Source: Dehalococcoidia bacterium (GTDB lineage: Bacteria; Chloroflexota; Dehalococcoidia; Bin125). From it: DNA of 64,000 nucleotides. Positions 1-64,000 of this stretch are shown here, in pieces. The DNA lies in NCBI GenBank assembly GCA_963663235.2, contig CAXXNO010000008.1, forward strand, positions 64,001 through 128,000, given 5' to 3'. Position 1 is the stretch's first letter. Every line of letters starts with the position of its first letter. The position numbers were made by a program, and so were the translations under genes. The notes under the pieces were generated by a model. It was not told the DNA's origin, did not search any database, and was given only the letters and a program-made list of their open reading frames with translations.

Positions 1-696
1 TCAGCTTCCGGGACGTCGCCGAACTGCTCCTCGAGCGAGGCTACACGGTGACGCATGAGACGATCCGCGATTGGGAGTTCCGCTTCGCGCCACTCCTGGC
101 GGACCGGCTTCGCGCCAAGCGGCGCGGTCGCGCGGGCGTCTCCTGGTACATCGATGAGACCTACGTGAAGGTCGCCGGGCGATGGTGCTACCTCTATCGC
201 GCGATCGACCGGGAGGGCGCGCTGCTCGATTCGATGCTGAGCGCGCACCGCGACAAGCATGCCGCGCGACGCTTCCTGCGGGGTCTCATACAGATCGCCG
301 AACGGAAGCCCTTACGCATCACGACCGACGCGCATCCCGCGTATCGCAAGGCGATCCGGTGGATCGTCGGGCGGAAGGTGCGACATCGCTGCAATCAATA
401 CCTCAACAACTGGATTGAGCAGGATCACCGCGCCATCAAGCAGCGCTACTATCCGATGCGGGGCTTCGGGCGGTTCGCTTCCGCTGCCCAGTTCTGCGCG
501 GCCTTCGATGCGCTGCGCCAGTACTTTCGCGTTCCGCCCCGGCCCGGACTACCGATCCCGTTGGCGACGCGGCGCCCGCTGTTCGTCGCCCGCTGGCGGT
601 CCCTGATCCAGGAGATGCAGGTCGCCTAGGACACCATCAACGCTCGCCGGATCACCACGCATCGTTGGCCCCGCTGCCCTCAGATCTGACAGAACC
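1..696 (+). mobile_element. IS6-family insertion sequence, 3' portion (left end outside window)
   Basis: DDE transposase followed by CAGATCTGACAGAACC at 681-696; its reverse complement GGTTCTGTCAGATCTG resembles IS6 terminal inverted repeats. Confidence 0.85.
3..629 (+). CDS. IS6-family transposase, 5'-partial
   Basis: Frame open from window start (SFRDVAELLLERGYTVTHETIRDW); motifs DETYVKV.G.W.YLYRAID, TD, YLNN.IEQDHR.IK. Confidence 0.92.
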   Translation, partial: SFRDVAELLLERGYTVTHETIRDWEFRFAPLLADRLRAKRRGRAGVSWYIDETYVKVAGRWCYLYRAIDREGALLDSMLSAHRDKHAARRFLRGLIQIAERKPLRITTDAHPAYRKAIRWIVGRKVRHRCNQYLNNWIEQDHRAIKQRYYPMRGFGRFASAAQFCAAFDALRQYFRVPPRPGLPIPLATRRPLFVARWRSLIQEMQVA

Positions 697-923
697 CTGC
701 CGGCATGCCCACGCTTGGAAGGGATCATCGGTTCGCTTTCCGGCCCCTTATATCGGCGCCGGCTGGCGCCGCGCTCTCCCCAAAGACTTTACAGGAAGCC
801 GAGCGACCGTCATTCACGTGAGCTGTCCTCTTCTATGCAAGAGCACACGGGCGCCCACCCCTCGCTTGCCGTGCGTGACGGGCTTCGCGTGCCCACCTCG
901 TCACGGGACGCGGCTCGCGGCCG

Positions 924-2456
924 CTATGCGTACACTCCGAGCGACTCGAAAGCGTGTCCGGCGCGCAGGATGACGGCGTCCTCCCAGAGCCGGCCCACCA
1001 ACATCATGCCGACGGGGAGCCCGTCCACCTTCGCGCAGGGAACCGTCAGCGCTGGGTGGCCGGTCATATTCATCGGACAGGTGTTGAGGTGATAGCTGAA
1101 CGCGCCCGCGACGTATTCTTCGGGATTGGGGTCGTCAAGGATCGGGAGCGCCTTACCTTGCGGGGCGGCGGTCGGCATGACGAGGACATCGACTTCGCCG
1201 AGGGCGGCATCGTACGCGTCCCTGAGCAGCCGCGACTGGTTCTGCGCTCTCGCATAGTAGTGCCCGTGGTACTGCTCGGTCATGTAGTGCCCCTGCAGGA
1301 TGATCAGCTTGTAGAGGTGCGAGAAGCTCTGCGCCATGGTCTTGCGCGACCGGGCGAAGAAGTCGTTCGCGCGGGTGTCGTAGTAGCCCTTCCAGCCGAA
1401 GCCGACGCCGTTGCCATAGACCACCTGGTTGAACAGCCCGTCGATCAAGATCGCCGTGAACACGTGTGTGCCGTCACGGTGCAGGGGGATGGAGATCTCT
1501 TTGACCTTGGCGCCCAGCTTCTCGAAGCTGCGGGCCGCCTCGCGCACGGCCTCGTCGGTTTCCTGGGAGTCGTCATCCCAGCCGAACCCTTCACGCACCA
1601 GCCCGATCGTCAGGTCCTTGACGTCACCGGTGAGTGTCTGAGTGTAGGGCTGCGTCTTGACCGGGTGACGCTGCCGCGGGTCGAGTGGGTCGTCGCCCGC
1701 GACGACCTCCAGCAAGAGCGCCGTATCCTCGACGGTCCGGCAGATCGGGCCCACGTGATCCACCGTGAGTTCGAGCGGCGCGATGCCGGTGTACGGGATC
1801 AGGCCATAGGTCGCCTTTAATCCCACGGCTCCGGAGAGAGATGCGGGAATCCGGATCGAGCCCCCCTGGTCTGCGCCCAACGTCAGGTCGCAATCACCGT
1901 TGACGACCAGCGCGGCGCTGCCGCTGGATGATCCCCCAGCGGAGTAGGCGGGGTTATGGGGATTGCGCACCGGCCGCGGGACCGATGTAATCGAACCGCC
2001 GGAGACACAGAGATCCTCACAGGTTGCCTTGCCGACGATCTCGCCGCCCTCATCCAGAATGCGCGTGACGACGGTTGCGTCCACGTCGGGCATGAAGCCC
2101 TCGAGGATCGCGGAACCGGCCATCATCGGCACACCGGCCACACAGATCGAATCCTTCACGGCCACCTTTTTCCCGGCGAGCTTGCCGCTGGGCGCCCCCT
2201 TGACGGAGCAGCGCCAATACCAGGCGTTGAGCGGGTTTTCCTCCGGGAGCGGTTGGACGCCCGGGGTGCGCGGGTATGTGACTGCGGGCTTGGGCTCGGG
2301 AAGCTCTCCGATCCGGCGGTACGACGGCATGAGACCCTCGATCATGTCGTAGAAGAAATCGACCTCCTCTTCGTCCAACTCAAAGTGGTACTGAAGAGCA
2401 ATGTCCCGGAGTTCATCCCGCGTGGGCGGAATGATGCCGCCGATCTGCCTGCGCAT
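924..2456 (-). CDS. Amidase signature family protein
   Basis: KD, GGSSSGS and GADQGGSIRIPA (Ser-cisSer-Lys triad). Confidence 0.92.
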   Translation of the reverse strand: MRRQIGGIIPPTRDELRDIALQYHFELDEEEVDFFYDMIEGLMPSYRRIGELPEPKPAVTYPRTPGVQPLPEENPLNAWYWRCSVKGAPSGKLAGKKVAVKDSICVAGVPMMAGSAILEGFMPDVDATVVTRILDEGGEIVGKATCEDLCVSGGSITSVPRPVRNPHNPAYSAGGSSSGSAALVVNGDCDLTLGADQGGSIRIPASLSGAVGLKATYGLIPYTGIAPLELTVDHVGPICRTVEDTALLLEVVAGDDPLDPRQRHPVKTQPYTQTLTGDVKDLTIGLVREGFGWDDDSQETDEAVREAARSFEKLGAKVKEISIPLHRDGTHVFTAILIDGLFNQVVYGNGVGFGWKGYYDTRANDFFARSRKTMAQSFSHLYKLIILQGHYMTEQYHGHYYARAQNQSRLLRDAYDAALGEVDVLVMPTAAPQGKALPILDDPNPEEYVAGAFSYHLNTCPMNMTGHPALTVPCAKVDGLPVGMMLVGRLWEDAVILRAGHAFESLGVYA

Positions 2457-2569
2457 GTGACCCCCTTCTCAGTCGCTGAACTAGCTGCCGACAGTTGCTC
2501 GAAGCAAAAAGTCTAACACCTACCGGCGGACGGCCCAGGGGGCGAGCTGTTCGATCGGGTCGCCGCCGG

Positions 2570-3103
2570 CTACTGGTCCGTTGAGAAGCGACGGCGGATC
2601 TCCCGATCGATGGTGTCGAAGATCTCCTGGACCCGTGCCTCCATCTGTCCGGCCATCCGCTCCCGCTCTCGACCTCGGCGGCGTCGCTGCCGGTGGCCGA
2701 TCCGTCCGCCCAGCGTCAGGAAGAGGGCGAGGGCGAACACCGTCCAGGCCCACGATGAGGCGCCGCCTCCTTCGTCGAGAAAGTCGATGGCGTGCGAGGT
2801 GAGCAGCCCCAGGAGGATTGCGAGCGTTGTGACCACCGGTTCCAGCGACCGGAGCCCGGTGAAACGGATCCGGACATCGCCATCGCGCACCTCCACGGGC
2901 AGGTCGCGCAGGGCGCTGCGGTTCCGTGGCACCGGGATCGTCCCGCCCAGAAACACACCGCGAGCGACCAGCGCCAGCGCGAGCGCAAAGGCCAGCCAGG
3001 CCACGGCGTGCGTGTCGCCGTCGGCATCGGCAAAATCGATTGCGCCGCTGGCGAGGAGGCCCAGCAGAACCGCGGTTACCGCGGGGATCAGGCTGAGCGT
3101 CAT
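2570..3103 (-). CDS. Hypothetical membrane protein with internal duplication
   Basis: GAGGAGG SD upstream; two copies of LLGLLxSxAIDFxD...AWxxFALAL. Confidence 0.65.
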   Translation of the reverse strand: MTLSLIPAVTAVLLGLLASGAIDFADADGDTHAVAWLAFALALALVARGVFLGGTIPVPRNRSALRDLPVEVRDGDVRIRFTGLRSLEPVVTTLAILLGLLTSHAIDFLDEGGGASSWAWTVFALALFLTLGGRIGHRQRRRRGRERERMAGQMEARVQEIFDTIDREIRRRFSTDQ

Positions 3104-3139
3104 CGTGCGGCCTCCTCTTCGGCGGGCTTCCAGACCGAC

Positions 3140-3330
3140 CTAACGTGCCTCCCCTGACGTCCGATCCACGCCCGGGCGCAGGGACACGAACCAGTAGCCC
3201 GCTTTGACCAGGATGGCTCCACCGATCACGTTTCCGATGGTGACCGGCAGCAGATTCTGCACGAAGAAGTTGGCCCAAGTCAGGCCGGCGAGCTCCGCAG
3301 CGTTCAACCCGCTCGCCCCGGCGCCGGTCA
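3140..3330 (-). pseudogene. C-terminal remnant of a formate/nitrite transporter (5' boundary approximate)
   Basis: LTWANFFVQNLLPVTIGNVIGGAILV..YWF matches the FNT C-terminal motif; rest of the gene absent. Confidence 0.7.
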
Positions 3331-3404
3331 AGGCTAGGGGCGAGCGGGCTGTTGTGCCGAACCGTTGCCGGTCGGCTACACTCCGTCCGGAGAGGACCAC
3401 GCCC

Positions 3405-4235
3405 ATGACCACTGCGCGCCGTTCCGGTGAATGTCGCATCACGGCATTCCTGGATGATCCCGAAAACATGAATATCCCGAACATCATGCATAGTACCCAG
3501 GGCGCGCAGCAGTTCGGCTACAAGGCGGCGCTTGTCGGCGGAACTACGGTCTACGGCTGGGCCGTTCCCGCGGTTCTCCAGGTGTTCGGTTCGGAGTGGC
3601 TGCACAATGGCTGGCACGATGTGACGTTCCGCAAGCCGGTGTTCCCAGGGGATGAGATCACCACCAGCGTGACGGAGCGCGACGATGGCGCAGCCGACCT
3701 GGTCATGGTCAACCAGGATGGCGGAAGCTGCGTGATGGGGACTGTGGGCGTGGACGACGCTCCCTGGCTGGACGAACTGCGGATGCCGCAGCGGCTCACG
3801 CCGGAGCCGAAGCTGGATCGTGTGCCGGACCTCACGCTCCAAGACGCGCCAGTCGGGCAGGACCTGCGGCCGCTGGCGGAAGCCATCTCGAAAGAGGAAG
3901 CTGAGCGCTTCGCTCGAGAAGAGGAGCGCGATACTGACCCACTGTGGGCCGGCGAGCGACCGCGCCTGCACCCGGGCTGGATCGCCTTCCGGGTGTGGCC
4001 GTTCATCCGCCACAGCGTGCATATGGGCCCGATCCTTCACACGCGGAGTCAGATCCAGCATGTCGCTCCGGCGTTCGCTGGGCAGACCATCACGACGGCC
4101 GGCCACTTCGTCGAAGCGTACGAGCGCAAGGGGCACCACTACTGCCTCGTCGATGGCGTCGCGCTATCAGAGGACGGACAGGCACTGGCCCGCTTCCGCC
4201 ACACGACGATCTTCAAGATCGCCGCGCGAGCCTGA
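3405..4235 (+). CDS. Double hot-dog (MaoC-like) dehydratase family protein
   Basis: N.MH...AQQFGYKAALVGG and FRKPVFPGDEI motifs; GGAGAGG SD before ATG 3405. Confidence 0.75.
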   Translation: MTTARRSGECRITAFLDDPENMNIPNIMHSTQGAQQFGYKAALVGGTTVYGWAVPAVLQVFGSEWLHNGWHDVTFRKPVFPGDEITTSVTERDDGAADLVMVNQDGGSCVMGTVGVDDAPWLDELRMPQRLTPEPKLDRVPDLTLQDAPVGQDLRPLAEAISKEEAERFAREEERDTDPLWAGERPRLHPGWIAFRVWPFIRHSVHMGPILHTRSQIQHVAPAFAGQTITTAGHFVEAYERKGHHYCLVDGVALSEDGQALARFRHTTIFKIAARA

Positions 4236-4262
4236 GCGACCGCGGCGCGCCGGCCCCGTCGC

Positions 4263-5363
4263 TCAGACGATCAGCGCGATCCCGCCCACAATCACCAGCG
4301 CGCCGAGCACGGCCCAGCGGGTGGCCCGCTCTCGCAAGAAGACGGTGGCGAGGACGATCCCGAAGAGCGGCGCGGTTGAGAAGAGCACGGCGAACTCCCC
4401 CGAGCTGATGCGCTGTAGGGATATTACGATCAGGAGCGTCAGCAGCCCGGTTCCGATGAGCCCCGAAACAGCGAGCACCGCGTGGCTCCGCAGAGGCAGC
4501 GCTCGCCGCCGGAGGGTCGAGTTCGGCCGGACCAGCGCCACGACGAGGACGAAGAGGATGACCGCAGGCATCCGCACCGAGGCCGCGGGAGCCGCGTCGA
4601 ACCCTGCGGAGGCGCTGCGCAGCCAGACCGTCGCTCCGCCCCACATGACGCCGAGGGCGACCGCGAAGATGATCCCGACGATCAGGGAGTGAGCCATGAG
4701 GCGGCTCGGGCGCTTGACCGCACACTGTCCCAGAATTGTGAGCGCCGGAACGGCATCAGGGGCTACGGCGCTGTCTCCTGCGATCGACGGCCGCTTACGA
4801 GTCAGCAAGCGGCCCAACCACGATCGCCGCGGCGGGGCGTCGACCATCGGTTCTGGCGTCCTGCTCTCTTGCGGTCGGCCGTAGAACGTGACGATATAGA
4901 CGCCGAGGATTATGACGGCCGAGCCCACGCCAACCTGCCAGGTCAAGGTGTCGCCAATAAAGATCAGGCCGAAGACGAAAGCGAAGATCACAGTGCCGCC
5001 CGTGCTGATCGCGAAGGTGCGCGTGAGCCCGAGGAGCGGGATCGTGACGGCGTAGAGGGTCTCGGCCATGCCGGTGGCGAGAAAGCCGGTGCCCACCAGT
5101 GCTGCGATATCGACGGTGCTCATCCGTGCGTAGTCGCCTTCGGCTCCCAGCACAAACGTCGCAGGGAAGAGGAAGATTGCGCCCCAGACGAACCGCACCA
5201 AGCTCAAGGTGAACGCATCGACTCGTGACGCCTGCGAGGCGATCAACGTGCTCGCCACTGCCCACACAGCGGCGGTCGCCATCGCGGCGGCGAAGCCGAT
5301 AGCCATCCTTCGCGCCTCTGTTTCCACCGCGGCGCTCAGAGAGCGCCCAGTTGTCTCCGGCAT
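4263..5363 (-). CDS. DMT/EamA family transporter
   Basis: Two EamA-like hydrophobic halves ending FLRERATRWAVLGALVIVGGIALI; start uncertain. Confidence 0.85.
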   Translation of the reverse strand: MPETTGRSLSAAVETEARRMAIGFAAAMATAAVWAVASTLIASQASRVDAFTLSLVRFVWGAIFLFPATFVLGAEGDYARMSTVDIAALVGTGFLATGMAETLYAVTIPLLGLTRTFAISTGGTVIFAFVFGLIFIGDTLTWQVGVGSAVIILGVYIVTFYGRPQESRTPEPMVDAPPRRSWLGRLLTRKRPSIAGDSAVAPDAVPALTILGQCAVKRPSRLMAHSLIVGIIFAVALGVMWGGATVWLRSASAGFDAAPAASVRMPAVILFVLVVALVRPNSTLRRRALPLRSHAVLAVSGLIGTGLLTLLIVISLQRISSGEFAVLFSTAPLFGIVLATVFLRERATRWAVLGALVIVGGIALIV

Positions 5364-5461
5364 CCTAGAGAACGGTGGAGCCCGCGCATACGCGCGGGCT
5401 CGCTCCATGAGGCGGGCGGCGCCCGTTTGGGCGCTTGGGGCGCGGCGGGCCTCGGGCGCCG

Positions 5462-6922
5462 CTAAGCGCGCAGGCCCATCTCGGCGAGGAGCGGGGGCCA
5501 GCGATCCTTCCAAGGAGCGGCCGCTTCGTAGGCCGCCGACGCACGCAGCACCATGGGGTCGTCCAAGTGCCGCCCGACGATCTGCAGCCCCACGGGTAGG
5601 CCGTCGTTCGTCCAGCCCGCCGGGACGGAGGCGGCCGGCTGCCCGGTCATGTTCATCGGGAAGGTGAAGGCGAGCCAGCGGAAGGGTGCGCCGATCTTGC
5701 CGTCGATCTTTTCGGGGCCTTGCATGTGGATGGGGAAGGGCGGCACCGCCAGCGTGGGAGTGAGGAGCAGATCGTAGGTGCGCATGAACCGCCACATCTT
5801 GTTGCACACCGCTTTGCGGCCGATCATGGCGTTGGTGAGGTCCTCGGCGCTCCACGGCGTGCGGAGGAAATCGAGTAGATGCGGCGACATCTTGTCCTGG
5901 TACTTCTCAGCCATCGCCCGCATGCCTTTGAGGTCGGTTTCCGCCGCCACGATGCCCCAGAAGGCCTCGTACGGGTCCTCCCAGCCTGGATGCGCCTCCT
6001 CCACGGTGCAGCCCAGGTCGCGTTCGAACACCCGCGCCGCCTCGCCGGCGAGCCGCCGTACCTCGGGATCGACGGCCGCGTAGCCCCAGTCGGCGCTATA
6101 CGCCACGCGTAGCCCCTTCAGGTCGCCCTGGAGGCAGCCCATCCAGTCGAAGTTCGGCTCGGGCAGGCTGTGGCGGTCGCGGTCGTCGGGACCGGTGATG
6201 ACCGAGAGCATGAGCGCGCTGTCGGCCACCGTTCGGCTGAGAGGACCGATGTGCTCGATGCTTTCCCAGCTCGACATACCGGGATAGCGCTCATCGCGGC
6301 ACCCGGGATAGAGCGGGACCCGTCCCATGGACGCCTTGATCCCGTACAGGCCGCAGTGCGCCGCGGGAATGCGGACCGACCCGCCTCCGTCACTGCCGAT
6401 CGCGAACGGCGACATGCCGGTGGCGACTGCGACGGCGGAGCCGGCGCTTGAGCCGCCCGGTGTGAGATCCGTGTTCCAGGGGTTGACGGTGGTTTCGAAC
6501 ACTGGGTTGTGCCCGGTACCGCTGTAACCGAACTCGGGCACGTTTGTCTTGCCCAACACGATCGCCCCGGCCCCTTTGAGCCGCTCGACTACAACGTCAT
6601 CTTCATCCGGGATGAAGTCCTTGTAGGCGAACGATCCCGACGCGGTGCGGACGCCCTTGGTGGCAACGAGGTCCTTGATCCCGACAGGAACCCCGGCCAA
6701 CGGGCCCACGTCCTTGCCCGCCGCGATGTCGGCCTCGATCCGCTTCGCGTCGGCGCGCGCGGCATCGAGAGTTGGCGTGCAGAAGGCGTGGAGGATCGGC
6801 TCCAGCTTCTCCATCCTACCCATCACGGCATCGATCACCTCGACGGGCGACAGCCGCTTGGACCGGACGTCATCCGCGAGTGTGACGGCGTCCAGTTCAC
6901 AGATTTCACTGGTTGTGGCCAT
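5462..6922 (-). CDS. Amidase signature family protein
   Basis: GVPVGIKD, GGSSAGS, GSDGGGSVRIPA. Confidence 0.93.
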   Translation of the reverse strand: MATTSEICELDAVTLADDVRSKRLSPVEVIDAVMGRMEKLEPILHAFCTPTLDAARADAKRIEADIAAGKDVGPLAGVPVGIKDLVATKGVRTASGSFAYKDFIPDEDDVVVERLKGAGAIVLGKTNVPEFGYSGTGHNPVFETTVNPWNTDLTPGGSSAGSAVAVATGMSPFAIGSDGGGSVRIPAAHCGLYGIKASMGRVPLYPGCRDERYPGMSSWESIEHIGPLSRTVADSALMLSVITGPDDRDRHSLPEPNFDWMGCLQGDLKGLRVAYSADWGYAAVDPEVRRLAGEAARVFERDLGCTVEEAHPGWEDPYEAFWGIVAAETDLKGMRAMAEKYQDKMSPHLLDFLRTPWSAEDLTNAMIGRKAVCNKMWRFMRTYDLLLTPTLAVPPFPIHMQGPEKIDGKIGAPFRWLAFTFPMNMTGQPAASVPAGWTNDGLPVGLQIVGRHLDDPMVLRASAAYEAAAPWKDRWPPLLAEMGLRA

Positions 6923-7119
6923 CTCGGGAGCCTCCTTCACTGGCGCCGTTGGACCTGGGACTGTCCGGAGGGGTGAGCGGCGGCGCGCGAGACTGCGTCA
7001 GCGGTCGTGTGCACTGCGCCGCGGCTGACCACGTGTTTCAACTTCTCAACTGCGCCCCACCAGGGCCGCGGGCAGCGCACGCCGCGCGACCCGCGGCCGG
7101 CCGTGGCCCCGCTCGCGCG

Positions 7120-7593
7120 CTAGATCGGGACGAACTGCTGTTCAACCCAGCCCTTGTCGTATGAGGTCACGAAGTTAATGTTGAGCTTCGTCTCGTCGAA
7201 GAGCCACTTGCCGCCGACCTTCTGATACGTGTCGTTATAGGTCATGGCGATCCAGACCGGCTCGCCCCTGAACGTGCCGAGCTCCCACAGGTACCAGTGG
7301 CCCGTGGCCGCAGTACCGGACGGATCGACGTCAATCGTGCTGCCCGTCATGAAGTGCATGCAGAACGTGAGCTCTGAGCCCATTCCGGCGAAGAACTCGC
7401 GGATCGCGTCGCGTCCCTCGTTCCGCCCGAAGGGCCCGCCGTCCATCACGCCGTTCTCCATGAAGAGCTCCGCGAGCTCGTCCGCGCGGAAGTTGTCGTC
7501 CACCAGTTGGGCATACTGGTGCTTCAGCCGACGGATATCTTCGATATCCTCGGCGCGCTGCATCCGCTTTTCGAGGTCTTCTAGGGTCGCCAT
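7120..7593 (-). CDS. NTF2/SnoaL-like protein (LinA/BaiE-like)
   Basis: EDIEDIRRLKHQYAQLVD, GRDAIREFF, H, Y.D.Y.KVGGKWLF pattern; GGAGG SD. Confidence 0.82.
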   Translation of the reverse strand: MATLEDLEKRMQRAEDIEDIRRLKHQYAQLVDDNFRADELAELFMENGVMDGGPFGRNEGRDAIREFFAGMGSELTFCMHFMTGSTIDVDPSGTAATGHWYLWELGTFRGEPVWIAMTYNDTYQKVGGKWLFDETKLNINFVTSYDKGWVEQQFVPI

Positions 7594-8107
7594 CTGCCGC
7601 TCCTCCCAGGGTGCTTGATCCGGACTCCGTCTGTTGAGGCGCGAGGCTAACAGCCGCCCTTCGGCCCTACAAGGCGAGGGAGCCGTACCGGTGACCCGCC
7701 TACGGCTATCCAGTCTCGATGCCCAGGGCAACGGTGGCCGCGACAACGCCGATCGCGCCGCCGCTCATCCCCAACGTCCCGGCGACACCCTCTGGCGCGT
7801 CACAGAGCACAGAGCTGGTGACGCGGTCGGCGACACCCCTGGAGAGCGAGCGCGTACAATTCGTCGGGCAGTTGCACGTATCTCACCTCCGCCGAATCGA
7901 TGAGGGTCCGGCCCTCGGTGAAGTGGAACTCCACGAACTCCGGAACCTCGAGTTCTGCGACGGCAGGGGCCTCGCTCTCGCTCTCCTTAGGCGGTGGGCT
8001 CGCTACAAGGAGATGCGGCGCGCCAGGCGGTCCGTGCGGGCTTGGGACGGGACGGGGAGTTGGACGGGAAGGCGATACGGTCACGGATGTGATGCAGCTG
8101 CCGGGTG

Positions 8108-9742
8108 CTATGTCAGGCCCAGTTCCCGGGTGCATATCTCCCGCAGCTTGTACTTCTGCACCTTGCCTGTCGAGGTGACGGGGTACTCGTCCACGAAGAG
8201 GACGTGGCGTGGGATCTTGAAGCTGGCGATCCTACCGCGGCAGTGTTCGAGCAACTCGTCCGCTGTCGCCGTCTGGCCGGGCTCGGGCAGGACGCACGCG
8301 CAGGCAACCTCCGTAAGCTGGGTGTCTGACACGCCGACCACGGCCACCTGTTGCACCGCGGGGTGCTCCAGCAGCAGCGCTTCGACTTCCGCCGCATCGA
8401 CGTTCTCGCCGCCGACTTTCAACATGTCTTTGTACCGACCAAGGAATCGGATCGTTTCGTCGTCGCGCATGACGGCCATGTCGCCCGTGTGCATCCAGCC
8501 CTCGGCGTCGATCGCCTTGGCGGTCTCCTCGGGCTCCTTGTAGTAGCCCTGCATCATCCCATAGCCGCGGCAACAGAGCTCGCCGGGCGTGCCGTGGGAA
8601 ACGATCTCACCGGTGTCCGGTTCCACGATCTTGAACTCCCAGCCCGGCAACGCCACACCGGACATCGTGCAGCGATCATTGTCGCTGTCGTCTGGGAATC
8701 CGAGGGACACGGCCACGCCGAGTTCGGTCATGCCGTAGCCGCTGACCGTCGGACACAGGACGGCTTGCGTGCGCCGCACGACTGGCTCGCTACGGGCGAG
8801 CCCGGCGACCTGGAGGCCGGTTCGCAGACTGGAGGTGTCCGTCTCCCCGAATTGGGGGTGCTCCATGAGACCGAGAAAGTGGGCATCGAAGCCCTGGATG
8901 CGGGTCGCGCGCTCTGCCGCGATCAGCCTGAGCGCCTCGCTCGGGTCGTACTGCTCCATCAGGACCACGCGTGCCCCGCTGACGATCGACATCAGCGGCC
9001 CCTGGTGCAGTCCGGCCAAATGGAACAGCGGCAGATAGGTGAGGATCACGTCGTCCGCCCTCACGCCCATGCGGTTCTGGTGCGCCGAGGCGTTGTGGAG
9101 AAGGTCGTGGTTGTGCATCACCCCCTTGGGAAACCCAGTGGTGCCGGAGGTGTACATGAGGAGGACGGTCGCGTCGGGATCGATAGCCCGCTGACGGGCC
9201 GCCAGTTCCTGGTCGGGGAGCGCGTCACCGGCCGCCAGGACATCTTTCCACCGCCTCGTTCCCGGGTACGCGGACTCGCTGAGGACGATTACGCGTCGCA
9301 GCGCTGGAAAGGCTGCGCTGCGGAGGTCGTTGGGATCGCGGCAGGACCTGAGTTCCGGGATCAGGTCGCGCACGATCGCGAGGTAGTCAATGGGGCCAGA
9401 GCGATCAGGCAAGATCAGGGTCGTGCTGTCCGACTGACGGAGCACGTACTCCACGTCCGTGGTGCGGAACCGGGTGTTGATCGGTAGAAAGACGGCACCG
9501 ATCTTCGCCGCGCCGAAGAAGGCTTGAATCCACTCCGGGCGGTTGGTCAGCCACAGCGCCACCGTTTCACCGGGTTCTACGCCGCTCGCAATCAGCCCCC
9601 GCGCCGCCCGGTTGCTCTCCAACTGGACTTGGTCGAAGCTCCAGCGCCGCCCGCCAAAGGCCAGCGCTTCGCGCAGGCCGAAGCGCTCCGCCGCGCGGTC
9701 CAGCGTGGCGCCGATGGTTATCTTCTCGATCCAGGCGCTCAT
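8108..9742 (-). CDS. Acyl-CoA synthetase (AMP-binding)
   Basis: YTSGTTGFPKG, YGMTE, HTGD, GRYKD and TGKVQK motifs. Confidence 0.93.
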   Translation of the reverse strand: MSAWIEKITIGATLDRAAERFGLREALAFGGRRWSFDQVQLESNRAARGLIASGVEPGETVALWLTNRPEWIQAFFGAAKIGAVFLPINTRFRTTDVEYVLRQSDSTTLILPDRSGPIDYLAIVRDLIPELRSCRDPNDLRSAAFPALRRVIVLSESAYPGTRRWKDVLAAGDALPDQELAARQRAIDPDATVLLMYTSGTTGFPKGVMHNHDLLHNASAHQNRMGVRADDVILTYLPLFHLAGLHQGPLMSIVSGARVVLMEQYDPSEALRLIAAERATRIQGFDAHFLGLMEHPQFGETDTSSLRTGLQVAGLARSEPVVRRTQAVLCPTVSGYGMTELGVAVSLGFPDDSDNDRCTMSGVALPGWEFKIVEPDTGEIVSHGTPGELCCRGYGMMQGYYKEPEETAKAIDAEGWMHTGDMAVMRDDETIRFLGRYKDMLKVGGENVDAAEVEALLLEHPAVQQVAVVGVSDTQLTEVACACVLPEPGQTATADELLEHCRGRIASFKIPRHVLFVDEYPVTSTGKVQKYKLREICTRELGLT

Positions 9743-9895
9743 GGCACGATCCCTGGTGCTGCATGCCGGCGATCTGCGGCCGCGGGCCGGTCAGGTCGGC
9801 GTCGAGAGCGTTAGTCTAGTTAGGGTCGCGCCGGAGAGTCGACGCCGGCACGCGGGGACGCGGGGAGGACACGCGGGATCGGGGAGACGGGTGCG

Positions 9896-11560
9896 ATGCA
9901 GGAGATGCTTGGCAGAACGACGCCCGACGACGCGGTGGAGCTCCACGAGGGTGCGGTCCTCGAGTCCGCTGTGAACCCGTCCGACGCGGAATTCATCGCC
10001 AACCGCGAGCAGATGGTCACGCGCGTTGCGGAGCTGCGCGAGCGCGAGGCGGTCGTGCACGCGGGCGGCGGCCCGGCCCAGACGGAGCGACATCGCTCAC
10101 GGGGCAAACTGCTGGCCCGGGAGCGGGTGGAGCGGCTGCTGGATTCCGGCACCCCGTTCCTGGAACTCAGCCCTCTCGCGGCCTGGGGCCTCTATGACGG
10201 TGACGCGCCCAGCGCGGGGATCGTGACGGGCATCGGCAGAGTTCGCGGGCGGGAAGTCGTGATCGTGGCGAATGACGCGACCGTCAAAGGCGGCACCTAC
10301 TACCCCATGACGGTGAAGAAACATCTCCGGGCTCAGGATGTGGCTGAGCAGAACCGATTGCCGTGCATCTACCTTGTCGATTCGGGCGGCGCGTTCCTGC
10401 CGCTGCAAGCGGACGTTTTCCCCGACCGCGACCACTTTGGTCGTATCTTCTACAACCAAGCGCGCATGTCCGCGCTCGGCATCCCTCAGATCGCGGCGGT
10501 GATGGGCGCCTGCACTGCGGGAGGCGCCTATGTGCCCGCCATGAGCGACGAAACGATCATCGTCGGCGGGACAGGCACCATCTTTCTCGGCGGCCCTCCG
10601 CTCGTGAAAGCCGCCACCGGCGAGGAGATCTCCGCGGAAGAACTTGGCGGCGCTGCGGTTCACACACAAGTATCCGGCGTTGCCGACCACTTTGCGGCCA
10701 ACGACGAGCAGGCCTTAGCGCTGGTGCGTAGCGTCGTGGCCAATCTCGGCCGACATGGAAAGTCGGTGCCCTGGCCCCTGACCACCCCCGATCCGCCCCT
10801 CTACGACGCGGAGGAGTTGTACGGCGTCATTCCGGCGTCGCCACGGAAGTCGTATGACGTGCGAGAGGTCATCGCGCGGATCGTCGATGGCAGCCGCTTC
10901 CACGAGTTCAAGTCGGCGTACGGCGCCACGCTTGTTTGCGGCTTCGCCCGCCTCCTGGGCTATCCGGTCGGCATCGTCGCAAACAACGGCATCCTCTTTT
11001 CCGAGAGCGCTCTCAAAGGGGCGCACTTCATCCAACTCTGTGCTCAGCGCAAGCTCCCGCTAGTCTTCCTTCAGAACATCACCGGCTTCATGGTGGGCAA
11101 GCGATACGAGCACGAGGGGATCGCGAAGCATGGCGCCAAGATGGTGACCGCAGTGGCGACGGCACAGGTGCCCAAGTTCACGGTGATCATCGGTGGTTCG
11201 TTTGGGGCGGGGAACTATGCGATGTGCGGCCGGGCCTACGCGCCGCGGATGCTGTGGATGTGGCCCAACGCGCGGATCTCGGTGATGGGCGGCGAGCAGG
11301 CGGCGCAGGTGCTGCTGACGGTTCGACTGGACAATCTCCGTGCCCGAGGGCAAGACATGACGGCTGAAAGCCAAGAGGAGTTCCTGACGCCGGTTCGTCA
11401 GAAGTACGAGGATGAAGGAAGCAGCTATTACAGCACTGCGCGGCTCTGGGATGACGGTATTCTGGATCCCGTGGATACGCGGACGGCGCTCGGGCTGGGA
11501 CTGAGCGCGGCGCTCAACGTGCCCATCCCCGATACGGGGTTCGGCATCTTCCGCATGTAA
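9896..11560 (+). CDS. liuB: Methylcrotonyl-CoA carboxylase-type carboxyltransferase subunit
   Basis: [47 protein letters not shown]-terminus. Confidence 0.9.
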
Positions 11561-11562
11561 CG

Positions 11563-12360
11563 ATGGCCGACTCTGACTACCTCAGCGTGACACGCCGCGG
11601 CGCGAGCACGATCATCACGCTCACCCGCCCCGAGGTCCACAACGCTTTCGACGCCCGGCTCATCGCCGAGCTCAAGGCAGCGTTCGATGCGCTGCGCGAC
11701 GATTCCGAGACACGAGTCGTGGTGCTGGCGGCGGAAGGACCGTCATTCAGTGCCGGCGCCGACCTCAACTGGATGCGGCGCGCCGCCTCGTTCACGGAGG
11801 ATGAGAACCTGCGCGACGCCGGTGCGCTCGCCGCAATGCTGCGATCGATGGCGGAGTGCCCACACCCCGTAGTCGCACGAGTGCAGGGACCGGCGCTGGG
11901 CGGGGGCGTCGGGCTGGTGGCCGCGGCCGACATCGCGATCGCCGCGGAGACTGCGCGCTTCGCATTTACCGAAGTCCGCCTGGGGCTGATCCCGGCGACA
12001 ATTGCTCCGCATGTGGTTGAGAAGATCGGGCCGGGTCGAGCCCGCGCCCTGTTCCTCAGCGCCGAGCGCTTCGATGCGCGGCAGGCGGAGGCCATCGGCT
12101 TGGTACAGCGAGTGGTCCCTGTCGACGAGTTGGACGCGGCGGTCGATTCCGTGGTCGACACGCTGCTGGCCGGGGGACCGTCGGCCCACAGGATGGCGAA
12201 AGAGTTGGTCCGCCTCGTCCAGACGGAGACGGGCGCGGAGCTGGACCGGGCCACATCCGCGTTGGTCGCCCGCGCGCGCGTGACTGAGGAGGGCAGGGAA
12301 GGCATCCGCGCGTTCCTGGAGAAGCGCCTGCCGTCTTGGCGGCCCCCTGGCGCGGAGTAG
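11563..12360 (+). CDS. liuC: Enoyl-CoA hydratase (methylglutaconyl-CoA hydratase-like)
   Basis: RPEVHNAF, FSAGADLNWM, EVRLGLIPATI; operon context. Confidence 0.82.
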   Translation: MADSDYLSVTRRGASTIITLTRPEVHNAFDARLIAELKAAFDALRDDSETRVVVLAAEGPSFSAGADLNWMRRAASFTEDENLRDAGALAAMLRSMAECPHPVVARVQGPALGGGVGLVAAADIAIAAETARFAFTEVRLGLIPATIAPHVVEKIGPGRARALFLSAERFDARQAEAIGLVQRVVPVDELDAAVDSVVDTLLAGGPSAHRMAKELVRLVQTETGAELDRATSALVARARVTEEGREGIRAFLEKRLPSWRPPGAE

Positions 12361-12362
12361 CC

Positions 12363-14345
12363 GTGTTCACCAAGGTGCTGATCGCGAATCGTGGCGAGAT
12401 TGCTGTTCGGATCGCGCGGACCTGTCGGGAGCTGGGGATCGCGACCGTCGCCGTCTACTCGGATGTCGACCGCGATGCTTGTCACGTGCGAGCGGCGGAC
12501 GAGGCGGTACACATCGGTCCGGCCTCGGCGGCGGCGAGCTATCTCTCGATCGCGAAGATCGTCGACGCGGCGCGCCGCAGCGCTGCGGACGCCGTGCACC
12601 CCGGCTACGGCTTCCTCGCGGAGAGCCCGGCGCTGGCGAGTGCCTGCGCCGACGCCGACTTGGCCTTTGTCGGCCCCCCGGCCGCCGCGATGCGGCTGAT
12701 GGGCGACAAGACCACGGCGAGGCGGGTCGCAATCGAAAACGAGGTACCCGTGCTGCCTGGTGCGGACGAGGCCTCCGGGGACGGCGCTGGCCTGCTGGGC
12801 CGCGCGCGGGAGATCGGGTTTCCCCTGATGGTGAAAGCCGCGGTGGGTGGTGGCGGCCGAGGGATGCGCCGGGTCGAGACGGCGGATGCGCTGCCGGAGG
12901 CGCTGGCCGCTGCGGGCCGCGAGGCGCAGGCGGCCTTCGGCGATGCCCGCATCTTCCTGGAGCGCGCCTTGGTCGGCGGACGTCACATCGAGGTGCAGAT
13001 CCTCGCGGATTGTCGGGGGAACTCGCTGCATTTAGGTGAGCGCGATTGCTCGATCCAGCGACGCCACCAGAAGGTCATCGAGGAGAGCCCTGCGCCGGCG
13101 GTGACTCCAGCGATCCGCGAGCAGATGCGCGCCGCCGCTCTGCGGATCGCCCGCGCGGCCGGCTACGTGAACGCCGGCACGGTCGAGTTCCTCGTGGATC
13201 GCGAGGGCCGGTTCTTCTTCCTGGAGATGAACACCCGGCTGCAGGTAGAGCACGGCGTGACTGAGCTTGTGGTCGGGCGCGACCTCGTGGCCGACCAGTT
13301 GCGCATTGCGGCCGGGGAGCCGTTGGGGTTCTCCCAGAGCGACGTGCAGATCCGAGGACACGCCATCGAGTGCCGTATCTACGCGGAGGATCCCAGTCAG
13401 GGCTTCCTGCCTTCACCGGGCCGTCTCGGGCGCTTCGCACCGCCAGGGGGCGATGGGATCCGCAACGATGCCGGAGTCGAGTCCGGATCGTTGGTACCCG
13501 CTGAATACGATCCGCTGCTCGCGAAACTCCTCGTCCACGGCGCGACCAGAGACATCGCGCTGGAGCGGTGTCGCAAGGCGCTGGCCGCGTACGTTGTTGA
13601 GGGCGTGCGGAGCAACTTGGACCTCCTGGAGGCGGTGATCGCGCTTCCGGATTTCCAGTCGGGGCGCGCGGACCTCTCGACTGTGGAGTCGATCCGGCCG
13701 GCCGAGTTGGCTCCCTGTGTGCCCGATGATGTCCTGCTCGCCGCCGCCGTCGCCGACCTGTTGCCGGGCTCTGCCCAGGCTGGCGCGGACCCATGGATGG
13801 CCCTCGGCGCTTGGCGGCTGGGCGGTGTGAGCGACCTGACCTATGTGTACCGCGGCCGGTCGAAGTGCGTCAGTGCAGCGCGGCTCATCGGCCGGCGAGC
13901 AGCCTGGCGGCTGCGCATCGACGATCGGGTCCATGAGGTCGAGGCGTTGCTCGCCGCGAGCGGAGAGATCGTCGTCTTGGAGGACGGCGCACGGCAGACG
14001 TGGTCCGTCCTCCGAGATGCTACGCACCTTTCCCTTGCCGCCGCCGACGGTCGACGCTACACGATGGCCTATCCACTTCGCTCCCTACGCGACGTTGCGC
14101 ACTCGGCGCTCACGGCGGCCTCGAATGTGTTGCGCGCCCCCATGCATGGCGAAGTCATCGCCGTCTTGGTGCGGGAGGGCGACCAGGTGCGTGCCGGCCA
14201 GCCGCTCGTGATCCTGGAGGCGATGAAAATGGAGCACACCATTGCCGCGACCGCCGAAGGCGTCGTCATAGCAGTACGCTGTGCTGCGGGACAGAAGGTC
14301 GCGGAGGCCGAGCTGTTGCTTGAGTTGGAGATCGGAGGCGAATGA
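12363..14345 (+). CDS. liuD: Biotin carboxylase/biotin carrier subunit
   Basis: KVLIANRGEIA, HPGYGFLAE, EMNTRLQVEH, EAMKM biotinyl-Lys. Confidence 0.88.
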   Translation: MFTKVLIANRGEIAVRIARTCRELGIATVAVYSDVDRDACHVRAADEAVHIGPASAAASYLSIAKIVDAARRSAADAVHPGYGFLAESPALASACADADLAFVGPPAAAMRLMGDKTTARRVAIENEVPVLPGADEASGDGAGLLGRAREIGFPLMVKAAVGGGGRGMRRVETADALPEALAAAGREAQAAFGDARIFLERALVGGRHIEVQILADCRGNSLHLGERDCSIQRRHQKVIEESPAPAVTPAIREQMRAAALRIARAAGYVNAGTVEFLVDREGRFFFLEMNTRLQVEHGVTELVVGRDLVADQLRIAAGEPLGFSQSDVQIRGHAIECRIYAEDPSQGFLPSPGRLGRFAPPGGDGIRNDAGVESGSLVPAEYDPLLAKLLVHGATRDIALERCRKALAAYVVEGVRSNLDLLEAVIALPDFQSGRADLSTVESIRPAELAPCVPDDVLLAAAVADLLPGSAQAGADPWMALGAWRLGGVSDLTYVYRGRSKCVSAARLIGRRAAWRLRIDDRVHEVEALLAASGEIVVLEDGARQTWSVLRDATHLSLAAADGRRYTMAYPLRSLRDVAHSALTAASNVLRAPMHGEVIAVLVREGDQVRAGQPLVILEAMKMEHTIAATAEGVVIAVRCAAGQKVAEAELLLELEIGGE

Positions 14346-14348
14346 CCG

Positions 14349-15263
14349 ATGCGCGTGCCGGAGCAAGTGACGATCAACGAGGTCGGTCCGCGTGACGGAC
14401 TGCAGAACGAAGACACATTCTTCGACGCCGCGAAGAAGGTCGAATTCATCGACCGCTTGGCGCAGACCGGGTTGCGGCGCATTGAGGCCGTCTCGTTCGT
14501 GCATCCCAAAGCCATTCCGCAGATGCGGGACGCCACGGATGTGATGGCCGCGGTACCACGGCGCGAAGGCGTGACATACCTCGCCCTCGTTCCCAACGAG
14601 GTCGGCGCGCGCAACGCGTTGGCCGCCAACGTCGACGAGATCGGTGTGGTGGTCTCGGCCAGCGAGGGGCATAACCAAGCGAACGTGAAGCGCAGCATCG
14701 CTGAGTCACTCGATGGGATCGCCGGCGTGGCGGAGATCGCCGCGACGGCAGGGAAGCCCTGGGCCGGATACGTCTCCACGGCGTTCGGCTGCCCCTACGA
14801 CGGTGACGTGTTGCCGGCGAGCGTGATCCGGATCGCCGTCCGTCTGCGCGAACTCGGCGCTGGGACGATCTCGCTGGGCGACACCATCGGCGCGGCGAAT
14901 CCCCAGCAAGTCACCACGCTGGTTCGGGCCGTGCGCGACGCCCTCCCCGACACGCCGCTGCGCCTGCACTTCCATGACACACGTGGCACCGGCCTGGCCA
15001 ACGTGTTGGCCGCCCTGGAGGAAGGCGTCGACAACTTCGATGGCTCGGTCGGCGGGTTGGGTGGCTGTCCCTACGCACCCGGCGCGGCTGGAAACGTGGC
15101 CACGGAGGACCTGGTCTACATGCTGCACGAGATGGGTATCGGAACCGGCATCGATCTCCGGGCTCTCGTCGACGTTGCGCTGTGGGCAGAGCAACTCGTG
15201 GGCCGGCCCTTGCCCGGGCGCGTCAAACAGGCGGGCGAGCTGGTGTTCCGAGGGGCGGCGTAG
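14349..15263 (+). CDS. liuE: Hydroxymethylglutaryl-CoA lyase
   Basis: EVGPRDGLQNE, LHFHDTRG, GGCPYAPGAAGNVATED. Confidence 0.9.
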   Translation: MRVPEQVTINEVGPRDGLQNEDTFFDAAKKVEFIDRLAQTGLRRIEAVSFVHPKAIPQMRDATDVMAAVPRREGVTYLALVPNEVGARNALAANVDEIGVVVSASEGHNQANVKRSIAESLDGIAGVAEIAATAGKPWAGYVSTAFGCPYDGDVLPASVIRIAVRLRELGAGTISLGDTIGAANPQQVTTLVRAVRDALPDTPLRLHFHDTRGTGLANVLAALEEGVDNFDGSVGGLGGCPYAPGAAGNVATEDLVYMLHEMGIGTGIDLRALVDVALWAEQLVGRPLPGRVKQAGELVFRGAA

Positions 15264-15313
15264 GTGACCGGCGGCCATGGGACCGCGGCTGTGACGGGGG
15301 AGTGAGGCGGGAA

Positions 15314-16504
15314 ATGCTGAACGTGGAGTTCGCGCTCTCCGATCAGGCCACGCAGATGCAGCTCCTCGCCCGGAGATTGGCGCAGGAGCAGTTCCGCCTG
15401 CAAGCCGCCGAAATCGACCGCACCGAGCAATACCCGTGGGACAATATCAACGCCCTGGCGGCCAACGGCATCATGGGGCACACGGTGAGCACGCAGTACG
15501 GCGGCGGCGGCGGCGCGCTGATCGAGGCGATCGTCGCGGTAGAGGAGGTCGCGAAGGTTTGCGGCACGACGGCCCGGGTGGTGGTCGAGGGAAACATGGG
15601 CGCGGTGGGGGCCATCGGCGCCTACGGATCCGAGGAACAGAAGCAGCGCTATCTTCCGCTGATCGTTGCGGGTGACAAACCGGCGATCTGCATCACTGAG
15701 CCGGACGCCGGTTCGGCTGCGACGGACATGCGCACCACTGCGGTGCGTGACGGCGATGACTACGTGGTGGATGGACACAAGCGCTGGATCACAGGCGCTG
15801 GCATCTCCAAGATCTACCTGATCTTCGCGCGGATCAAGGAAAACGCGCACGATTTCGGCATCGGCGGCATCATCGCGGAAGCCGGTTCTCCAGGTCTGGA
15901 GGTCGGCAAGCGCTGGCCCATGATGGGCCTGCGAGGCCTGCCGGAGTGCGATGTCCACCTTCGCGGTTGCCGCCTCGGAGCGGGGAACCTCCTGGTGCGA
16001 GACGGAGGCTTCAGAAAGCTGATGACCGCCTACAACAGCCAGCGGTTGGGCGCTGCCACGGTCGCGATGGGCATCGCCGAAGGCGCCTTCGACGAGGCGG
16101 TGGCTTATTCCCAGGAGCGACACCAGTTCGACCGGCCGATCTCGGATTTCCAAGGCCTGCAGTGGATGCTCGCCGACATGGCGATCGCCACCACGACCTG
16201 TCGCGCCATGATTTACCGGGCGGCCGAGAACGCCGGGACCGGCTTCCCGGACTCGACGGAGGCGGCCATCTCCAAGGTTTACGCCTCGGAGATGGCGATC
16301 CAGGTGACCAACTCCGCCTTGCAAGTCTTCGGCGCCTACGGCTACTCGCGCGAATACCCCGTTGAGCGGATGGTGCGGGACGCCCGCATGTTTACGATTG
16401 GCGGCGGAACGGCGCAGTTGCAGCGCAATCTGATCGCCTCCGCACTGCTGGGCCGCAAGCTGGATCAGCGTCGCGAGCCGGAACCGGCGATCGAGCGGAA
16501 CTGA
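15314..16504 (+). CDS. Acyl-CoA dehydrogenase-fold protein, 3-sulfinopropanoyl-CoA desulfinase-like
   Basis: EQYPWDN, GDKPAICITEPDAGSAA, YNSQRLGA and RDARMFTIGGGTAQ recall the Advenella desulfinase; no catalytic Glu at either usual position. Confidence 0.78.
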   Translation: MLNVEFALSDQATQMQLLARRLAQEQFRLQAAEIDRTEQYPWDNINALAANGIMGHTVSTQYGGGGGALIEAIVAVEEVAKVCGTTARVVVEGNMGAVGAIGAYGSEEQKQRYLPLIVAGDKPAICITEPDAGSAATDMRTTAVRDGDDYVVDGHKRWITGAGISKIYLIFARIKENAHDFGIGGIIAEAGSPGLEVGKRWPMMGLRGLPECDVHLRGCRLGAGNLLVRDGGFRKLMTAYNSQRLGAATVAMGIAEGAFDEAVAYSQERHQFDRPISDFQGLQWMLADMAIATTTCRAMIYRAAENAGTGFPDSTEAAISKVYASEMAIQVTNSALQVFGAYGYSREYPVERMVRDARMFTIGGGTAQLQRNLIASALLGRKLDQRREPEPAIERN

Positions 16505-16560
16505 GCGTTTCAGCGTACTGTTCGCCCGATCCGTCGAATGGCGCTCAGCGGTCCACGATC

Positions 16561-17196
16561 CTAGTCGGGAGTGCGCGTTTCCGCGACGCGCCACATGTAC
16601 CATGACCCGACCGACCGGTATGGCGCCCAGCGGGCGCCGATCTTCTGCGCCCGCTGCGGCGTCGGCGTCTTGCGGAGCCCGTAGGCGACCTGCATTCCCT
16701 TGCAGACACCGAGGTCTCCCACCGGGAGAACGTTCGGACGGCCCAACTGGAACATGAGGAACATATGCGCCGTCCACTCACCAATGCCCTTCACCACGGT
16801 CAGCCGCTGGATCACCTCGTCATCGCTGAGCGTGTCGACGCCGCTGAGGTCGAGGCTCCCGTCCGCCACCCGCTGCGCCAAATCCCGGAGGTAGGCTGTC
16901 TTCTGCCGCGATACTCCGGCGTTGCGGAGCGCTTGATCGCTCGTGGCCAGCATCTCGTCCGGCGTGGGCATCCGCCCGTCCTCGCCGTAGATCGCCAGCA
17001 TCCGGCCCAGGATGGCCGCCGCAGCCGCGCCCGCGAGTTGCTGGTACATGATGCTGCGCACCAACGCCCCGTACGGGTCGCCGCTGGGGCGTGGCCGGTA
17101 GGGGCCGAAGCGCGTGATGAGCTCGCCGACGACGGGGTCGGCGTCGCGTAGATGCCGGTAGGCCGCTGCGGCGGAGAAGCGTAGGCGCGGAGTCAT
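16561..17196 (-). CDS. DNA-3-methyladenine glycosylase (AlkA/HhH-GPD family)
   Basis: SIMYQQL, VKGIGEWTA, LPVGDLG, WAPYRS. Confidence 0.9.
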   Translation of the reverse strand: MTPRLRFSAAAAYRHLRDADPVVGELITRFGPYRPRPSGDPYGALVRSIMYQQLAGAAAAAILGRMLAIYGEDGRMPTPDEMLATSDQALRNAGVSRQKTAYLRDLAQRVADGSLDLSGVDTLSDDEVIQRLTVVKGIGEWTAHMFLMFQLGRPNVLPVGDLGVCKGMQVAYGLRKTPTPQRAQKIGARWAPYRSVGSWYMWRVAETRTPD

Positions 17197-17339
17197 GCCG
17201 CATCGATTCTATCCCGCCTCCGGCGGCCACCTCCGCCCCGATCTTTGACCCTATATCCGGCGTGCGGGAGCATGGGCTCCGATCGACGAAGCGCCGCCGC
17301 CGACCCGCCTCGCAAGCTCGCCTGTCGAGCAGGAGCGCC

Positions 17340-18860
17340 GTGGCAGGAACCGCCGTTCGAGAGACACCGCCCTCCTGGGTCAAGATCATCGACCAGCACC
17401 GCTGTATCGGCTGCCACGCCTGTACCGTGGCCTGCAAGGCCGAAAACGACGTGCCGCTGGGAGTGAACCGGACCTTCGTCAAAGAGGTGGAGTCCGGCCG
17501 CTACCCGGAAACAACGCGCGTCTTCCAGGTGACCCGCTGCAACCAGTGCGACGATGCTCCCTGCACCACCGTCTGCCCCACGCGCGCTATGTACCGCCGT
17601 GCCGACGGTATCGTGGACTTCGACCGTCAGATCTGCATCGGATGCAAGGCCTGCCTGAACGCCTGCCCATACGACGCGATCTACATCGATCCCGTTTCGA
17701 ACAGCGCCGAGAAGTGCAACTTCTGCGCCCATCGCATCGACCGTCAGCTGGAGCCCGCCTGCGTTTCCGTCTGCCCGACGGAAGCGATCATCGTCGGCGA
17801 TCGGCGCAATCCAACGGGGGTCCTGGCGTCTCTGCTCGCCGACGGCGCGCTGCAGGTTCGCAAACCGCATCGCGGGACGCAGCCGAAACTGTTCTATCAT
17901 GAGGGCAGCCCCTTGGCGCTGGATCCGCTCGCTGGCGGCGCCGTGCGACCGCGGTCGGCAACAGAGCGCCCCGCGGGCGCATCGACCAGCCAGGCGGCCG
18001 CCCTTTACGGCGCTGGCGCAGGCCGGTCGATTCCCTGGGACTGGCGGGTCTCCGCCTACACATGGACGAAAGCCGTCGCGAGCGGGCCGTTTCTCCTCTG
18101 GGCGTTCTTCTCCCTGGGCTCCCCTGTCGAGCGCCAAGCCTGGACCATCTCCTTGGCAGTGGTCAGCGCCGCGCTGCTGCTCCTGACCGCCACTCTGTTG
18201 ATCGCCGACCTGACGCACCCCGCGCGCTTTTATCTCATTCTGATCCGACCGCAATGGCGCTCCTGGTTGGTGCGAGGTGGCTTCCTGCTGGCCGTGATGG
18301 GGGGAGGCGTCCTGCTCTTCTTCATCGCAGCGCTTACCGACGTCGAAGCGTTTCAGGCGGCGGTCGGTTGGATACTGGTCCCGCTCGGCTTCGGGGTAGT
18401 GGTGTACACGGCGTTCCTCTTCCGCGACAGCAAGGGCTGCCAGCTGTGGCAGAGCCCGCTGCTGGCGCCTCACCTGGTCGTCCAGGCCGTGGTAGCCGGA
18501 GCCGCTGTTCTCATCCTCGTGGAGAGCGCCACCAATCTCCCCTGGGCCGATCTGCGGGCGCTGGTCGCCGTCCTGCTCGCCGCGACGGTCCTGCATCTCG
18601 CGCTTGGCGCGCTTGAACTCCTGCAATCACAGGGAGACAGCGAAGTCCGCTATGCGGTCCGCGAGCTGCGGTCCGGGAGGCTGGCGATGTGGTTGCGGGC
18701 CGGCGCAGGGCTGGCCGTCGCGACGGTCGTCCTGACGGCCGTCGCGCTGGGCGCGGGGGAGCCGGCAGTGGCCTACGTCGCGGCCGGCATTGGCCTGGCC
18801 GGCCTTCCGCTGTATGAGCACGCGTACGTGCAAGCTGGCCAATCGGTGCCACTCGCGTAA
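17340..18860 (+). CDS. NrfC-like 4Fe-4S domain fused to NrfD/PsrC-like membrane anchor
   Basis: CIGCHAC, CNQCDDAPC..VCP, CIGCKACLNACP, KCNFC..C..CP, then TM helices with DL..P.RF and SWLVRG; AGGAG SD before GTG 17340. Confidence 0.88.
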   Translation: MAGTAVRETPPSWVKIIDQHRCIGCHACTVACKAENDVPLGVNRTFVKEVESGRYPETTRVFQVTRCNQCDDAPCTTVCPTRAMYRRADGIVDFDRQICIGCKACLNACPYDAIYIDPVSNSAEKCNFCAHRIDRQLEPACVSVCPTEAIIVGDRRNPTGVLASLLADGALQVRKPHRGTQPKLFYHEGSPLALDPLAGGAVRPRSATERPAGASTSQAAALYGAGAGRSIPWDWRVSAYTWTKAVASGPFLLWAFFSLGSPVERQAWTISLAVVSAALLLLTATLLIADLTHPARFYLILIRPQWRSWLVRGGFLLAVMGGGVLLFFIAALTDVEAFQAAVGWILVPLGFGVVVYTAFLFRDSKGCQLWQSPLLAPHLVVQAVVAGAAVLILVESATNLPWADLRALVAVLLAATVLHLALGALELLQSQGDSEVRYAVRELRSGRLAMWLRAGAGLAVATVVLTAVALGAGEPAVAYVAAGIGLAGLPLYEHAYVQAGQSVPLA

Positions 18861-18889
18861 TGAAGGGACGATGACACGGTGCGCGCTCG

Positions 18890-19747
18890 ATGAGCGTGGA
18901 GGAAGGCTTCCTGCTGGCCGCGATCGGCGCCACGGCCGGCGTCTACGGCACCATCATTGGGGCGGGCGGCGGCTTTCTGCTCGCGCCACTTCTCGTCCTG
19001 CTCTTCGACATCGAACCGGCGGAAGTGGTTGGCACGAGCCTTGGCGTTGTGCTGGTCAACGGGTTCTCCGGCACGATCATCCACGCCCGGCAGCGGCGCA
19101 TCGAGTGGGCGGTGGGCCTGTGGATCGCAATCCTTGCGATTCCCGCCTCGCTGGCCGCCGCCTACCTGATCGCGGAGCACGTTTCAGGGGCGGTCTTCTC
19201 AATCCTTTTGGGGTTGCTGCTCCTTGGACTAGCGCTGTTCATCGCCCAGCGGCTAGTCCGACAACGGTCTTGGTCGAAGGCGTCGGAGATGTCGCCGCCG
19301 CCTGCCGAAGGTGGGTCACAGGTTGCAGTGGACCACGTTCTTGGCCGCTCGGAGGTGCCGCTCCCCATTCACTCGCTCAGCCATCGGCGGACGACGGAAC
19401 TGGTCACGGCAGGCGGCGGGCTCGGGTTTATCTCGGGGATGTTTGGCATCGGCGCCGGGTTCCTGGTGGTCCCGTTGCTCGTGACGTGGTTACGGATGGC
19501 GCCGCGCCACGCGACGGCGACCGCCATCTTCACCCTCATTCCGTACAGCGCCGCCGCGTTCCTGCTCCAGGTGGCATTGGGCAACGTCGTCTGGGGGTTC
19601 ATCGCCGCCGCCGGTCCACCTGCCGTCATCGGCGCGCAGGCGGGGGGCTACGTCTCTGCCCGGATCCATCCGTCCAGCGTCATGGCCATGCTCGCAGCGG
19701 CCACCATGATGCTCGGCATCTTCTTACTCGTTGATGGGAGTCTGTGA
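18890..19747 (+). CDS. TauE/SafE (TSUP) family exporter
   Basis: GTIIGAGGGFLLAP and GFISGMFGIGAGFLVVP repeats. Confidence 0.88.
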   Translation: MSVEEGFLLAAIGATAGVYGTIIGAGGGFLLAPLLVLLFDIEPAEVVGTSLGVVLVNGFSGTIIHARQRRIEWAVGLWIAILAIPASLAAAYLIAEHVSGAVFSILLGLLLLGLALFIAQRLVRQRSWSKASEMSPPPAEGGSQVAVDHVLGRSEVPLPIHSLSHRRTTELVTAGGGLGFISGMFGIGAGFLVVPLLVTWLRMAPRHATATAIFTLIPYSAAAFLLQVALGNVVWGFIAAAGPPAVIGAQAGGYVSARIHPSSVMAMLAAATMMLGIFLLVDGSL

Positions 19748-22671
19748 TGACCGAAGAAGTCCGCCGAACTGATGGCGTTCCCAGTGGCGAGGCGCTGCGG
19801 CGTGGCCCGCCGTTTGACGAGTGGCACGACTGGACGGAGTGGGACTCGCGGGCCTGGCCGCGGCGCAAGGAGCGGCACTATCAAATCGTTCCCACAGTCT
19901 GCTTCAATTGTGAAGCGGGCTGCGGCCTGCTGGCCTTTGTGGACAAGGAGTCCGGCGAGATCGCCAAAATGGAGGGGCATCCGTTGCACCCGGCCAGCCG
20001 CGGCCGCAACTGCGCGAAGGGGCCCGCGACGGTCGCGCAGGTTCACAACCCTGATCGCATCCTGCACCCGCTCCGGCGGGTGGGTCGGCGCGGCGACGGG
20101 CGGTGGCAACGCGTCTCGTGGGAGGAGGTGCTGGACGACCTCGCCGCGCGTATCCGGGCGGAGCTGACCGCCGGCCGCCGCGACACGGTGGTCTATCACG
20201 TGGGCCGGCCCGGCGAAGACCTCTACACCGAGCGGGTGCTGGCCGCATGGGGTGTCGACGGGCACAACTCGCACACCAACGTGTGCTCCGCCTCGGCGCG
20301 CCTGGGCTATGCCCTGTGGATGGGCATGGACCGCCCGACGCCCGATCACGAGCAGGCCCGCTTCATGCTGATGCTCAGCGCTCACCTGGAAGCCGGCCAT
20401 TACTTTAATCCCCAGGCACAACGGATCATCGACTCGCAGATAACCGGGCAAGCCAAGCTCTGTGTCATCGATTTGCGGCTTTCCAATTCCGCGGCCAAGG
20501 CGGACTACTGGCTCTCGCCCTGGCCAGGGACCGAGCCGGCGCTGCTCCTGGCCATCGCCGCCTTCTTGATCCGGGAAGACCGCTGCGACTGGGACTTTGT
20601 GCGGCGTTGGGTGAACTGGCGCGAGTTGCTCGCTGATCGGGACTACCTGTCCGTCTTGCGAGACCGCGGCCTGCTGCGCGACCTGCCCGCCGGAGACACG
20701 TTTGAAGACTTCAAGACGCTGCTGTCCGGCCTGTACGAGCCCTACACCTTCGCTTGGGCGGCCGAGGAGTGCCGCATCGATGCCGACGCGCTTGCGGCCG
20801 TGGCCGCGGAAGTCGGCGCGGCGGGTTCCCGCCTCGCCACGCACGTCTGGCGCAACGCGGCGGCGGGCAATCGCGGCGGCTGGATGGTGGCGCGCTGCCT
20901 CTTCTTGCTCAACGTGCTCACCGGCTCCGTGGGAACGACCGGCGGCACGCTTCCCAATCAGTGGACCAAATTCGTGCCCCGCCCGCCGACGGAGCCGGCG
21001 CCCGTGCAGGCCTGGAACGATCTCCACTGGCCGGCTGAGTACCCCTTGGCCCACTTCGAGCTGAGCTTTCTGCTCCCACATCTGCTCGACAGACAAGACA
21101 AGCAGTTAGCGGTTTATTTCTCCCGCGTGTACAACCCGGTCTGGACCAATCCCGACGGCTTCTCTTGGATTGACATGCTCTCCGATGAGACCCGCATCGG
21201 TGTGCATGCGGCGTTGACGCCGGTGTGGAACGAGACTGCACAGTACGCCGACTACGTCCTGCCGATGGGCCTGGGCCCGGAACGACATGATCTGCACAGC
21301 TACGAGACCCACGCGGCCCAGTGGATCGGCTTCCGACAGCCCGCGCTGCGTGTGGCACGAGAGACACGGGAAGCGGCCCCCGTGAGCACACTCGGATCCA
21401 ATCCGGGCGAAGTCTGGGAGGAAAACGAGTTCTGGATCGAGTTGTCCTGGCGTATCGACCCCGACGGCGCGCTCGGTATTCGTCGTCACTTCGAGTCCCC
21501 TGCTCGTCCGGGCGAGAAGATCACGATCGATGAGTACTACAGTTGGATCTTCGAGAACTCCGTTCCCGGCCTGCCACAGGCTGCGGCGGCGGCAGGCGTC
21601 TCACCGATGCAATATATGCGGTCGCGGGGAGCCTTTGAGGTCACGCGTGATGTTTACGCGCAACACCAGCGCCCTATCGACCCCGGGCTGCTCCGCGACG
21701 CGGTCCAGCACGACGATGCATTCTGGGCTGCGTCGGCTCCGACAAAGGTCAACTACGCACCCTACCCAGGGCCGTTCCGCGATGCGGAAGCACGAGTGCG
21801 CCTCGGTGTGTCCGATGACTCCGGCGCTGCGGTCCAGGGCTTTCCCACCCCGTCGGGACGGCTCGAGTTCTTCTCGCCGACGCTGAAGGAGTGGGGCTGG
21901 CCGGAGCTGGCCGTCCCCATCTACCCCCTCGGGAGCGCTCAGCGGAATGCGATGCCGCAGGTCGTGAGCCAGGTTCATCATTCACGGATCGATGTCGACC
22001 AGAACGAGTATGTGTTGCTCCCCACGTTCCGCCTGCCCACGCTCATCCACAGTCGTACCAACGGAGCCAAATGGCTGCACGAACTTGGGCACGTCAACCC
22101 CGTCTGGCTGCATCCCCAAGATGCGCGGCGGGTCGGCGTCGAGACCGGGGGCCTCGTGCGCGTGGAGACCGCCATCGGCCACTTCGTCGATCGCGTGTGG
22201 GTGACGGAGTCCGTGCGCCCCGGCGTCGTGGCTTGCTCGCATCATCTAGGTCGCTGGCGGCTTCACGAGGATCACGGCAGCGACCGCTGGAACTCGGCCT
22301 TGGTCTCGATCGACCACGAGGGCGATCAGTGGCGCTTGCGTCGTATCCACGGCGCAGGGCCCTTCGCCGGAGATCGCGACTCAGAGCGGATCTGGTGGTC
22401 GGATGGCGGCGTGCATCAGAACCTCACTTTCGCCGTCCAGCCCGACCCGATCAGCGGTCAGCACTGCTGGCACCAGAAGGTGCGGCTTTCCCCAGCCACG
22501 GAGGGGCAGTACAGCGATATCGCGGTGGACACCGAGAAATCGCGCTCTATCTTCGAGGAATGGCTGGACCTGACCCGGCCGGCCTCGGACCAGCCCCAGC
22601 GGCGGCCGTATTGGATGCTCCGCCCCCTCAAACCGCACCCGGACGCCTATCGTCGCTCCGCACAGGCGTAG
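19744..22671 (+). CDS. Molybdopterin (DMSO reductase family) oxidoreductase catalytic subunit, no Tat signal
   Basis: CFNCEAGC...CAKG Fe-S motif, HTNVCS putative Mo-ligating Cys, C-terminal HP.DA...G dinucleotide-binding domain. Confidence 0.88.
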   Translation: MMTEEVRRTDGVPSGEALRRGPPFDEWHDWTEWDSRAWPRRKERHYQIVPTVCFNCEAGCGLLAFVDKESGEIAKMEGHPLHPASRGRNCAKGPATVAQVHNPDRILHPLRRVGRRGDGRWQRVSWEEVLDDLAARIRAELTAGRRDTVVYHVGRPGEDLYTERVLAAWGVDGHNSHTNVCSASARLGYALWMGMDRPTPDHEQARFMLMLSAHLEAGHYFNPQAQRIIDSQITGQAKLCVIDLRLSNSAAKADYWLSPWPGTEPALLLAIAAFLIREDRCDWDFVRRWVNWRELLADRDYLSVLRDRGLLRDLPAGDTFEDFKTLLSGLYEPYTFAWAAEECRIDADALAAVAAEVGAAGSRLATHVWRNAAAGNRGGWMVARCLFLLNVLTGSVGTTGGTLPNQWTKFVPRPPTEPAPVQAWNDLHWPAEYPLAHFELSFLLPHLLDRQDKQLAVYFSRVYNPVWTNPDGFSWIDMLSDETRIGVHAALTPVWNETAQYADYVLPMGLGPERHDLHSYETHAAQWIGFRQPALRVARETREAAPVSTLGSNPGEVWEENEFWIELSWRIDPDGALGIRRHFESPARPGEKITIDEYYSWIFENSVPGLPQAAAAAGVSPMQYMRSRGAFEVTRDVYAQHQRPIDPGLLRDAVQHDDAFWAASAPTKVNYAPYPGPFRDAEARVRLGVSDDSGAAVQGFPTPSGRLEFFSPTLKEWGWPELAVPIYPLGSAQRNAMPQVVSQVHHSRIDVDQNEYVLLPTFRLPTLIHSRTNGAKWLHELGHVNPVWLHPQDARRVGVETGGLVRVETAIGHFVDRVWVTESVRPGVVACSHHLGRWRLHEDHGSDRWNSALVSIDHEGDQWRLRRIHGAGPFAGDRDSERIWWSDGGVHQNLTFAVQPDPISGQHCWHQKVRLSPATEGQYSDIAVDTEKSRSIFEEWLDLTRPASDQPQRRPYWMLRPLKPHPDAYRRSAQA

Positions 22672-22784
22672 CCAGTGCAACGGCTTCCGCAGATCGACCG
22701 GTCCTGTAGACTTGCGCCGAGCGCCACACGTGACTGGGCGGCGTTTGGCCGGTCGCGAGCGCTCATTCCACAAGGAGATCGCCG

Positions 22785-24179
22785 ATATTTCTCAAGCAGT
22801 TCTATCTGGGCTGTCTGGCGCATGCCTCGTACATGATCGGCGACGAAGAGAGCCGCGCCGCGGTCATCGTCGATCCCCGGCGAGACATCGATGAGTATTT
22901 GGCCGAGGCCGATGCTCGTGGACTCCGGATCGAGCGTGTGATCCTGACGCATTTCCACGCAGACTTCGTTGCCGGCCACATCGAGCTCCGGGATCGGGTG
23001 GGCGCCGAGATCTTTCTGGGCGCGAAGGCGGAAGCCGACTATGCCTTCACCCGGCTCTACGACGGCGACATCATTGAGTTCGGCAAGACAAAGCTTCAGG
23101 CCTTAGAGACGCCGGGACACACACCCGAGGGCATCTCGATCCTCGTGTTCGATCTCGAGAAGGACACCGAGGAACCCCACGCCGTGCTCACCGGCGATAC
23201 CCTCTTCATCGGCGATGTGGGCCGGCCGGATCTGATGGCCTCCGTAGGCGTCAGTGCAGAGCAACTGGCGCACATGCTCTACGACTCGTTGCACCAGAAG
23301 CTCTTACCCCTTCCTGACGAAACGATCGTCTATCCGGCCCACGGCGCCGGCTCGCTCTGCGGCAAGAGCCTGAGTACGGATACCTCCTCCACGATGGGAG
23401 TGCAGCGTCAGTACAACTACGCCCTCCAGCCCATGAGCAGGGAAGAGTTCGTACGCCTCGTGACCGTTGACCAGTCCGAGGTGCCCGCCTACTTCTCCTA
23501 CGATGCGGACCTCAACCGCCGAGAGCGGCCCACGCTTGATAGCGCGCTGGAGTCCGAGCTCATCCCTCTCTCTTTGGAGGAAGTGCTCCGCATGAAGAAC
23601 GCCGGCGCGCAGGTGATTGATGTGCGCGATCCCGGTGAGTTCGCGGCCGCCCACCTCGTTGACACGATGGAGCTCGGCCTCGGCGGCCAGTACGCCACTT
23701 GGGCTGGGACGCTCCTCAGTCGAGAACGTCCGATCGTCATCATCGCGGAGCCGGGCCGGGAGGAAGAGGCGGCGATCCGCCTTGGGCGCGTCGGCTTCGA
23801 CAACATGGCCGGCTATCTGGACGGCGGCATGGGCGCCGTTCAGGCGCAGCCGGACCTGATCGAACGCTTTGAGCGTCTGGCTCCCGCAACCCTGGCTGAG
23901 CGCCTCCACGACCCGGCCCCATCGTTTCTCCTGGACGTGCGGCGCGAATCCGAGTACGAGATGAGTCGTATCGAGGGAAGCCTGAATATCCCGCTGAGCC
24001 ACTTGGACGAACGAGTGAACGAATTGCCCCGCGACCGCGAGATCGTCATCTACTGTGCGGGCGGCTATCGCTCGGCCATCGCGGCGAGCCTGTTAATGCA
24101 GCACGGCTTGCGGAAGGTCTCGGACCTGGTCGGTGGCTTCAAGGCTTGGGATGCAACCGTGGTGACGCCAACGGCATGA
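22785..24179 (+). CDS. MBL-fold hydrolase with two rhodanese domains (persulfide dioxygenase-like); apparent ATA start
   Basis: QFYLGCLAHASY, THFHADF, TPGHTPE, TGDTLFIGDVGRPD, YPAHGAGS.CG, YCAGGYRS. Confidence 0.88.
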   Translation: MFLKQFYLGCLAHASYMIGDEESRAAVIVDPRRDIDEYLAEADARGLRIERVILTHFHADFVAGHIELRDRVGAEIFLGAKAEADYAFTRLYDGDIIEFGKTKLQALETPGHTPEGISILVFDLEKDTEEPHAVLTGDTLFIGDVGRPDLMASVGVSAEQLAHMLYDSLHQKLLPLPDETIVYPAHGAGSLCGKSLSTDTSSTMGVQRQYNYALQPMSREEFVRLVTVDQSEVPAYFSYDADLNRRERPTLDSALESELIPLSLEEVLRMKNAGAQVIDVRDPGEFAAAHLVDTMELGLGGQYATWAGTLLSRERPIVIIAEPGREEEAAIRLGRVGFDNMAGYLDGGMGAVQAQPDLIERFERLAPATLAERLHDPAPSFLLDVRRESEYEMSRIEGSLNIPLSHLDERVNELPRDREIVIYCAGGYRSAIAASLLMQHGLRKVSDLVGGFKAWDATVVTPTA

Positions 24180-24229
24180 CGGTGGCGAAGGGCGCCTCCA
24201 GGCTGCGCCCGCTACCGCACTTCCGAAAG

Positions 24230-25168
24230 TCAGTCGAACATCTTGGCGACGCGCATGATCGCGTCGGGTTGATCCGGGCTCGTGTAGAGCGTCGACACGG
24301 TGAGCGTGACTCCCGCGGCCTGCCATGCCTCGACCTTGTCGCGGATCTGCGGCACGGAGCCGAAAATGCCGATGTCGTCGGCCATCCGCTCGGAGATCGA
24401 CGCGTCGATCGCAGCGGTGTCGTCCGCCTCGACGGCGGCCATGCCCCGCCGCGCCTCCTCCTCGTAGCCCGCTTCGATGAAGAACGATGTGTAGTTGGGT
24501 AGCCGCATGTGGAGCCCTAGGAAGCGTCGCACGAACGCCAGTCCTTCGTCGCGGTCGTTGGTGATCCAGATCGGGGCGATGTTCTCTAGGCGGAAGGTGT
24601 CGCGCTTCGCGGCCGGGATCTCTTTCCGTAACTCGGGCACGTGTGAGAGCGGCCAGTTGCCCCCAAGCGCACCCTCGGCGATCTCGCCGGCGAGGTGTGT
24701 CATCTTGCGCCGGAGTGCTCCGATGAGGATAGGCGGCAGCGGCTGGCGGGGCGCGGCGGCGTGGATTCGCTCCACGTAGTCGCGCATGTGTGCCAGCGGC
24801 TTCTGCGGCTGGATCCCGAAGCGCTTGAGGATCGCGTCGTGGCTCGTGCCGAGGCCCAGCAGGTAGCGCCCATCGCTGATCTCGTGATTGAAGGACGCAG
24901 CGCCCGCCAGGTCCGCGGGATGGCGCATATAGGTAACCGTGATCCCGCTCTCGACGATGAGCGTGCTCGTCGCTTGAAGGATCGCCGTGCAGAGGCTGAG
25001 GCTGTCGTAGACCTCGGAGATGCCGGAGATCCAATCCCCTTGTGGCACGGCGTAGTCGTAGGGGCAGATGACGCGCGGGAAGCCGCGCCGTTCCAACTCC
25101 TGGGCCACCTTGATGGCGGCCTTGCGGTCACCCGGCTCCGCGAACAGCAGCATCCCGGGCTTGGGCAT
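24230..25168 (-). CDS. LLM-class flavin-dependent oxidoreductase
   Basis: RHP...A, SDGRYLLGLG, LPPILIGA, LAGEIAEG. Confidence 0.85.
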   Translation of the reverse strand: MPKPGMLLFAEPGDRKAAIKVAQELERRGFPRVICPYDYAVPQGDWISGISEVYDSLSLCTAILQATSTLIVESGITVTYMRHPADLAGAASFNHEISDGRYLLGLGTSHDAILKRFGIQPQKPLAHMRDYVERIHAAAPRQPLPPILIGALRRKMTHLAGEIAEGALGGNWPLSHVPELRKEIPAAKRDTFRLENIAPIWITNDRDEGLAFVRRFLGLHMRLPNYTSFFIEAGYEEEARRGMAAVEADDTAAIDASISERMADDIGIFGSVPQIRDKVEAWQAAGVTLTVSTLYTSPDQPDAIMRVAKMFD

Positions 25169-25274
25169 CGTGCGGTCCCTTCAGGTTCGCGGCGTCCGGC
25201 AGGGTAGCACTCTTATCTCTCCGGTGGCCGGACGGCCGAGGTCTTGTCGCTTGCCTCGCACCTGTTTCCGGCGG

Positions 25275-25575
25275 CCACCCGGGTACTTCCCGATGATCCG
25301 CGAGATTTTTGATCGGTACGGGCTGCTCATCGTTGCCGACGAGGTGATGACCGGAACGGCCGCACAGCGCGCTGGTTCGCCATGGAGCACTGGGATGTCC
25401 TCGCCGCGCACATCGCCATGCCGCGTTCGAGCGTGGACTCATCGTTTACCCTTGCATCGGCATCGCGGCCGGGTGCAGGGTGACGCCGTTCTTATCGGCC
25501 CCCCACTCAACGTCACCTACGATGAGTTGGACGCCCTCGTGGCGAGGCTGTCCGAGGCCATCGGCTCGATCGCGG
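25275..25575 (+). pseudogene. Internally deleted class III aminotransferase remnant (boundaries approximate)
   Basis: PPGYFPMIREIFDRYGLLIVADEVMTG and GDAVLIGPPLNVTYDELDALV only about 130 nt apart; PLP-Lys region missing. Confidence 0.7.
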
Positions 25576-25639
25576 CGGAAGCCGCGCCCGCGGTGAGGCT
25601 CGGAGGCCGGGCCGCCTGGGGTGGGAAGGAGGCGACGGG

Positions 25640-27019
25640 ATGACCTCTGCTGCCGACGCGCTCAGGGACGAGGTTGAGCAGGGCTACCGGCGGCGAACCC
25701 CGACTTCGGCGCGTCTCTACGAGCAGGCACGCGAGTCCTTTCCCGGCGGCGACACGCGGCAGACGGTGTTCTTCAAGCCTTACCCGCTCTTCCTGGACGG
25801 CGGCGCTGGCGCGTACGTCGAGGATGCGGACGGCAATCGCCTGCTCGACTGCTCGAACTGCTGGTCCGCCCAGATCCTCGGGTACGCAAACCCCGCCGTC
25901 GTCGATGCCGTGACGCAGCAGCTGGGTCGTGGCACGGCGTTCAACGCGGCGAACCGGCCGGCGTTGGAACTGGCAGAGACGCTGCGCGAGCGGCTGCCCT
26001 CCCTCGAATCTATTCGCTTCACCAACACCGGCAGCGAGGCGACGATGCTTGCGGTCCGCGCGGCCCGCGCGTTCACCAGCCGGCGCGATGTCGTGAAGAT
26101 GGTCGGCGCCTATCACGGCGCGCACGACGACTGGCTGGTGGCCGGCGGGCGGCCGCAGCTCGGCCTGATTCCCGGCGTCGCCGACCATGTGCTGGAAGTC
26201 CCCTTCAACGATAAAGACGAGATTGCTCGCCTGCTCGACGAGCGGGGCGACGATATCGCGGCCGTGATCGTTGAGGGGATCATGGGCGTCGCCGGAATGC
26301 TCCCGCCGCTCAACGACTACTTCTTGCACCTACGCGCCGAGACGGCGCGCCGTGGAGTCGTGCTCATCCTGGACGAAGTGATCTCGTTCCGGCTCGCCGG
26401 CGGGGGCGCGCAAGAGATCTACGGCCTGCGGCCGGACCTCACAGCGTTGGGCAAGATCATCGGGGGTGGCTTCCCGGTGGGTGCCTTCGGCGGGAGACGG
26501 GACCTGATGGAGCAGTTCTCACCGCTCAATCCTGAACACCTCAGCCACAGCGGCACGTTCAACGCGAACCCTGTCTCGATGGTCGCCGGTCTCGCGACCT
26601 TGAGGGAACTGGATGCCGATACGATCGCCTACGTCAATCGACTCGGCGAGCGCTTCGCGGATGGAGTGCGGCGGGTCGCCGATGAGCAGAATGCTCCCTT
26701 GAAGGTGACGGGGGTAGGGTCGCTGCGCAACCTGCATTTTGCTGCCAGACCGCCGCGCGACGCGTTAGAAGCATCGCGCGTGGACAAGGCGCTGCTCCAC
26801 CTCCTCCATCTGAAACTCATCACGCTCGGGATCCTCACCGTGGCCCGCGGCATGTACGCCTTCTCCACGGTCACGACTCCAGATGAGGTGGACGGGGTCG
26901 TCGAGCGGATCGGCGAGGCGCTGCGCTGGCTGCAGCCCGCCATTAAGGAGCGGGCGGCGGTTTTGTCACGGGGGAAGGGGCCGTCGCCGGATAGCCCCTC
27001 GCTCAGATATTCGGCGTAG
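25640..27019 (+). CDS. Class III aminotransferase (GSA-aminomutase-like)
   Basis: RFTNTGSEAT, YHG, DEVISFR, GKIIGGGFPVGAFGG, HSGTFNANP. Confidence 0.88.
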   Translation: MTSAADALRDEVEQGYRRRTPTSARLYEQARESFPGGDTRQTVFFKPYPLFLDGGAGAYVEDADGNRLLDCSNCWSAQILGYANPAVVDAVTQQLGRGTAFNAANRPALELAETLRERLPSLESIRFTNTGSEATMLAVRAARAFTSRRDVVKMVGAYHGAHDDWLVAGGRPQLGLIPGVADHVLEVPFNDKDEIARLLDERGDDIAAVIVEGIMGVAGMLPPLNDYFLHLRAETARRGVVLILDEVISFRLAGGGAQEIYGLRPDLTALGKIIGGGFPVGAFGGRRDLMEQFSPLNPEHLSHSGTFNANPVSMVAGLATLRELDADTIAYVNRLGERFADGVRRVADEQNAPLKVTGVGSLRNLHFAARPPRDALEASRVDKALLHLLHLKLITLGILTVARGMYAFSTVTTPDEVDGVVERIGEALRWLQPAIKERAAVLSRGKGPSPDSPSLRYSA

Positions 27020-27101
27020 CGCAGCTTCGGTCGCCGGATCGCCTCAATGTCTCCAGCCGCTGGACCTGTTCTTCGAGCAGAGACATTGTGTTCATCCTGC
27101 G

Positions 27102-28535
27102 TCATACCACCGGTCCGGAGAGCACCTCTTCATGAACCCTGCGCCGGAGCCACTGGCCGTCCGTGGGGCTGCCGAGCAGCGCCCCATCCTCCACAATCAC
27201 CTTGCCCCGCAGGATGGTCATCACCGGATAACCGTGACAGCTGAAGCCCTCCCAGATGCTGTAGTCGGAGTCGGCGTGGAGGTCGCCGAGGGTGATGGTC
27301 TTCTCTAGGGCGGGATCGAGGAGCATGAGGTCCGCGTCGGCGCCCGGCAGGATCGCTCCCTTGCGTGGGTAAAGACCGAGAATCTTCGCTGCGTTCGTCG
27401 CTGTGATCGCGGCGAAGCGATCGAGCGACATTCCCCGCTCTACCACGAACTTGGTGTAGGCCACCGGGACGCGCGTCTCGATCCCGTTGTGTCCGCCACA
27501 GACGGTCTCGATCGTCTTCCCGTAGAGCTTGACGTCCTTCGTCGTGGTGTATTCGTCCGTGGCCAGGGTCGACAGTCGACCGTCCAGCAGCGCCTCGATC
27601 AAAGTGTCCCGGTCCTCCGCCGACTTGATGGCCGGGTAAGTGTGGATCGCGGTGCCCTCGGGTTTGCGGTAGTCGTCGCTGGTAAAGTGGAGATAGTTGT
27701 GCAGCGCTTCCCCGTAGACCGGCAGGCCGTCGCTCCGCGCTTCCCCGATCGCCTGCACTCCCTCCGCGGCCGTGGTGTGCAGGAAGTTGATGGCAGCGCC
27801 CGTGTGTGTGGCTAGCTGGATCACTGTCCGGAAGGCGATGTCCTCGGAAAGGTTGTTGTGCACTAGATGCAGGTTGTACCCCTGGTCTCGACCTTGCCGC
27901 TTGAGCGTCTCCGTCATGTGTCGAACGATGTCGTCATCTTCGCCGTGCACGACCATGATGCCGCCGTGTCTCGCCACCTTCGCAAACACGACCGCCAGGT
28001 GTCCGTGCGGCACTCGTGTGCGACCAAACGTCGTGAAGACCTTGAAACTCGCGTTGCCCTCTTGAACAGCCTCTTCGATTTGCTCCACGGTCTCCGGCGC
28101 CACCTCCCCGGTCAGGATGTAGTGGAAGGCGAAGTCTGTGTAGCAATGGCCGGCGAACGTCCCTCGGCGCCGCTCGATGTCCTCAACGATCGTTGTAGTC
28201 GGCAGCCCCTCGGACCGGCGCGGCCGGCTGGCGAAATCAACGACCGTCGTCACTCCGCCGAACACGGCGGCGCGGCTGGCGGCCTCCGATGACTGGGTGT
28301 AGACATCGCGGCGGCCGGCCCAGGCCTCCGCCACCAGTTCACCGATGTGCGCGTGTGGCTCGATCGCTCCCGGGAGAACGATCTTGCCCGTCGCCTCGAT
28401 TACCCGTGCGGCGTCGCCTGTCTCGACGCCCGACTCGGAGACGGTCGCAATGCGGCCGTCTTTGATCCCCACATCGAGCTCCGCGACCGTTCCCGGTGTC
28501 ACAACCCGTCCACCGCGGACGATGAGATCCAGCAT
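27102..28535 (-). CDS. Cyclic amidohydrolase (dihydropyrimidinase/hydantoinase-like)
   Basis: PGAIEPHAH, GGVTT, SFKVF, NAAKILGLYPRKGAILPGADAD. Confidence 0.85.
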   Translation of the reverse strand: MLDLIVRGGRVVTPGTVAELDVGIKDGRIATVSESGVETGDAARVIEATGKIVLPGAIEPHAHIGELVAEAWAGRRDVYTQSSEAASRAAVFGGVTTVVDFASRPRRSEGLPTTTIVEDIERRRGTFAGHCYTDFAFHYILTGEVAPETVEQIEEAVQEGNASFKVFTTFGRTRVPHGHLAVVFAKVARHGGIMVVHGEDDDIVRHMTETLKRQGRDQGYNLHLVHNNLSEDIAFRTVIQLATHTGAAINFLHTTAAEGVQAIGEARSDGLPVYGEALHNYLHFTSDDYRKPEGTAIHTYPAIKSAEDRDTLIEALLDGRLSTLATDEYTTTKDVKLYGKTIETVCGGHNGIETRVPVAYTKFVVERGMSLDRFAAITATNAAKILGLYPRKGAILPGADADLMLLDPALEKTITLGDLHADSDYSIWEGFSCHGYPVMTILRGKVIVEDGALLGSPTDGQWLRRRVHEEVLSGPVV

Positions 28536-28667
28536 GGCGCCGCCTCTCTGGGATCTGCCGGGCCTGACAGAGGATACGCTCCCCTTGCCGCCCTGTGGGC
28601 AGGACGCTATCGTCGGGAATCAACGGGCCGCGTCGCATTCATGACGCCTGAGCAAGGGAGCTGTGTC

Positions 28668-29861
28668 ATGGCTACGGCTGTCGTCGATCGTATCCGCGTG
28701 ATCGACGTGGACACTCACATCTCGGAGCCCGAGGATCTCTGGACATCCCGGCTCTCGGCGAAGAAGTGGGGCGACAAGATTCCGCGCGTCGTGCCGGATC
28801 CCCGCGGTCCGCGCCAGGATAGCGGTCAGATCGACGACATGTGGATCTGGAACGGCCACCGGGTAATGGCCACCGCGCTGCTGGCCTATGCCGGACACGA
28901 TAGCCCCTTCCCCTCCCACCCGCCGACCCTGGCCGACGCCCACCCCGCTTCCTACCAGGCGTCGGCCCGCCTCAAGCTCCTGGACGAGGTGGGGCTGCAC
29001 GCCCAAGTCATATACCCGAACGTCTGCGGCTTCGGCGCGGGCGGTTTCCTCACGCTCGAGGATCCCGAGCTCATGCTGGAGGCTTGCCGCGCCTATAACG
29101 ACTTCCTGACCGAGTGGTGCGACGCTGATCCGCAGCGGCTGATCCCGATCTGCGCGCTGCCCTTCTGGGACGTCGATGCGGCGGTGAAGGAGATCGAACG
29201 CTGCGCCAAGATGGGGCATAAAGGAGTGCTCTTCGGCGCCCGTACCGAGACGTTCGGCCTCCCCTGGCTCGCCGACCCGCACTGGGATCCGGTCTGGGCC
29301 GCGGCGCAAGATCTGGGTCTGCCCGTCAACTTCCATATCGCGGGCGGCAATCTGGATCAGCCCGTCGTGTGGCCTGGCCATCATGCCAAGTCGCGCGTGA
29401 TCTCCGGTTCGGTGCTCTTCTTCCTGGACAACGGATTCGCCATTACCGAGGTGATCGTCGGTGGTGTCGCGCATCGCTTCCCTCGACTGAACTTCGTATC
29501 GGTCGAGAGTGGAGTCGGTTGGCTGCCGTTTTTCATCGAGGCGCTGGACTGGCAGTGGAAGAACAACGGCGGCGCCCAGGACCATCCGGAATTCGGCCTC
29601 CTCCCGAGCGAGTACTTCCGTCGGCAGATTTATGGCTGCTTCTGGTTCGAGCAAGAGTCGGCGCGACTGGCGCTGGAGACGTTCCCCGACAACATCATGT
29701 ACGAAACGGACTTCCCCCACCCGACCAGCATGTCACCCGGGCCGGCTTCCGTGGCCGACTCCCCCAACGAGTACATCGAGAAATACCTGAGCGACCTCCC
29801 GGATGATCTACTCCGTGCCGTCCTGCACGACACCGCCGCCAAGGTGTACCACCTCGACTGA
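28668..29861 (+). CDS. Amidohydrolase_2 family protein
   Basis: IDVDTH, RAYND, PVNFH, VESG.GWLP, ETDFPH. Confidence 0.88.
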   Translation: MATAVVDRIRVIDVDTHISEPEDLWTSRLSAKKWGDKIPRVVPDPRGPRQDSGQIDDMWIWNGHRVMATALLAYAGHDSPFPSHPPTLADAHPASYQASARLKLLDEVGLHAQVIYPNVCGFGAGGFLTLEDPELMLEACRAYNDFLTEWCDADPQRLIPICALPFWDVDAAVKEIERCAKMGHKGVLFGARTETFGLPWLADPHWDPVWAAAQDLGLPVNFHIAGGNLDQPVVWPGHHAKSRVISGSVLFFLDNGFAITEVIVGGVAHRFPRLNFVSVESGVGWLPFFIEALDWQWKNNGGAQDHPEFGLLPSEYFRRQIYGCFWFEQESARLALETFPDNIMYETDFPHPTSMSPGPASVADSPNEYIEKYLSDLPDDLLRAVLHDTAAKVYHLD

Positions 29862-29911
29862 CTTCGGGTCGCCGCTGCGTCTGAGCGCGCACGTCTTCAA
29901 GGAGGATTCGC

Positions 29912-31126
29912 ATGACCGCAGCGAACGGTGACACGTACAGCGGCGTCTTCCAACTCACGAAGATGGAGCGCGTTTGCTACGGGCCCAATGCGGTTGACTC
30001 GCTGGGGGAGGAGGTCGACGCGTTCGGCGGCACCAAGGTGCTGATCATCGCCAGCAACACGCTGGCGACTAAGACCAACGTCGTGGACCGAATTCAGGGC
30101 GCTCTGTCCGGCAAGAGCGTGGCGGTAGTCCACAACGTGAGCCAGCACAACCATCGCGAGTCTGTCCTGGAGGTGGCGGAGACGGCACGGACGGCGGGGG
30201 TGGATTTTCTAGTGAGCCTCGGCGGCGGCAGTCCCATCGACTGCGCCAAGGGGGTCGCGATGTGCCTGGCCGACAACCTGTCCACCCCGGAGGACCTCGA
30301 TAATTACCGCTACGAATTCGAATATCCGGACAAGCTCACGGTGCGGGAGCTCAAGAACAAGGACGCGCCCAAGCACATCACCATCTCCACCACGCTCTCG
30401 GCGGGAGAGTTCAACGGCTTTCTCGGCATCACGGATACCAAGCGGCAGGTCAAGGAGGTCTACGGCGATCTCGTCCTGACGCCGGTGGTGAGCTATCTGG
30501 ACCCGACCGTCACGGTGCACACCCCCGAGTGGCTCTGGGCATCCACCGGTATCCGCGCCGTCGATCACTGTGTCGAGAGCTACCTGGCAACCAACCGTAT
30601 GCCCTTCGTCGATGGGCTGACGCGGGCCGCCTTGCAAACGCTGGTGCAGGACCTGCCCAGTTCCGCCCAGGATCGCGAGGACATCGGCGCCCGCGGCCGC
30701 TGTCAGCTGGCGGCCTGGATGAGCATCTTCGGGCTCCCGAACGTGAGTCTCGGTCTGAGCCACGGTATCGGACATCAACTCGGCGCGCGCCGTGACGTTC
30801 CCCACGGCGTGACTTCGTGCATCATGTTGCCGCATGTCATGGATTTCAATTTCCCGGTGAGCCAGGCGAGACAGGCGCACCTTGCGGAGGCGTTCGATAT
30901 CGATACGCGGGAGATGTCGGAGGAGGCGGCGGCGCGAGCGTTCATCACGGCCTTGCGCACCTTCATCGCGGATCTCGGCGTGCCGACGTGCTTGTCCGAG
31001 GTGCGCGTTACCAAGGAGGACTTCCCCGGGATCGTGCAGGACGCCATCGTAGACTTCGTTGTCGCGACGAACCCGCGTCCGGTCGACGAGCAGAGCATCT
31101 ATCAGTTGCTCGAGGCCGCCTACTGA
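29912..31126 (+). CDS. Iron-containing alcohol dehydrogenase family protein
   Basis: GGGSPID.AK, DH..E, HGIGH, PHG; GGAGG SD. Confidence 0.88.
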   Translation: MTAANGDTYSGVFQLTKMERVCYGPNAVDSLGEEVDAFGGTKVLIIASNTLATKTNVVDRIQGALSGKSVAVVHNVSQHNHRESVLEVAETARTAGVDFLVSLGGGSPIDCAKGVAMCLADNLSTPEDLDNYRYEFEYPDKLTVRELKNKDAPKHITISTTLSAGEFNGFLGITDTKRQVKEVYGDLVLTPVVSYLDPTVTVHTPEWLWASTGIRAVDHCVESYLATNRMPFVDGLTRAALQTLVQDLPSSAQDREDIGARGRCQLAAWMSIFGLPNVSLGLSHGIGHQLGARRDVPHGVTSCIMLPHVMDFNFPVSQARQAHLAEAFDIDTREMSEEAAARAFITALRTFIADLGVPTCLSEVRVTKEDFPGIVQDAIVDFVVATNPRPVDEQSIYQLLEAAY

Positions 31127-31458
31127 TCGCGCAGGCCGAGCACCGCGAGTAGCTCGGCGAGGGTGGGAATCTCCAGGGCGGGTCGGTCTGGCCATCGTTC
31201 CGGTCGCCGGCCAAATCGGTTGACTCACACGCCATGCAGGCCGAATGTGCCAGCCTCGCTCGCGTCCCAAGCGTTCGCCGACATGAACGCAATCCGATCC
31301 GCCTCGACCCCAAGGCGGTCCACGGCCAGTTGGTACACCGATGCGTGCGGCTTGTAGATCCCAACCTCCTCGATGGACAGCACGGCGTCGAGGTGGTTGT
31401 CGATGCCGGCGTGGCTCACCGCAGCTGCGCTGACGTCGAACAGGGTGCCGTAGGCGTC
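31120..31458 (-). pseudogene. Haloacid dehalogenase type II remnant
   Basis: DAYGTLFDV joined in frame to LDAVLSIEEVGIYKP...SANAWD with the cap domain and motif II deleted; TGA at 31225-31227 where Trp of WVNR is expected. Confidence 0.8.
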
Positions 31459-31498
31459 GATATTCCGAATCCGCGCCGCCGCCGCCGGCGTCCCCCGC

Positions 31499-32731
31499 CT
31501 ACGTCCCGGGACGATGTGTAAAGGCGGTTGGCACGAGGAAGATGGGCAGCTGTCGCGCTCGTTCGTCGCTTGAAGCCGCCAGTCGGTCGCGGATGCGATA
31601 GATCACGTCGCCCAGCACCGTCTCGTGGAACAGCCAGCGGTCCAGCTCGAGCGGCCCGGGCGATCCGCGCCCCGGTTGCGCTGTGGCCGCCTCGTAGTAG
31701 AACGCCTTGAGGTCATCGGCGATGTACTTCGCCAGTTCCGGCATGTCGCGGTTCGCCTTCGGCGGGACCTCCACCGCTTCGCCGGATGCGTACCCGGCGA
31801 GAACGGCCACCATCTGCTCGATCTCCTCAGCACCGAGACCGCTGACTCCCATGGATGTACGCCCCCGCTCCTGCCGCGCCTCCTCGTACCACGGTCGCAG
31901 GAGCGCCGCCTCGTCTAGCAATCGCTGGCGGAGGGCTTCCCAGCCCTCCGCTTGATCCCGCGCGGGAAGCGCCACCGGGCAAGCCCAGGGCCCCTCGTCC
32001 GGCTCGGTGGCGGGCGCCTCGTGCGGGTAGTCCGCGATCGTCGGTCCGGCCGCCGTGGGAAACAGCGCCAGGAGGCCGCGCAGCACGTCCAGCTGGAAGG
32101 CGCGCTCATGCGGCGGTCCGAACGGGCGGCCCAGGTCAAACGGCACCCAGAGGGCCCGCGTCGGTCGGATGGCTTCGGTGTGCTCGCGGATCAGGCTGAT
32201 GTACGCCGTGGCGATGCCGCTGCGTTCAAGGAGATGTGCCAGCCCGCCCACGGCGCGCGTGCAAGCCGGTCAGACGGGCGCGAGCAGCGCCGCTGTGACT
32301 CCGTCTCCATTGAGCAGCCGGCCTATCGCCTCAGCCGATTGCTGCATCTCGGATGGGTCGGTGGCGCCCATCAGCGAGTAGTGCCAGCGCGCCACGGAGC
32401 CGATCTCGCCGCTCGCGGCGAGTTCATGCAGCAGCTCCAGCGGAAAGATCGTGTTGACGTCCTGCTGGAAGCCGCTGCGGTCGAAGTTGACGCTGACGTG
32501 GCTCATCTGCATGTCGGCGGCAGCCACATCGTCCGGGATGATGCGGTAATCGGTCGCCCCGGCGTCGAACGGCCGGTCCGACGCCCGATGGATCCCCGCC
32601 GTCGAGACCAGGGCGACGCGCGCCTCGCTGAGCGGCGGGGGCGTGATCCACGGCGCCGGCTCGAACGCCGGCATCGGGATCCGGCGGAGCGCCTCGGCGA
32701 AGTCGGGCGGCAGGACGGCCAGTCTGACCAT
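31499..32731 (-). CDS. Selenoprotein of GrdB/PrdB-like family, Sec at TGA 32270-32272
   Basis: Two in-frame ORFs join as LLAPV-U-PACTRAVGGLAHLLERSGIAT; ALVSTAG, DVN..FPL and HYSLMGA are PrdB-like motifs. Confidence 0.85.
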
Positions 32732-32825
32732 GGCGTACCTCGTGATCCCCAGTTCATCGGCCATCGTCGTCGCATGCGCCCGCCCGGTCTAGACTCACAC
32801 GACACGGCAGAGAGGGGCGCCCGGG

Positions 32826-33773
32826 ATGAGCGTGAGCTTCGGTGTGCACACCGGCCAGCAGGACATGGCGATGGATGACTTCCGCGCCCTCTGGCGTGAG
32901 ATGGAAGAGGACGGCCTCGACTGGATCTCCCTCTGGGACCACTTCTATGAGGCGCCCCCGCGAGACGATATGGGCCCGCACTTCGAGACGGTCGCCTGCC
33001 TCGCGACGCTTGCGGCCGAGACGGAGCGTGTCCGCATCGGCTGCCTGGTCTTCTGTGCCTTGTATCGGAATCCCGCGCTACTGGCCAAAGCCGTTGCCAC
33101 GATCGACCATATCTCACACGGGCGCCTGGAGATCGGCCTGGGCGCCGGCTGGCACGAGCCTGAATTCAAGGGCTACGGCTACGGCTTCCCGCCCCTCGGG
33201 CAGCGGTTGGACGCGCTGGAGGAGGCGGTGCAGATCGTCCGTTCCATGCTGACGCAGGAGCGAACCACGTTCAAGGGAACGCACTTCACGGTCCTCGGCG
33301 CTACCTGTCAACCCCCTCCGGTCCAAGAGCGGTTGCCGATCTGGATCGGCGGCGGTGGCGAGCGACGGACCTTGCGGATGGCCGCCCGCTACGCCGACGG
33401 CTGGAACGTCCCCTACATCGGGCCGGAGCGATTTCGGCACCTCAACGGCGTCCTCGACGACTGGTGCGCCAAAGAGGGGCGCGATCCGTCCACGATCGGC
33501 CGGACGGTGAACCTGCGCTTCAACCTCGTCGCCGGTCGCGGGCGTGTCGAGGCAATGGAGGCGAGCGTACGCGAGCAGTGGGGCGCCGAAGCAGACGAGA
33601 TCATCGCGGGTTCATTGCTCGGCACGCCCGATGATGCCGCGGACCGGATCGCCGAGTACATCGACGCCGGGGCGCAGGCTGTCAACATCGCGCTGCGGGC
33701 GCCGTGGGACAAGGAGGCGCTCCGCGTGTACGCCCGCGAGGTCGTTCCCGCGATGCGCCGACGCTTCGCCTGA
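32826..33773 (+). CDS. LLM-class, probably F420-dependent, oxidoreductase
   Basis: WDHF, YRNPALLAK...TIDHIS.GRLEIGLGAGW, PIWIGGGGERRTL..AA.YADGWN. Confidence 0.88.
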   Translation: MSVSFGVHTGQQDMAMDDFRALWREMEEDGLDWISLWDHFYEAPPRDDMGPHFETVACLATLAAETERVRIGCLVFCALYRNPALLAKAVATIDHISHGRLEIGLGAGWHEPEFKGYGYGFPPLGQRLDALEEAVQIVRSMLTQERTTFKGTHFTVLGATCQPPPVQERLPIWIGGGGERRTLRMAARYADGWNVPYIGPERFRHLNGVLDDWCAKEGRDPSTIGRTVNLRFNLVAGRGRVEAMEASVREQWGAEADEIIAGSLLGTPDDAADRIAEYIDAGAQAVNIALRAPWDKEALRVYAREVVPAMRRRFA

Positions 33774-33804
33774 TCCGCCGCTGTCGGCGGGAGAGGCGGA
33801 GGGC

Positions 33805-34170
33805 CTAGTGGCCGGGGAGCTTCATCGTCCGGTGTGGCTCCGGCGCGCTTTCGTCCAGCGTACGGCGCTCTTTGTCTTCAACGATGATCGCTTGATACAA
33901 GCCGACCAGTGGCGCCCCCTCCAGCACGCCCGCCAGCGATCCTTGTGCGTGCCCGCGGACAAATGCATCGCTGCGCATCCACGCCAAGAACGCGTCGCGG
34001 TCCTGCCAGACGCTGTGGCTGATGTAGTCGCCGGCGTTGTCGCCGCGTAGGAGCGCGAACTGGACGAAGCCGGGCACATCGCTCAGATAGGATTCGCGCT
34101 CCTTCCACATCTGCTCGAAGTCCGCTTCCCGGTCTGCGGCAACGCGAAAGCGATTCATCGCCACGAACAT
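33805..34170 (-). CDS. ABM-family monooxygenase (IsdG/HmuQ-like)
   Basis: MFVAMNRF..VPGF..F.LLRG..W....F..W..S.AF...H; Asn, Trp and His retained. Confidence 0.8.
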   Translation of the reverse strand: MFVAMNRFRVAADREADFEQMWKERESYLSDVPGFVQFALLRGDNAGDYISHSVWQDRDAFLAWMRSDAFVRGHAQGSLAGVLEGAPLVGLYQAIIVEDKERRTLDESAPEPHRTMKLPGH

Positions 34171-34338
34171 CGGTCACCCTTTCGTGGGCCGAGCCGCTGC
34201 CCGCCGCCCACGCTGAAGATACTCGCTCTGCCGGCCAGAGCGGAGACGGTGCCGATGCCGCCCGGGAGGGATTAGGCTGTGTGGGCCTTCCGGGGGGGAC
34301 GACGGGCGCTCCGGCGGGCGATGGCTTGGAGGATCCAG

Positions 34339-35253
34339 ATGGCACAGGTCGGGTTCATTGGAACGGGGAACATCGGCGAGCCGATGGCGCGCCAGATCAT
34401 CGCGGCCGGCCACGATCTGGTGGTCCACGACCAGCGTCCGGACGCTGGGGCCGATCTCTTGGAGCTCGGCGCGGCGTGGGCGGACAGTCCGCGCCAGGTT
34501 GCCGAGCGGTGTCGGATCGTCGTCACCTCGCTGCCCGGCCCCGCCGAGGTTGACGCTGTCGCGACGGGCGCCGACGGCATTCTGGCCGGGGCGCGTCCCG
34601 GCGACGTCCACATCGATCTCAGCAGCAACTCAATCTCGATGGCGCGCCACCTTGAGCAGTACGAGCGGGCGCAGGGTGTGCTGTACGTTGACGCGCCGGT
34701 CACCGGCGGCGTGCGGCGGGCGCGGGCGGGCACGCTTACGGTGCTGGCCAGCGGAGACCGTGCGGCCTTCGATAAGGTCGAACCGATTCTCCAGGCCATC
34801 GGCGAGCACGTGTTCTACGTTGGCGAAGCCGGGTCGGGTTGCCTGGTCAAGCTGATCAACAACCTCATCGTCCTCTGTGCCGGCCAGCTGGTGCAAGAAG
34901 GACTGGTGCTGGGCGCCAAGGCCGGCCTGGATCCAGAGCGGCTTTACGAGATGTTGAAGGTCGGGAGCGCGGCGCCTCATGTCTTCCTGATGCCCTACAT
35001 GCTGGGGCGGCGCTTCGACGATCCGACCTTCACGCTGGCGCTGGCCGCCAAGGATGTCGGGCTGGCGCTGGAGGCCGGGCGGGAGACGGGCGTGCCCATG
35101 CCCGTCACCGCAGCGGCGCATCAGACGTACCTCGCCGCCCTCGCGGCGGGTCTCGGGGAGAAATCGTTCGTGGCGACGCTGGAGGCGTTGGAGGCCGCGG
35201 CCGCCACGTCCGTTCCGAAGCGCGATGTGGCCGAGGGGGGACGGCGCCTCTAG
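34339..35253 (+). CDS. Beta-hydroxyacid dehydrogenase (3-hydroxyisobutyrate DH family)
   Basis: GFIGTGNIG.PMA, DAPVTGG, KLINN, F...LA.KD. Confidence 0.88.
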   Translation: MAQVGFIGTGNIGEPMARQIIAAGHDLVVHDQRPDAGADLLELGAAWADSPRQVAERCRIVVTSLPGPAEVDAVATGADGILAGARPGDVHIDLSSNSISMARHLEQYERAQGVLYVDAPVTGGVRRARAGTLTVLASGDRAAFDKVEPILQAIGEHVFYVGEAGSGCLVKLINNLIVLCAGQLVQEGLVLGAKAGLDPERLYEMLKVGSAAPHVFLMPYMLGRRFDDPTFTLALAAKDVGLALEAGRETGVPMPVTAAAHQTYLAALAAGLGEKSFVATLEALEAAAATSVPKRDVAEGGRRL

Positions 35254-35283
35254 CACACTCGGCGCGATGCGGCGGGAGCGGCA

Positions 35284-35311
35284 GGAAGCCGGCCCCAGCG
35301 GGCCGGCTTCC
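35284..35311. terminator. GC-rich hairpin between convergent genes
   Basis: Perfect 12-bp inverted repeat GGAAGCCGGCCC-CAGC-GGGCCGGCTTCC; no U-tract. Confidence 0.5.
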
Positions 35312-35340
35312 CAGCGTACCGCGCACTGATGCCTGGACGG

Positions 35341-36747
35341 TTAGATGTCCGGGTGCATCGTGTGCCATTCGGTCGCTTGCTCGTACGCGTACGCCACCTG
35401 GAGCATGGTGGCCTCGTCGAACGGCTTCCCGGCGATCTGCAACCCCACCGGCATGTGATCCTGGTCAAAGCCGCAGGGCACGGAGACGGCGGGCAAGCCC
35501 GTGAAGTTGAAAATGGGCGTGTAGAAGCTGAACTCGCCGCCGAGGAAACCGAGTCCAGGATCTGACTCCAGCACTCGCGGCGTTTGGAACCCCACTGTGG
35601 GCAGCAGCAAAGCGTCCACCTGGGTGGTCAGCGCGTCCAGCAGCTGGTCGCGAACCTGTGCCCGGGCGCGCAGGCTATTCAGATAGGCCGTGCTGTCCAT
35701 CAGCAGGCCCCAGAGCATGTACCCCCGCGTGTGACGGCCATACTTGTCGCCGCCGCCGGTGCGGAGATTCCTGTGGTGAATGGCCGCTGCGTCCGCCCAC
35801 ATGTTCGGGAATTCGATGGCGATGAGCTGCCGGAGGTTGATGGTGGGGATGTCCACGATCTCCGCCCCCAGTTTCTCGAAGACCTGCACGGCCGGGTCGA
35901 AGGCGCTCTTCACCCCGGGCTCGTAGTTGTCCTCGTATATGGTGCGCAGCAGCCCAATCTTCATGCCCTTGATGTCGCGGCCGAGCTTTGCGTTGAAGTC
36001 GGTCACGGGAACGTTCGCCGATGCCTGATCGAGCGGGTCGTAGCCGGCGCAGCCCCGCAGCATGTGGCCGGCATCTGCGACCGTCCGGGCCAGCGGCCCC
36101 GTGTGGTCCAGGCTCCAGGACAGCGGGTAGACTCCCCGTCGGCTGACGCGCCCGTACGTTGCTTTGAGGCCGACATGCCCGCAGCACTGCGCGGGCCAAC
36201 GGATGGAGCCGCCGGTGCACGATCCCATGCCCGCGTAGGCCAAGCCCGCCGCGATGGAACCGCCTGTGCCGCTGCTGGAGCCGCCGCACTCGAACTCCTG
36301 GTTCCAGGCGTTGCGGGTCGGAGGGAAGTGTGTTTCCAGCGTGGGCGCCCCGTAGGCGAATTCGTACGTGCCCGCCTTTCCTACCACGATGGCGCCCGCC
36401 CGCTTGAGGTTGGCGACCGATTGGCAATCCTCCGCGGCTACGTACCCCACCAGGCTCGACGACCCGCAAGTGGTCGGACCGCTCTCGTAGATGTCCTTGA
36501 TGCTGATCGGTATCCCGTGCAGCGGGCCTCGGTAGCTGCCGCTGGCGATCTCGGCCTCCGCCGCCTTGGCCGCGGCGCGCGACTCATCCTCGAAGACGTG
36601 GATGTACGCGTTGATCGTCGAGTCGAGTTCCGAGATCCGCGACAGAATGAGGTCCACGACCTCGACCGGGGAGGTCTCCTTCTTCTTGATGAGGTCCGCG
36701 ACCTCGGTGATCGGTGCGTGCGCGAGTTGCTTCGGGTTGCTGATCAT
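35341..36747 (-). CDS. Amidase signature family protein
   Basis: GPLHGIPISIKD, GGSSSG, GSCTGGSIRWPA. Confidence 0.9.
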   Translation of the reverse strand: MISNPKQLAHAPITEVADLIKKKETSPVEVVDLILSRISELDSTINAYIHVFEDESRAAAKAAEAEIASGSYRGPLHGIPISIKDIYESGPTTCGSSSLVGYVAAEDCQSVANLKRAGAIVVGKAGTYEFAYGAPTLETHFPPTRNAWNQEFECGGSSSGTGGSIAAGLAYAGMGSCTGGSIRWPAQCCGHVGLKATYGRVSRRGVYPLSWSLDHTGPLARTVADAGHMLRGCAGYDPLDQASANVPVTDFNAKLGRDIKGMKIGLLRTIYEDNYEPGVKSAFDPAVQVFEKLGAEIVDIPTINLRQLIAIEFPNMWADAAAIHHRNLRTGGGDKYGRHTRGYMLWGLLMDSTAYLNSLRARAQVRDQLLDALTTQVDALLLPTVGFQTPRVLESDPGLGFLGGEFSFYTPIFNFTGLPAVSVPCGFDQDHMPVGLQIAGKPFDEATMLQVAYAYEQATEWHTMHPDI

Positions 36748-36749
36748 GG

Positions 36750-36968
36750 CTACCGGTACCTCGCGATGTCGTGGATCAGGATCGGCTCGCTGGTCGGAAA
36801 CTCCATGCCCGGTGTCATGGGCCTGCTATCCAGCATGTCCGAAACGATCTTGTTCCAGCGCAACATGGTTTCGTACGCCGGGGCCAGCTCATCCAGATCG
36901 GCGTCGCTGGGGCTGAGCCCCCATTCGGCCAGTTTGGCCTTGACTATGTCCCGTGACTCCATTGCCAC
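36750..36968 (-). CDS. Small protein upstream of amidase (GatC/AtzG-like accessory subunit candidate)
   Basis: About 70 aa helical ORF ending ..EP.., stop 2 nt before the amidase ATG; SD upstream. Confidence 0.6.
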   Translation of the reverse strand: MAMESRDIVKAKLAEWGLSPSDADLDELAPAYETMLRWNKIVSDMLDSRPMTPGMEFPTSEPILIHDIARYR

Positions 36969-37166
36969 CCTCTATTCGCTCTCGCCGCCGCCCCGCTGAG
37001 TCGGAGGGCGTCGGGGCAGGCCGTCGTCCGACGGTTGACTCTCGGTAGCCGATCCTGTGTCTTGAGGCACCTCGGCTTCCTGGTCGCGACAGCTCGCACG
37101 GCTGGTATCCCGGCCGCGCGACGCCAACGCACCGCTCACCAGTTACGTCCAGTCCGAGACGGGCGC

Positions 37167-37195
37167 ATTCTGGTCCGGCCGTCGGAGCCCGTCAA
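37167..37195 (-). promoter_or_regulatory. Sigma70-type promoter for small protein/amidase operon
   Basis: TTGACG-17 nt-CAGAAT on minus strand. Confidence 0.55.
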
Positions 37196-37285
37196 GCGGG
37201 TCCGTTACGGCGCTCGCGCTCCCGGGCGGCCGCGGTCTGCAGCCGTCGGCTCGTCAGCGCGAGGCCGCCGGTCGACCGCCGTTGG

Positions 37286-38029
37286 TCATACCAGGCGCGC
37301 GCCCGCCAGGCCGCCCGCCAGCAAGGCCATCGCCACTGCCAGCGCTTGCAGCGCGAGTTCCGGCGCCGCGCGGAGCATCTGGCCGTCGATCGACACCTCT
37401 CTCCCGTCCTCCAGCACGATCCGCCCTTCGATCAAGACCGACTCGCGGCGGATCTGGCGAACCGCCTTGGATAGGCGGCGCTGCGCCAGCGAGAGAGAGA
37501 AGCAGGCGAGCGCTACCAGCACCGCCGGCCACTCGACCGAAGCGGCCTGCGTGAAATAGCCGGTGAGGGCCGGGAACGCGCCCCAGGCGACAGCGAACCA
37601 GATGTCGCTGTGGAACCGGCCGCCCCACATCTCCAGGCTGTAAGCGGTCGCGATGAACGCTCCAAATGCCACGAAAGCCAGCAGCCACCAGGAGATTTCG
37701 ACAGCGCCTAATACCCCCAGCGCGATCGCCCCCACCAGTCCCGCTGCCGCGATGATCGCCAGCGTCGGGCGCGGGATCTGCGTGCGCAGCGGGCCGCCGT
37801 TGAGTTCGTCCAGCGCGTGCGTCGCTAGGCCGACCGCCAGGAAGAATGCCAGCAGACTGGCCGCCAGCCGTCCTCCGTCGATGGCGGGCGCCGCCGCCGC
37901 GCCGATCACGACGTAGGACAGGTGCCAGATCGTGTAGGGCGGATGGAGGAGCGTCCAGTAGTCGCGCCAGCCGCCCGGATGGAGGGCGTAGAACGCCGGG
38001 CGCTGCTCATGCGAAAGCGGAAGACTCAT
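37286..38029 (-). CDS. Polytopic membrane protein, UbiA-superfamily-like
   Basis: LLHPPYT..HLSYV, HALDELNG, multiple TM helices; overlaps the methyltransferase gene. Confidence 0.6.
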   Translation of the reverse strand: MSLPLSHEQRPAFYALHPGGWRDYWTLLHPPYTIWHLSYVVIGAAAAPAIDGGRLAASLLAFFLAVGLATHALDELNGGPLRTQIPRPTLAIIAAAGLVGAIALGVLGAVEISWWLLAFVAFGAFIATAYSLEMWGGRFHSDIWFAVAWGAFPALTGYFTQAASVEWPAVLVALACFSLSLAQRRLSKAVRQIRRESVLIEGRIVLEDGREVSIDGQMLRAAPELALQALAVAMALLAGGLAGARLV

Positions 38030-38759
38030 GGCCCTTCCTCCCCCAAATCACCACCGCTCCGCCCAGGCTCATTACACGCACCTGCGGCTGCGGGACGCCG
38101 GCAGCGCGCCAGAGGGCGAGTTGCCGCTCAAGCGGATAGCGCCGGTAGAAGTCCTCGATGCTCGGACCCAGGAAGCGGCCGACCTCGTACCACGACCGCG
38201 AGACGAGCCGGCCCGCGGTTGGCAGGCCGATCCGCGTGTACAGCCACCACAGCCGCCGCGGGAGCGCGCCGCGTGGCACGTGGAACTCCATTCCCCCAAG
38301 CATGCCACCCGGCCGCAGCACCCGGTTCAGCTCGACGAGCGTCGCGCCTGGGTCGTCCGTATAGCGCAAAAGGTAGGTGAACGTTACCGCGTCGAAGGCG
38401 CAGTCGGCGAAGGGCAGGCGCTCACCCTTGCCCAGGAGCAGCGCGACGCGCGGCCGGAGCGCCGCGCGCTCGACGGCCCGCGCTCCCGCTTGAATCATGG
38501 GCGCACTCTGGTCGAGCCCGATCACCGAGCCTTGCCCTCTATCAGTCAGCATGATCGCGACGGCCGCCGTGCCGGTCGCGACGTCGAGGATGCGGGCGCC
38601 CGGTGGAGTATCGATCTGTTCGACCAGGAACCGCTGCCACCGCCGATTCTGTCCCAAAGAGAGCAACTCGGCCATCAGGTCGTAGCGATCGGGGAGCCCG
38701 GCGAACAGCCCCAGCGCCTCGCGCGTTCGTGGTGAGGGCCTTTCGGAGGTAGATTGCAT
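38007..38759 (-). CDS. UbiE/MenG-like class I SAM methyltransferase
   Basis: RYDLM..LLSLGQ..RW, LDVATGT, LPF.D..FDAVT..Y.LR, RVLRPGG. Confidence 0.85.
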   Translation of the reverse strand: MQSTSERPSPRTREALGLFAGLPDRYDLMAELLSLGQNRRWQRFLVEQIDTPPGARILDVATGTAAVAIMLTDRGQGSVIGLDQSAPMIQAGARAVERAALRPRVALLLGKGERLPFADCAFDAVTFTYLLRYTDDPGATLVELNRVLRPGGMLGGMEFHVPRGALPRRLWWLYTRIGLPTAGRLVSRSWYEVGRFLGPSIEDFYRRYPLERQLALWRAAGVPQPQVRVMSLGGAVVIWGRKGHESSAFA

Positions 38760-38792
38760 CGGCGCTCCCCGATGCGGTGGGAGTCCGGAGCG

Positions 38793-39743
38793 CTAGTCGG
38801 CCTGTGCCAGCTCGCCCAGCAACGCCAGGGTGCGCTCAGCCGTTCGCTTCGGTTCGTCTCCCGCCATGACGATGGCCGCCAGCATCTCGTCGACCCCGTA
38901 GTCCGGCAGCGTCGCGATCCGATCGGCCACCTGTTCCGCGGAGCCCGAGATGATCAGCGCGTCGGCCATCGCTTCCGTGAACTCCGATCCGGCCGCCTCC
39001 GGGTAGCCTGCGTCCTGCAGCATCTGCGCGTAGTAGGGCATGCTTTGGTAGAAGCCGAATTGCCGCTTGGCCGCTGCTCGCACCGCCTGGATGTCATCGC
39101 AGACGACCACCGGGGTATGCACGATCATTGCCGGTTTGGCGCGCCCCGTTTTGGCTGCGCCCTCGTTGAGTGCCGGCGCGGCGATGTCGCGGATGTACGG
39201 AAGCGGACACATCCACGATATGGCGCCCTCAGCCAGTTCGCCGCAGAGCCGGAACGCGTTTGGGCGCAGTGCGGACGCAAGGACACGGACCTGCGCCGGT
39301 GCCGAAATCTTCGCCTCGGCGTGCAGCAGCTCGCCGTGAAATGAGACGGCGCCTTCCTTCAGGATGGCGTTCAGGATTGTGAGGTACTCGCGCAGATGGT
39401 GCAGCGGGCGCTCGAACGGGATCCCCCAGATGCTCTCGACGATCGGCTTGTGGCTGGGCCCGACGCCCAGGTGCAAGCGCCCCGGCGCAATCTGGTCCAC
39501 CGACATGGCGCTCTGGGCCATCGTTAGTGGGTGTCGGGGATAGGTTGGCACGATCGATGTCCCGAGCCCAATCCGCTCCGTCCGGCCTGCCGCCACGGCG
39601 AACATCACGAAGGGGTCCGGTGCCAGCCCGCCAACAGTCACCCAGGCCGTGTCCAGGCCGGCTCGCTCCGCCGCGACTACGCCCTCCACCAAGCCGGGTG
39701 TGTCGCCTGCGACGATATGCGCGCCAATGCTCAGGTCTTTCAT
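38793..39743 (-). CDS. LLM-class flavin-dependent oxidoreductase
   Basis: TERIGLGTSIVPTYPRHP, GRLHLGVGPSH. Confidence 0.88.
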   Translation of the reverse strand: MKDLSIGAHIVAGDTPGLVEGVVAAERAGLDTAWVTVGGLAPDPFVMFAVAAGRTERIGLGTSIVPTYPRHPLTMAQSAMSVDQIAPGRLHLGVGPSHKPIVESIWGIPFERPLHHLREYLTILNAILKEGAVSFHGELLHAEAKISAPAQVRVLASALRPNAFRLCGELAEGAISWMCPLPYIRDIAAPALNEGAAKTGRAKPAMIVHTPVVVCDDIQAVRAAAKRQFGFYQSMPYYAQMLQDAGYPEAAGSEFTEAMADALIISGSAEQVADRIATLPDYGVDEMLAAIVMAGDEPKRTAERTLALLGELAQAD

Positions 39744-39765
39744 GCCGCCTCCCCCTGCTGGGCGC

Positions 39766-39975
39766 CTACGCCCCGACGATCTTGCGCAGCTCTATGAGGA
39801 CGTCCGGTGGCTCCATCCGGTATCGGTAGTCGGCGTTCTCGTAGCGCATCCGTGCCATGCCTGCCTGGTTCCGCATCAGGGTGGCGCACCCGTAACTCCC
39901 AATCCGTGGCCGGGCTGTCCTTCGGCAGATCGACACCTCGATCGGCGTGCCTCTCGACCCGATTGTAGGGGAGGT
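39766..39975 (-). pseudogene. Frameshifted C-terminal remnant of a peroxiredoxin-like (AhpC/TSA) gene (5' boundary approximate)
   Basis: GVDLPKDSPATDWEL in one frame continues as ATLMRNQAGMARMRYENADYRYRMEPPDVLIELRKIVGA-stop in another. Confidence 0.55.
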
Positions 39976-40096
39976 CGGCCCGTTCCGCGCCCTTGTTGGG
40001 GGAAGGACGCAATTCCGCTACGCTCGACCGCGCGATCGATCCTTTGGCGGTGTCCACGACCGAGCGGCCGCCATCCGGTTCGGGAGGGACGGAACA

Positions 40097-40522
40097 GTGT
40101 CCATCAAGAAGGCATGGGACCTCGTTGACGAAGCGAAGGCGCGCACCGAGAACCTCACGATCGAGCAACTTAAGGAGGAGCTCAGCGCCGGCAAGGACCT
40201 GCTGGTCGTCGACATCCGGGAGATTCAGGAGCGGGTCGACCTGGGCACTGTGCCCGGCTCGAAACACGCCCCGCGCGGCATGCTGGAGTTCTGGGCGGAC
40301 CCCAGCAGCGAGTACTACCGCGACTACTTCAAGCCGGACCGCCGTACCGTGCTGTTCTGCGCTCAGGGAGGCCGCTCGGCGCTGGCCGCGGATGTGCTCA
40401 TGAAGATGGGATTCACGAGCGTCGCTCACTTGGAGCCCGGCTTCAACGGCTGGAAGGACGCGGGGGAACCCGTCGAGGACGTGAAGAGCACCAGCAAGTG
40501 GGTGCGCCGGGATCTGGCGTAA
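40097..40522 (+). CDS. Single-domain rhodanese
   Basis: VDIRE..E..G.VPGS.HAPRGMLEFWAD, FCAQGGRSALA, GFNGWK. Confidence 0.88.
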   Translation: MSIKKAWDLVDEAKARTENLTIEQLKEELSAGKDLLVVDIREIQERVDLGTVPGSKHAPRGMLEFWADPSSEYYRDYFKPDRRTVLFCAQGGRSALAADVLMKMGFTSVAHLEPGFNGWKDAGEPVEDVKSTSKWVRRDLA

Positions 40523-40612
40523 GAACCCTCGGCGCTGGATGCGCAGCTCGGCGAGGGCGGTCCTCGGGCAGGATTCCCATCCCGGCCGCCGACTGGCTTC
40601 GGACCGGTCCCC

Positions 40613-41250
40613 TCAGAGGTCCGTCTTCCAGCCGCCCTTCACCGGAATCGCCTTCGTGGCCGGCAGGACGTCCTGTCCAACCCGCTCGACCTCCTCTGCT
40701 AGTTCGTCCAGGTCGCCCGATGGACACTCGAAGAAGCAGACGACGTGCGAGTAACCGGCCTCCGCGAACCGTGCGAGCCCGGCGATGACCTGGTCGGCCG
40801 TGCCGGTGCAGATGGGGCGATCGGCGCTGCGCGCCAGCGGATCGTCCGCGGCCGTGATCCGCGTTGAGACGGTGGCCAACATGGCGAAGTCGCGCTCGTC
40901 CCGGCCCCCGCGGGACAACTCCCGCCGCACCTCGTCTTGGAGCGCGGCGTACGGCTCCGGCTGCGCCCGGGTGTCGAGGAACATTACGTAGAGACCATCG
41001 CAGTGGCGCGCCGCCCGGCGCGCGCCTGCTGGTACTCCGCTCCCGAAGACAATCGCGGGACGGGGATCCTGGACCGGCTTCGGGTCCATCGACAGGTTAG
41101 CGAAGCCGTAGTGCGTTCCGTGAAAAGCGACGACGTCGTCAGTCCACGAGCGCTTGTAGATCTCGATGCATTCCTCGGCGATCTCGCCACGCTTATCGTA
41201 CGGCAGATTGAGCGCGTCGAGCTCTTCCTTCAGCCATCCGGATGACCCAT
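40613..41250 (-). pseudogene. 5'-truncated LLM (F420-type) oxidoreductase (5' boundary approximate)
   Basis: Begins at GWLKEELDAL...RG...EE.IE, has PKPVQ.PRP and RRAARHCDG; N-terminal third missing. Confidence 0.7.
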
Positions 41251-41375
41251 CGCATGTGCGTTCACCGATGAGCGGCGGCGGAACGTGGTGCCTGTGAAGG
41301 GATGATCGTGTACGTGCCTCTGTTACCCTCCGCAGGATTCGACGCCTCGCGAGCCCGGACGGAAGGGCATGCGCC

Positions 41376-42371
41376 ATGGTCGCGGTACAGACCGTGCTTG
41401 GTCCCATCGACGACTCGCAGCTCGGCTTCACGCTCAGCCACGAACATGTCCTCGTCGCCATGAGCGCGGACAATCGTCACTACCCCTGGCTATTCGACTG
41501 GGACGCGACTCGCACGAGAATCGCCCGCGAGTTGCGCGAAGCCAAGGACGGTGGCGTGGACACAATCATCGATCTCACCACGCCAGACTTGGGGCGCGAC
41601 GTGCGCCTCGTCGCTGACGTGTCTCGGACGTCCGGCATGAACGTCGTGATGGCCACAGGCATCTGGCGGGATGTCCCGCGCTCGTTCTGGGAGCGTGACC
41701 CGGACAAGATTGCGAGCATCTTCGTTCACGAGATCGAGGTCGGGATCGAAGACAGCGACGTCAGAGCCGGGGTGATCAAGGTTGCCAACGACGAGGAGGG
41801 CGTGACGCCGCACGCAGAGATGGTCCTACGTGGAGCGGCTCGCGCACTCAAGCGGACCGGCTGTCCCATCAGCACGCATACGTGGGCGCCCGGTGAGGTG
41901 GGGACGTGGCAGGTGGAGATCTTTCGCCAGGAGGGAGCGCCGCTGGACCGCATCTGCATTGGCCATAGCGCGGATTCCACGGACCTTGACTATCTGGAAT
42001 CGCTGCTCCAGAGCGGGGTGTATCTGTCGATGGACCGCTACCCCGGCCGGGAGGGCCGGCCCGACTGGCAGCAGCGAAACGCCACGGTGAAGGCGTTGAT
42101 CGAGCGCGGCTGGGCCCATCGCCTCATGCTCGGTCACGACTATGCGCCCACGCCCGTGCGTTCCGGCTCTCCGCCAGCACCGGCGCCAGAACCGACGCCC
42201 TATCTTTTCCTCTCCACCGTGGCGCTCCCGGCCCTCCGCGACGCGGGCATGGACGACGATACGATCAACTTGATGATGCGGGAGGTGCCCCGTCGTTTCC
42301 TGACGGGCGACGGTTCGCGAGACGGTTCCATCCCCTCTTCCAGCGCAGGCATGCAGGCGCCTCGCGCCTAG
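41376..42371 (+). CDS. Phosphotriesterase family protein
   Basis: VQTVLGPI...LGFTLSHEH, GVIKVA, ISTH, IGH, LGHD. Confidence 0.9.
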   Translation: MVAVQTVLGPIDDSQLGFTLSHEHVLVAMSADNRHYPWLFDWDATRTRIARELREAKDGGVDTIIDLTTPDLGRDVRLVADVSRTSGMNVVMATGIWRDVPRSFWERDPDKIASIFVHEIEVGIEDSDVRAGVIKVANDEEGVTPHAEMVLRGAARALKRTGCPISTHTWAPGEVGTWQVEIFRQEGAPLDRICIGHSADSTDLDYLESLLQSGVYLSMDRYPGREGRPDWQQRNATVKALIERGWAHRLMLGHDYAPTPVRSGSPPAPAPEPTPYLFLSTVALPALRDAGMDDDTINLMMREVPRRFLTGDGSRDGSIPSSSAGMQAPRA

Positions 42372-42384
42372 GATCGGAGGCGCC

Positions 42385-43725
42385 ATGACCACGCAAACCA
42401 CGCAAGAGGATCGCTACGGCAATGCGCTCGCGACGCAGTCGGCGACCGCGGCTCAGCGCTACAGCGATGCCGTCGACCGGGCGCTTGCCGGCAACGTCGG
42501 GGCGCTGGAAGGCTTCGACGCCGCCATCGCCGCCGACGAAGGTTTCGCCCTCGCCCACGTCGCCGCCGCCCGACTGCGGCAGCTGCGCGGAGAGGGGGAG
42601 GCCGCCCGTGCCGGCGCGGCGCGGGCCCGTTCTCTGGTCGAGGGCGCATCCGCGCGTGAGCGCCGCCACGTGGAGACGCTCACCGTCGCCATCGAGGGCC
42701 AGGCGCCGCGTGCCCTGGCCATGCTCCTTGAGCACGTCCGAGAGTTCCCCCGCGATGCCTTCCTGCTCTCCCAGGCCACCGGGGTGTACGGCCTGATCGG
42801 CTTCAGCGGCTCCCAGGATCGCAACCAGGATCAGGCCGTCCTACTGGAGGGCCTGGCTCCCGCCTACGGTGATGACTGGTGGTTCCTGAGCGCGCTGGCG
42901 TTCGCCCAGGTCGAAGACTTTCAGTTCGAGCGGGCCCATGGCAATGCGGAGCGCTCCCTTCAACTCTTTCACGAGAACGCGTACGGCGCTCACACCATGG
43001 CGCATGTGCTCTACGAAGTTGGCGACTCCGGCAGCGGCGCGGCCTTCCTGGCTGACTGGATCCCCGGGTACGATCGCGCGGCAGAGTTGCACACGCACCT
43101 CTCCTGGCACTGGGCGCTGTTCGTGCTGAACCAGGGCGATTTCGATGCGGTGTTGGAGATTTACCGCCGGAACATCCGCCCCGGCGTCTCGCAGGCGCCA
43201 CCGCTGTCGCTCATGGCCGACTGCGCCTCGATACTGTGGCGCTCCGATCTCTACGGCGCGAAGCGCGAGCTCCCCTGGGCTGAAGTGCGCGACTTCGCGG
43301 CGGCCACGTTCCGGCGGCCGGGCCTGATGTGGGCCGACGTCCACTGCGCTTTGGCCTACGCAGGCGTCGGCGACCAGGCGTCCCTGGACCAGTGGGTCAC
43401 GGCGATCCGTGAACGCCACAAGCAGGGCAAGATCCGCGCGGGTGAGGTGGTGCCGCGGCTGGCGGAGGGAATCGCGGCCTTCGTCGCCGGCGACTTCGAC
43501 GGCGTCATCCGCATCCTCGAACCGGTCGCCGATCAGGTCGTACGCATCGGCGGCAGCCACGCTCAGCGCGAGATCTTCGAAGACACCTTGCTGGAGGCAT
43601 ACCTCCGAGCCGGTCATCTCGACGTGGCCGAGACCTGGCTGCGCAAGCGCCTCGACCGGCGGCCCTCCCCACGCGATCTGCGGTGGCTGGAGCGGGCCAC
43701 TGCGGGGCAACCGGGAGCCGAATGA
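42385..43725 (+). CDS. TTC38-like TPR protein
   Basis: H..AHV.YE, H..WH.AL, RIGGSHAQR.IFE. Confidence 0.8.
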   Translation: MTTQTTQEDRYGNALATQSATAAQRYSDAVDRALAGNVGALEGFDAAIAADEGFALAHVAAARLRQLRGEGEAARAGAARARSLVEGASARERRHVETLTVAIEGQAPRALAMLLEHVREFPRDAFLLSQATGVYGLIGFSGSQDRNQDQAVLLEGLAPAYGDDWWFLSALAFAQVEDFQFERAHGNAERSLQLFHENAYGAHTMAHVLYEVGDSGSGAAFLADWIPGYDRAAELHTHLSWHWALFVLNQGDFDAVLEIYRRNIRPGVSQAPPLSLMADCASILWRSDLYGAKRELPWAEVRDFAAATFRRPGLMWADVHCALAYAGVGDQASLDQWVTAIRERHKQGKIRAGEVVPRLAEGIAAFVAGDFDGVIRILEPVADQVVRIGGSHAQREIFEDTLLEAYLRAGHLDVAETWLRKRLDRRPSPRDLRWLERATAGQPGAE

Positions 43726-43817
43726 CCGACGCCGCCTGCCAGCCGCACTCCGGCCGCCGGATCACCGTGCCATAATAGATACCGACGTGCGCGGAACCTC
43801 CCGAGAGGCAATGGTCG

Positions 43818-45194
43818 ATGCCCCAGGCGACCATGGGGATTCTAGTCAGCGGCGGGCCGGCGCCGGGGATCAACGGTGTCATCGGCGCCGCCACTATCGA
43901 GGCCGTCAACAACGGGCTGAACGTCGTAGGCTTTTATGACGGCTTTGCCCACCTAGCCGGCGAGAGCTTCGATCCCCGCGAGCACACGACCGCCCTGACG
44001 ATCAAGGAAACGAGTCGGATCCATTTCGACGGCGGATCGGTGCTCCGGACCGCGCGCGCCAGCCTGCTGAACCAGGAGACACTCAAGCGCTCCACCGTAG
44101 TCGAACCGGACGCGGAGATCGTGAACCGCGTCTGCGAGCGGTTGGCGTCGCTGGGGATTACGCATCTCCTTACGATCGGCGGCGACGACACCGCTCTGAG
44201 CGCACGCTTCGTCGCGGAGACGCTCGGTGATCGGATCCGCGTCGTGCACGTCCCCAAAACGATCGACAACGATCTGCCCCTGCCCGGCGATGTCCCGACC
44301 TTCGGCTTCACAACGGCTCGCCATGTCGGATCTAACCTCGTGGCCAACCTCATGGAGGATTCCAGGACCACGCAGCGCTGGTACGTCGTTGTGACTATGG
44401 GTCGGAATGCCGGATTTCTGGCCTTGGGAATCGGCAAGTCTGCCGGTGCCACATTGACCATCATCCCCGAGGAGTTCCCCGAATCGACGACGGTCGAGGC
44501 GATCGCCGACATCGTTGAAGGGGCAATCCTCAAACGGCGGACGATGGGCCGGGCCGACGGTGTCGCCGTCATGGCCGAAGGGCTGGTCTACAAGCTCGGT
44601 GACCGCGAGGAGCTAGTCCGTTTGCTCGGGCGCGATCTCCCGGTGGATGCGGCGGGGCACCCGCGCCTCGCGGAAGTTCCACTGGCTCGGATCGTCAAAG
44701 ATGAGCTGGCACGGCGCTTCGCCGAGCGCGGCGACCCGATCTCGGTCGTTGGGCACACGCTTGGGTATGAGCTCCGCTGCGCGCGGCCTGCCACCTCGGA
44801 CTTGGGCTACACGCGCGATCTGGGCCACGGCGGCGTTCAACTCCTTCTCAACTCGACCGATGACTTGCCCAACGGCGTCATGGTGACGCTGCAGGAGGGC
44901 AACCTCGTGCCCGTGCCCTTTGCGGCCATGATCGATCCGGTGACGAATCGCACGCGGATCCGTTGCGTCAATCTCAACAGCTACACCTACAGCGTGGCGC
45001 GGGCGTACATGATCCGCTTGGAAAAGGCGGACTTCGAGTCGCCCACGATGCTGGCCACTCTGGCTAGGGAGGCACGTATGACGCCGCATCAATTCCGGGC
45101 GCGCTTTCAGCACCTCGTGGCTCAGGACCACGGCGGCACGGCGCTCGCGCCCCATCCCGTAACGCTCGACGCGTCATCGGAACGGTCGGCATGA
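43818..45194 (+). CDS. 6-phosphofructokinase, probably PPi-dependent
   Basis: GGPAPGIN, TIGGDDT, PKTIDND, MGR, GYELRCA. Confidence 0.88.
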   Translation: MPQATMGILVSGGPAPGINGVIGAATIEAVNNGLNVVGFYDGFAHLAGESFDPREHTTALTIKETSRIHFDGGSVLRTARASLLNQETLKRSTVVEPDAEIVNRVCERLASLGITHLLTIGGDDTALSARFVAETLGDRIRVVHVPKTIDNDLPLPGDVPTFGFTTARHVGSNLVANLMEDSRTTQRWYVVVTMGRNAGFLALGIGKSAGATLTIIPEEFPESTTVEAIADIVEGAILKRRTMGRADGVAVMAEGLVYKLGDREELVRLLGRDLPVDAAGHPRLAEVPLARIVKDELARRFAERGDPISVVGHTLGYELRCARPATSDLGYTRDLGHGGVQLLLNSTDDLPNGVMVTLQEGNLVPVPFAAMIDPVTNRTRIRCVNLNSYTYSVARAYMIRLEKADFESPTMLATLAREARMTPHQFRARFQHLVAQDHGGTALAPHPVTLDASSERSA

Positions 45195-45353
45195 TGGCTG
45201 AGATGGTGGCTCCATCGCGCCTCGACTCCTAAGGATCCCAATCGACTGCGTAGGCCGACTGCGCCAGCCTTGACGATGACGGAGATCGTGAAGCCAGGGC
45301 GGCAGGATTGAAGTGGCGCTCCAGGAGGCATACGGGCGTGGAGGGAGAGGACG

Positions 45354-46385
45354 ATGAACCTGCAAGATCTGGAGGCCACTGCGCGGGCGCTGGTTGCGCC
45401 GCGGAAGGGCATCCTCGCCGCGGACGAGAGCTTCGGCACCATGGAGAAGCGGCTCGTGAGCATCGGCGCCTCGTCGACCGACGAGAGCCGCCGCGCCTGG
45501 CGGCAGTTGCTCTTCACCGCCCCCGGGATCGGCGACTACATCAGCGGCGTGATCTTGTTCGACGAGACCATTCGGCAGCGCGCCGACGATGGCCGCTTGT
45601 TGGTCGAGGTGCTGAGCAGCCACGACGTCATTCCCGGAATCAAGGTGGACATGGGAACGACGGCGCTGGCCAGCTCACCGACCGAGAAGATGACGGAGGG
45701 GCTGGACGGGCTGCGCGAGCGGCTCAACGAGTACCGTGATCTGGGCGCCCGCTTCACGAAGTGGCGCGGTGTGATCACCATCGGAGATGGCCTGCCCACG
45801 CCCTACTGTATCGACGTTAACGCGCACGCCCTGGCGCGCTATGCCGTCCTCTCCCAGGAAGCGGGGTTGACGCCGATCGTCGAGCCCGAAGTGTTGATGG
45901 ACGGCGACCACGACATCGACCGCTGCTTCGCGGTGACGGAGGCCACGTTGCGGCGCGTATTCGCGGCGCTCGCCGACCAGGGAGTCGTGTACGAGGCCAT
46001 GCTGCTCAAGCCCAACATGGTGCTTTCTGGGAAGGATGCGGCCCAGCGCGCCGGGCCGGAGGAGGTCGCCGAGGCGACGATCCGCTGCTTCCGGCGCTGC
46101 GTGCCCGCGGCGGTGCCGGGCGTCGTCTTCCTGTCCGGCGGTCAGAGCGACGACGAGGCCACGCGCAACCTGGACGCCATAAACCGGCGCGCCGATACTG
46201 CGCCGTGGCAGCTCAGCTTCTCCTACGGGCGGGGGCTTCAGGCCACGCCTCTCCAGAAGTGGGCCGGCGACCCGGCCAACGTCCAACGGGCGCAGGGAGT
46301 GTTCCGCCACCGCGCTAAGGTGACCAGCGCGGCCCGCGAGGGGAGCTACAACGCGGAGATGGAAAAGGAGTTCGTCGGGGTCTAG
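45354..46385 (+). CDS. Fructose-bisphosphate aldolase class I
   Basis: KGILAADES, PGIKVD, KWR, PIVEPEV, LLKPNMV, FLSGGQS, FSYGR. Confidence 0.95.
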   Translation: MNLQDLEATARALVAPRKGILAADESFGTMEKRLVSIGASSTDESRRAWRQLLFTAPGIGDYISGVILFDETIRQRADDGRLLVEVLSSHDVIPGIKVDMGTTALASSPTEKMTEGLDGLRERLNEYRDLGARFTKWRGVITIGDGLPTPYCIDVNAHALARYAVLSQEAGLTPIVEPEVLMDGDHDIDRCFAVTEATLRRVFAALADQGVVYEAMLLKPNMVLSGKDAAQRAGPEEVAEATIRCFRRCVPAAVPGVVFLSGGQSDDEATRNLDAINRRADTAPWQLSFSYGRGLQATPLQKWAGDPANVQRAQGVFRHRAKVTSAAREGSYNAEMEKEFVGV

Positions 46386-46407
46386 CGCCCTCGGTGCCGC
46401 CCCGCGA

Positions 46408-47718
46408 CTAACGGTCGCTCGCGAGCGGTTTGACCGCCAGACGTTTCGGCCGCTCCTCTTCGGCGTCGGCAGGCTCGCCCGGCAAGCGCGGTGGCCGGAC
46501 GAGGATGAAGAAGACTGCGCCCAGGCTGACCAGCACCGCCAACACCGTGAACCCGGCCTTATACCCGCCGGTTTCGTCCGCCAACACGCCGGCGATGAGC
46601 GGCCCCAGCATCATGCCCATGAAGGCAACGAAGGCCGAGAAGCCCATGATCGTACCGTACGACGTGCGGCCGAAATAATCGGCCCGTATTGCCTGGAGGA
46701 GTGGCGCGCGCGCACCCCAGGCTAGGCCGTGCAGGATGGCAAAAATGGCCACCATCCAGAGCGATGTGGCATAGGCCAACAGCAGAAGTCCGCTGGCGTG
46801 CCCTGCCATGCAGGCGACGATGATGGCTCGCTTGTTGCCGCGGTCGCCCACCAGGCCACCACTGAGAAGCCCCACGATCATCATCGCCGTCATCAATGCG
46901 GTCATCGCTCCGGCCACTCCCAGCGAGTAGCCGAGGTTCTCGTGCACATGCAGGACCATGTGCACCAACACGGCCGACACGACCAGCAGCGCCGCTGCGT
47001 GTCCCAGCGACAGGTACCAGAACGTCGTCGTGCGGAGCGCTTCCCGCGCGGTGAAGTCCCGTCGGGCCGGGACTGTCTCTCGGCGCGACTCGTCTGCCGC
47101 CGCCGAATCGTCATCCGGTTTCCTGCCGTCGATCTGGTCGCCGAATTGCGCCGGATGGTGGCGGAGGATCAAGGTGAGCGGCAAGCCCACGACCAGAACG
47201 ATGACGCCTGAAGCGAACGCTGTGGTGCGCCAGCCGAAGCTCTCCAGGGACCACACCACCGCCGGCACGATGAGCCCGCCGACGGCGATGCCCGTGAACA
47301 TGATCCCCAGGGCAAGCGCGCGCCTCCGTTCGAAGCAGTTCACCACTGAGACCGTGAACGCCATGAACCCGGCAAGGCTGGATCCGACCGCGATAAGGAA
47401 GAACGCGAGGAAGAAGGTGATCGGCGAGTTGATCTGACTGAACAGCATGAACCCGCCGGCGAACATAATCACGCCAACCTGGGTGATCACGCGTGGCCCT
47501 AGACGATCGATCAGGCGGCCCTGCACCGGTCCTAGAAGGCCGCTCTCCACTTGCGACATGGAATAGGCCGCGGAGAAGAGCGTCTTGCTCCAGCCAAACT
47601 CCGTACGGAGAACGGCGGCGTAGGAGCCGTAGGCGTGGAGCAGCAGCGCCCCCAGCAGGACCTGCATGCCCCACCCGGCGAAAACAATCCACCAGCCGTA
47701 GAACAGTCGTCGCGGTAT
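46408..47718 (-). CDS. MFS transporter; apparent ATA start
   Basis: FYGWWIV N-terminus, G.L.DRLGPR motif A, DYFGR..G, 12-TM pattern. Confidence 0.85.
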   Translation of the reverse strand: MPRRLFYGWWIVFAGWGMQVLLGALLLHAYGSYAAVLRTEFGWSKTLFSAAYSMSQVESGLLGPVQGRLIDRLGPRVITQVGVIMFAGGFMLFSQINSPITFFLAFFLIAVGSSLAGFMAFTVSVVNCFERRRALALGIMFTGIAVGGLIVPAVVWSLESFGWRTTAFASGVIVLVVGLPLTLILRHHPAQFGDQIDGRKPDDDSAAADESRRETVPARRDFTAREALRTTTFWYLSLGHAAALLVVSAVLVHMVLHVHENLGYSLGVAGAMTALMTAMMIVGLLSGGLVGDRGNKRAIIVACMAGHASGLLLLAYATSLWMVAIFAILHGLAWGARAPLLQAIRADYFGRTSYGTIMGFSAFVAFMGMMLGPLIAGVLADETGGYKAGFTVLAVLVSLGAVFFILVRPPRLPGEPADAEEERPKRLAVKPLASDR

Positions 47719-47897
47719 GGCGCGCGTCCTCCTCCAAGATGCGCGTGATCACGCCGGTGCGGCAGATCCTCCGGGCGTTCGTCGCAGTCTACCCCGCTGT
47801 TCACACGGAGTTCCGGTGTCGTATCGTGAGCGCTGTTCGGATCAGGGCGCGGCGTGCGCAGACGGCCAGACGGGCAAGGCCGGAGACGAGGTGTGAA

Positions 47898-49538
47898 GTG
47901 GCCGGACTCAACGGGGCGCAACTGATCGCCGGGCAACTGACTGCGGCCGGCATCGACACCGTGTTCACCGTGCCCGGCGGCCCGATACTCGAAGTCCTCG
48001 CCGAGAGTTACAAGGCTGGCATCCGAATTGTCGGCTGCCGCCATGAGGAATCGGCCGCGTTGATGGCGTCGGCCTGGGGCTACATCAAGAAGAAGCCCGG
48101 CGTGGTCGTGGTGAGCAGTGGGCCGGGCATGACCAACACCGTGACCAGCATGTACGTGGCGACATCCAGCGCTATGCCGCTGGTGGTCCTAGGCGGCTCG
48201 GCGCGAAGCTCCGTCCGGGGGTTTGGCGGCTTTCAGGAGGCGGATCAAACGGCGTTCGCTTCCCCTGCCTGCAAATGGACCACGGCCGTAGAGGGCGTCC
48301 GGCGAATTCCCGAGCACCTCTATCTGGCCCTAAACAAGGCTGTCTCCGGCCGCCCGGGCGCGGTCTACGTCGACGTTCCCGGCCAGCTCATCACCGAGGA
48401 GGTCCCCGAAGAGGAGGTGCGCTGGCGCGCGGCGGCCCCTGACGTCTCCCCACCCCATCCCGACCCCGCTGCCATCGAGGACCTTGCGGAGATGCTCGCC
48501 GCCGCGGAGCGGCCGCTGATCTTGATTGGCAAGGGCGCGGCCTGGGCCGACGCCGGTCCGGCGCTGGAGCGGCTCGTGAATCGGGGCATCCCGTTCGTGG
48601 CCTCGCCGATGGGTCGGGGCACGGTGCCCGACGATAACCCGATGTGCGTGAACGCGGCGCGCACGACGGCGCTCTCCAACGCGGACGCAGTTCTGATGAT
48701 TGGTGGACGCTTCAATTGGCTCTTCCACTTGGGGAATCCGCAACGATACGCCAAGGGTGTCCGCATCGCTCAGATCGACATCGTGCCGGAGGAGATGTAC
48801 GGCGGCGCCAACCTAGAGATCGGCGTCGTCGGCGATTGCGCCGCCGCTGTCGAGCAACTCTGCGATGCGCTCGCCGGTCCCCCTCTCAAGGCTGCGAGCA
48901 CCGACTGGATAGCGGCCCTCGCCGAGCAGTGCCGCAAGAATGAGGCCGCCGTCGCTGAAGAGTCAGATTCCGACCAGGTGCCTATCAATCACTACCGCCT
49001 CCTGCGTGACCTCCGTGACTGCCTGCCGCGCGACGCTACCGTCGCCGTCGATGGCGAGCTCACGATGGGTGTGGCCCGTGTGATCCTGCCCAGCTTTCAT
49101 CCGCGGCATCGCCTGAATGCGGGTACGACCGGCTGCATGGGTACCGGCGTCCCCTATGCCATTGGAGCCAAGGCGGCGCGGCCGGATCAGCCTGTCGTTG
49201 CTCTTGTCGGCGATTTCGCCTTCGGTACGGCGGCGATAGAAATCGAAACGGCGGCACGGTCCGGCCTCAACGTGGTCTTCGTGGTGGCCAACAACGCGGG
49301 GATCAACGCGCACTCGGTGCAGGACCGCTTCTTCCCGTCCGACGCCCCGCCGATCGCGGCCCTCTTGCCCGCCCGCTACGAAAAGATGGCCGAGATGGTT
49401 GGTGGACACGCCGAACTCGTGCAGGAGCCCGGCCAGATCAAGCCGGCCATCGAGCGGGCTCTGGCCGCCGACACGGTGGCGCTTGTGAACGTGATGACCG
49501 ATCCAAAGGGCGCGCGCCGAGGCGCCTCCTACCTCTAG
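47898..49538 (+). CDS. ThDP enzyme (oxalyl-CoA decarboxylase/2-hydroxyacyl-CoA lyase-like)
   Basis: RHEESA, GPG.TN, GGFQE.DQ, RLNAGTTG.MG.G, GD.AFG...NN. Confidence 0.85.
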   Translation: MAGLNGAQLIAGQLTAAGIDTVFTVPGGPILEVLAESYKAGIRIVGCRHEESAALMASAWGYIKKKPGVVVVSSGPGMTNTVTSMYVATSSAMPLVVLGGSARSSVRGFGGFQEADQTAFASPACKWTTAVEGVRRIPEHLYLALNKAVSGRPGAVYVDVPGQLITEEVPEEEVRWRAAAPDVSPPHPDPAAIEDLAEMLAAAERPLILIGKGAAWADAGPALERLVNRGIPFVASPMGRGTVPDDNPMCVNAARTTALSNADAVLMIGGRFNWLFHLGNPQRYAKGVRIAQIDIVPEEMYGGANLEIGVVGDCAAAVEQLCDALAGPPLKAASTDWIAALAEQCRKNEAAVAEESDSDQVPINHYRLLRDLRDCLPRDATVAVDGELTMGVARVILPSFHPRHRLNAGTTGCMGTGVPYAIGAKAARPDQPVVALVGDFAFGTAAIEIETAARSGLNVVFVVANNAGINAHSVQDRFFPSDAPPIAALLPARYEKMAEMVGGHAELVQEPGQIKPAIERALAADTVALVNVMTDPKGARRGASYL

Positions 49539-49546
49539 CAGAGCGG

Positions 49547-50725
49547 CTAGATCACCTTCGTGTCCTTGAGCTGCTCGATCTCTTCCCACCCGTACCCGAG
49601 ATCGATCAACACCTCCTCAGTGTGTTGACCAAGCTCAGGGGCGCAACTCTTCGGGCCGCTGGGCGTCCTGGACAGCTTAATCGGCGTCCCAACGATTCCA
49701 ACCTCCCCCAGTGATGGGTGCTCCAGCGACGTGATGTACCCATTAATGAGCGCCTGTGGCTCTGTGCTCACGGCGGCATAGTCGTGCACTGGTCCACAGG
49801 GGACGTCGGCCTCGGCCAGCAACGGGAGCCATTCATCGCGCGGGCGCTGTTGGAAGGCGGCGTCGAGTTCGTCAAGCAGGGCTCGGCGGTTGCGCTGCCG
49901 TAAGTGCGGGTCGGCGAATCGCTCGTCCCTGACCAGATCGGGACGCTCAAGCGCGCGGCAGAGCGGCTCCCACCATTTCGGATCGAGGACTCCGAGCGAG
50001 ATCCACCGTCCGTCCGCGCACGGGTAGTAGGCGAAGGTCGGCAACTGGCGGCGCGGCGTCCGGTGCTGGTAACCGTCGCGCATCATCCCGGTGAGTTGGA
50101 ACGCTTGCAACGCGAGTTGCGACCCGAACAGCGACACATCGACGTGTTGGCCGATCCCGTCTCGTTCCCGCGCGATGATCGCCGAGGCGATCCCCAGAGC
50201 AAAGACCATCGCGCCCACCTGGTCCGCCATCCCCCCCAGCACGCTTTGCGGCGGCTCGTCCGGTCCCCCACCTTGCACGCTCATGATCCCGCCCATCGCC
50301 TGGCCGATGGAGTCAAAGGACGGCCGGCCAACGTAGGGGCCCTCGGGCCCGAATCCGGAGGCGCTGGCGGTGATGATGCGCGGGTTGATATTGCACAAGG
50401 AATCGTAGTCGAGACCCAGGCGCGCCATGACGCCCGGCCGAAAGTTATCTGTAATCACGTCGTAGGACGCCACCAACTTCTCGATGATCTCACGGCCCTG
50501 GGGCTGCCGCACATCGACCGTCATCGAGCGCTTGTTCCGGTCATGGCCTTCGAAGTAGGCGCACCAGCCGTCCGGCTCCAGGCCGATGCTGCGGCCCGGG
50601 TCGCCCTCGCGCGGCTCCACTTTTAACACATCCGCGCCAAGGTCCGAGAGCATGACGGTGGCGTACGGTCCTTGCTGGTAACGCGTAAAGTCCAGGATGC
50701 GGATGCCGTCGAGGGGGCCGGTCAC
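49547..50725 (-). CDS. Family III CoA-transferase (CaiB/BaiF)
   Basis: LDGIRILD, RNKRS, DNFRPG, GQHVDVS, PELGQHT. Confidence 0.9.
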   Translation of the reverse strand: MTGPLDGIRILDFTRYQQGPYATVMLSDLGADVLKVEPREGDPGRSIGLEPDGWCAYFEGHDRNKRSMTVDVRQPQGREIIEKLVASYDVITDNFRPGVMARLGLDYDSLCNINPRIITASASGFGPEGPYVGRPSFDSIGQAMGGIMSVQGGGPDEPPQSVLGGMADQVGAMVFALGIASAIIARERDGIGQHVDVSLFGSQLALQAFQLTGMMRDGYQHRTPRRQLPTFAYYPCADGRWISLGVLDPKWWEPLCRALERPDLVRDERFADPHLRQRNRRALLDELDAAFQQRPRDEWLPLLAEADVPCGPVHDYAAVSTEPQALINGYITSLEHPSLGEVGIVGTPIKLSRTPSGPKSCAPELGQHTEEVLIDLGYGWEEIEQLKDTKVI

Positions 50726-50842
50726 GATGCACCTCCAGGGTTGCGCTGCGAGACGGTGCCATCGTACTGAACCATCCCGTTCGTGGCTCACTACACTGCG
50801 ATTCATCGACCGACGCGCTGGCACGATTGAGGGGATCCCGCA

Positions 50843-52315
50843 GTGACCGCATCACAGCGCCACGTGGTGGTGGTCGGTGCCGGCAATGCCGCGTTGTGCG
50901 CGGCTCTCTCGGCGCGCGAGCAGGGCGCTCGCGTTACCGTGCTGGAGAAGGCGCCGCGCGAGGAGCGCGGCGGCAACACGTTCTTCAGCGGCGGCGGCTT
51001 TCGCTTCCCGTACGACGACGTCGACACGATCCGGGAACTGATCCCCGACCTTAGCGATGACGAACTCCGCAGCATCGATGTCGGCGCCTACCCGGCCTCC
51101 CAGTTTTACGCCGACCTTGCTCGTGTCACCGACGGCCTCATCGACCCCGGACTCGCGGACACGCTGGTCCGCCAGGCCTATCCCACCATGCGCTGGCTGC
51201 GGGAACAGGGCGTGCGCTGGGTGCTGATGTACGGCCGGCAGGCGAACCGGGTGGAGGGCAAATTAGTCTTCTACGGGGGGATGGTCGTCGAGGCCGTCGG
51301 CGGTGGCGCTGGCCTCTCGGACGGCTTGTTCGCTGCGGCGGAACGCACTGGCATCGACCTACGCTATGAGGCCAAGGCGAGCGGCTTGCTCCGCGATGGC
51401 CCCCGCGTCGTCGGAGTAATCGTGCGGACCTCCACCGCCGACGAGGAGCTCGCGGCCGACGCCGTCGTGCTGGCTGCGGGCGGCTTTGAGGCCAACGCGG
51501 AGATGCGCGCCCGGTACCTGGGGCCCGGCTGGGATCTGGCCAAGGTGCGCGGCGCTCGCTTCAACACGGGAGACGCCATCCGCGCCGCTATCGATGTCGG
51601 CGCGCAGCCGCACGGCCACTGGTCGGGGGCGCACGCGGTCGCCTGGGACCTCAACGCTCCGCCCACAGGCAACCGCATCGTGGGCGATCTGTACCAAAAG
51701 CACTCGTATCCATACGGCATCATGGTGAACATCGCTGGGGAACGCTTTGTGGATGAGGGAGCGGACCTCCGCAACTACACGTATGCGAAGTACGGTCGCG
51801 CCATTCTGGAGAACCCGCATCGGGTGGCGTTCCAGATCTTTGATCAACAAGCGGTGCCTCTCCTGCGTGACGAATACCGAGTGCGCTACGCCACCAAGGC
51901 GGAAGCGGACACGATCGTCGAGTTGGCCGAGAAGCTCGGCATCGATGCGGGAGGCCTCAGCCGCACCATCGCGACATTCAACGCCGCGTGCCGCCCTGGG
52001 GACTTCCACCCCTCCGCCCTGGACGGCGTGCGGACGCACGGCATCACGCCGCCAAAGTCGAACTGGGCCCGACCGCTCGATACCCCGCCCTTCCTGGGCT
52101 TCACGGTGACGTGCGGGATCACGTTCACCTTCGGCGGTTTGAAGATTGATGCCCGCAGCGCGCAAGTGCTGGACACGGAGGATCGCCTCATCCCTGGCCT
52201 CTACGCCGCGGGCGAACTGGTGGGCGGGCTCTGGTACAACAACTACGCGGGCGGCTCCGGGCTCATGGCGGGCGCGGTCTTTGGCCGGATCGCGGGGCGC
52301 TCGGCGGTGCAGTAG
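50843..52315 (+). CDS. tcuA: FAD-dependent tricarballylate dehydrogenase-like flavoprotein
   Basis: VVGAGNAALCAA, GGFEAN..MR..YLGPGWDLAKVRG, KHSYP.GI, DEGAD.RNYTYAKYG, GITFTFGGL. Confidence 0.8.
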   Translation: MTASQRHVVVVGAGNAALCAALSAREQGARVTVLEKAPREERGGNTFFSGGGFRFPYDDVDTIRELIPDLSDDELRSIDVGAYPASQFYADLARVTDGLIDPGLADTLVRQAYPTMRWLREQGVRWVLMYGRQANRVEGKLVFYGGMVVEAVGGGAGLSDGLFAAAERTGIDLRYEAKASGLLRDGPRVVGVIVRTSTADEELAADAVVLAAGGFEANAEMRARYLGPGWDLAKVRGARFNTGDAIRAAIDVGAQPHGHWSGAHAVAWDLNAPPTGNRIVGDLYQKHSYPYGIMVNIAGERFVDEGADLRNYTYAKYGRAILENPHRVAFQIFDQQAVPLLRDEYRVRYATKAEADTIVELAEKLGIDAGGLSRTIATFNAACRPGDFHPSALDGVRTHGITPPKSNWARPLDTPPFLGFTVTCGITFTFGGLKIDARSAQVLDTEDRLIPGLYAAGELVGGLWYNNYAGGSGLMAGAVFGRIAGRSAVQ

Positions 52316-52389
52316 CGCACGACTAGCCTCGCCCACACTCGATCTCTACTATTCGAGCAGCCCTCGACCTTGACGTGCTGGAGCATCCC

Positions 52390-53373
52390 ATGCAGGTCAC
52401 CCCCAATGTCCGCGTGGTGCAGGTTCCCGAAGAAGAGCCGATGCGCCCGCGCTCCACGAACATCTACCTCGTCGGCACGGACCAGGTCATGTCGATCGAT
52501 TCTGGCGAAGCGATCGATAAGTTCAAGTGGATGCTGCGCGGTTACCTGGCGGCCATCGAGCGCACGGAGATCGCGCTGGCGGGGATTACCCACCACCACT
52601 ACGACCACAGCGGGAACTTGAAGGATCTGCGGGAGGCGCTGCACGCGGATGTCCTGATCCCCGAGGCCGGCATCGATCTCTTGGCGGGCCGGCTCCCGGA
52701 GAACGGGGTGCAGACGATCACCGACGGCAAGGTCATTGACCTCGGCGCGGGGGGGAAACTCCGCGTCATCACCACGCCGGGCCACAGCGTCGATTCCGTC
52801 TGCTACTACTTGGAGGAAGACGGTGTGCTCTTCACGGGCGACACACTGTTGGGCGTCGGCACCACAACGGTCCAGGACCTCGCCGCGTACCGCTCGTCGT
52901 TGCGGACCCTGGTGGAGCTCCCCAACCTGCAGGTCATCTGCCCCGGCCACGGGCCGCTCGTACACGACGCGCGCGAACGGCTCCGCTCTTACATCGATCA
53001 CCGAAACGTGCGAGAAGAGCAGATCCTTCAGATGCTGCAGAGCGGCGGCCCAACGACCAGTTGGGACATCATGCTCAAGCTGTATCCGGATGTTGATAAG
53101 CGGCTGCGGCGGGCGGCGGACGGAAACGTCCGCGCCCATCTGACGCAACTCGAGCACGAAGGGCGAGTCCGCGTGCATCCCGGCAAGGAGCGGAAGGAGA
53201 ACCCGGTCAAGCTGGCAGGAGAGCGCGCCTTGGAGCGGGCGCGGCGCGAGATCGCGACTCGGGGCAGGCGCATCGACGCGCAGGAACGCGGGCGGGCGCT
53301 GGCGCGACAGGAGAGCCCGCCGACCGAGCAGTGGGCGCAGCCCCCGCGCTATGAACTGTCGGGCCAAAACTAA
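52390..53373 (+). CDS. MBL-fold hydrolase (LACTB2-like) with C-terminal winged helix
   Basis: THHHYDH, TPGHS.D, FTGD, PGHG. Confidence 0.85.
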   Translation: MQVTPNVRVVQVPEEEPMRPRSTNIYLVGTDQVMSIDSGEAIDKFKWMLRGYLAAIERTEIALAGITHHHYDHSGNLKDLREALHADVLIPEAGIDLLAGRLPENGVQTITDGKVIDLGAGGKLRVITTPGHSVDSVCYYLEEDGVLFTGDTLLGVGTTTVQDLAAYRSSLRTLVELPNLQVICPGHGPLVHDARERLRSYIDHRNVREEQILQMLQSGGPTTSWDIMLKLYPDVDKRLRRAADGNVRAHLTQLEHEGRVRVHPGKERKENPVKLAGERALERARREIATRGRRIDAQERGRALARQESPPTEQWAQPPRYELSGQN

Positions 53374-53390
53374 CGCCGCGGTGGACGCGG

Positions 53391-55247
53391 GTGGGAAGCC
53401 GTACGGAGTTGTCCTTGAGGTCGACGAACGCAAACACTGGCTCCGGCAGTTCGATCGATCCAGTGCAGCTTCTCGTTATGGCCAATCGTATTGACGGCAT
53501 CACTCGCGAGATGACAAATACCCTCGTCCGGACCGCCCGGTCCGGAACCCTCGCCTCCCGCGACTTGTCCACCTCCATCTCCACCGCCGCTCATGAGCTC
53601 TTCTCTGCCCCTGAAGGCCTCCCCGTCCACGTCTACGGCTCCGGCCTCCTCTGCGAAGCCATGGCCACGATCCACCCCGACTTCCAGGAAGGCGACGCCT
53701 TTCTCCACAACGACCCCTACCTCGGCAACACCCACGCCGCCGACCACACTATCCTGGTGCCCGTTTTCTATGAGGGCGAGCACGTCTTTACGACCTGCGT
53801 CAAAGCGCACCAAGCGGACATCGGCGACGCCCTTCCGACGACCTACATGCCCAAGGCGGTGGACGTGTACGCCGAGGGCGCCTTGATCTTTCCCTGCGTC
53901 CGTATTCAGGAGCACTACCAAGACATCCCGGACATCATCCGCATGTGCGAGAAACGGATCCGTGTCCCCGAGGTCTGGTACGGCGACTATCTGGCCATGA
54001 TTGCGGCAGCGCGCGTCGGTGAGCAGCGCATCAGAGAATTCTGCGCCAAGTTCGGCCTGAGGACGGTGAAGGCCTTCGTGCGTGAGTGGCTGGACTACTC
54101 GGAGCGCCTCACCGAGGCTGCCATCCGACGCCTCCCTGTCGGCCGCCTTTACGCCCACACGACCTTCGATCCCTTCCCTTTCCTCCCCGAGGGCCTCGAA
54201 CTCCAAGCCACCATCGACGTCGACCCGGCCGCCGGCCACGTCACCGTAGACTTGCGCGACAACGCCGATTGCACTCCCACCGGGCTCAACCTGAGCCGCG
54301 CCACTGCCATGAACGCCGGCATCTCCGGCATCATTACTGTGCTCGACTCGATGCGCGACGTGGAGACCCAGGTCCCCGACAACGCCGGGACCTTCCGCCG
54401 CATCCACGTCCTGCTACGTGAGAACTGCGTCGTCGGCATTCCCGTTCACCCCACCTCCTGCTCCATGGCTACCGGCACGATCGCGTCTCACATCGAGGGC
54501 ATGATCGATGCCGCCTTCGGCCGTCTGGCCGACGGCATCGGCCTGGCGGAGCCGTGCCGGGGACAGGGGCCGCATATCGGCGTCGTGTCCGGCTTCAATC
54601 GGCGCCGCAACGAACCCTACATGCTGCAACTGTTCAGCGGCACCGCCGGCGGTCCCGCCAGTCCCGATACCGACGGCTGGCTCACCTACCAATCCCCTCC
54701 CGCCGCCGGGCTCATGTACATTGATGAGTCCGAGGTGATCGAGCAGAAGTATCCCTTCGTCATCTTCGAGATGCGGGTCCGGCCGGACTCCGAAGGCGCG
54801 GGCCGCCAACGCGGCGCACCCGGCTGCATCTCCGTGTTCGGCCCCCTCTACGACCCGCAGGAGGTCCACTACGCGCTCGATGGAATGGTCAACGTCCCGC
54901 AGGGCGTGCAAGGGGGCGGCGCGGCCCGAGGGCCGGCGGCGCGGCTGATCGACCGCCAGGACGCGACCCACGATCTGCCGGACATCGTTGGCGAACAGCT
55001 GCTGCAAGCCGGAGAGCGCATCATCTCGCTCTCGTCGGGTGGGGGCGGCTACGGCGACCCGCTCACCCGGGCCCCGGACGCCGTTCTCCGTGACGTCATC
55101 GAAGGTTACATCACCCTCGACCGCGCTCGCGATGCTTACGGCGTGTCGATTGAGGGTGACCCTACACGGGTCGAGACGCTCTCGGTTGATGCCGAGACCA
55201 CGCAAGCCCAGCGCGCCGGAGCTACGACTGCTCCCCAACCGTCCTGA
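53391..55247 (+). CDS. Hydantoinase B/oxoprolinase family protein
   Basis: NDPYLGNTHAAD, H.ADIG, DSEGAG..RG, GGGGYGDP. Confidence 0.88.
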   Translation: MGSRTELSLRSTNANTGSGSSIDPVQLLVMANRIDGITREMTNTLVRTARSGTLASRDLSTSISTAAHELFSAPEGLPVHVYGSGLLCEAMATIHPDFQEGDAFLHNDPYLGNTHAADHTILVPVFYEGEHVFTTCVKAHQADIGDALPTTYMPKAVDVYAEGALIFPCVRIQEHYQDIPDIIRMCEKRIRVPEVWYGDYLAMIAAARVGEQRIREFCAKFGLRTVKAFVREWLDYSERLTEAAIRRLPVGRLYAHTTFDPFPFLPEGLELQATIDVDPAAGHVTVDLRDNADCTPTGLNLSRATAMNAGISGIITVLDSMRDVETQVPDNAGTFRRIHVLLRENCVVGIPVHPTSCSMATGTIASHIEGMIDAAFGRLADGIGLAEPCRGQGPHIGVVSGFNRRRNEPYMLQLFSGTAGGPASPDTDGWLTYQSPPAAGLMYIDESEVIEQKYPFVIFEMRVRPDSEGAGRQRGAPGCISVFGPLYDPQEVHYALDGMVNVPQGVQGGGAARGPAARLIDRQDATHDLPDIVGEQLLQAGERIISLSSGGGGYGDPLTRAPDAVLRDVIEGYITLDRARDAYGVSIEGDPTRVETLSVDAETTQAQRAGATTAPQPS

Positions 55248-55271
55248 CGATGTGCTGAGAGGAAGTGGATC

Positions 55272-55673
55272 ATGGCGGAAATGTTGAAGGTCGGACGATC
55301 CGACACCCTGGAGCGCCTGGTCACACCCGAATTGACCGCCGACCGCTTCGGGAACCCCGGTGTGCCGGTCTTTGCTTCACCGGCGCTCATTGGGCTGCTG
55401 GAGGAGACCGCGATCAAGTGCGTCGCTCCAACCCTTGAAGAAGGCCAGGGCACGGTGGGTACGCGGCTGGATGTGCAGCACATGGCGCCGACGCCTGTCG
55501 ACATGAAGGTCACCGCCCGCGCCGAACTGACGGAGGTGGACGGTCGCCGACTCGTTTTCTCAGTGGAAGCGCACGACGAGCGAGAACAGATTGCCAGGGG
55601 CACGCACGAGCGCTTCATCGTCACCTCGATGGAGAAGTTCCTCGCCCGCGCCGCCGAGAAGGGCAACGCTTGA
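55272..55673 (+). CDS. Hot-dog thioesterase (FlK-like)
   Basis: VFASP..I.L.E, TVG....V.H.APTP, G.HERF. Confidence 0.85.
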   Translation: MAEMLKVGRSDTLERLVTPELTADRFGNPGVPVFASPALIGLLEETAIKCVAPTLEEGQGTVGTRLDVQHMAPTPVDMKVTARAELTEVDGRRLVFSVEAHDEREQIARGTHERFIVTSMEKFLARAAEKGNA

Positions 55674-56653
55674 CGACACGGAACGACGCCGTGCCCGCCG
55701 ACCTGACGCACCGTACCTACGATGTCAACGGCATCCAGATGCACGTGGCAGAACAGGGTGAGGGCCCCGCGGTGATCCTCTGCCACGGCTTCCCGGAGAT
55801 CTGGTACTCCTGGCGCCACCAACTCCCGGCCGTCGCGGACGCGGGTTTCCGCGCCATGGCCCCGGATATGCGTGGCTACGGCCGGACCACCGCCCCACCG
55901 GACTTGGAAGACTATCGCCAAGAGGTCATCTGCGCCGACCTCGTTGCGCTGCTGGATCGCCTGCGGCTGCCTGACGCCGTCTTCGTCGGGCACGATTGGG
56001 GCGGCGTGCTTGTCTGGAACATGGCGCTGCATCACCCTCAGCGTGTCCGGGCCGTGGCTGGGATCAACACCCCCCTCTTCCCGCCGATGCCCGCCAGCTT
56101 CCTGGAGACGATGCGGGAGAATCCGGGCACGTGGGATTACCAGTTTTACTTCCAGGAGCCCGGCATCGCCGAGACCGAGTTGGAACAAGATGTCGGGCGC
56201 ACGTGTCGCCTCATCCTCCGCTCCAGCGATCCAGCCGATGGCTTTGACGTCCTCGCCGGCTTCCACAACGTCCGCGCCCAGGGTGGGGTGCTGATCGGCT
56301 ATCCACAAGACGCGCCGCGCAGCGTCATGTTGAGCGAGGACGATCTGCAGTGCTACGTCGAGCAGTTCCAGAGGACGGGCTTCCGCGGTGGTCTGAACTG
56401 GTACCGCAATCATGATGCCAACTGGGCCTGGGATCAGTCGGTCAAGGAATATGCTGTGCCGCATCCGGCCCTGATGGTGACGGCCGGTCGCGACCCGGTG
56501 CTATCGCCCAAGCTCGCTCGCAAGATGGAGCAGTGGGTTCCCAACCTGACTCGGGGCCATATCGAGCGGTGCGGCCACTGGACTCAGCAGGAGGCGCCGG
56601 ACGAGCTGAACCGCATCTTGATTGAGTGGCTCGGGCGCCTACCGGCGCGGTAG
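55670..56653 (+). CDS. Epoxide hydrolase-type alpha/beta hydrolase
   Basis: HGFPE.WYSWRHQ, RGYG, GHDWGG, LNWYRN, GHWTQQE. Confidence 0.9.
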   Translation: MTTRNDAVPADLTHRTYDVNGIQMHVAEQGEGPAVILCHGFPEIWYSWRHQLPAVADAGFRAMAPDMRGYGRTTAPPDLEDYRQEVICADLVALLDRLRLPDAVFVGHDWGGVLVWNMALHHPQRVRAVAGINTPLFPPMPASFLETMRENPGTWDYQFYFQEPGIAETELEQDVGRTCRLILRSSDPADGFDVLAGFHNVRAQGGVLIGYPQDAPRSVMLSEDDLQCYVEQFQRTGFRGGLNWYRNHDANWAWDQSVKEYAVPHPALMVTAGRDPVLSPKLARKMEQWVPNLTRGHIERCGHWTQQEAPDELNRILIEWLGRLPAR

Positions 56654-57460
56654 TTGCTCGCGGGTCTCGTACGCCGCCGCGTCGGTGCCGTTCTCTGGCT
56701 CAAACACCGTGACCTGCCGACGAGCGAAGTCGATCTCGACGTCCACGAAGCTGATGTTGTCGCCCTCGTCCGTCTCCGCCAAGCGGTCTGAGGGATCCAC
56801 GACGATGACGAGCCGGTACAAGCCGTTGAATTCCGCGTGCCCCGCCATGTCATCGACGTCGATCCACTGCTCGCGGAGGACGTAGGGATACGTGTCGCCC
56901 CAGCCCACGGACAGCCCCTGAACATCCTGGTCACACGTGCGGTAGCCACCTTGCGAGGCGGCGCCCTGCTCCCGGTCGATTCGAACTGTGTCCCGGATGC
57001 AGAAGGTCGTCTTCGATATCCGCAGCGGCAGCGCGATGTCCACCGAGCGCGGCTCCAGAATGTAGCGGGCGTATTCGTTAAAGTGAAAATGGTTGTGGCT
57101 CGGGTGCCACGCGACGACACCGCCTCTCCCGGGGACTACGTGGCGCTTGCCCGCCGCCGTGTATGCGATCTGATCGACCAGTTGGATCTCTCCCGTCGGG
57201 CGGCTCGCCTGGACTTCCAGTGGGCCGTCACCATCGTTCCAGGTCGTGGTGGTGAGTCGCAGCACCTCGCGAGTCTCCCCGTTGACCAGGGCCGCGCCGA
57301 AATGGATATCGCTCGCGGGCAGGGCGCGGAGGTTGGGCAGTAGCCAGTCGGAAGCGAATTTCGACTGGGCCGCCGACTCGCCGGCGGCGCTCCACAGTGC
57401 CAGCAGCAGACCGACGACGGCGGACAGCGCCAGCAGCCGTCCGACGGTCGAGTGCCTCAT
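56639..57460 (-). CDS. Secreted lysyl oxidase family protein
   Basis: Signal peptide; WHPSHNHFH copper site; KTTFC and QGLSVGWGDTY (LTQ Lys/Tyr); QWIDV; E.DE.DN. Confidence 0.82.
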   Translation of the reverse strand: MRHSTVGRLLALSAVVGLLLALWSAAGESAAQSKFASDWLLPNLRALPASDIHFGAALVNGETREVLRLTTTTWNDGDGPLEVQASRPTGEIQLVDQIAYTAAGKRHVVPGRGGVVAWHPSHNHFHFNEYARYILEPRSVDIALPLRISKTTFCIRDTVRIDREQGAASQGGYRTCDQDVQGLSVGWGDTYPYVLREQWIDVDDMAGHAEFNGLYRLVIVVDPSDRLAETDEGDNISFVDVEIDFARRQVTVFEPENGTDAAAYETREQLPRR

Positions 57461-57638
57461 CGGTCGCTCCCGTTCTCCGTCGTCCGCGCCTCCCTTTGGC
57501 GGCGATCGGGAAAGCCAGCGTACCGCATGCTGCCGAGCGGAGACATCCGGTCGCTTCAGATCACGAGCTCTCGATTTGCTACATTCTGCGGCGACGGTGC
57601 GCGTCCACCCTATCGGCGCCGCCAAACGGAGCATCGCC

Positions 57639-58460
57639 GTGTCCAAATCTCCCAACGCCGTTCAGGACGCGATCAAAGGTGCGTGGACCCGTGGAGCCCA
57701 CGCGTACGACCACGATGCCGGCCACGGCCTTGCGACGCCAGCCGTCGAGCGCGCCTGGAGCGATGTGCTGGAAGACGCCCTGGACGCCGCCCCACTTGAT
57801 GTCCTGGACGTGGGAACGGGCACCGGCCTCCTGGCCGTCATCGCGGCGAAATTGGGACATCGCGTCACGGGCGTAGATTTCACCCCGGCCATGCTGGAAC
57901 GCGGCGCACACCGTGCGGAGCGCGCTGGCGTGCATGTTGCCTGGTGCGAGGGCGATGGGATGGACCTTCCCTTCCGCCCAGACTCCTTCGACGCGGTCGT
58001 CAGCCGTCACGTCCTGTGGACCCTCACGGATCCAGCCGCCGCTTTCCGTGAGTGGGTCCGTGTCACGCGGCCGGGTGGCCGGGTGGTCTGGTTCGACGGA
58101 CTCTACAGCGGCGGCTGGCAGACCAAGCTGCGGGGTGGGCTGGCGCGCACTCTCCGCTGGCTCCAGCGTCGCCCCGACCACGCCGGCTCCCACGGCTACC
58201 CGGACCATGCTATCGAAGCGCTGCCCCTGCGCGGGATCCGCTCCCCCGAGCCGGTGCGCGCCTTGCTGCACCATCTTGGCATCGACGATGCAACATTCGA
58301 GCACCTCACTGAGGTGCCGCGCGCGGAGCAGCACGGAGAACCGCTGCACAAGCGCGTCGCGGGCGTCGAGCGGCGATACATGGGCACGTTCCACGTCACG
58401 GCGGAACTCAAGCGGCGCTTTGGGCCGTCCTCGGAGCGCGCCGACAGCCCGTCCGACTAA
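57639..58460 (+). CDS. Class I SAM-dependent methyltransferase
   Basis: VLDVGTGTG, GVDF...ML, LPF...SFDAVVSRHVLWTL, RV.RPGG. Confidence 0.88.
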   Translation: MSKSPNAVQDAIKGAWTRGAHAYDHDAGHGLATPAVERAWSDVLEDALDAAPLDVLDVGTGTGLLAVIAAKLGHRVTGVDFTPAMLERGAHRAERAGVHVAWCEGDGMDLPFRPDSFDAVVSRHVLWTLTDPAAAFREWVRVTRPGGRVVWFDGLYSGGWQTKLRGGLARTLRWLQRRPDHAGSHGYPDHAIEALPLRGIRSPEPVRALLHHLGIDDATFEHLTEVPRAEQHGEPLHKRVAGVERRYMGTFHVTAELKRRFGPSSERADSPSD

Positions 58461-58547
58461 AGTCGGAGACCAAAGTCCGCGCTCCGACCGAGCACCAGTT
58501 GCGCCGTTCGGTCGATTAGAGCCGCGCGCCCGCGTGCTATCAAGGTG
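58452..58547 (+). promoter_or_regulatory. Conserved upstream block, copy 1, with tandem GAC-N4-GTC palindromes
   Basis: TCCGACT-AA-AGTCGGA then GACCAAAGTC, TTGCGCCGTTCG and TGCTATCAAGGTG; repeated at 60486-60582. Confidence 0.7.
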
Positions 58548-58715
58548 TGGGTGCGATACGCGGCACACGGCCCGCCCGAGTGGGACGAGCAGAGGAACAG
58601 ATGGCGATCGCGTTGACCCAATCGCCCGTTGCGGCACGAATCGAACCCGGGCTCAGTTGGATGCAGAGCGGTCGCGGGTCCTGCCCCGCCCTTCGTTGAT
58701 GATTGGTCGGAGACG

Positions 58716-60440
58716 GTGAAGGCAGAAGAACGCAACGTCGACGACCCCTCGATGACGAGGCGTCGCTTCCTGACGCGGGCAGGCAAGGCCGGCGTGGGCC
58801 TCGCATCGCTGGCGGCCGTTGGCCCGGCGATCGCCGCTGCCACGTCGAAGACCACGCAGGCGGCCCACTTGGATGAGCACGCTTGCCGCAATCTCACGGA
58901 CCTAGGGGAGATCATCGCCCGTGTGCCCGCCCCCGTGGGCAACGCCGGCAACCCAGACATCGAGGTCATCCGCGATGGCAACAAGCCCCCCGCCGGCAAC
59001 GCCGACCCTTGGGGCCAGTACGATACCTTCGACGGCGCCGACCGTGCCGCCGAGGACTGGATCGGCTACGCCTACCCCTCGGCCCACACCTTCCATCAGG
59101 TAGTCTTCCAGGAAGGGCTGCACTTCGACGACGGCGGCTGGTTCGAGTCGCTCACGGTGCAAGTCCGCCGGAGCGGGACCTGGGCGCCAGTGCGTGGTCT
59201 GTCCATCTCCCCGGCCTATCCCTTTGCCAACGATGGAGTCTCCTACGAGACCTACACGCTGACGTTCGATGAGATCGCCGGCGACGGCATCCGCATCTTC
59301 GGCGCCCCCGGCGGCGCCGCTGACTTCATCTCCGTGGGTGAGCTGGAGATCTTCGGCGACTGCGATGGCCTACCGTCCGGCGACTCCACGTCACCGGCAT
59401 CACAGGGATGCACGAACTTGACCCACGATGGAGAGATCATCGCCCGCGTGACTTCTCCCACCGGCGGCGGCAACCGCAACATCGAGGTGATCCGAGATAG
59501 CGACTTCCCGTCCGTCGGCAGCAGCGACTCCTCGCGCCAATACGACACCTTCGACGGCCGCAACAGCGCCGCCGAAGATTGGATCGGCTACGCGTACCCC
59601 TCGGAGCAGACCTTCAACCACGTCATCTTCCAGGAAGGGCTGCACTTCTGGAACGGCGGCTGGTTCGAGTCGCTCACGGTGCAGGTCCGCCAGGGCGGGA
59701 CCTGGGTGCCGGTGCGTGGCCTGTCCATCTCCCCGGCCTACCCCTTCGCCGACAACGGCGTCTCGTTTGAGACCTATAGTCTTGCGTTCAACGCAATCGC
59801 CGGCGACGGCATCCGCATCATCGGCGCTCCCGGCGGCAGCGCCGGCTTCATCTCCGTTGGGGAGCTGGAGGTCTTCTCGGGCGACTGCTGGCAGCCGAGC
59901 GACCACTCGCCCACTAACCATTCGCAGAGCAACCAATCGCGGAGGCTCATCCACGAACCCCTCGCCGTTCCATACCGCGTGGCTGGGCCGTTTGCCTCGG
60001 TCGTGTCCGGCCGGTTGCATCGCGGCGTCGACCTTCTCGTCGGGGAGAACAGCGGGCTGCTTGCGACACTGGCTGGCGCAGCGCGCGCTCACGTCTCACC
60101 GACGACGAGCGGCGGCGAATCCAAATGGCTGGAACTCGACGCGAAGATTCGTCGGATCATCAAGATCGGGGACAACGAGTTCGTTCGCACCGAACCCGTC
60201 GAGATTCGCTATTACCACCTCAACGACTGGGTCGGGGACTTCCCTCGCGACGTCGTGCAAGGGGAGGTGATCGGCCTCTCCGGGGCGGGCGGCCTTCTTG
60301 ATGTGCCCCATTGCCACTTCGAGGTGTGGACCCGCCGATTTGGACAGATGGTGCCAACGGACCCGTATACCCTCCATCCTGAATGGCCCCGCGGCGAACA
60401 CACGTATCTCACCGCTGATGGGCGTTCGTACGATGACTGA
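58716..60440 (+). CDS. Tat-exported protein: two discoidin/CBM32-like domains plus M23 peptidase domain
   Basis: TRRRFL signal; repeats at 58884-59363 and 59409-59888; HRGVD and PHCHFE zinc motifs. Confidence 0.8.
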   Translation: MKAEERNVDDPSMTRRRFLTRAGKAGVGLASLAAVGPAIAAATSKTTQAAHLDEHACRNLTDLGEIIARVPAPVGNAGNPDIEVIRDGNKPPAGNADPWGQYDTFDGADRAAEDWIGYAYPSAHTFHQVVFQEGLHFDDGGWFESLTVQVRRSGTWAPVRGLSISPAYPFANDGVSYETYTLTFDEIAGDGIRIFGAPGGAADFISVGELEIFGDCDGLPSGDSTSPASQGCTNLTHDGEIIARVTSPTGGGNRNIEVIRDSDFPSVGSSDSSRQYDTFDGRNSAAEDWIGYAYPSEQTFNHVIFQEGLHFWNGGWFESLTVQVRQGGTWVPVRGLSISPAYPFADNGVSFETYSLAFNAIAGDGIRIIGAPGGSAGFISVGELEVFSGDCWQPSDHSPTNHSQSNQSRRLIHEPLAVPYRVAGPFASVVSGRLHRGVDLLVGENSGLLATLAGAARAHVSPTTSGGESKWLELDAKIRRIIKIGDNEFVRTEPVEIRYYHLNDWVGDFPRDVVQGEVIGLSGAGGLLDVPHCHFEVWTRRFGQMVPTDPYTLHPEWPRGEHTYLTADGRSYDD

Positions 60441-61935
60441 TGCGGTTGTTGATCTCCTCGACCTGCACCGCCGCGCTGCGGGCCATTCGACCAAAGTCGG
60501 AGACCAGAGTCCGTGCTTTGACCGACCCCCCAATTGCGCCGTTCGATGGATGGGAACGCTTGGCCCGCCTGCTATCAAGGTGAGCACGGGCTCACGCCTG
60601 GCGGCCCACGCCGCCGGTTGACGAAGACAGGCAGGTGGAGTCAGTCATTCTCAGCTTCAACTGCCGGTCTGAGACCCGAATCCGAGTGGGCCTTGCGGCG
60701 GCGCGCTCCGATGCTACGGTTTGTGTTCGTTCGATGATCGGAGGGCGACGGTGAAGGACGAGAAGCGCAGCGACCGCGGAGTCTCGCTGACGAGACGTCG
60801 ATTCCTGAAGCGCACGGGCAAGGCCACCGTAGGCCTCGCCTCGCTGATGGCCGTCGGCCCAGCGATCGTTGCCTCCACATCCAAGTCCGTCCATGCGGGT
60901 CATGCTGATGGGCATGCGTGTCTTAATCTCACGGACCTGGGGGAGATCGTCGCCCGCGTGCGTGTGCCCGTGGGCAGCGCCGGCAACCGCGACATCGAGA
61001 TCATCCGCGACGGGGACAAGCCGCCCACTGGCACTGCTGATCCCCTGCGCCAGTACGACACCTTCGACGGCATCGATATATCTGCTGAGGATTGGATCGG
61101 CTACGCCTACCCCTCGACGCACACCTTCCATCAGGTGGTGTTCCAAGAGGGGATGCACTTCTGGGACGGTGGCTGGTTCGAATCGCTCACGGTACAGGTC
61201 CGCCAGGGTCGGACGTGGGTGCCGGTCACGGGACTTTCGATCTTGCCGGACTACCCTTTCGCCGACAACGGCGTTTCGTATGAGAGCTATACCCTGACGT
61301 TCGATGAGGTCACCGGCGACGGCATCCGCCTCGTCGGTGCCCCCGGCGGCTTCTCGGACTTCATCTCTGTCGCCGAGCTTGAGATCTTCGGCGACTGCGA
61401 GCGGGACTCGCGCAATGACCCGTCGCAGCACTCGCCGGCGGTCGTCCCGGAGGAATGCACTAACTGGACCCAGGACGGGCAGATCATCGCTCGCGTGACC
61501 TCGCCGACCGGCGGAGGCAACCACGACATCGAGGTGATTCGGGACGGCAACCTGCCGCCCGTCGGCAGCGGAGACTCCTCGCGCCAGTACGACACGCACG
61601 ATGGCGCGAACAGCGCCGACAATGACTGGATCGGATACGAGTACTCGTCGGATCGGACGTTTGACCACATCGTCTTCCAGGAGGGAAGGCAGTTCTGGAA
61701 CGGCGGTTGGTTCGAAACGCTCACCGTGCAGGTTCGCCAAGGTGGGAGTTGGCAGTCCGTGAGCGGGCTCTCGATCTCGCCGGACTACCCGTTCGCCGAC
61801 AACGACGTCTCCTTCGAGATCTACACGCTCATCTTCGACGAGATCACCGGCGACGCGATCCGTATCTTTGGTGCTCCAGGCGGGAGCCACGATTTCATCT
61901 CCGTGGCTGAGTTGGCGGTCTACTGGGGCAATTGC
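58884..61935 (+). repeat. Four 480-nt coding repeats (160-aa Cys-to-Cys domain)
   Basis: Copies at 58884-59363, 59409-59888, 60919-61398, 61456-61935; shared QYDT.DG, DWIGY.Y, FQEG, GGWFE.LTVQVR, GAPGG...FISV.EL. Confidence 0.92.
60486..60582 (+). promoter_or_regulatory. Conserved upstream block, copy 2
   Basis: TTCGACCAAAGTCGGAGACCAGAGTC...TTGCGCCGTTCG...TGCTATCAAGGTG. Confidence 0.7.
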
Positions 61936-62076
61936 TGGGAGCACAGCTACAACTCGAACCATAACTCTTCCAACAACAGCAACTCACAGAGCAACCACTC
62001 GAACAGCAGCAGCTCGAACAGCAGCAGCTCGAACAGCCACTCGAAGAGCAAGAGCTCGCGGAGCAGTCGGTCATGA
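60751..62076 (+). CDS. Tat-exported paralogue: two discoidin-like domains plus Ser/Asn-rich tail (frame continues to TAG 62194-62196)
   Basis: GGAGG SD, TRRRFLK signal, two 160-aa repeats, 45-aa tail with 24 Ser. Confidence 0.82.
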   Translation: MKDEKRSDRGVSLTRRRFLKRTGKATVGLASLMAVGPAIVASTSKSVHAGHADGHACLNLTDLGEIVARVRVPVGSAGNRDIEIIRDGDKPPTGTADPLRQYDTFDGIDISAEDWIGYAYPSTHTFHQVVFQEGMHFWDGGWFESLTVQVRQGRTWVPVTGLSILPDYPFADNGVSYESYTLTFDEVTGDGIRLVGAPGGFSDFISVAELEIFGDCERDSRNDPSQHSPAVVPEECTNWTQDGQIIARVTSPTGGGNHDIEVIRDGNLPPVGSGDSSRQYDTHDGANSADNDWIGYEYSSDRTFDHIVFQEGRQFWNGGWFETLTVQVRQGGSWQSVSGLSISPDYPFADNDVSFEIYTLIFDEITGDAIRIFGAPGGSHDFISVAELAVYWGNCWEHSYNSNHNSSNNSNSQSNHSNSSSSNSSSSNSHSKSKSSRSSRS

Positions 62077-62166
62077 AGCCGGAGTTCACGAAGTAGGAGC
62101 CGGTCGCGCACCCGCCATTCGCGGAGCAGCCGGTCGCACAGCCGGAGCTCACGAAGTAGGAGCCGG
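62056..62166 (+). repeat. 63-nt-period duplication encoding Ser/Arg repeats across the TGA
   Basis: 62056-62103 vs 62119-62166 differ only at three synonymous Ser codons and TGA/CAC. Confidence 0.85.
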
Positions 62167-62211
62167 GGCCGGAGCGGCCGCCACTCGAGGTCGTAGCGCC
62201 GAAACGCTGTA

Positions 62212-63480
62212 ATGTCAGGTAAGCTTCCTTCTGTACCGGTCGGCCGAGCCCCTGGCTCGGCCGGTTCCGCGTCCGTGTTGGATCAGGACCGATCGAAGGC
62301 CGCCTCGTGGGCCGAAGAGCGGCCCACGGACGGAGCGACGGTGGTACGGCTGTTCCGAAATTCCGATGTGACGTTACGGGCGATGGCTGATGGGTCGGCG
62401 ATAGCGATCGACGAAGCCCAGCGCGAGGCCCATGCGTTCAACCCGGAGGCGGTCGCCATATGGAACGCACGCTCATCGTGGACCGAAGATGAGCTGGAGG
62501 CGTGGCTGCGAGAGAACGGCCTGCCTGCCCCCGCAGCCCGCGAGCTGGCGCACCGGTTTCTGGGGCAGTTACGCGCTGCCGGGCTGTTCCACGAAGCCGA
62601 AGCCCCTCCGGCTGTCGCTTCGCAGGCAGGCCACGCGGCAGCCAATGTCTCCCATTACCGCATGTGGAAGACCGACATGCGGGTGCGCATTCCCGACGCC
62701 GAGATCGAACAGTACATCCATCGGTTGTGTCATCAGTTCGCCTCGCAGCCGTCCGAGAACGCTGTGGAGTTCGAAATTCGTCCTGGCCGCGACGGTCGGT
62801 GGAAGATCGTGCGAGACGGCGAAGTTGTCGAGGAGCGCGGTTCGGCTATCACTGCGGCTCGCGAGCTCGAGTGGTACATGGTGGAGACGGCGACCCACGC
62901 GGAGCGCTATTTCGCGCACTTTCACGCATCCGCGCTGACCAGGAACGGCCGGACGCTGCTGATTCCCGGAAAGTCCGGGTCCGGCAAGTCCACGCTCTGC
63001 CTGGTGCTCTGCACGCACGGCTTCGAGCTGCTTGGCGATGATGTCATCTTCATGGACCCTGTCTCCGGCGCCATCCACCCATTTCAGCGCGCGTTGCACG
63101 TCCACGATGATGCCATCCCCCTCTTGCAGGATGCCGGATTCCCATATGACCCCGCGCTCCACCTTCCCAATTTCTTGGAGGTGGACGCGCTGGCAGCCTG
63201 GCGCACCAGCCCAAGCCCGCCCCTTTCACACATCCTGTTCGTGGACTGGGACGAAGAAGGCCCGGTCGAGGTCGCGCCGATCACGCAGGCCGAGGCAGCG
63301 GTGGCGATCCGTCCCTTCTCCCACAATCTGAAGCGGCGACTGGACGGCGGCTGGCCGACTTTGCAGCGCATCGTGGACCATACCCAATGCGCCCGCCTGC
63401 TGCGCGGTCAAGACTTGCTGAGCGCGGCTGAGGCGATCCGCGATCTGATCGACAGCGAACCGCCGGCTTCAGACCGCTGA
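62212..63480 (+). CDS. PqqD/RRE domain fused to HPr-kinase-like P-loop kinase (alternative start GTG 62341)
   Basis: AHAFNPEAVAIW...FLGQLRAAGL (PqqD pattern); HASA, GKSGSGKST, LLGDD kinase motifs. Confidence 0.82.
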   Translation: MSGKLPSVPVGRAPGSAGSASVLDQDRSKAASWAEERPTDGATVVRLFRNSDVTLRAMADGSAIAIDEAQREAHAFNPEAVAIWNARSSWTEDELEAWLRENGLPAPAARELAHRFLGQLRAAGLFHEAEAPPAVASQAGHAAANVSHYRMWKTDMRVRIPDAEIEQYIHRLCHQFASQPSENAVEFEIRPGRDGRWKIVRDGEVVEERGSAITAARELEWYMVETATHAERYFAHFHASALTRNGRTLLIPGKSGSGKSTLCLVLCTHGFELLGDDVIFMDPVSGAIHPFQRALHVHDDAIPLLQDAGFPYDPALHLPNFLEVDALAAWRTSPSPPLSHILFVDWDEEGPVEVAPITQAEAAVAIRPFSHNLKRRLDGGWPTLQRIVDHTQCARLLRGQDLLSAAEAIRDLIDSEPPASDR

Positions 63481-64000
63481 CACGGGCTGGTTCGTCGCCG
63501 GGTTCATCTCGAACGGGCTGGGAAGATCCAGCTCCTCGGCGATCTCGCGCACGGCGGGCAGCACCTCGTCGCCCATGAGGCGCAGGCTGCGCATCGTGTC
63601 GTCGTGGGTCATCGCGCCGTCGCCATCCCAGAAGATGATGCTGCCCGGCCGCAAGTACTCCAGGACGTAGCGGAGCTGGGCGATCACCGTTGGCGGTGTC
63701 CCCGCGATAATCGTGTGCTTCTCAATCTGGTCCTCATAGGTGCCCGCAAAGTCTTGATCCGGCTTGACCTGCCCCGGTTGGAGGGCTGGACGGGTCGGCT
63801 TCTTCCGGCCACGGGAGAACGCAGCCCCCCACGTCTTGATCGTTGGCAGAACCTCCGTGCGCGAAGTCATGCCCGGAAGGTTCTGTAGGAAGCCGCGAAC
63901 CTGCCCCTGGTTTCCTTCCAGGAACGGGTTGCTGGGCCCCTTCAGGAACTTGCGCGCCGTCGCCTCGGCAAGCTCTTCGGTCTCGTCCACGTGCACCTTG
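63469..64000 (-). CDS. LLM-class oxidoreductase, 5'-partial
   Basis: IAGTP.TV..QL, MTHDDTMRSLRLMGDEVLPAVR typical of LLM C-terminus. Confidence 0.78.
   Translation of the reverse strand, partial: KVHVDETEELAEATARKFLKGPSNPFLEGNQGQVRGFLQNLPGMTSRTEVLPTIKTWGAAFSRGRKKPTRPALQPGQVKPDQDFAGTYEDQIEKHTIIAGTPPTVIAQLRYVLEYLRPGSIIFWDGDGAMTHDDTMRSLRLMGDEVLPAVREIAEELDLPSPFEMNPATNQPVSAV

Follow-up and report, generated by a model that had tools for sequence, protein, structure and literature searches.

A candidate leader-guided serine kinase with a fused RRE domain encoded downstream of Tat-signal discoidin-like proteins in a Dehalococcoidia bacterium

Which substrate does a kinase serve when it carries its own leader-reading domain and is encoded next to proteins with Tat signals? 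This question is raised by a locus of a Dehalococcoidia bacterium (assembly GCA_963663235.2, contig CAXXNO010000008.1), which we analysed within a window of 64,000 nucleotides, positions 64,001 to 128,000 of the contig. A preliminary description had seen two co-oriented Tat paralogues, the second with a Ser-rich tail, followed by a protein with a PqqD-like N-terminus and an HPr-kinase-like domain. All these parts were present, with borders corrected, among them the start of ORF A, moved from 58452 to the GTG at 58716. The features, all on the + strand, are as follows.

58454..58547, +, non-coding conserved block before ORF A (copy at 60488-60582)
58716..60440, +, ORF A, 574 aa
60488..60582, +, non-coding conserved block before ORF B (copy of the 58454-58547 block)
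60751..62076, +, ORF B, candidate substrate of 441 aa
60751..60897, +, Tat-type signal of ORF B, residues 1-49 (TIGR01409 score and motif reading)
60919..61398, +, discoidin-like domain 1 of ORF B (Cys...GDC repeat and Pfam matches of homologues)
61456..61935, +, discoidin-like domain 2 of ORF B (same evidence)
61939..62073, +, Ser/Asn-rich tail of ORF B ending ...SSRSSRS, of variable length between populations (composition, 15-nt repeat units)
62056..62179, +, 63-nt tandem repeat, two copies (62056-62116 and 62119-62179, 80% identical) spanning the stop codon
62235..62266, +, GC-rich hairpin in the gap before the kinase gene
62341..63480, +, RRE-HprK-like kinase fusion, 379 aa (GTG start, homologue alignment, AF2 model, structure matches)
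62341..62598, +, RRE (PqqD-like winged-helix) domain, residues 1-86 (structure comparison; PF05402 in homologues)
62641..63477, +, kinase body, N-subdomain 101-189 and P-loop HprK-like domain 190-379 (structure comparison, motifs)

The GTG start of ORF A is preceded by GGAG and agrees with the called protein P0162; the earlier start at 58452 was dropped, its position being within upstream non-coding DNA. ORF B starts at a GTG preceded by GGAGG, in agreement with P0160, an orthologue called in another assembly that is 98% identical and shares start and end. The non-coding blocks preceding the two genes are 79% identical over 95 nt and are the genome's only two copies; Rfam gave no match for them. 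As had been proposed, ORF A and ORF B are paralogues (70-71% identity) with a Tat motif in both, composed of T-R-R-R-F-L, a mildly hydrophobic segment, a basic residue and an A-x-A site. Of the two, ORF B alone passed the TIGR01409 cut-off of 16.7 bits (18.1 on its first 60 residues), ORF A scoring 13.5. A Tat-like N-terminus, defined by a loose pattern, occurs in 26 of the 2945 coding-like ORFs of the genome (0.9%). The domains first described as lectin-like are discoidin-like: each protein contains two 160-residue Cys...GDC domains, and in a Pfam scan of ORF B together with 47 homologues (48 sequences) PF00754 (F5/8 type C) matched 23 and PF22633 matched 15, ORF B itself having no match at E ≤ 0.01. 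This discoidin family was not found in the 40 relatives examined. ORF A comprises a Tat signal (residues 13-49), discoidin-like domains at 57-216 and 232-391, a Ser/Asn-rich linker and an M23-like peptidase C-terminal end. At this end PF01551 scored 19.7 bits, below its cut-off of 28.7, and M23-like motifs could be read from the sequence: HxxxD (HRGVD, 435-439) and HxH (HCHFEV, 532-537).

The kinase was read as a protein of 379 aa because homologues align from residues 43-49 of the longer frame and a GGAG lies 6 nt upstream of the GTG at 62341; the ATG at 62212 (422 aa) was accordingly set aside. The PqqD-like N-terminus and HPr-kinase-like domain, named beforehand as the point to check, were borne out by the AF2 model (pLDDT 93.7), in which residues 1-86 are predicted to fold like the RRE protein TbiB1 (5v1u; Z 11.5, rmsd 2.1, 82 aligned), the lasso B1 protein 6jx3 (Z 11.0) and PqqD (5sxy; Z 8.7). 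Residues 190-379 resembled HprK/P (1ko7; Z 12.8, rmsd 2.8, 134 aligned), and the kinase body matched PEPCK (1ii2) with Z 16.9. The fusion carries a P-loop, GKSGSGKST, at residue 210 and a DD motif, LLGDDV, at residue 230; H195, G215, K216 and G227 are invariant across 78 aligned sequences, 14 of which were matched by PF05402. The closest kinase homologues are 49-62% identical (P0002-P0016). At one locus elsewhere (L118), the kinase is 33% identical to the kinase part (E 1e-43), and the separate PqqD gene of the same cassette is 33% identical to the N-terminal part over 61 residues (E 2e-7). By sequence comparison, the fusion thus corresponds to two adjacent genes, PqqD and kinase, of other loci.

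Gene order around kinase homologues pointed to a recurrent partner. A Tat-signal gene lay directly upstream on the same strand at 24 of 27 loci of the phylum sample, compared with 2 of 27 loci when antisense ORFs over the same stretch were taken as control and 2 of 26 for downstream ORFs; a separate PqqD ORF directly preceded the kinase at 17 of 28 phylum loci. Scans of a wider collection revealed a Tat-like partner at 44 of 74 loci. In 41 of these, all Flavobacteriaceae-type, a Tat-like peptide of 53-64 aa lies directly before the kinase, and in the other three (L054, L058 and L102) a Tat-signal gene is followed by the kinase, as in the window. Besides the Flavobacteriaceae, three further lineages (L098/L099, L054/L058 and L102) thus share the arrangement. 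Because related genomes are not independent, such counts of loci exceed the number of independent cases; the partner proteins represent roughly ten families. Among 17 partner proteins scanned, 6 passed the curated TIGR01409 cut-off and none matched any other family. In a quick tree, the window clade fell inside a group of 27 rows (support 90) together with L098/L099, L054/L058 and L102, and the 27 rows across the midpoint root had no Tat-like partner. The neighbourhood survey suggested in the preliminary description therefore upheld Tat-signal genes upstream of the kinase, and Ser-rich partners to a lesser extent, at least 30% Ser+Thr after the leader being reached by 8 of 24 phylum partners, among them poly-Ser proteins (L127, L133) and SP-repeat proteins (L124).

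How does the window compare with known kinase systems? The system for linear polyphosphorylated peptides (LPP) of Bacillota, as described in Popov et al. (Nat Commun 2026, PMC13381572), comprises the precursor LppA, the RRE protein LppB and the HprK-like kinase LppK, together with the SpI-type leader peptidase LppS, the NTP transferase LppN and the exporter LppD. LppK polyphosphorylates Ser3 of linear precursors of 35-200 aa, a Ser near the leader, which a signal-peptidase-type enzyme cleaves off (PMC13381572). The locus has in common with the LPP components described there the RRE, the HprK-like kinase, a linear ribosomal precursor (a candidate one in the window) and a setting without adjacent lasso cyclase. 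Unlike LPP, it has RRE and kinase in one protein, lacks a nearby SpI-like peptidase, NTP transferase or MsbA-like exporter, and carries a twin-arginine signal as leader instead of YxxPxVLxHQ...; moreover, the putative substrates are folded and measure 441 and 574 aa, and the host is not a member of the Bacillota. The lasso kinases (paeninodin PadeK, ThcoK, SyanK), according to PMC8498205, phosphorylate a C-terminal Ser of the linear precursor, which they require, and can add several phosphates. They share the HprK-like fold and act on leader-bearing linear precursors with a target Ser, whereas their B1 RRE is a protein of its own and their peptides are small, with Ser as the last residue. The best NCBIfam matches of the fusion halves belong to the 'HPr-rel-A system', whose model names are silent on substrate, and both scores fall well short of the curated cut-offs: 78.3 (E 5e-22) against 200 for TIGR04352 (HprK-related kinase A) and 14.8 against 35 for TIGR04353 (PqqD-family peptide chaperone). 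We counted these low scores against our main reading. Literature searches returned no description of a Tat-leader version of such kinase systems.

With about an even chance of being right, our main reading takes the product of the last gene for a leader-guided Ser kinase of the lasso/LPP kind with a fused RRE, whose partner is ORF B and possibly also ORF A. We infer that the RRE domain would dock in the cytoplasm on the signal peptide, at the h/c region around the conserved Pro, and that the kinase domain would phosphorylate a Ser (or Thr) of a disordered segment close by. The Tat pathway would then export the modified, folded discoidin-domain protein, and signal peptidase would remove the leader. 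Two candidate sites, neither of them preferred, could be proposed in ORF B: the conserved terminal Ser or Ser-rich tail, by comparison with the lasso kinases, and the cluster S-T-S-K-S directly after the signal, at the predicted cleavage region, by comparison with Ser3 of the LPP core.

The alternative that survives best, although we consider it unlikely, is that the kinase is an orphan or has another substrate. An ancestral cassette of small Tat-leader peptide, RRE and kinase would have lost its peptide gene, leaving a fused kinase beside unrelated Tat-exported lectin-like proteins, either decaying or acting on a substrate encoded elsewhere. It would account for the 264-nt gap between ORF B and the kinase gene and for the hairpin within it (-31.1 kcal/mol, z -3.8; none of 200 shuffles folded equally well), which lacks a U tract and is possibly a terminator or attenuator. 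Gap and hairpin were counted against the main reading, and co-transcription of ORF B and the kinase gene is not to be assumed. Within the same gap, no small ORF combines a start codon with a Tat-like motif, which speaks against an orphan. No nucleotidyltransferase, peptidase or exporter partner was found in the genome or nearby, a point in favour of an orphan. The gene after the kinase encodes a convergent LLM-type monooxygenase, and family searches of the genome (92% complete) detected no PF13471 (the lasso B2 protease family), no second PF05402 and no PF14907, in line with the earlier remark that no lasso-type genes adjoin. However, kinase-only cassettes without nucleotidyltransferase do exist: L098 and L099 have the order peptide, PqqD, kinase, and there too the next gene is convergent. 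An orphan is also favoured by the leaders and sizes of ORF A and ORF B, both of which we counted against the main reading. The motif [YW]xxPx[LIVMFA], bound by lasso and LPP RREs (PMC13381572), occurs in 15 of 24 partner leaders, whereas ORF A and ORF B have A-V-G-P-A-I where [YW]xxP could stand; partners elsewhere extend 58-300 residues past the RR motif, far less than these two proteins. Natural populations, where the stretch was present in 20 runs of 9 studies, gave evidence on both sides. ORF B tail through kinase was recovered on single contigs in 3 runs of 3 studies and via overlapping contigs in a fourth. Across the four runs the kinase gene varied at 7 sites, every one at codon position 1 or 2, a pattern unlike that of strong purifying selection between such close strains and likewise counted against the main reading; yet the gene was intact, no motif missing, both in the window and in the contigs of all 4 runs. 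Finally, rare as Tat-like ORFs are in this genome, both genes upstream of the kinase qualify, a further point against an orphan. The kinase was not found in 36 genomes of the same family; this restriction to the lineage, like that of the discoidin family, was counted in favour of the main reading.

Improbable, in our estimate, is the original version of the substrate proposal, in which the C-terminal Ser/RS tail of ORF B is phosphorylated, perhaps repeatedly, so that the secreted product would be a glycan-binding phosphoprotein with affinity for minerals, metals or matrix. The tail itself was as described: residues 397-441 (45 residues) are 53% Ser and 22% Asn, encoded by 15-nt repeat units whose synonymous codon use favours the ORF B frame, and a genome scan for such a C-terminal end returned ORF B as the only credible gene. 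Both possible C-termini had been noted to end in SRS. This was correct, and the 63-nt tandem repeat accounts for it: because the repeat spans the stop, the frame stays open past the TGA (62074-62076) for 39 RS-rich codons, to the TAG at 62194-62196. Comparison indicates that the TGA is the real stop of ORF B, since P0160 terminates at an identical ...SSRSSRS and the stop was unchanged in contigs of 4 runs from 4 studies, one of which had a single 63-nt copy (joint 62085>62149). The terminal Ser was also kept in the window, P0160 and the 4 runs although the repeats before it vary in length (+15 nt and +30 nt insertions in two runs, +15 aa in P0160), and this favours the tail as the site, as do the need of lasso kinases for a C-terminal Ser, the poly-Ser partners and a nucleophilic last residue in 11 of 23 partners. 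Ten of these residues are Cys and one is Ser, and the single Ser-ended partner was counted against the main reading. Against the tail, ORF A has a nearly identical leader and ends in ...SYDD without a Ser tail, and the Flavobacteriaceae and L098/L099 peptides are not Ser-ended. Moreover, the tail may be merely a stretched linker, because it resembles the Ser/Asn-rich linker before the M23 domain of ORF A and its length varies freely.

Tat proofreading chaperones such as TorD and DmsD are established cytoplasmic proteins that read, before export, the signal of a specific substrate encoded alongside; they differ from the fusion in fold, lack an enzyme domain and serve cofactor insertion, not covalent modification. 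That the fusion acts on the export step in this manner, its RRE holding the signal and its P-loop domain gating release or export by binding ATP or by transiently phosphorylating the signal region, with no stable product modification, fits the conservation across partner families of the signal itself and of no mature domain, but is very improbable given that the kinase motifs are fully kept, that characterised relatives are true Ser kinases and that many cassettes include a nucleotidyltransferase, an enzyme dependent on a phosphorylated product.

Returning to the leader-guided kinase, the earlier idea of RiPP-style logic gained comparative support for an RRE paired with a Tat-type leader, but was not supported as to phosphorylation of the ORF B tail or a role with minerals, metals or matrix. 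Of the three outcomes named beforehand as refuting, the two within reach of this analysis, on the N-terminal fold and on kinase neighbourhoods, did not refute it. Because kinase homologues co-occur with Tat-signal proteins, it is reasonable to suppose that the RRE reads a Tat-type leader. As judged by homology and gene order, the kinase is part of a large uncharacterised branch in which the genomic partner is a Tat-type-signal protein or peptide encoded directly upstream, and the locus suggests that whole proteins may be phosphorylated in the cell before their export.

Three same-strand genes occupy the final 5.3 kb of the window:

58716-60440, + strand: ORF A, 574 aa, GTG start behind GGAG(G)
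60751-62076, + strand: ORF B, 441 aa, GTG start behind GGAG(G)
62341-63480, + strand: RRE-HprK-like fusion kinase, 379 aa, GTG start with a good RBS

The starts of ORF A and ORF B agree with those of proteins called in other assemblies. The kinase was taken as 379 aa because alignments with its homologues begin at residues 43-49 of the longer ORF and GTG 62341 has a good RBS. The neighbouring genes encode a methyltransferase, a lysyl-oxidase-like protein and an LLM monooxygenase, in keeping with the preliminary description, which saw no lasso cyclase, peptidase or nucleotidyltransferase next door. Among the adjacent genes scanned there was no asparagine-synthase-like macrolactam cyclase, SpI-like leader peptidase, NTP transferase or MsbA-like exporter. 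The genome, which is 92% complete, gave no match to the lasso B2 peptidase model PF13471, no NTP_transf_5 (PF14907) and no PqqD other than the kinase's own. The lysyl-oxidase-like gene (56639-57655, - strand), just upstream of the locus and on the opposite strand, encodes a secreted protein that matches PF01186 above its cut-off (E 6e-12); lysyl oxidase homologues are uncommon in bacteria.

As to non-coding features, two copies of a block of about 95 nt (58454-58547 and 60488-60582, + strand), 79% identical to each other, precede the ORF A and ORF B start codons by about 170-260 nt. The block has no further genomic copies and no Rfam match; it could serve both genes as a regulatory element, or be a 5′ leader retained since duplication. 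An Rfam scan of 56000-64000 gave no match, a promoter scan returned no sites, and the two terminator-like sites found both lie within ORFs, at chance level. The whole 264-nt gap that separates ORF B from the kinase gene folds no better than shuffled sequences (z -0.77); a strong hairpin between the two genes (-31 kcal/mol, z -3.8) could be a terminator or attenuator, and attenuators are often found after precursor genes. A hidden small precursor gene in this gap was rejected, as no frame pairs a start codon with a Tat-like or leader-like motif. No RNA run was listed among the sequencing runs that carry the stretch.

ORF A and ORF B had been described as co-oriented Tat paralogues, the second with a Ser-rich tail, and this was borne out. 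The proteins are 70-71% identical, and both signals consist of T-R-R-R-F-L, a mildly hydrophobic stretch that includes a Pro, and a Lys ahead of an A-x-A site. Using TIGR01409 at its curated cut-off (16.7 bits) and the motif S/T-R-R-x-F-L-K as the Tat criterion, the N-terminus of ORF B passed with 18.1 bits; ORF A, which carries the same TRRRFL motif, scored 13.5 bits, under the cut-off. Each protein contains two Cys-bounded domains of 160 residues. ORF B itself had no Pfam match at E 0.01 or below and a PDB sequence search with it gave no matches; within the set made up of ORF B and 47 homologues, 23 of 48 sequences matched PF00754 (F5/8 type C; best E 4.7e-19) and 15 matched the NedA-like galactose-binding model PF22633. 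Because the homologues match these models, the proposed label "lectin-like" appears fair for both proteins on sequence grounds. The C-terminal part of ORF A is a Ser/Asn-rich linker followed by an M23-like peptidase, which scored 19.7 bits against PF01551 (gathering score 28.7) and has the metal-ligand motifs HxxxD (HRGVD) and HxH (HCH). ORF B ends instead in a 45-residue tail, 53% Ser, that closes with SSRSSRS. This tail is similar to the ORF A linker preceding the peptidase domain, and may have begun as the linker remaining after loss of that domain.

The discoidin domain family numbers about 17 copies in this genome, occurring in fusions with PKD, glycoside-hydrolase-like and sugar-dehydrogenase-like parts, and a search of 40 related genomes did not find it. 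Some of these genes are split (C4:438889-440324, C6:138789-141343 and C4:910655-912923), with frameshifts beside Pro-rich linkers that are either homopolymer assembly errors or marks of pseudogenes.

A second possible C-terminus had also been considered for ORF B. Its frame is indeed open for 39 further RS-rich codons past the TGA, but this open frame results from a 63-nt tandem repeat straddling the stop, and the TGA is the real stop. P0160, an orthologue with 98% identity from a different assembly, ends at the same residues with a tail 15 residues longer. The ORF B stop is unchanged in contigs of four runs from four studies; in-frame insertions of 15 nt and of 30 nt occur there in the tail, and one run lacks one of the 63-nt copies. 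The orthologue and the four runs thus indicate that the short form of ORF B is real and that its tail is a length-variable repeat. Read-through or selenocysteine insertion at the TGA was rejected on the same shared stop, on the identity of the following frame as a 63-nt tandem copy and on its poor synonymous codon use (0.13). An antisense ORF with many Cys, Ser and Gly codons (61895-62152, - strand) was judged non-coding: good codon use is confined to 62077-62196 (0.69), the 120 nt past the ORF B stop; the ORF must cross the tail, where codon use favours the ORF B frame (0.51 versus -0.35); and it has no RBS and overlaps the end of the conserved domain. Across natural populations the region 61939-62179 varies by whole repeat units (+15, +30 and +45 nt; -63 nt after the stop), and in this it behaves like a contingency-type repeat.

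The kinase had been read as a PqqD-like N-terminus and an HPr-kinase-like domain in one protein, a reading with which its AF2 model (pLDDT 93.7, pTM 0.76) agrees. In this model, residues 1-86 superpose on the leader-bound lasso B1 RREs 5v1u (Z 11.5, rmsd 2.1, 82 aligned) and 6jx3 (Z 11.0), and on PqqD with Z 8.7. Residues 190-379 superpose on HprK/P with VIA Z scores of 12.8 (1ko7, rmsd 2.8, 134 aligned), 12.4 (1knx) and 12.3, and the whole kinase body is PEPCK-like (1ii2, VIA Z 16.9; Foldseek to PEPCK, E 3e-8). A Walker A motif, GKSGSGKST, lies at residue 210 and an Asp-Asp motif, LLGDDV, at residue 230; across 78 kinase sequences H195, G215, K216 and G227 never vary, and T218 and D233 hardly vary. 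A PDB sequence search gave matches at the P-loop level only. The nearest models are those of the HPr-rel-A system of NCBIfam, whose cut-offs are not reached: the kinase scored 78.3 bits with TIGR04352 (HprK-related kinase A; cut-off 200), and its N-terminus 14.8 bits with the PqqD model TIGR04353 (cut-off 35). The gene is single-copy in its genome, was not found in 36 same-family genomes and has matches, all weak, in only 5 of 400 other genomes of the class sample. Among the contigs of the four runs no frameshifts or stops were seen in the kinase gene, and all seven of its SNPs fall on codon positions 1 or 2.

The closest homologues of the kinase (49-62% identical) are metagenome proteins only. 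A single-protein scan of genome contigs for their context found nothing, and profile scans returned distant relatives only, together with L052, a 1.8-kb fragment displaying just the 3′ side. We therefore turn to the distant relatives. A profile search of 401 same-phylum genomes gave homologues in 80; 29 loci were fetched, and 27 of them contained the kinase ORF with 500 nt or more of upstream DNA. The preliminary description had proposed to survey the neighbourhoods of kinase homologues for Ser-tailed Tat proteins, and a clear pattern emerged for the Tat signal. A same-strand Tat-like ORF lies upstream in 24 of the 27 loci, a count that includes kin, since related genomes are not independent, as well as one apparent false match (L143) and one duplicate (L126, of L102); among the three loci that lack such an ORF, L121 belongs to a genome that is flagged unpublished. 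Controls gave 2/27 for antisense ORFs of the same stretch and 2/26 for downstream ORFs. A separate PqqD gene directly precedes the kinase in 17 of 28 phylum loci. TIGR01409 was passed by 6 of the 17 partners scanned, none of which matched any other family, and in collection scans with a fixed criterion 44 of the 74 loci with enough upstream DNA passed.

The partners extend 58-300 residues past the RR motif and belong to roughly ten unrelated types; ORF A and ORF B exceed all of them in size. The motif [YW]xxPx[LIVMFA] occurs in 15 of 24 partner leaders, and Ser plus Thr make up at least 30% of 8 of the 24, among them SP-repeat proteins as well as poly-Ser proteins whose end is LPxTG-like. Two partners (L127:793-1236 and L133:739-1251) have R-G instead of R-R in the leader, followed by poly-Ser, a motif resembling LPxTG, a hydrophobic segment and a basic terminus; from their sequences they look like Ser-rich wall-anchored proteins beside PqqD and kinase. 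In Flavobacteriaceae, a kinase homologue of 373-380 aa directly follows a conserved ORF of 53-64 residues, whose leader is Tat-like and whose short end is rich in Ser and Pro, and is itself followed by an NTP_transf_5 gene. The peptide of this cassette (L011, L012, L079 and about 40 more loci) has a ...SSSPPDPGGNPFD-like end, and at the three loci inspected two large T9SS-sorted proteins are encoded immediately before the cassette.

In a quick tree, the clade of the window kinase groups (support 90) with the Tat-associated loci L098/L099, L054/L058 and L102. The first pair, from the window's own class, misses the fixed criterion of the collection scans by one residue and has the order peptide, separate PqqD, kinase; the second has a Tat-like protein of 120 residues with a Ser/Gly-rich stretch; the L102 partner has about 190 residues. 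Across the midpoint root lie 27 rows without a Tat-like partner, including Sphingomonas, Anaerolineae and Chthonomonadales; the partner status of Flavobacteriaceae was taken from the collection-scan counts, not from the row labels of this tree, most of which were wrong for that family. The fusion corresponds to two adjacent genes at L118, whose kinase is 33% identical to that of the window (E 1e-43) and whose separate PqqD matches the window's RRE part (E 2e-7). With hhalign, the kinase profile against a Winogradskyella protein covered the kinase part alone.

About 0.9% of this genome's ORFs are Tat-like, yet the two genes that precede the kinase both belong to this class, as the other lineages predict. 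From this gene order, the substrate of the kinase is most likely ORF B, and perhaps ORF A, recognised through the signal peptide. The RRE fold, fused to the kinase, would bind the leader; in ORF A and ORF B the leaders include LASL(M/A)AVGPAI and have no Tyr/Trp of the RRE motif. The proposed chemistry is plausible because lasso kinases and LppK set a precedent. Lasso kinases phosphorylate the C-terminal Ser of a leader-bearing precursor (PMC8498205). LppK polyphosphorylates Ser3 of linear precursors of 35-200 aa, whose leader is afterwards cleaved by a signal-peptidase-type enzyme (PMC13381572).

Two phosphorylation sites are possible. The first is the leader-proximal S-T-S-K-S cluster, a choice that suits ORF A, which has no tail, and most of the small partners, which have a Ser immediately past the leader and none at the terminus. 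These same features count against the second site, the C-terminal tail of ORF B. In favour of the tail, Ser is always terminal in ORF B, and Cys or Ser is terminal in 11 of 23 partners, these coming from few families only. C-terminal Cys accounts for 10 of the 23, in three families (L122, L124, L130, L134, L137, L141, L142, L144, L145 and L146), and is reminiscent of the C-terminal Ser required by lasso kinases.

We class the locus with the lasso/LPP type of leader-guided kinase. The window kinase has the HprK/P-type fold, Walker A and Asp-Asp motif in common with the RiPP HprK-like Ser kinases. The clusters differ: LPP clusters carry a SpI-like peptidase, an NTP transferase plus an exporter similar to MsbA, and lasso clusters a B2 transglutaminase-like leader peptidase, none of which accompanies the window kinase; nor do the ORF A and ORF B leaders contain YxxPxVLxHQxIxFETxxS, the LPP leader motif (PMC13381572). 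What the locus adds is a fused RRE-kinase, the lack of accessory enzymes and full-size discoidin-domain candidate substrates, one with a peptidase. To our knowledge, RRE-guided HprK-like kinases are known for small peptides only, namely lasso peptides and, since 2026, LPPs. No paper joining Tat-type leaders with RRE/HprK-like kinases was found in the openly available literature searched, supplements aside.

The Tat pathway carries folded, modified proteins. It is possible, and we advance it tentatively as a reading that falls a little short of even, that the locus belongs to a widespread and undescribed route of phosphoprotein secretion, in which a RiPP-type domain would read a Tat signal as leader, a dedicated HprK-like kinase would phosphorylate the protein in the cytoplasm and Tat would export it, here acting on carbohydrate-binding proteins of full size, of which one is a cell-wall peptidase. 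The locus offers a compact test case, since ORF B and the fusion kinase come with no accessory enzymes and both the tail and the leader-proximal Ser cluster can be mapped. If this reading is right, RRE/HprK-like logic would extend to Tat-signal proteins, with the export signal doubling as recognition leader; orphan "HPr-rel-A"-like kinases would gain a substrate class, and Tat biology a new kind of signal-peptide reader. It would also show how a bacterium can secrete phosphoproteins with no kinase outside the cell, and the phosphate could tune where exported proteins stick or when they act.
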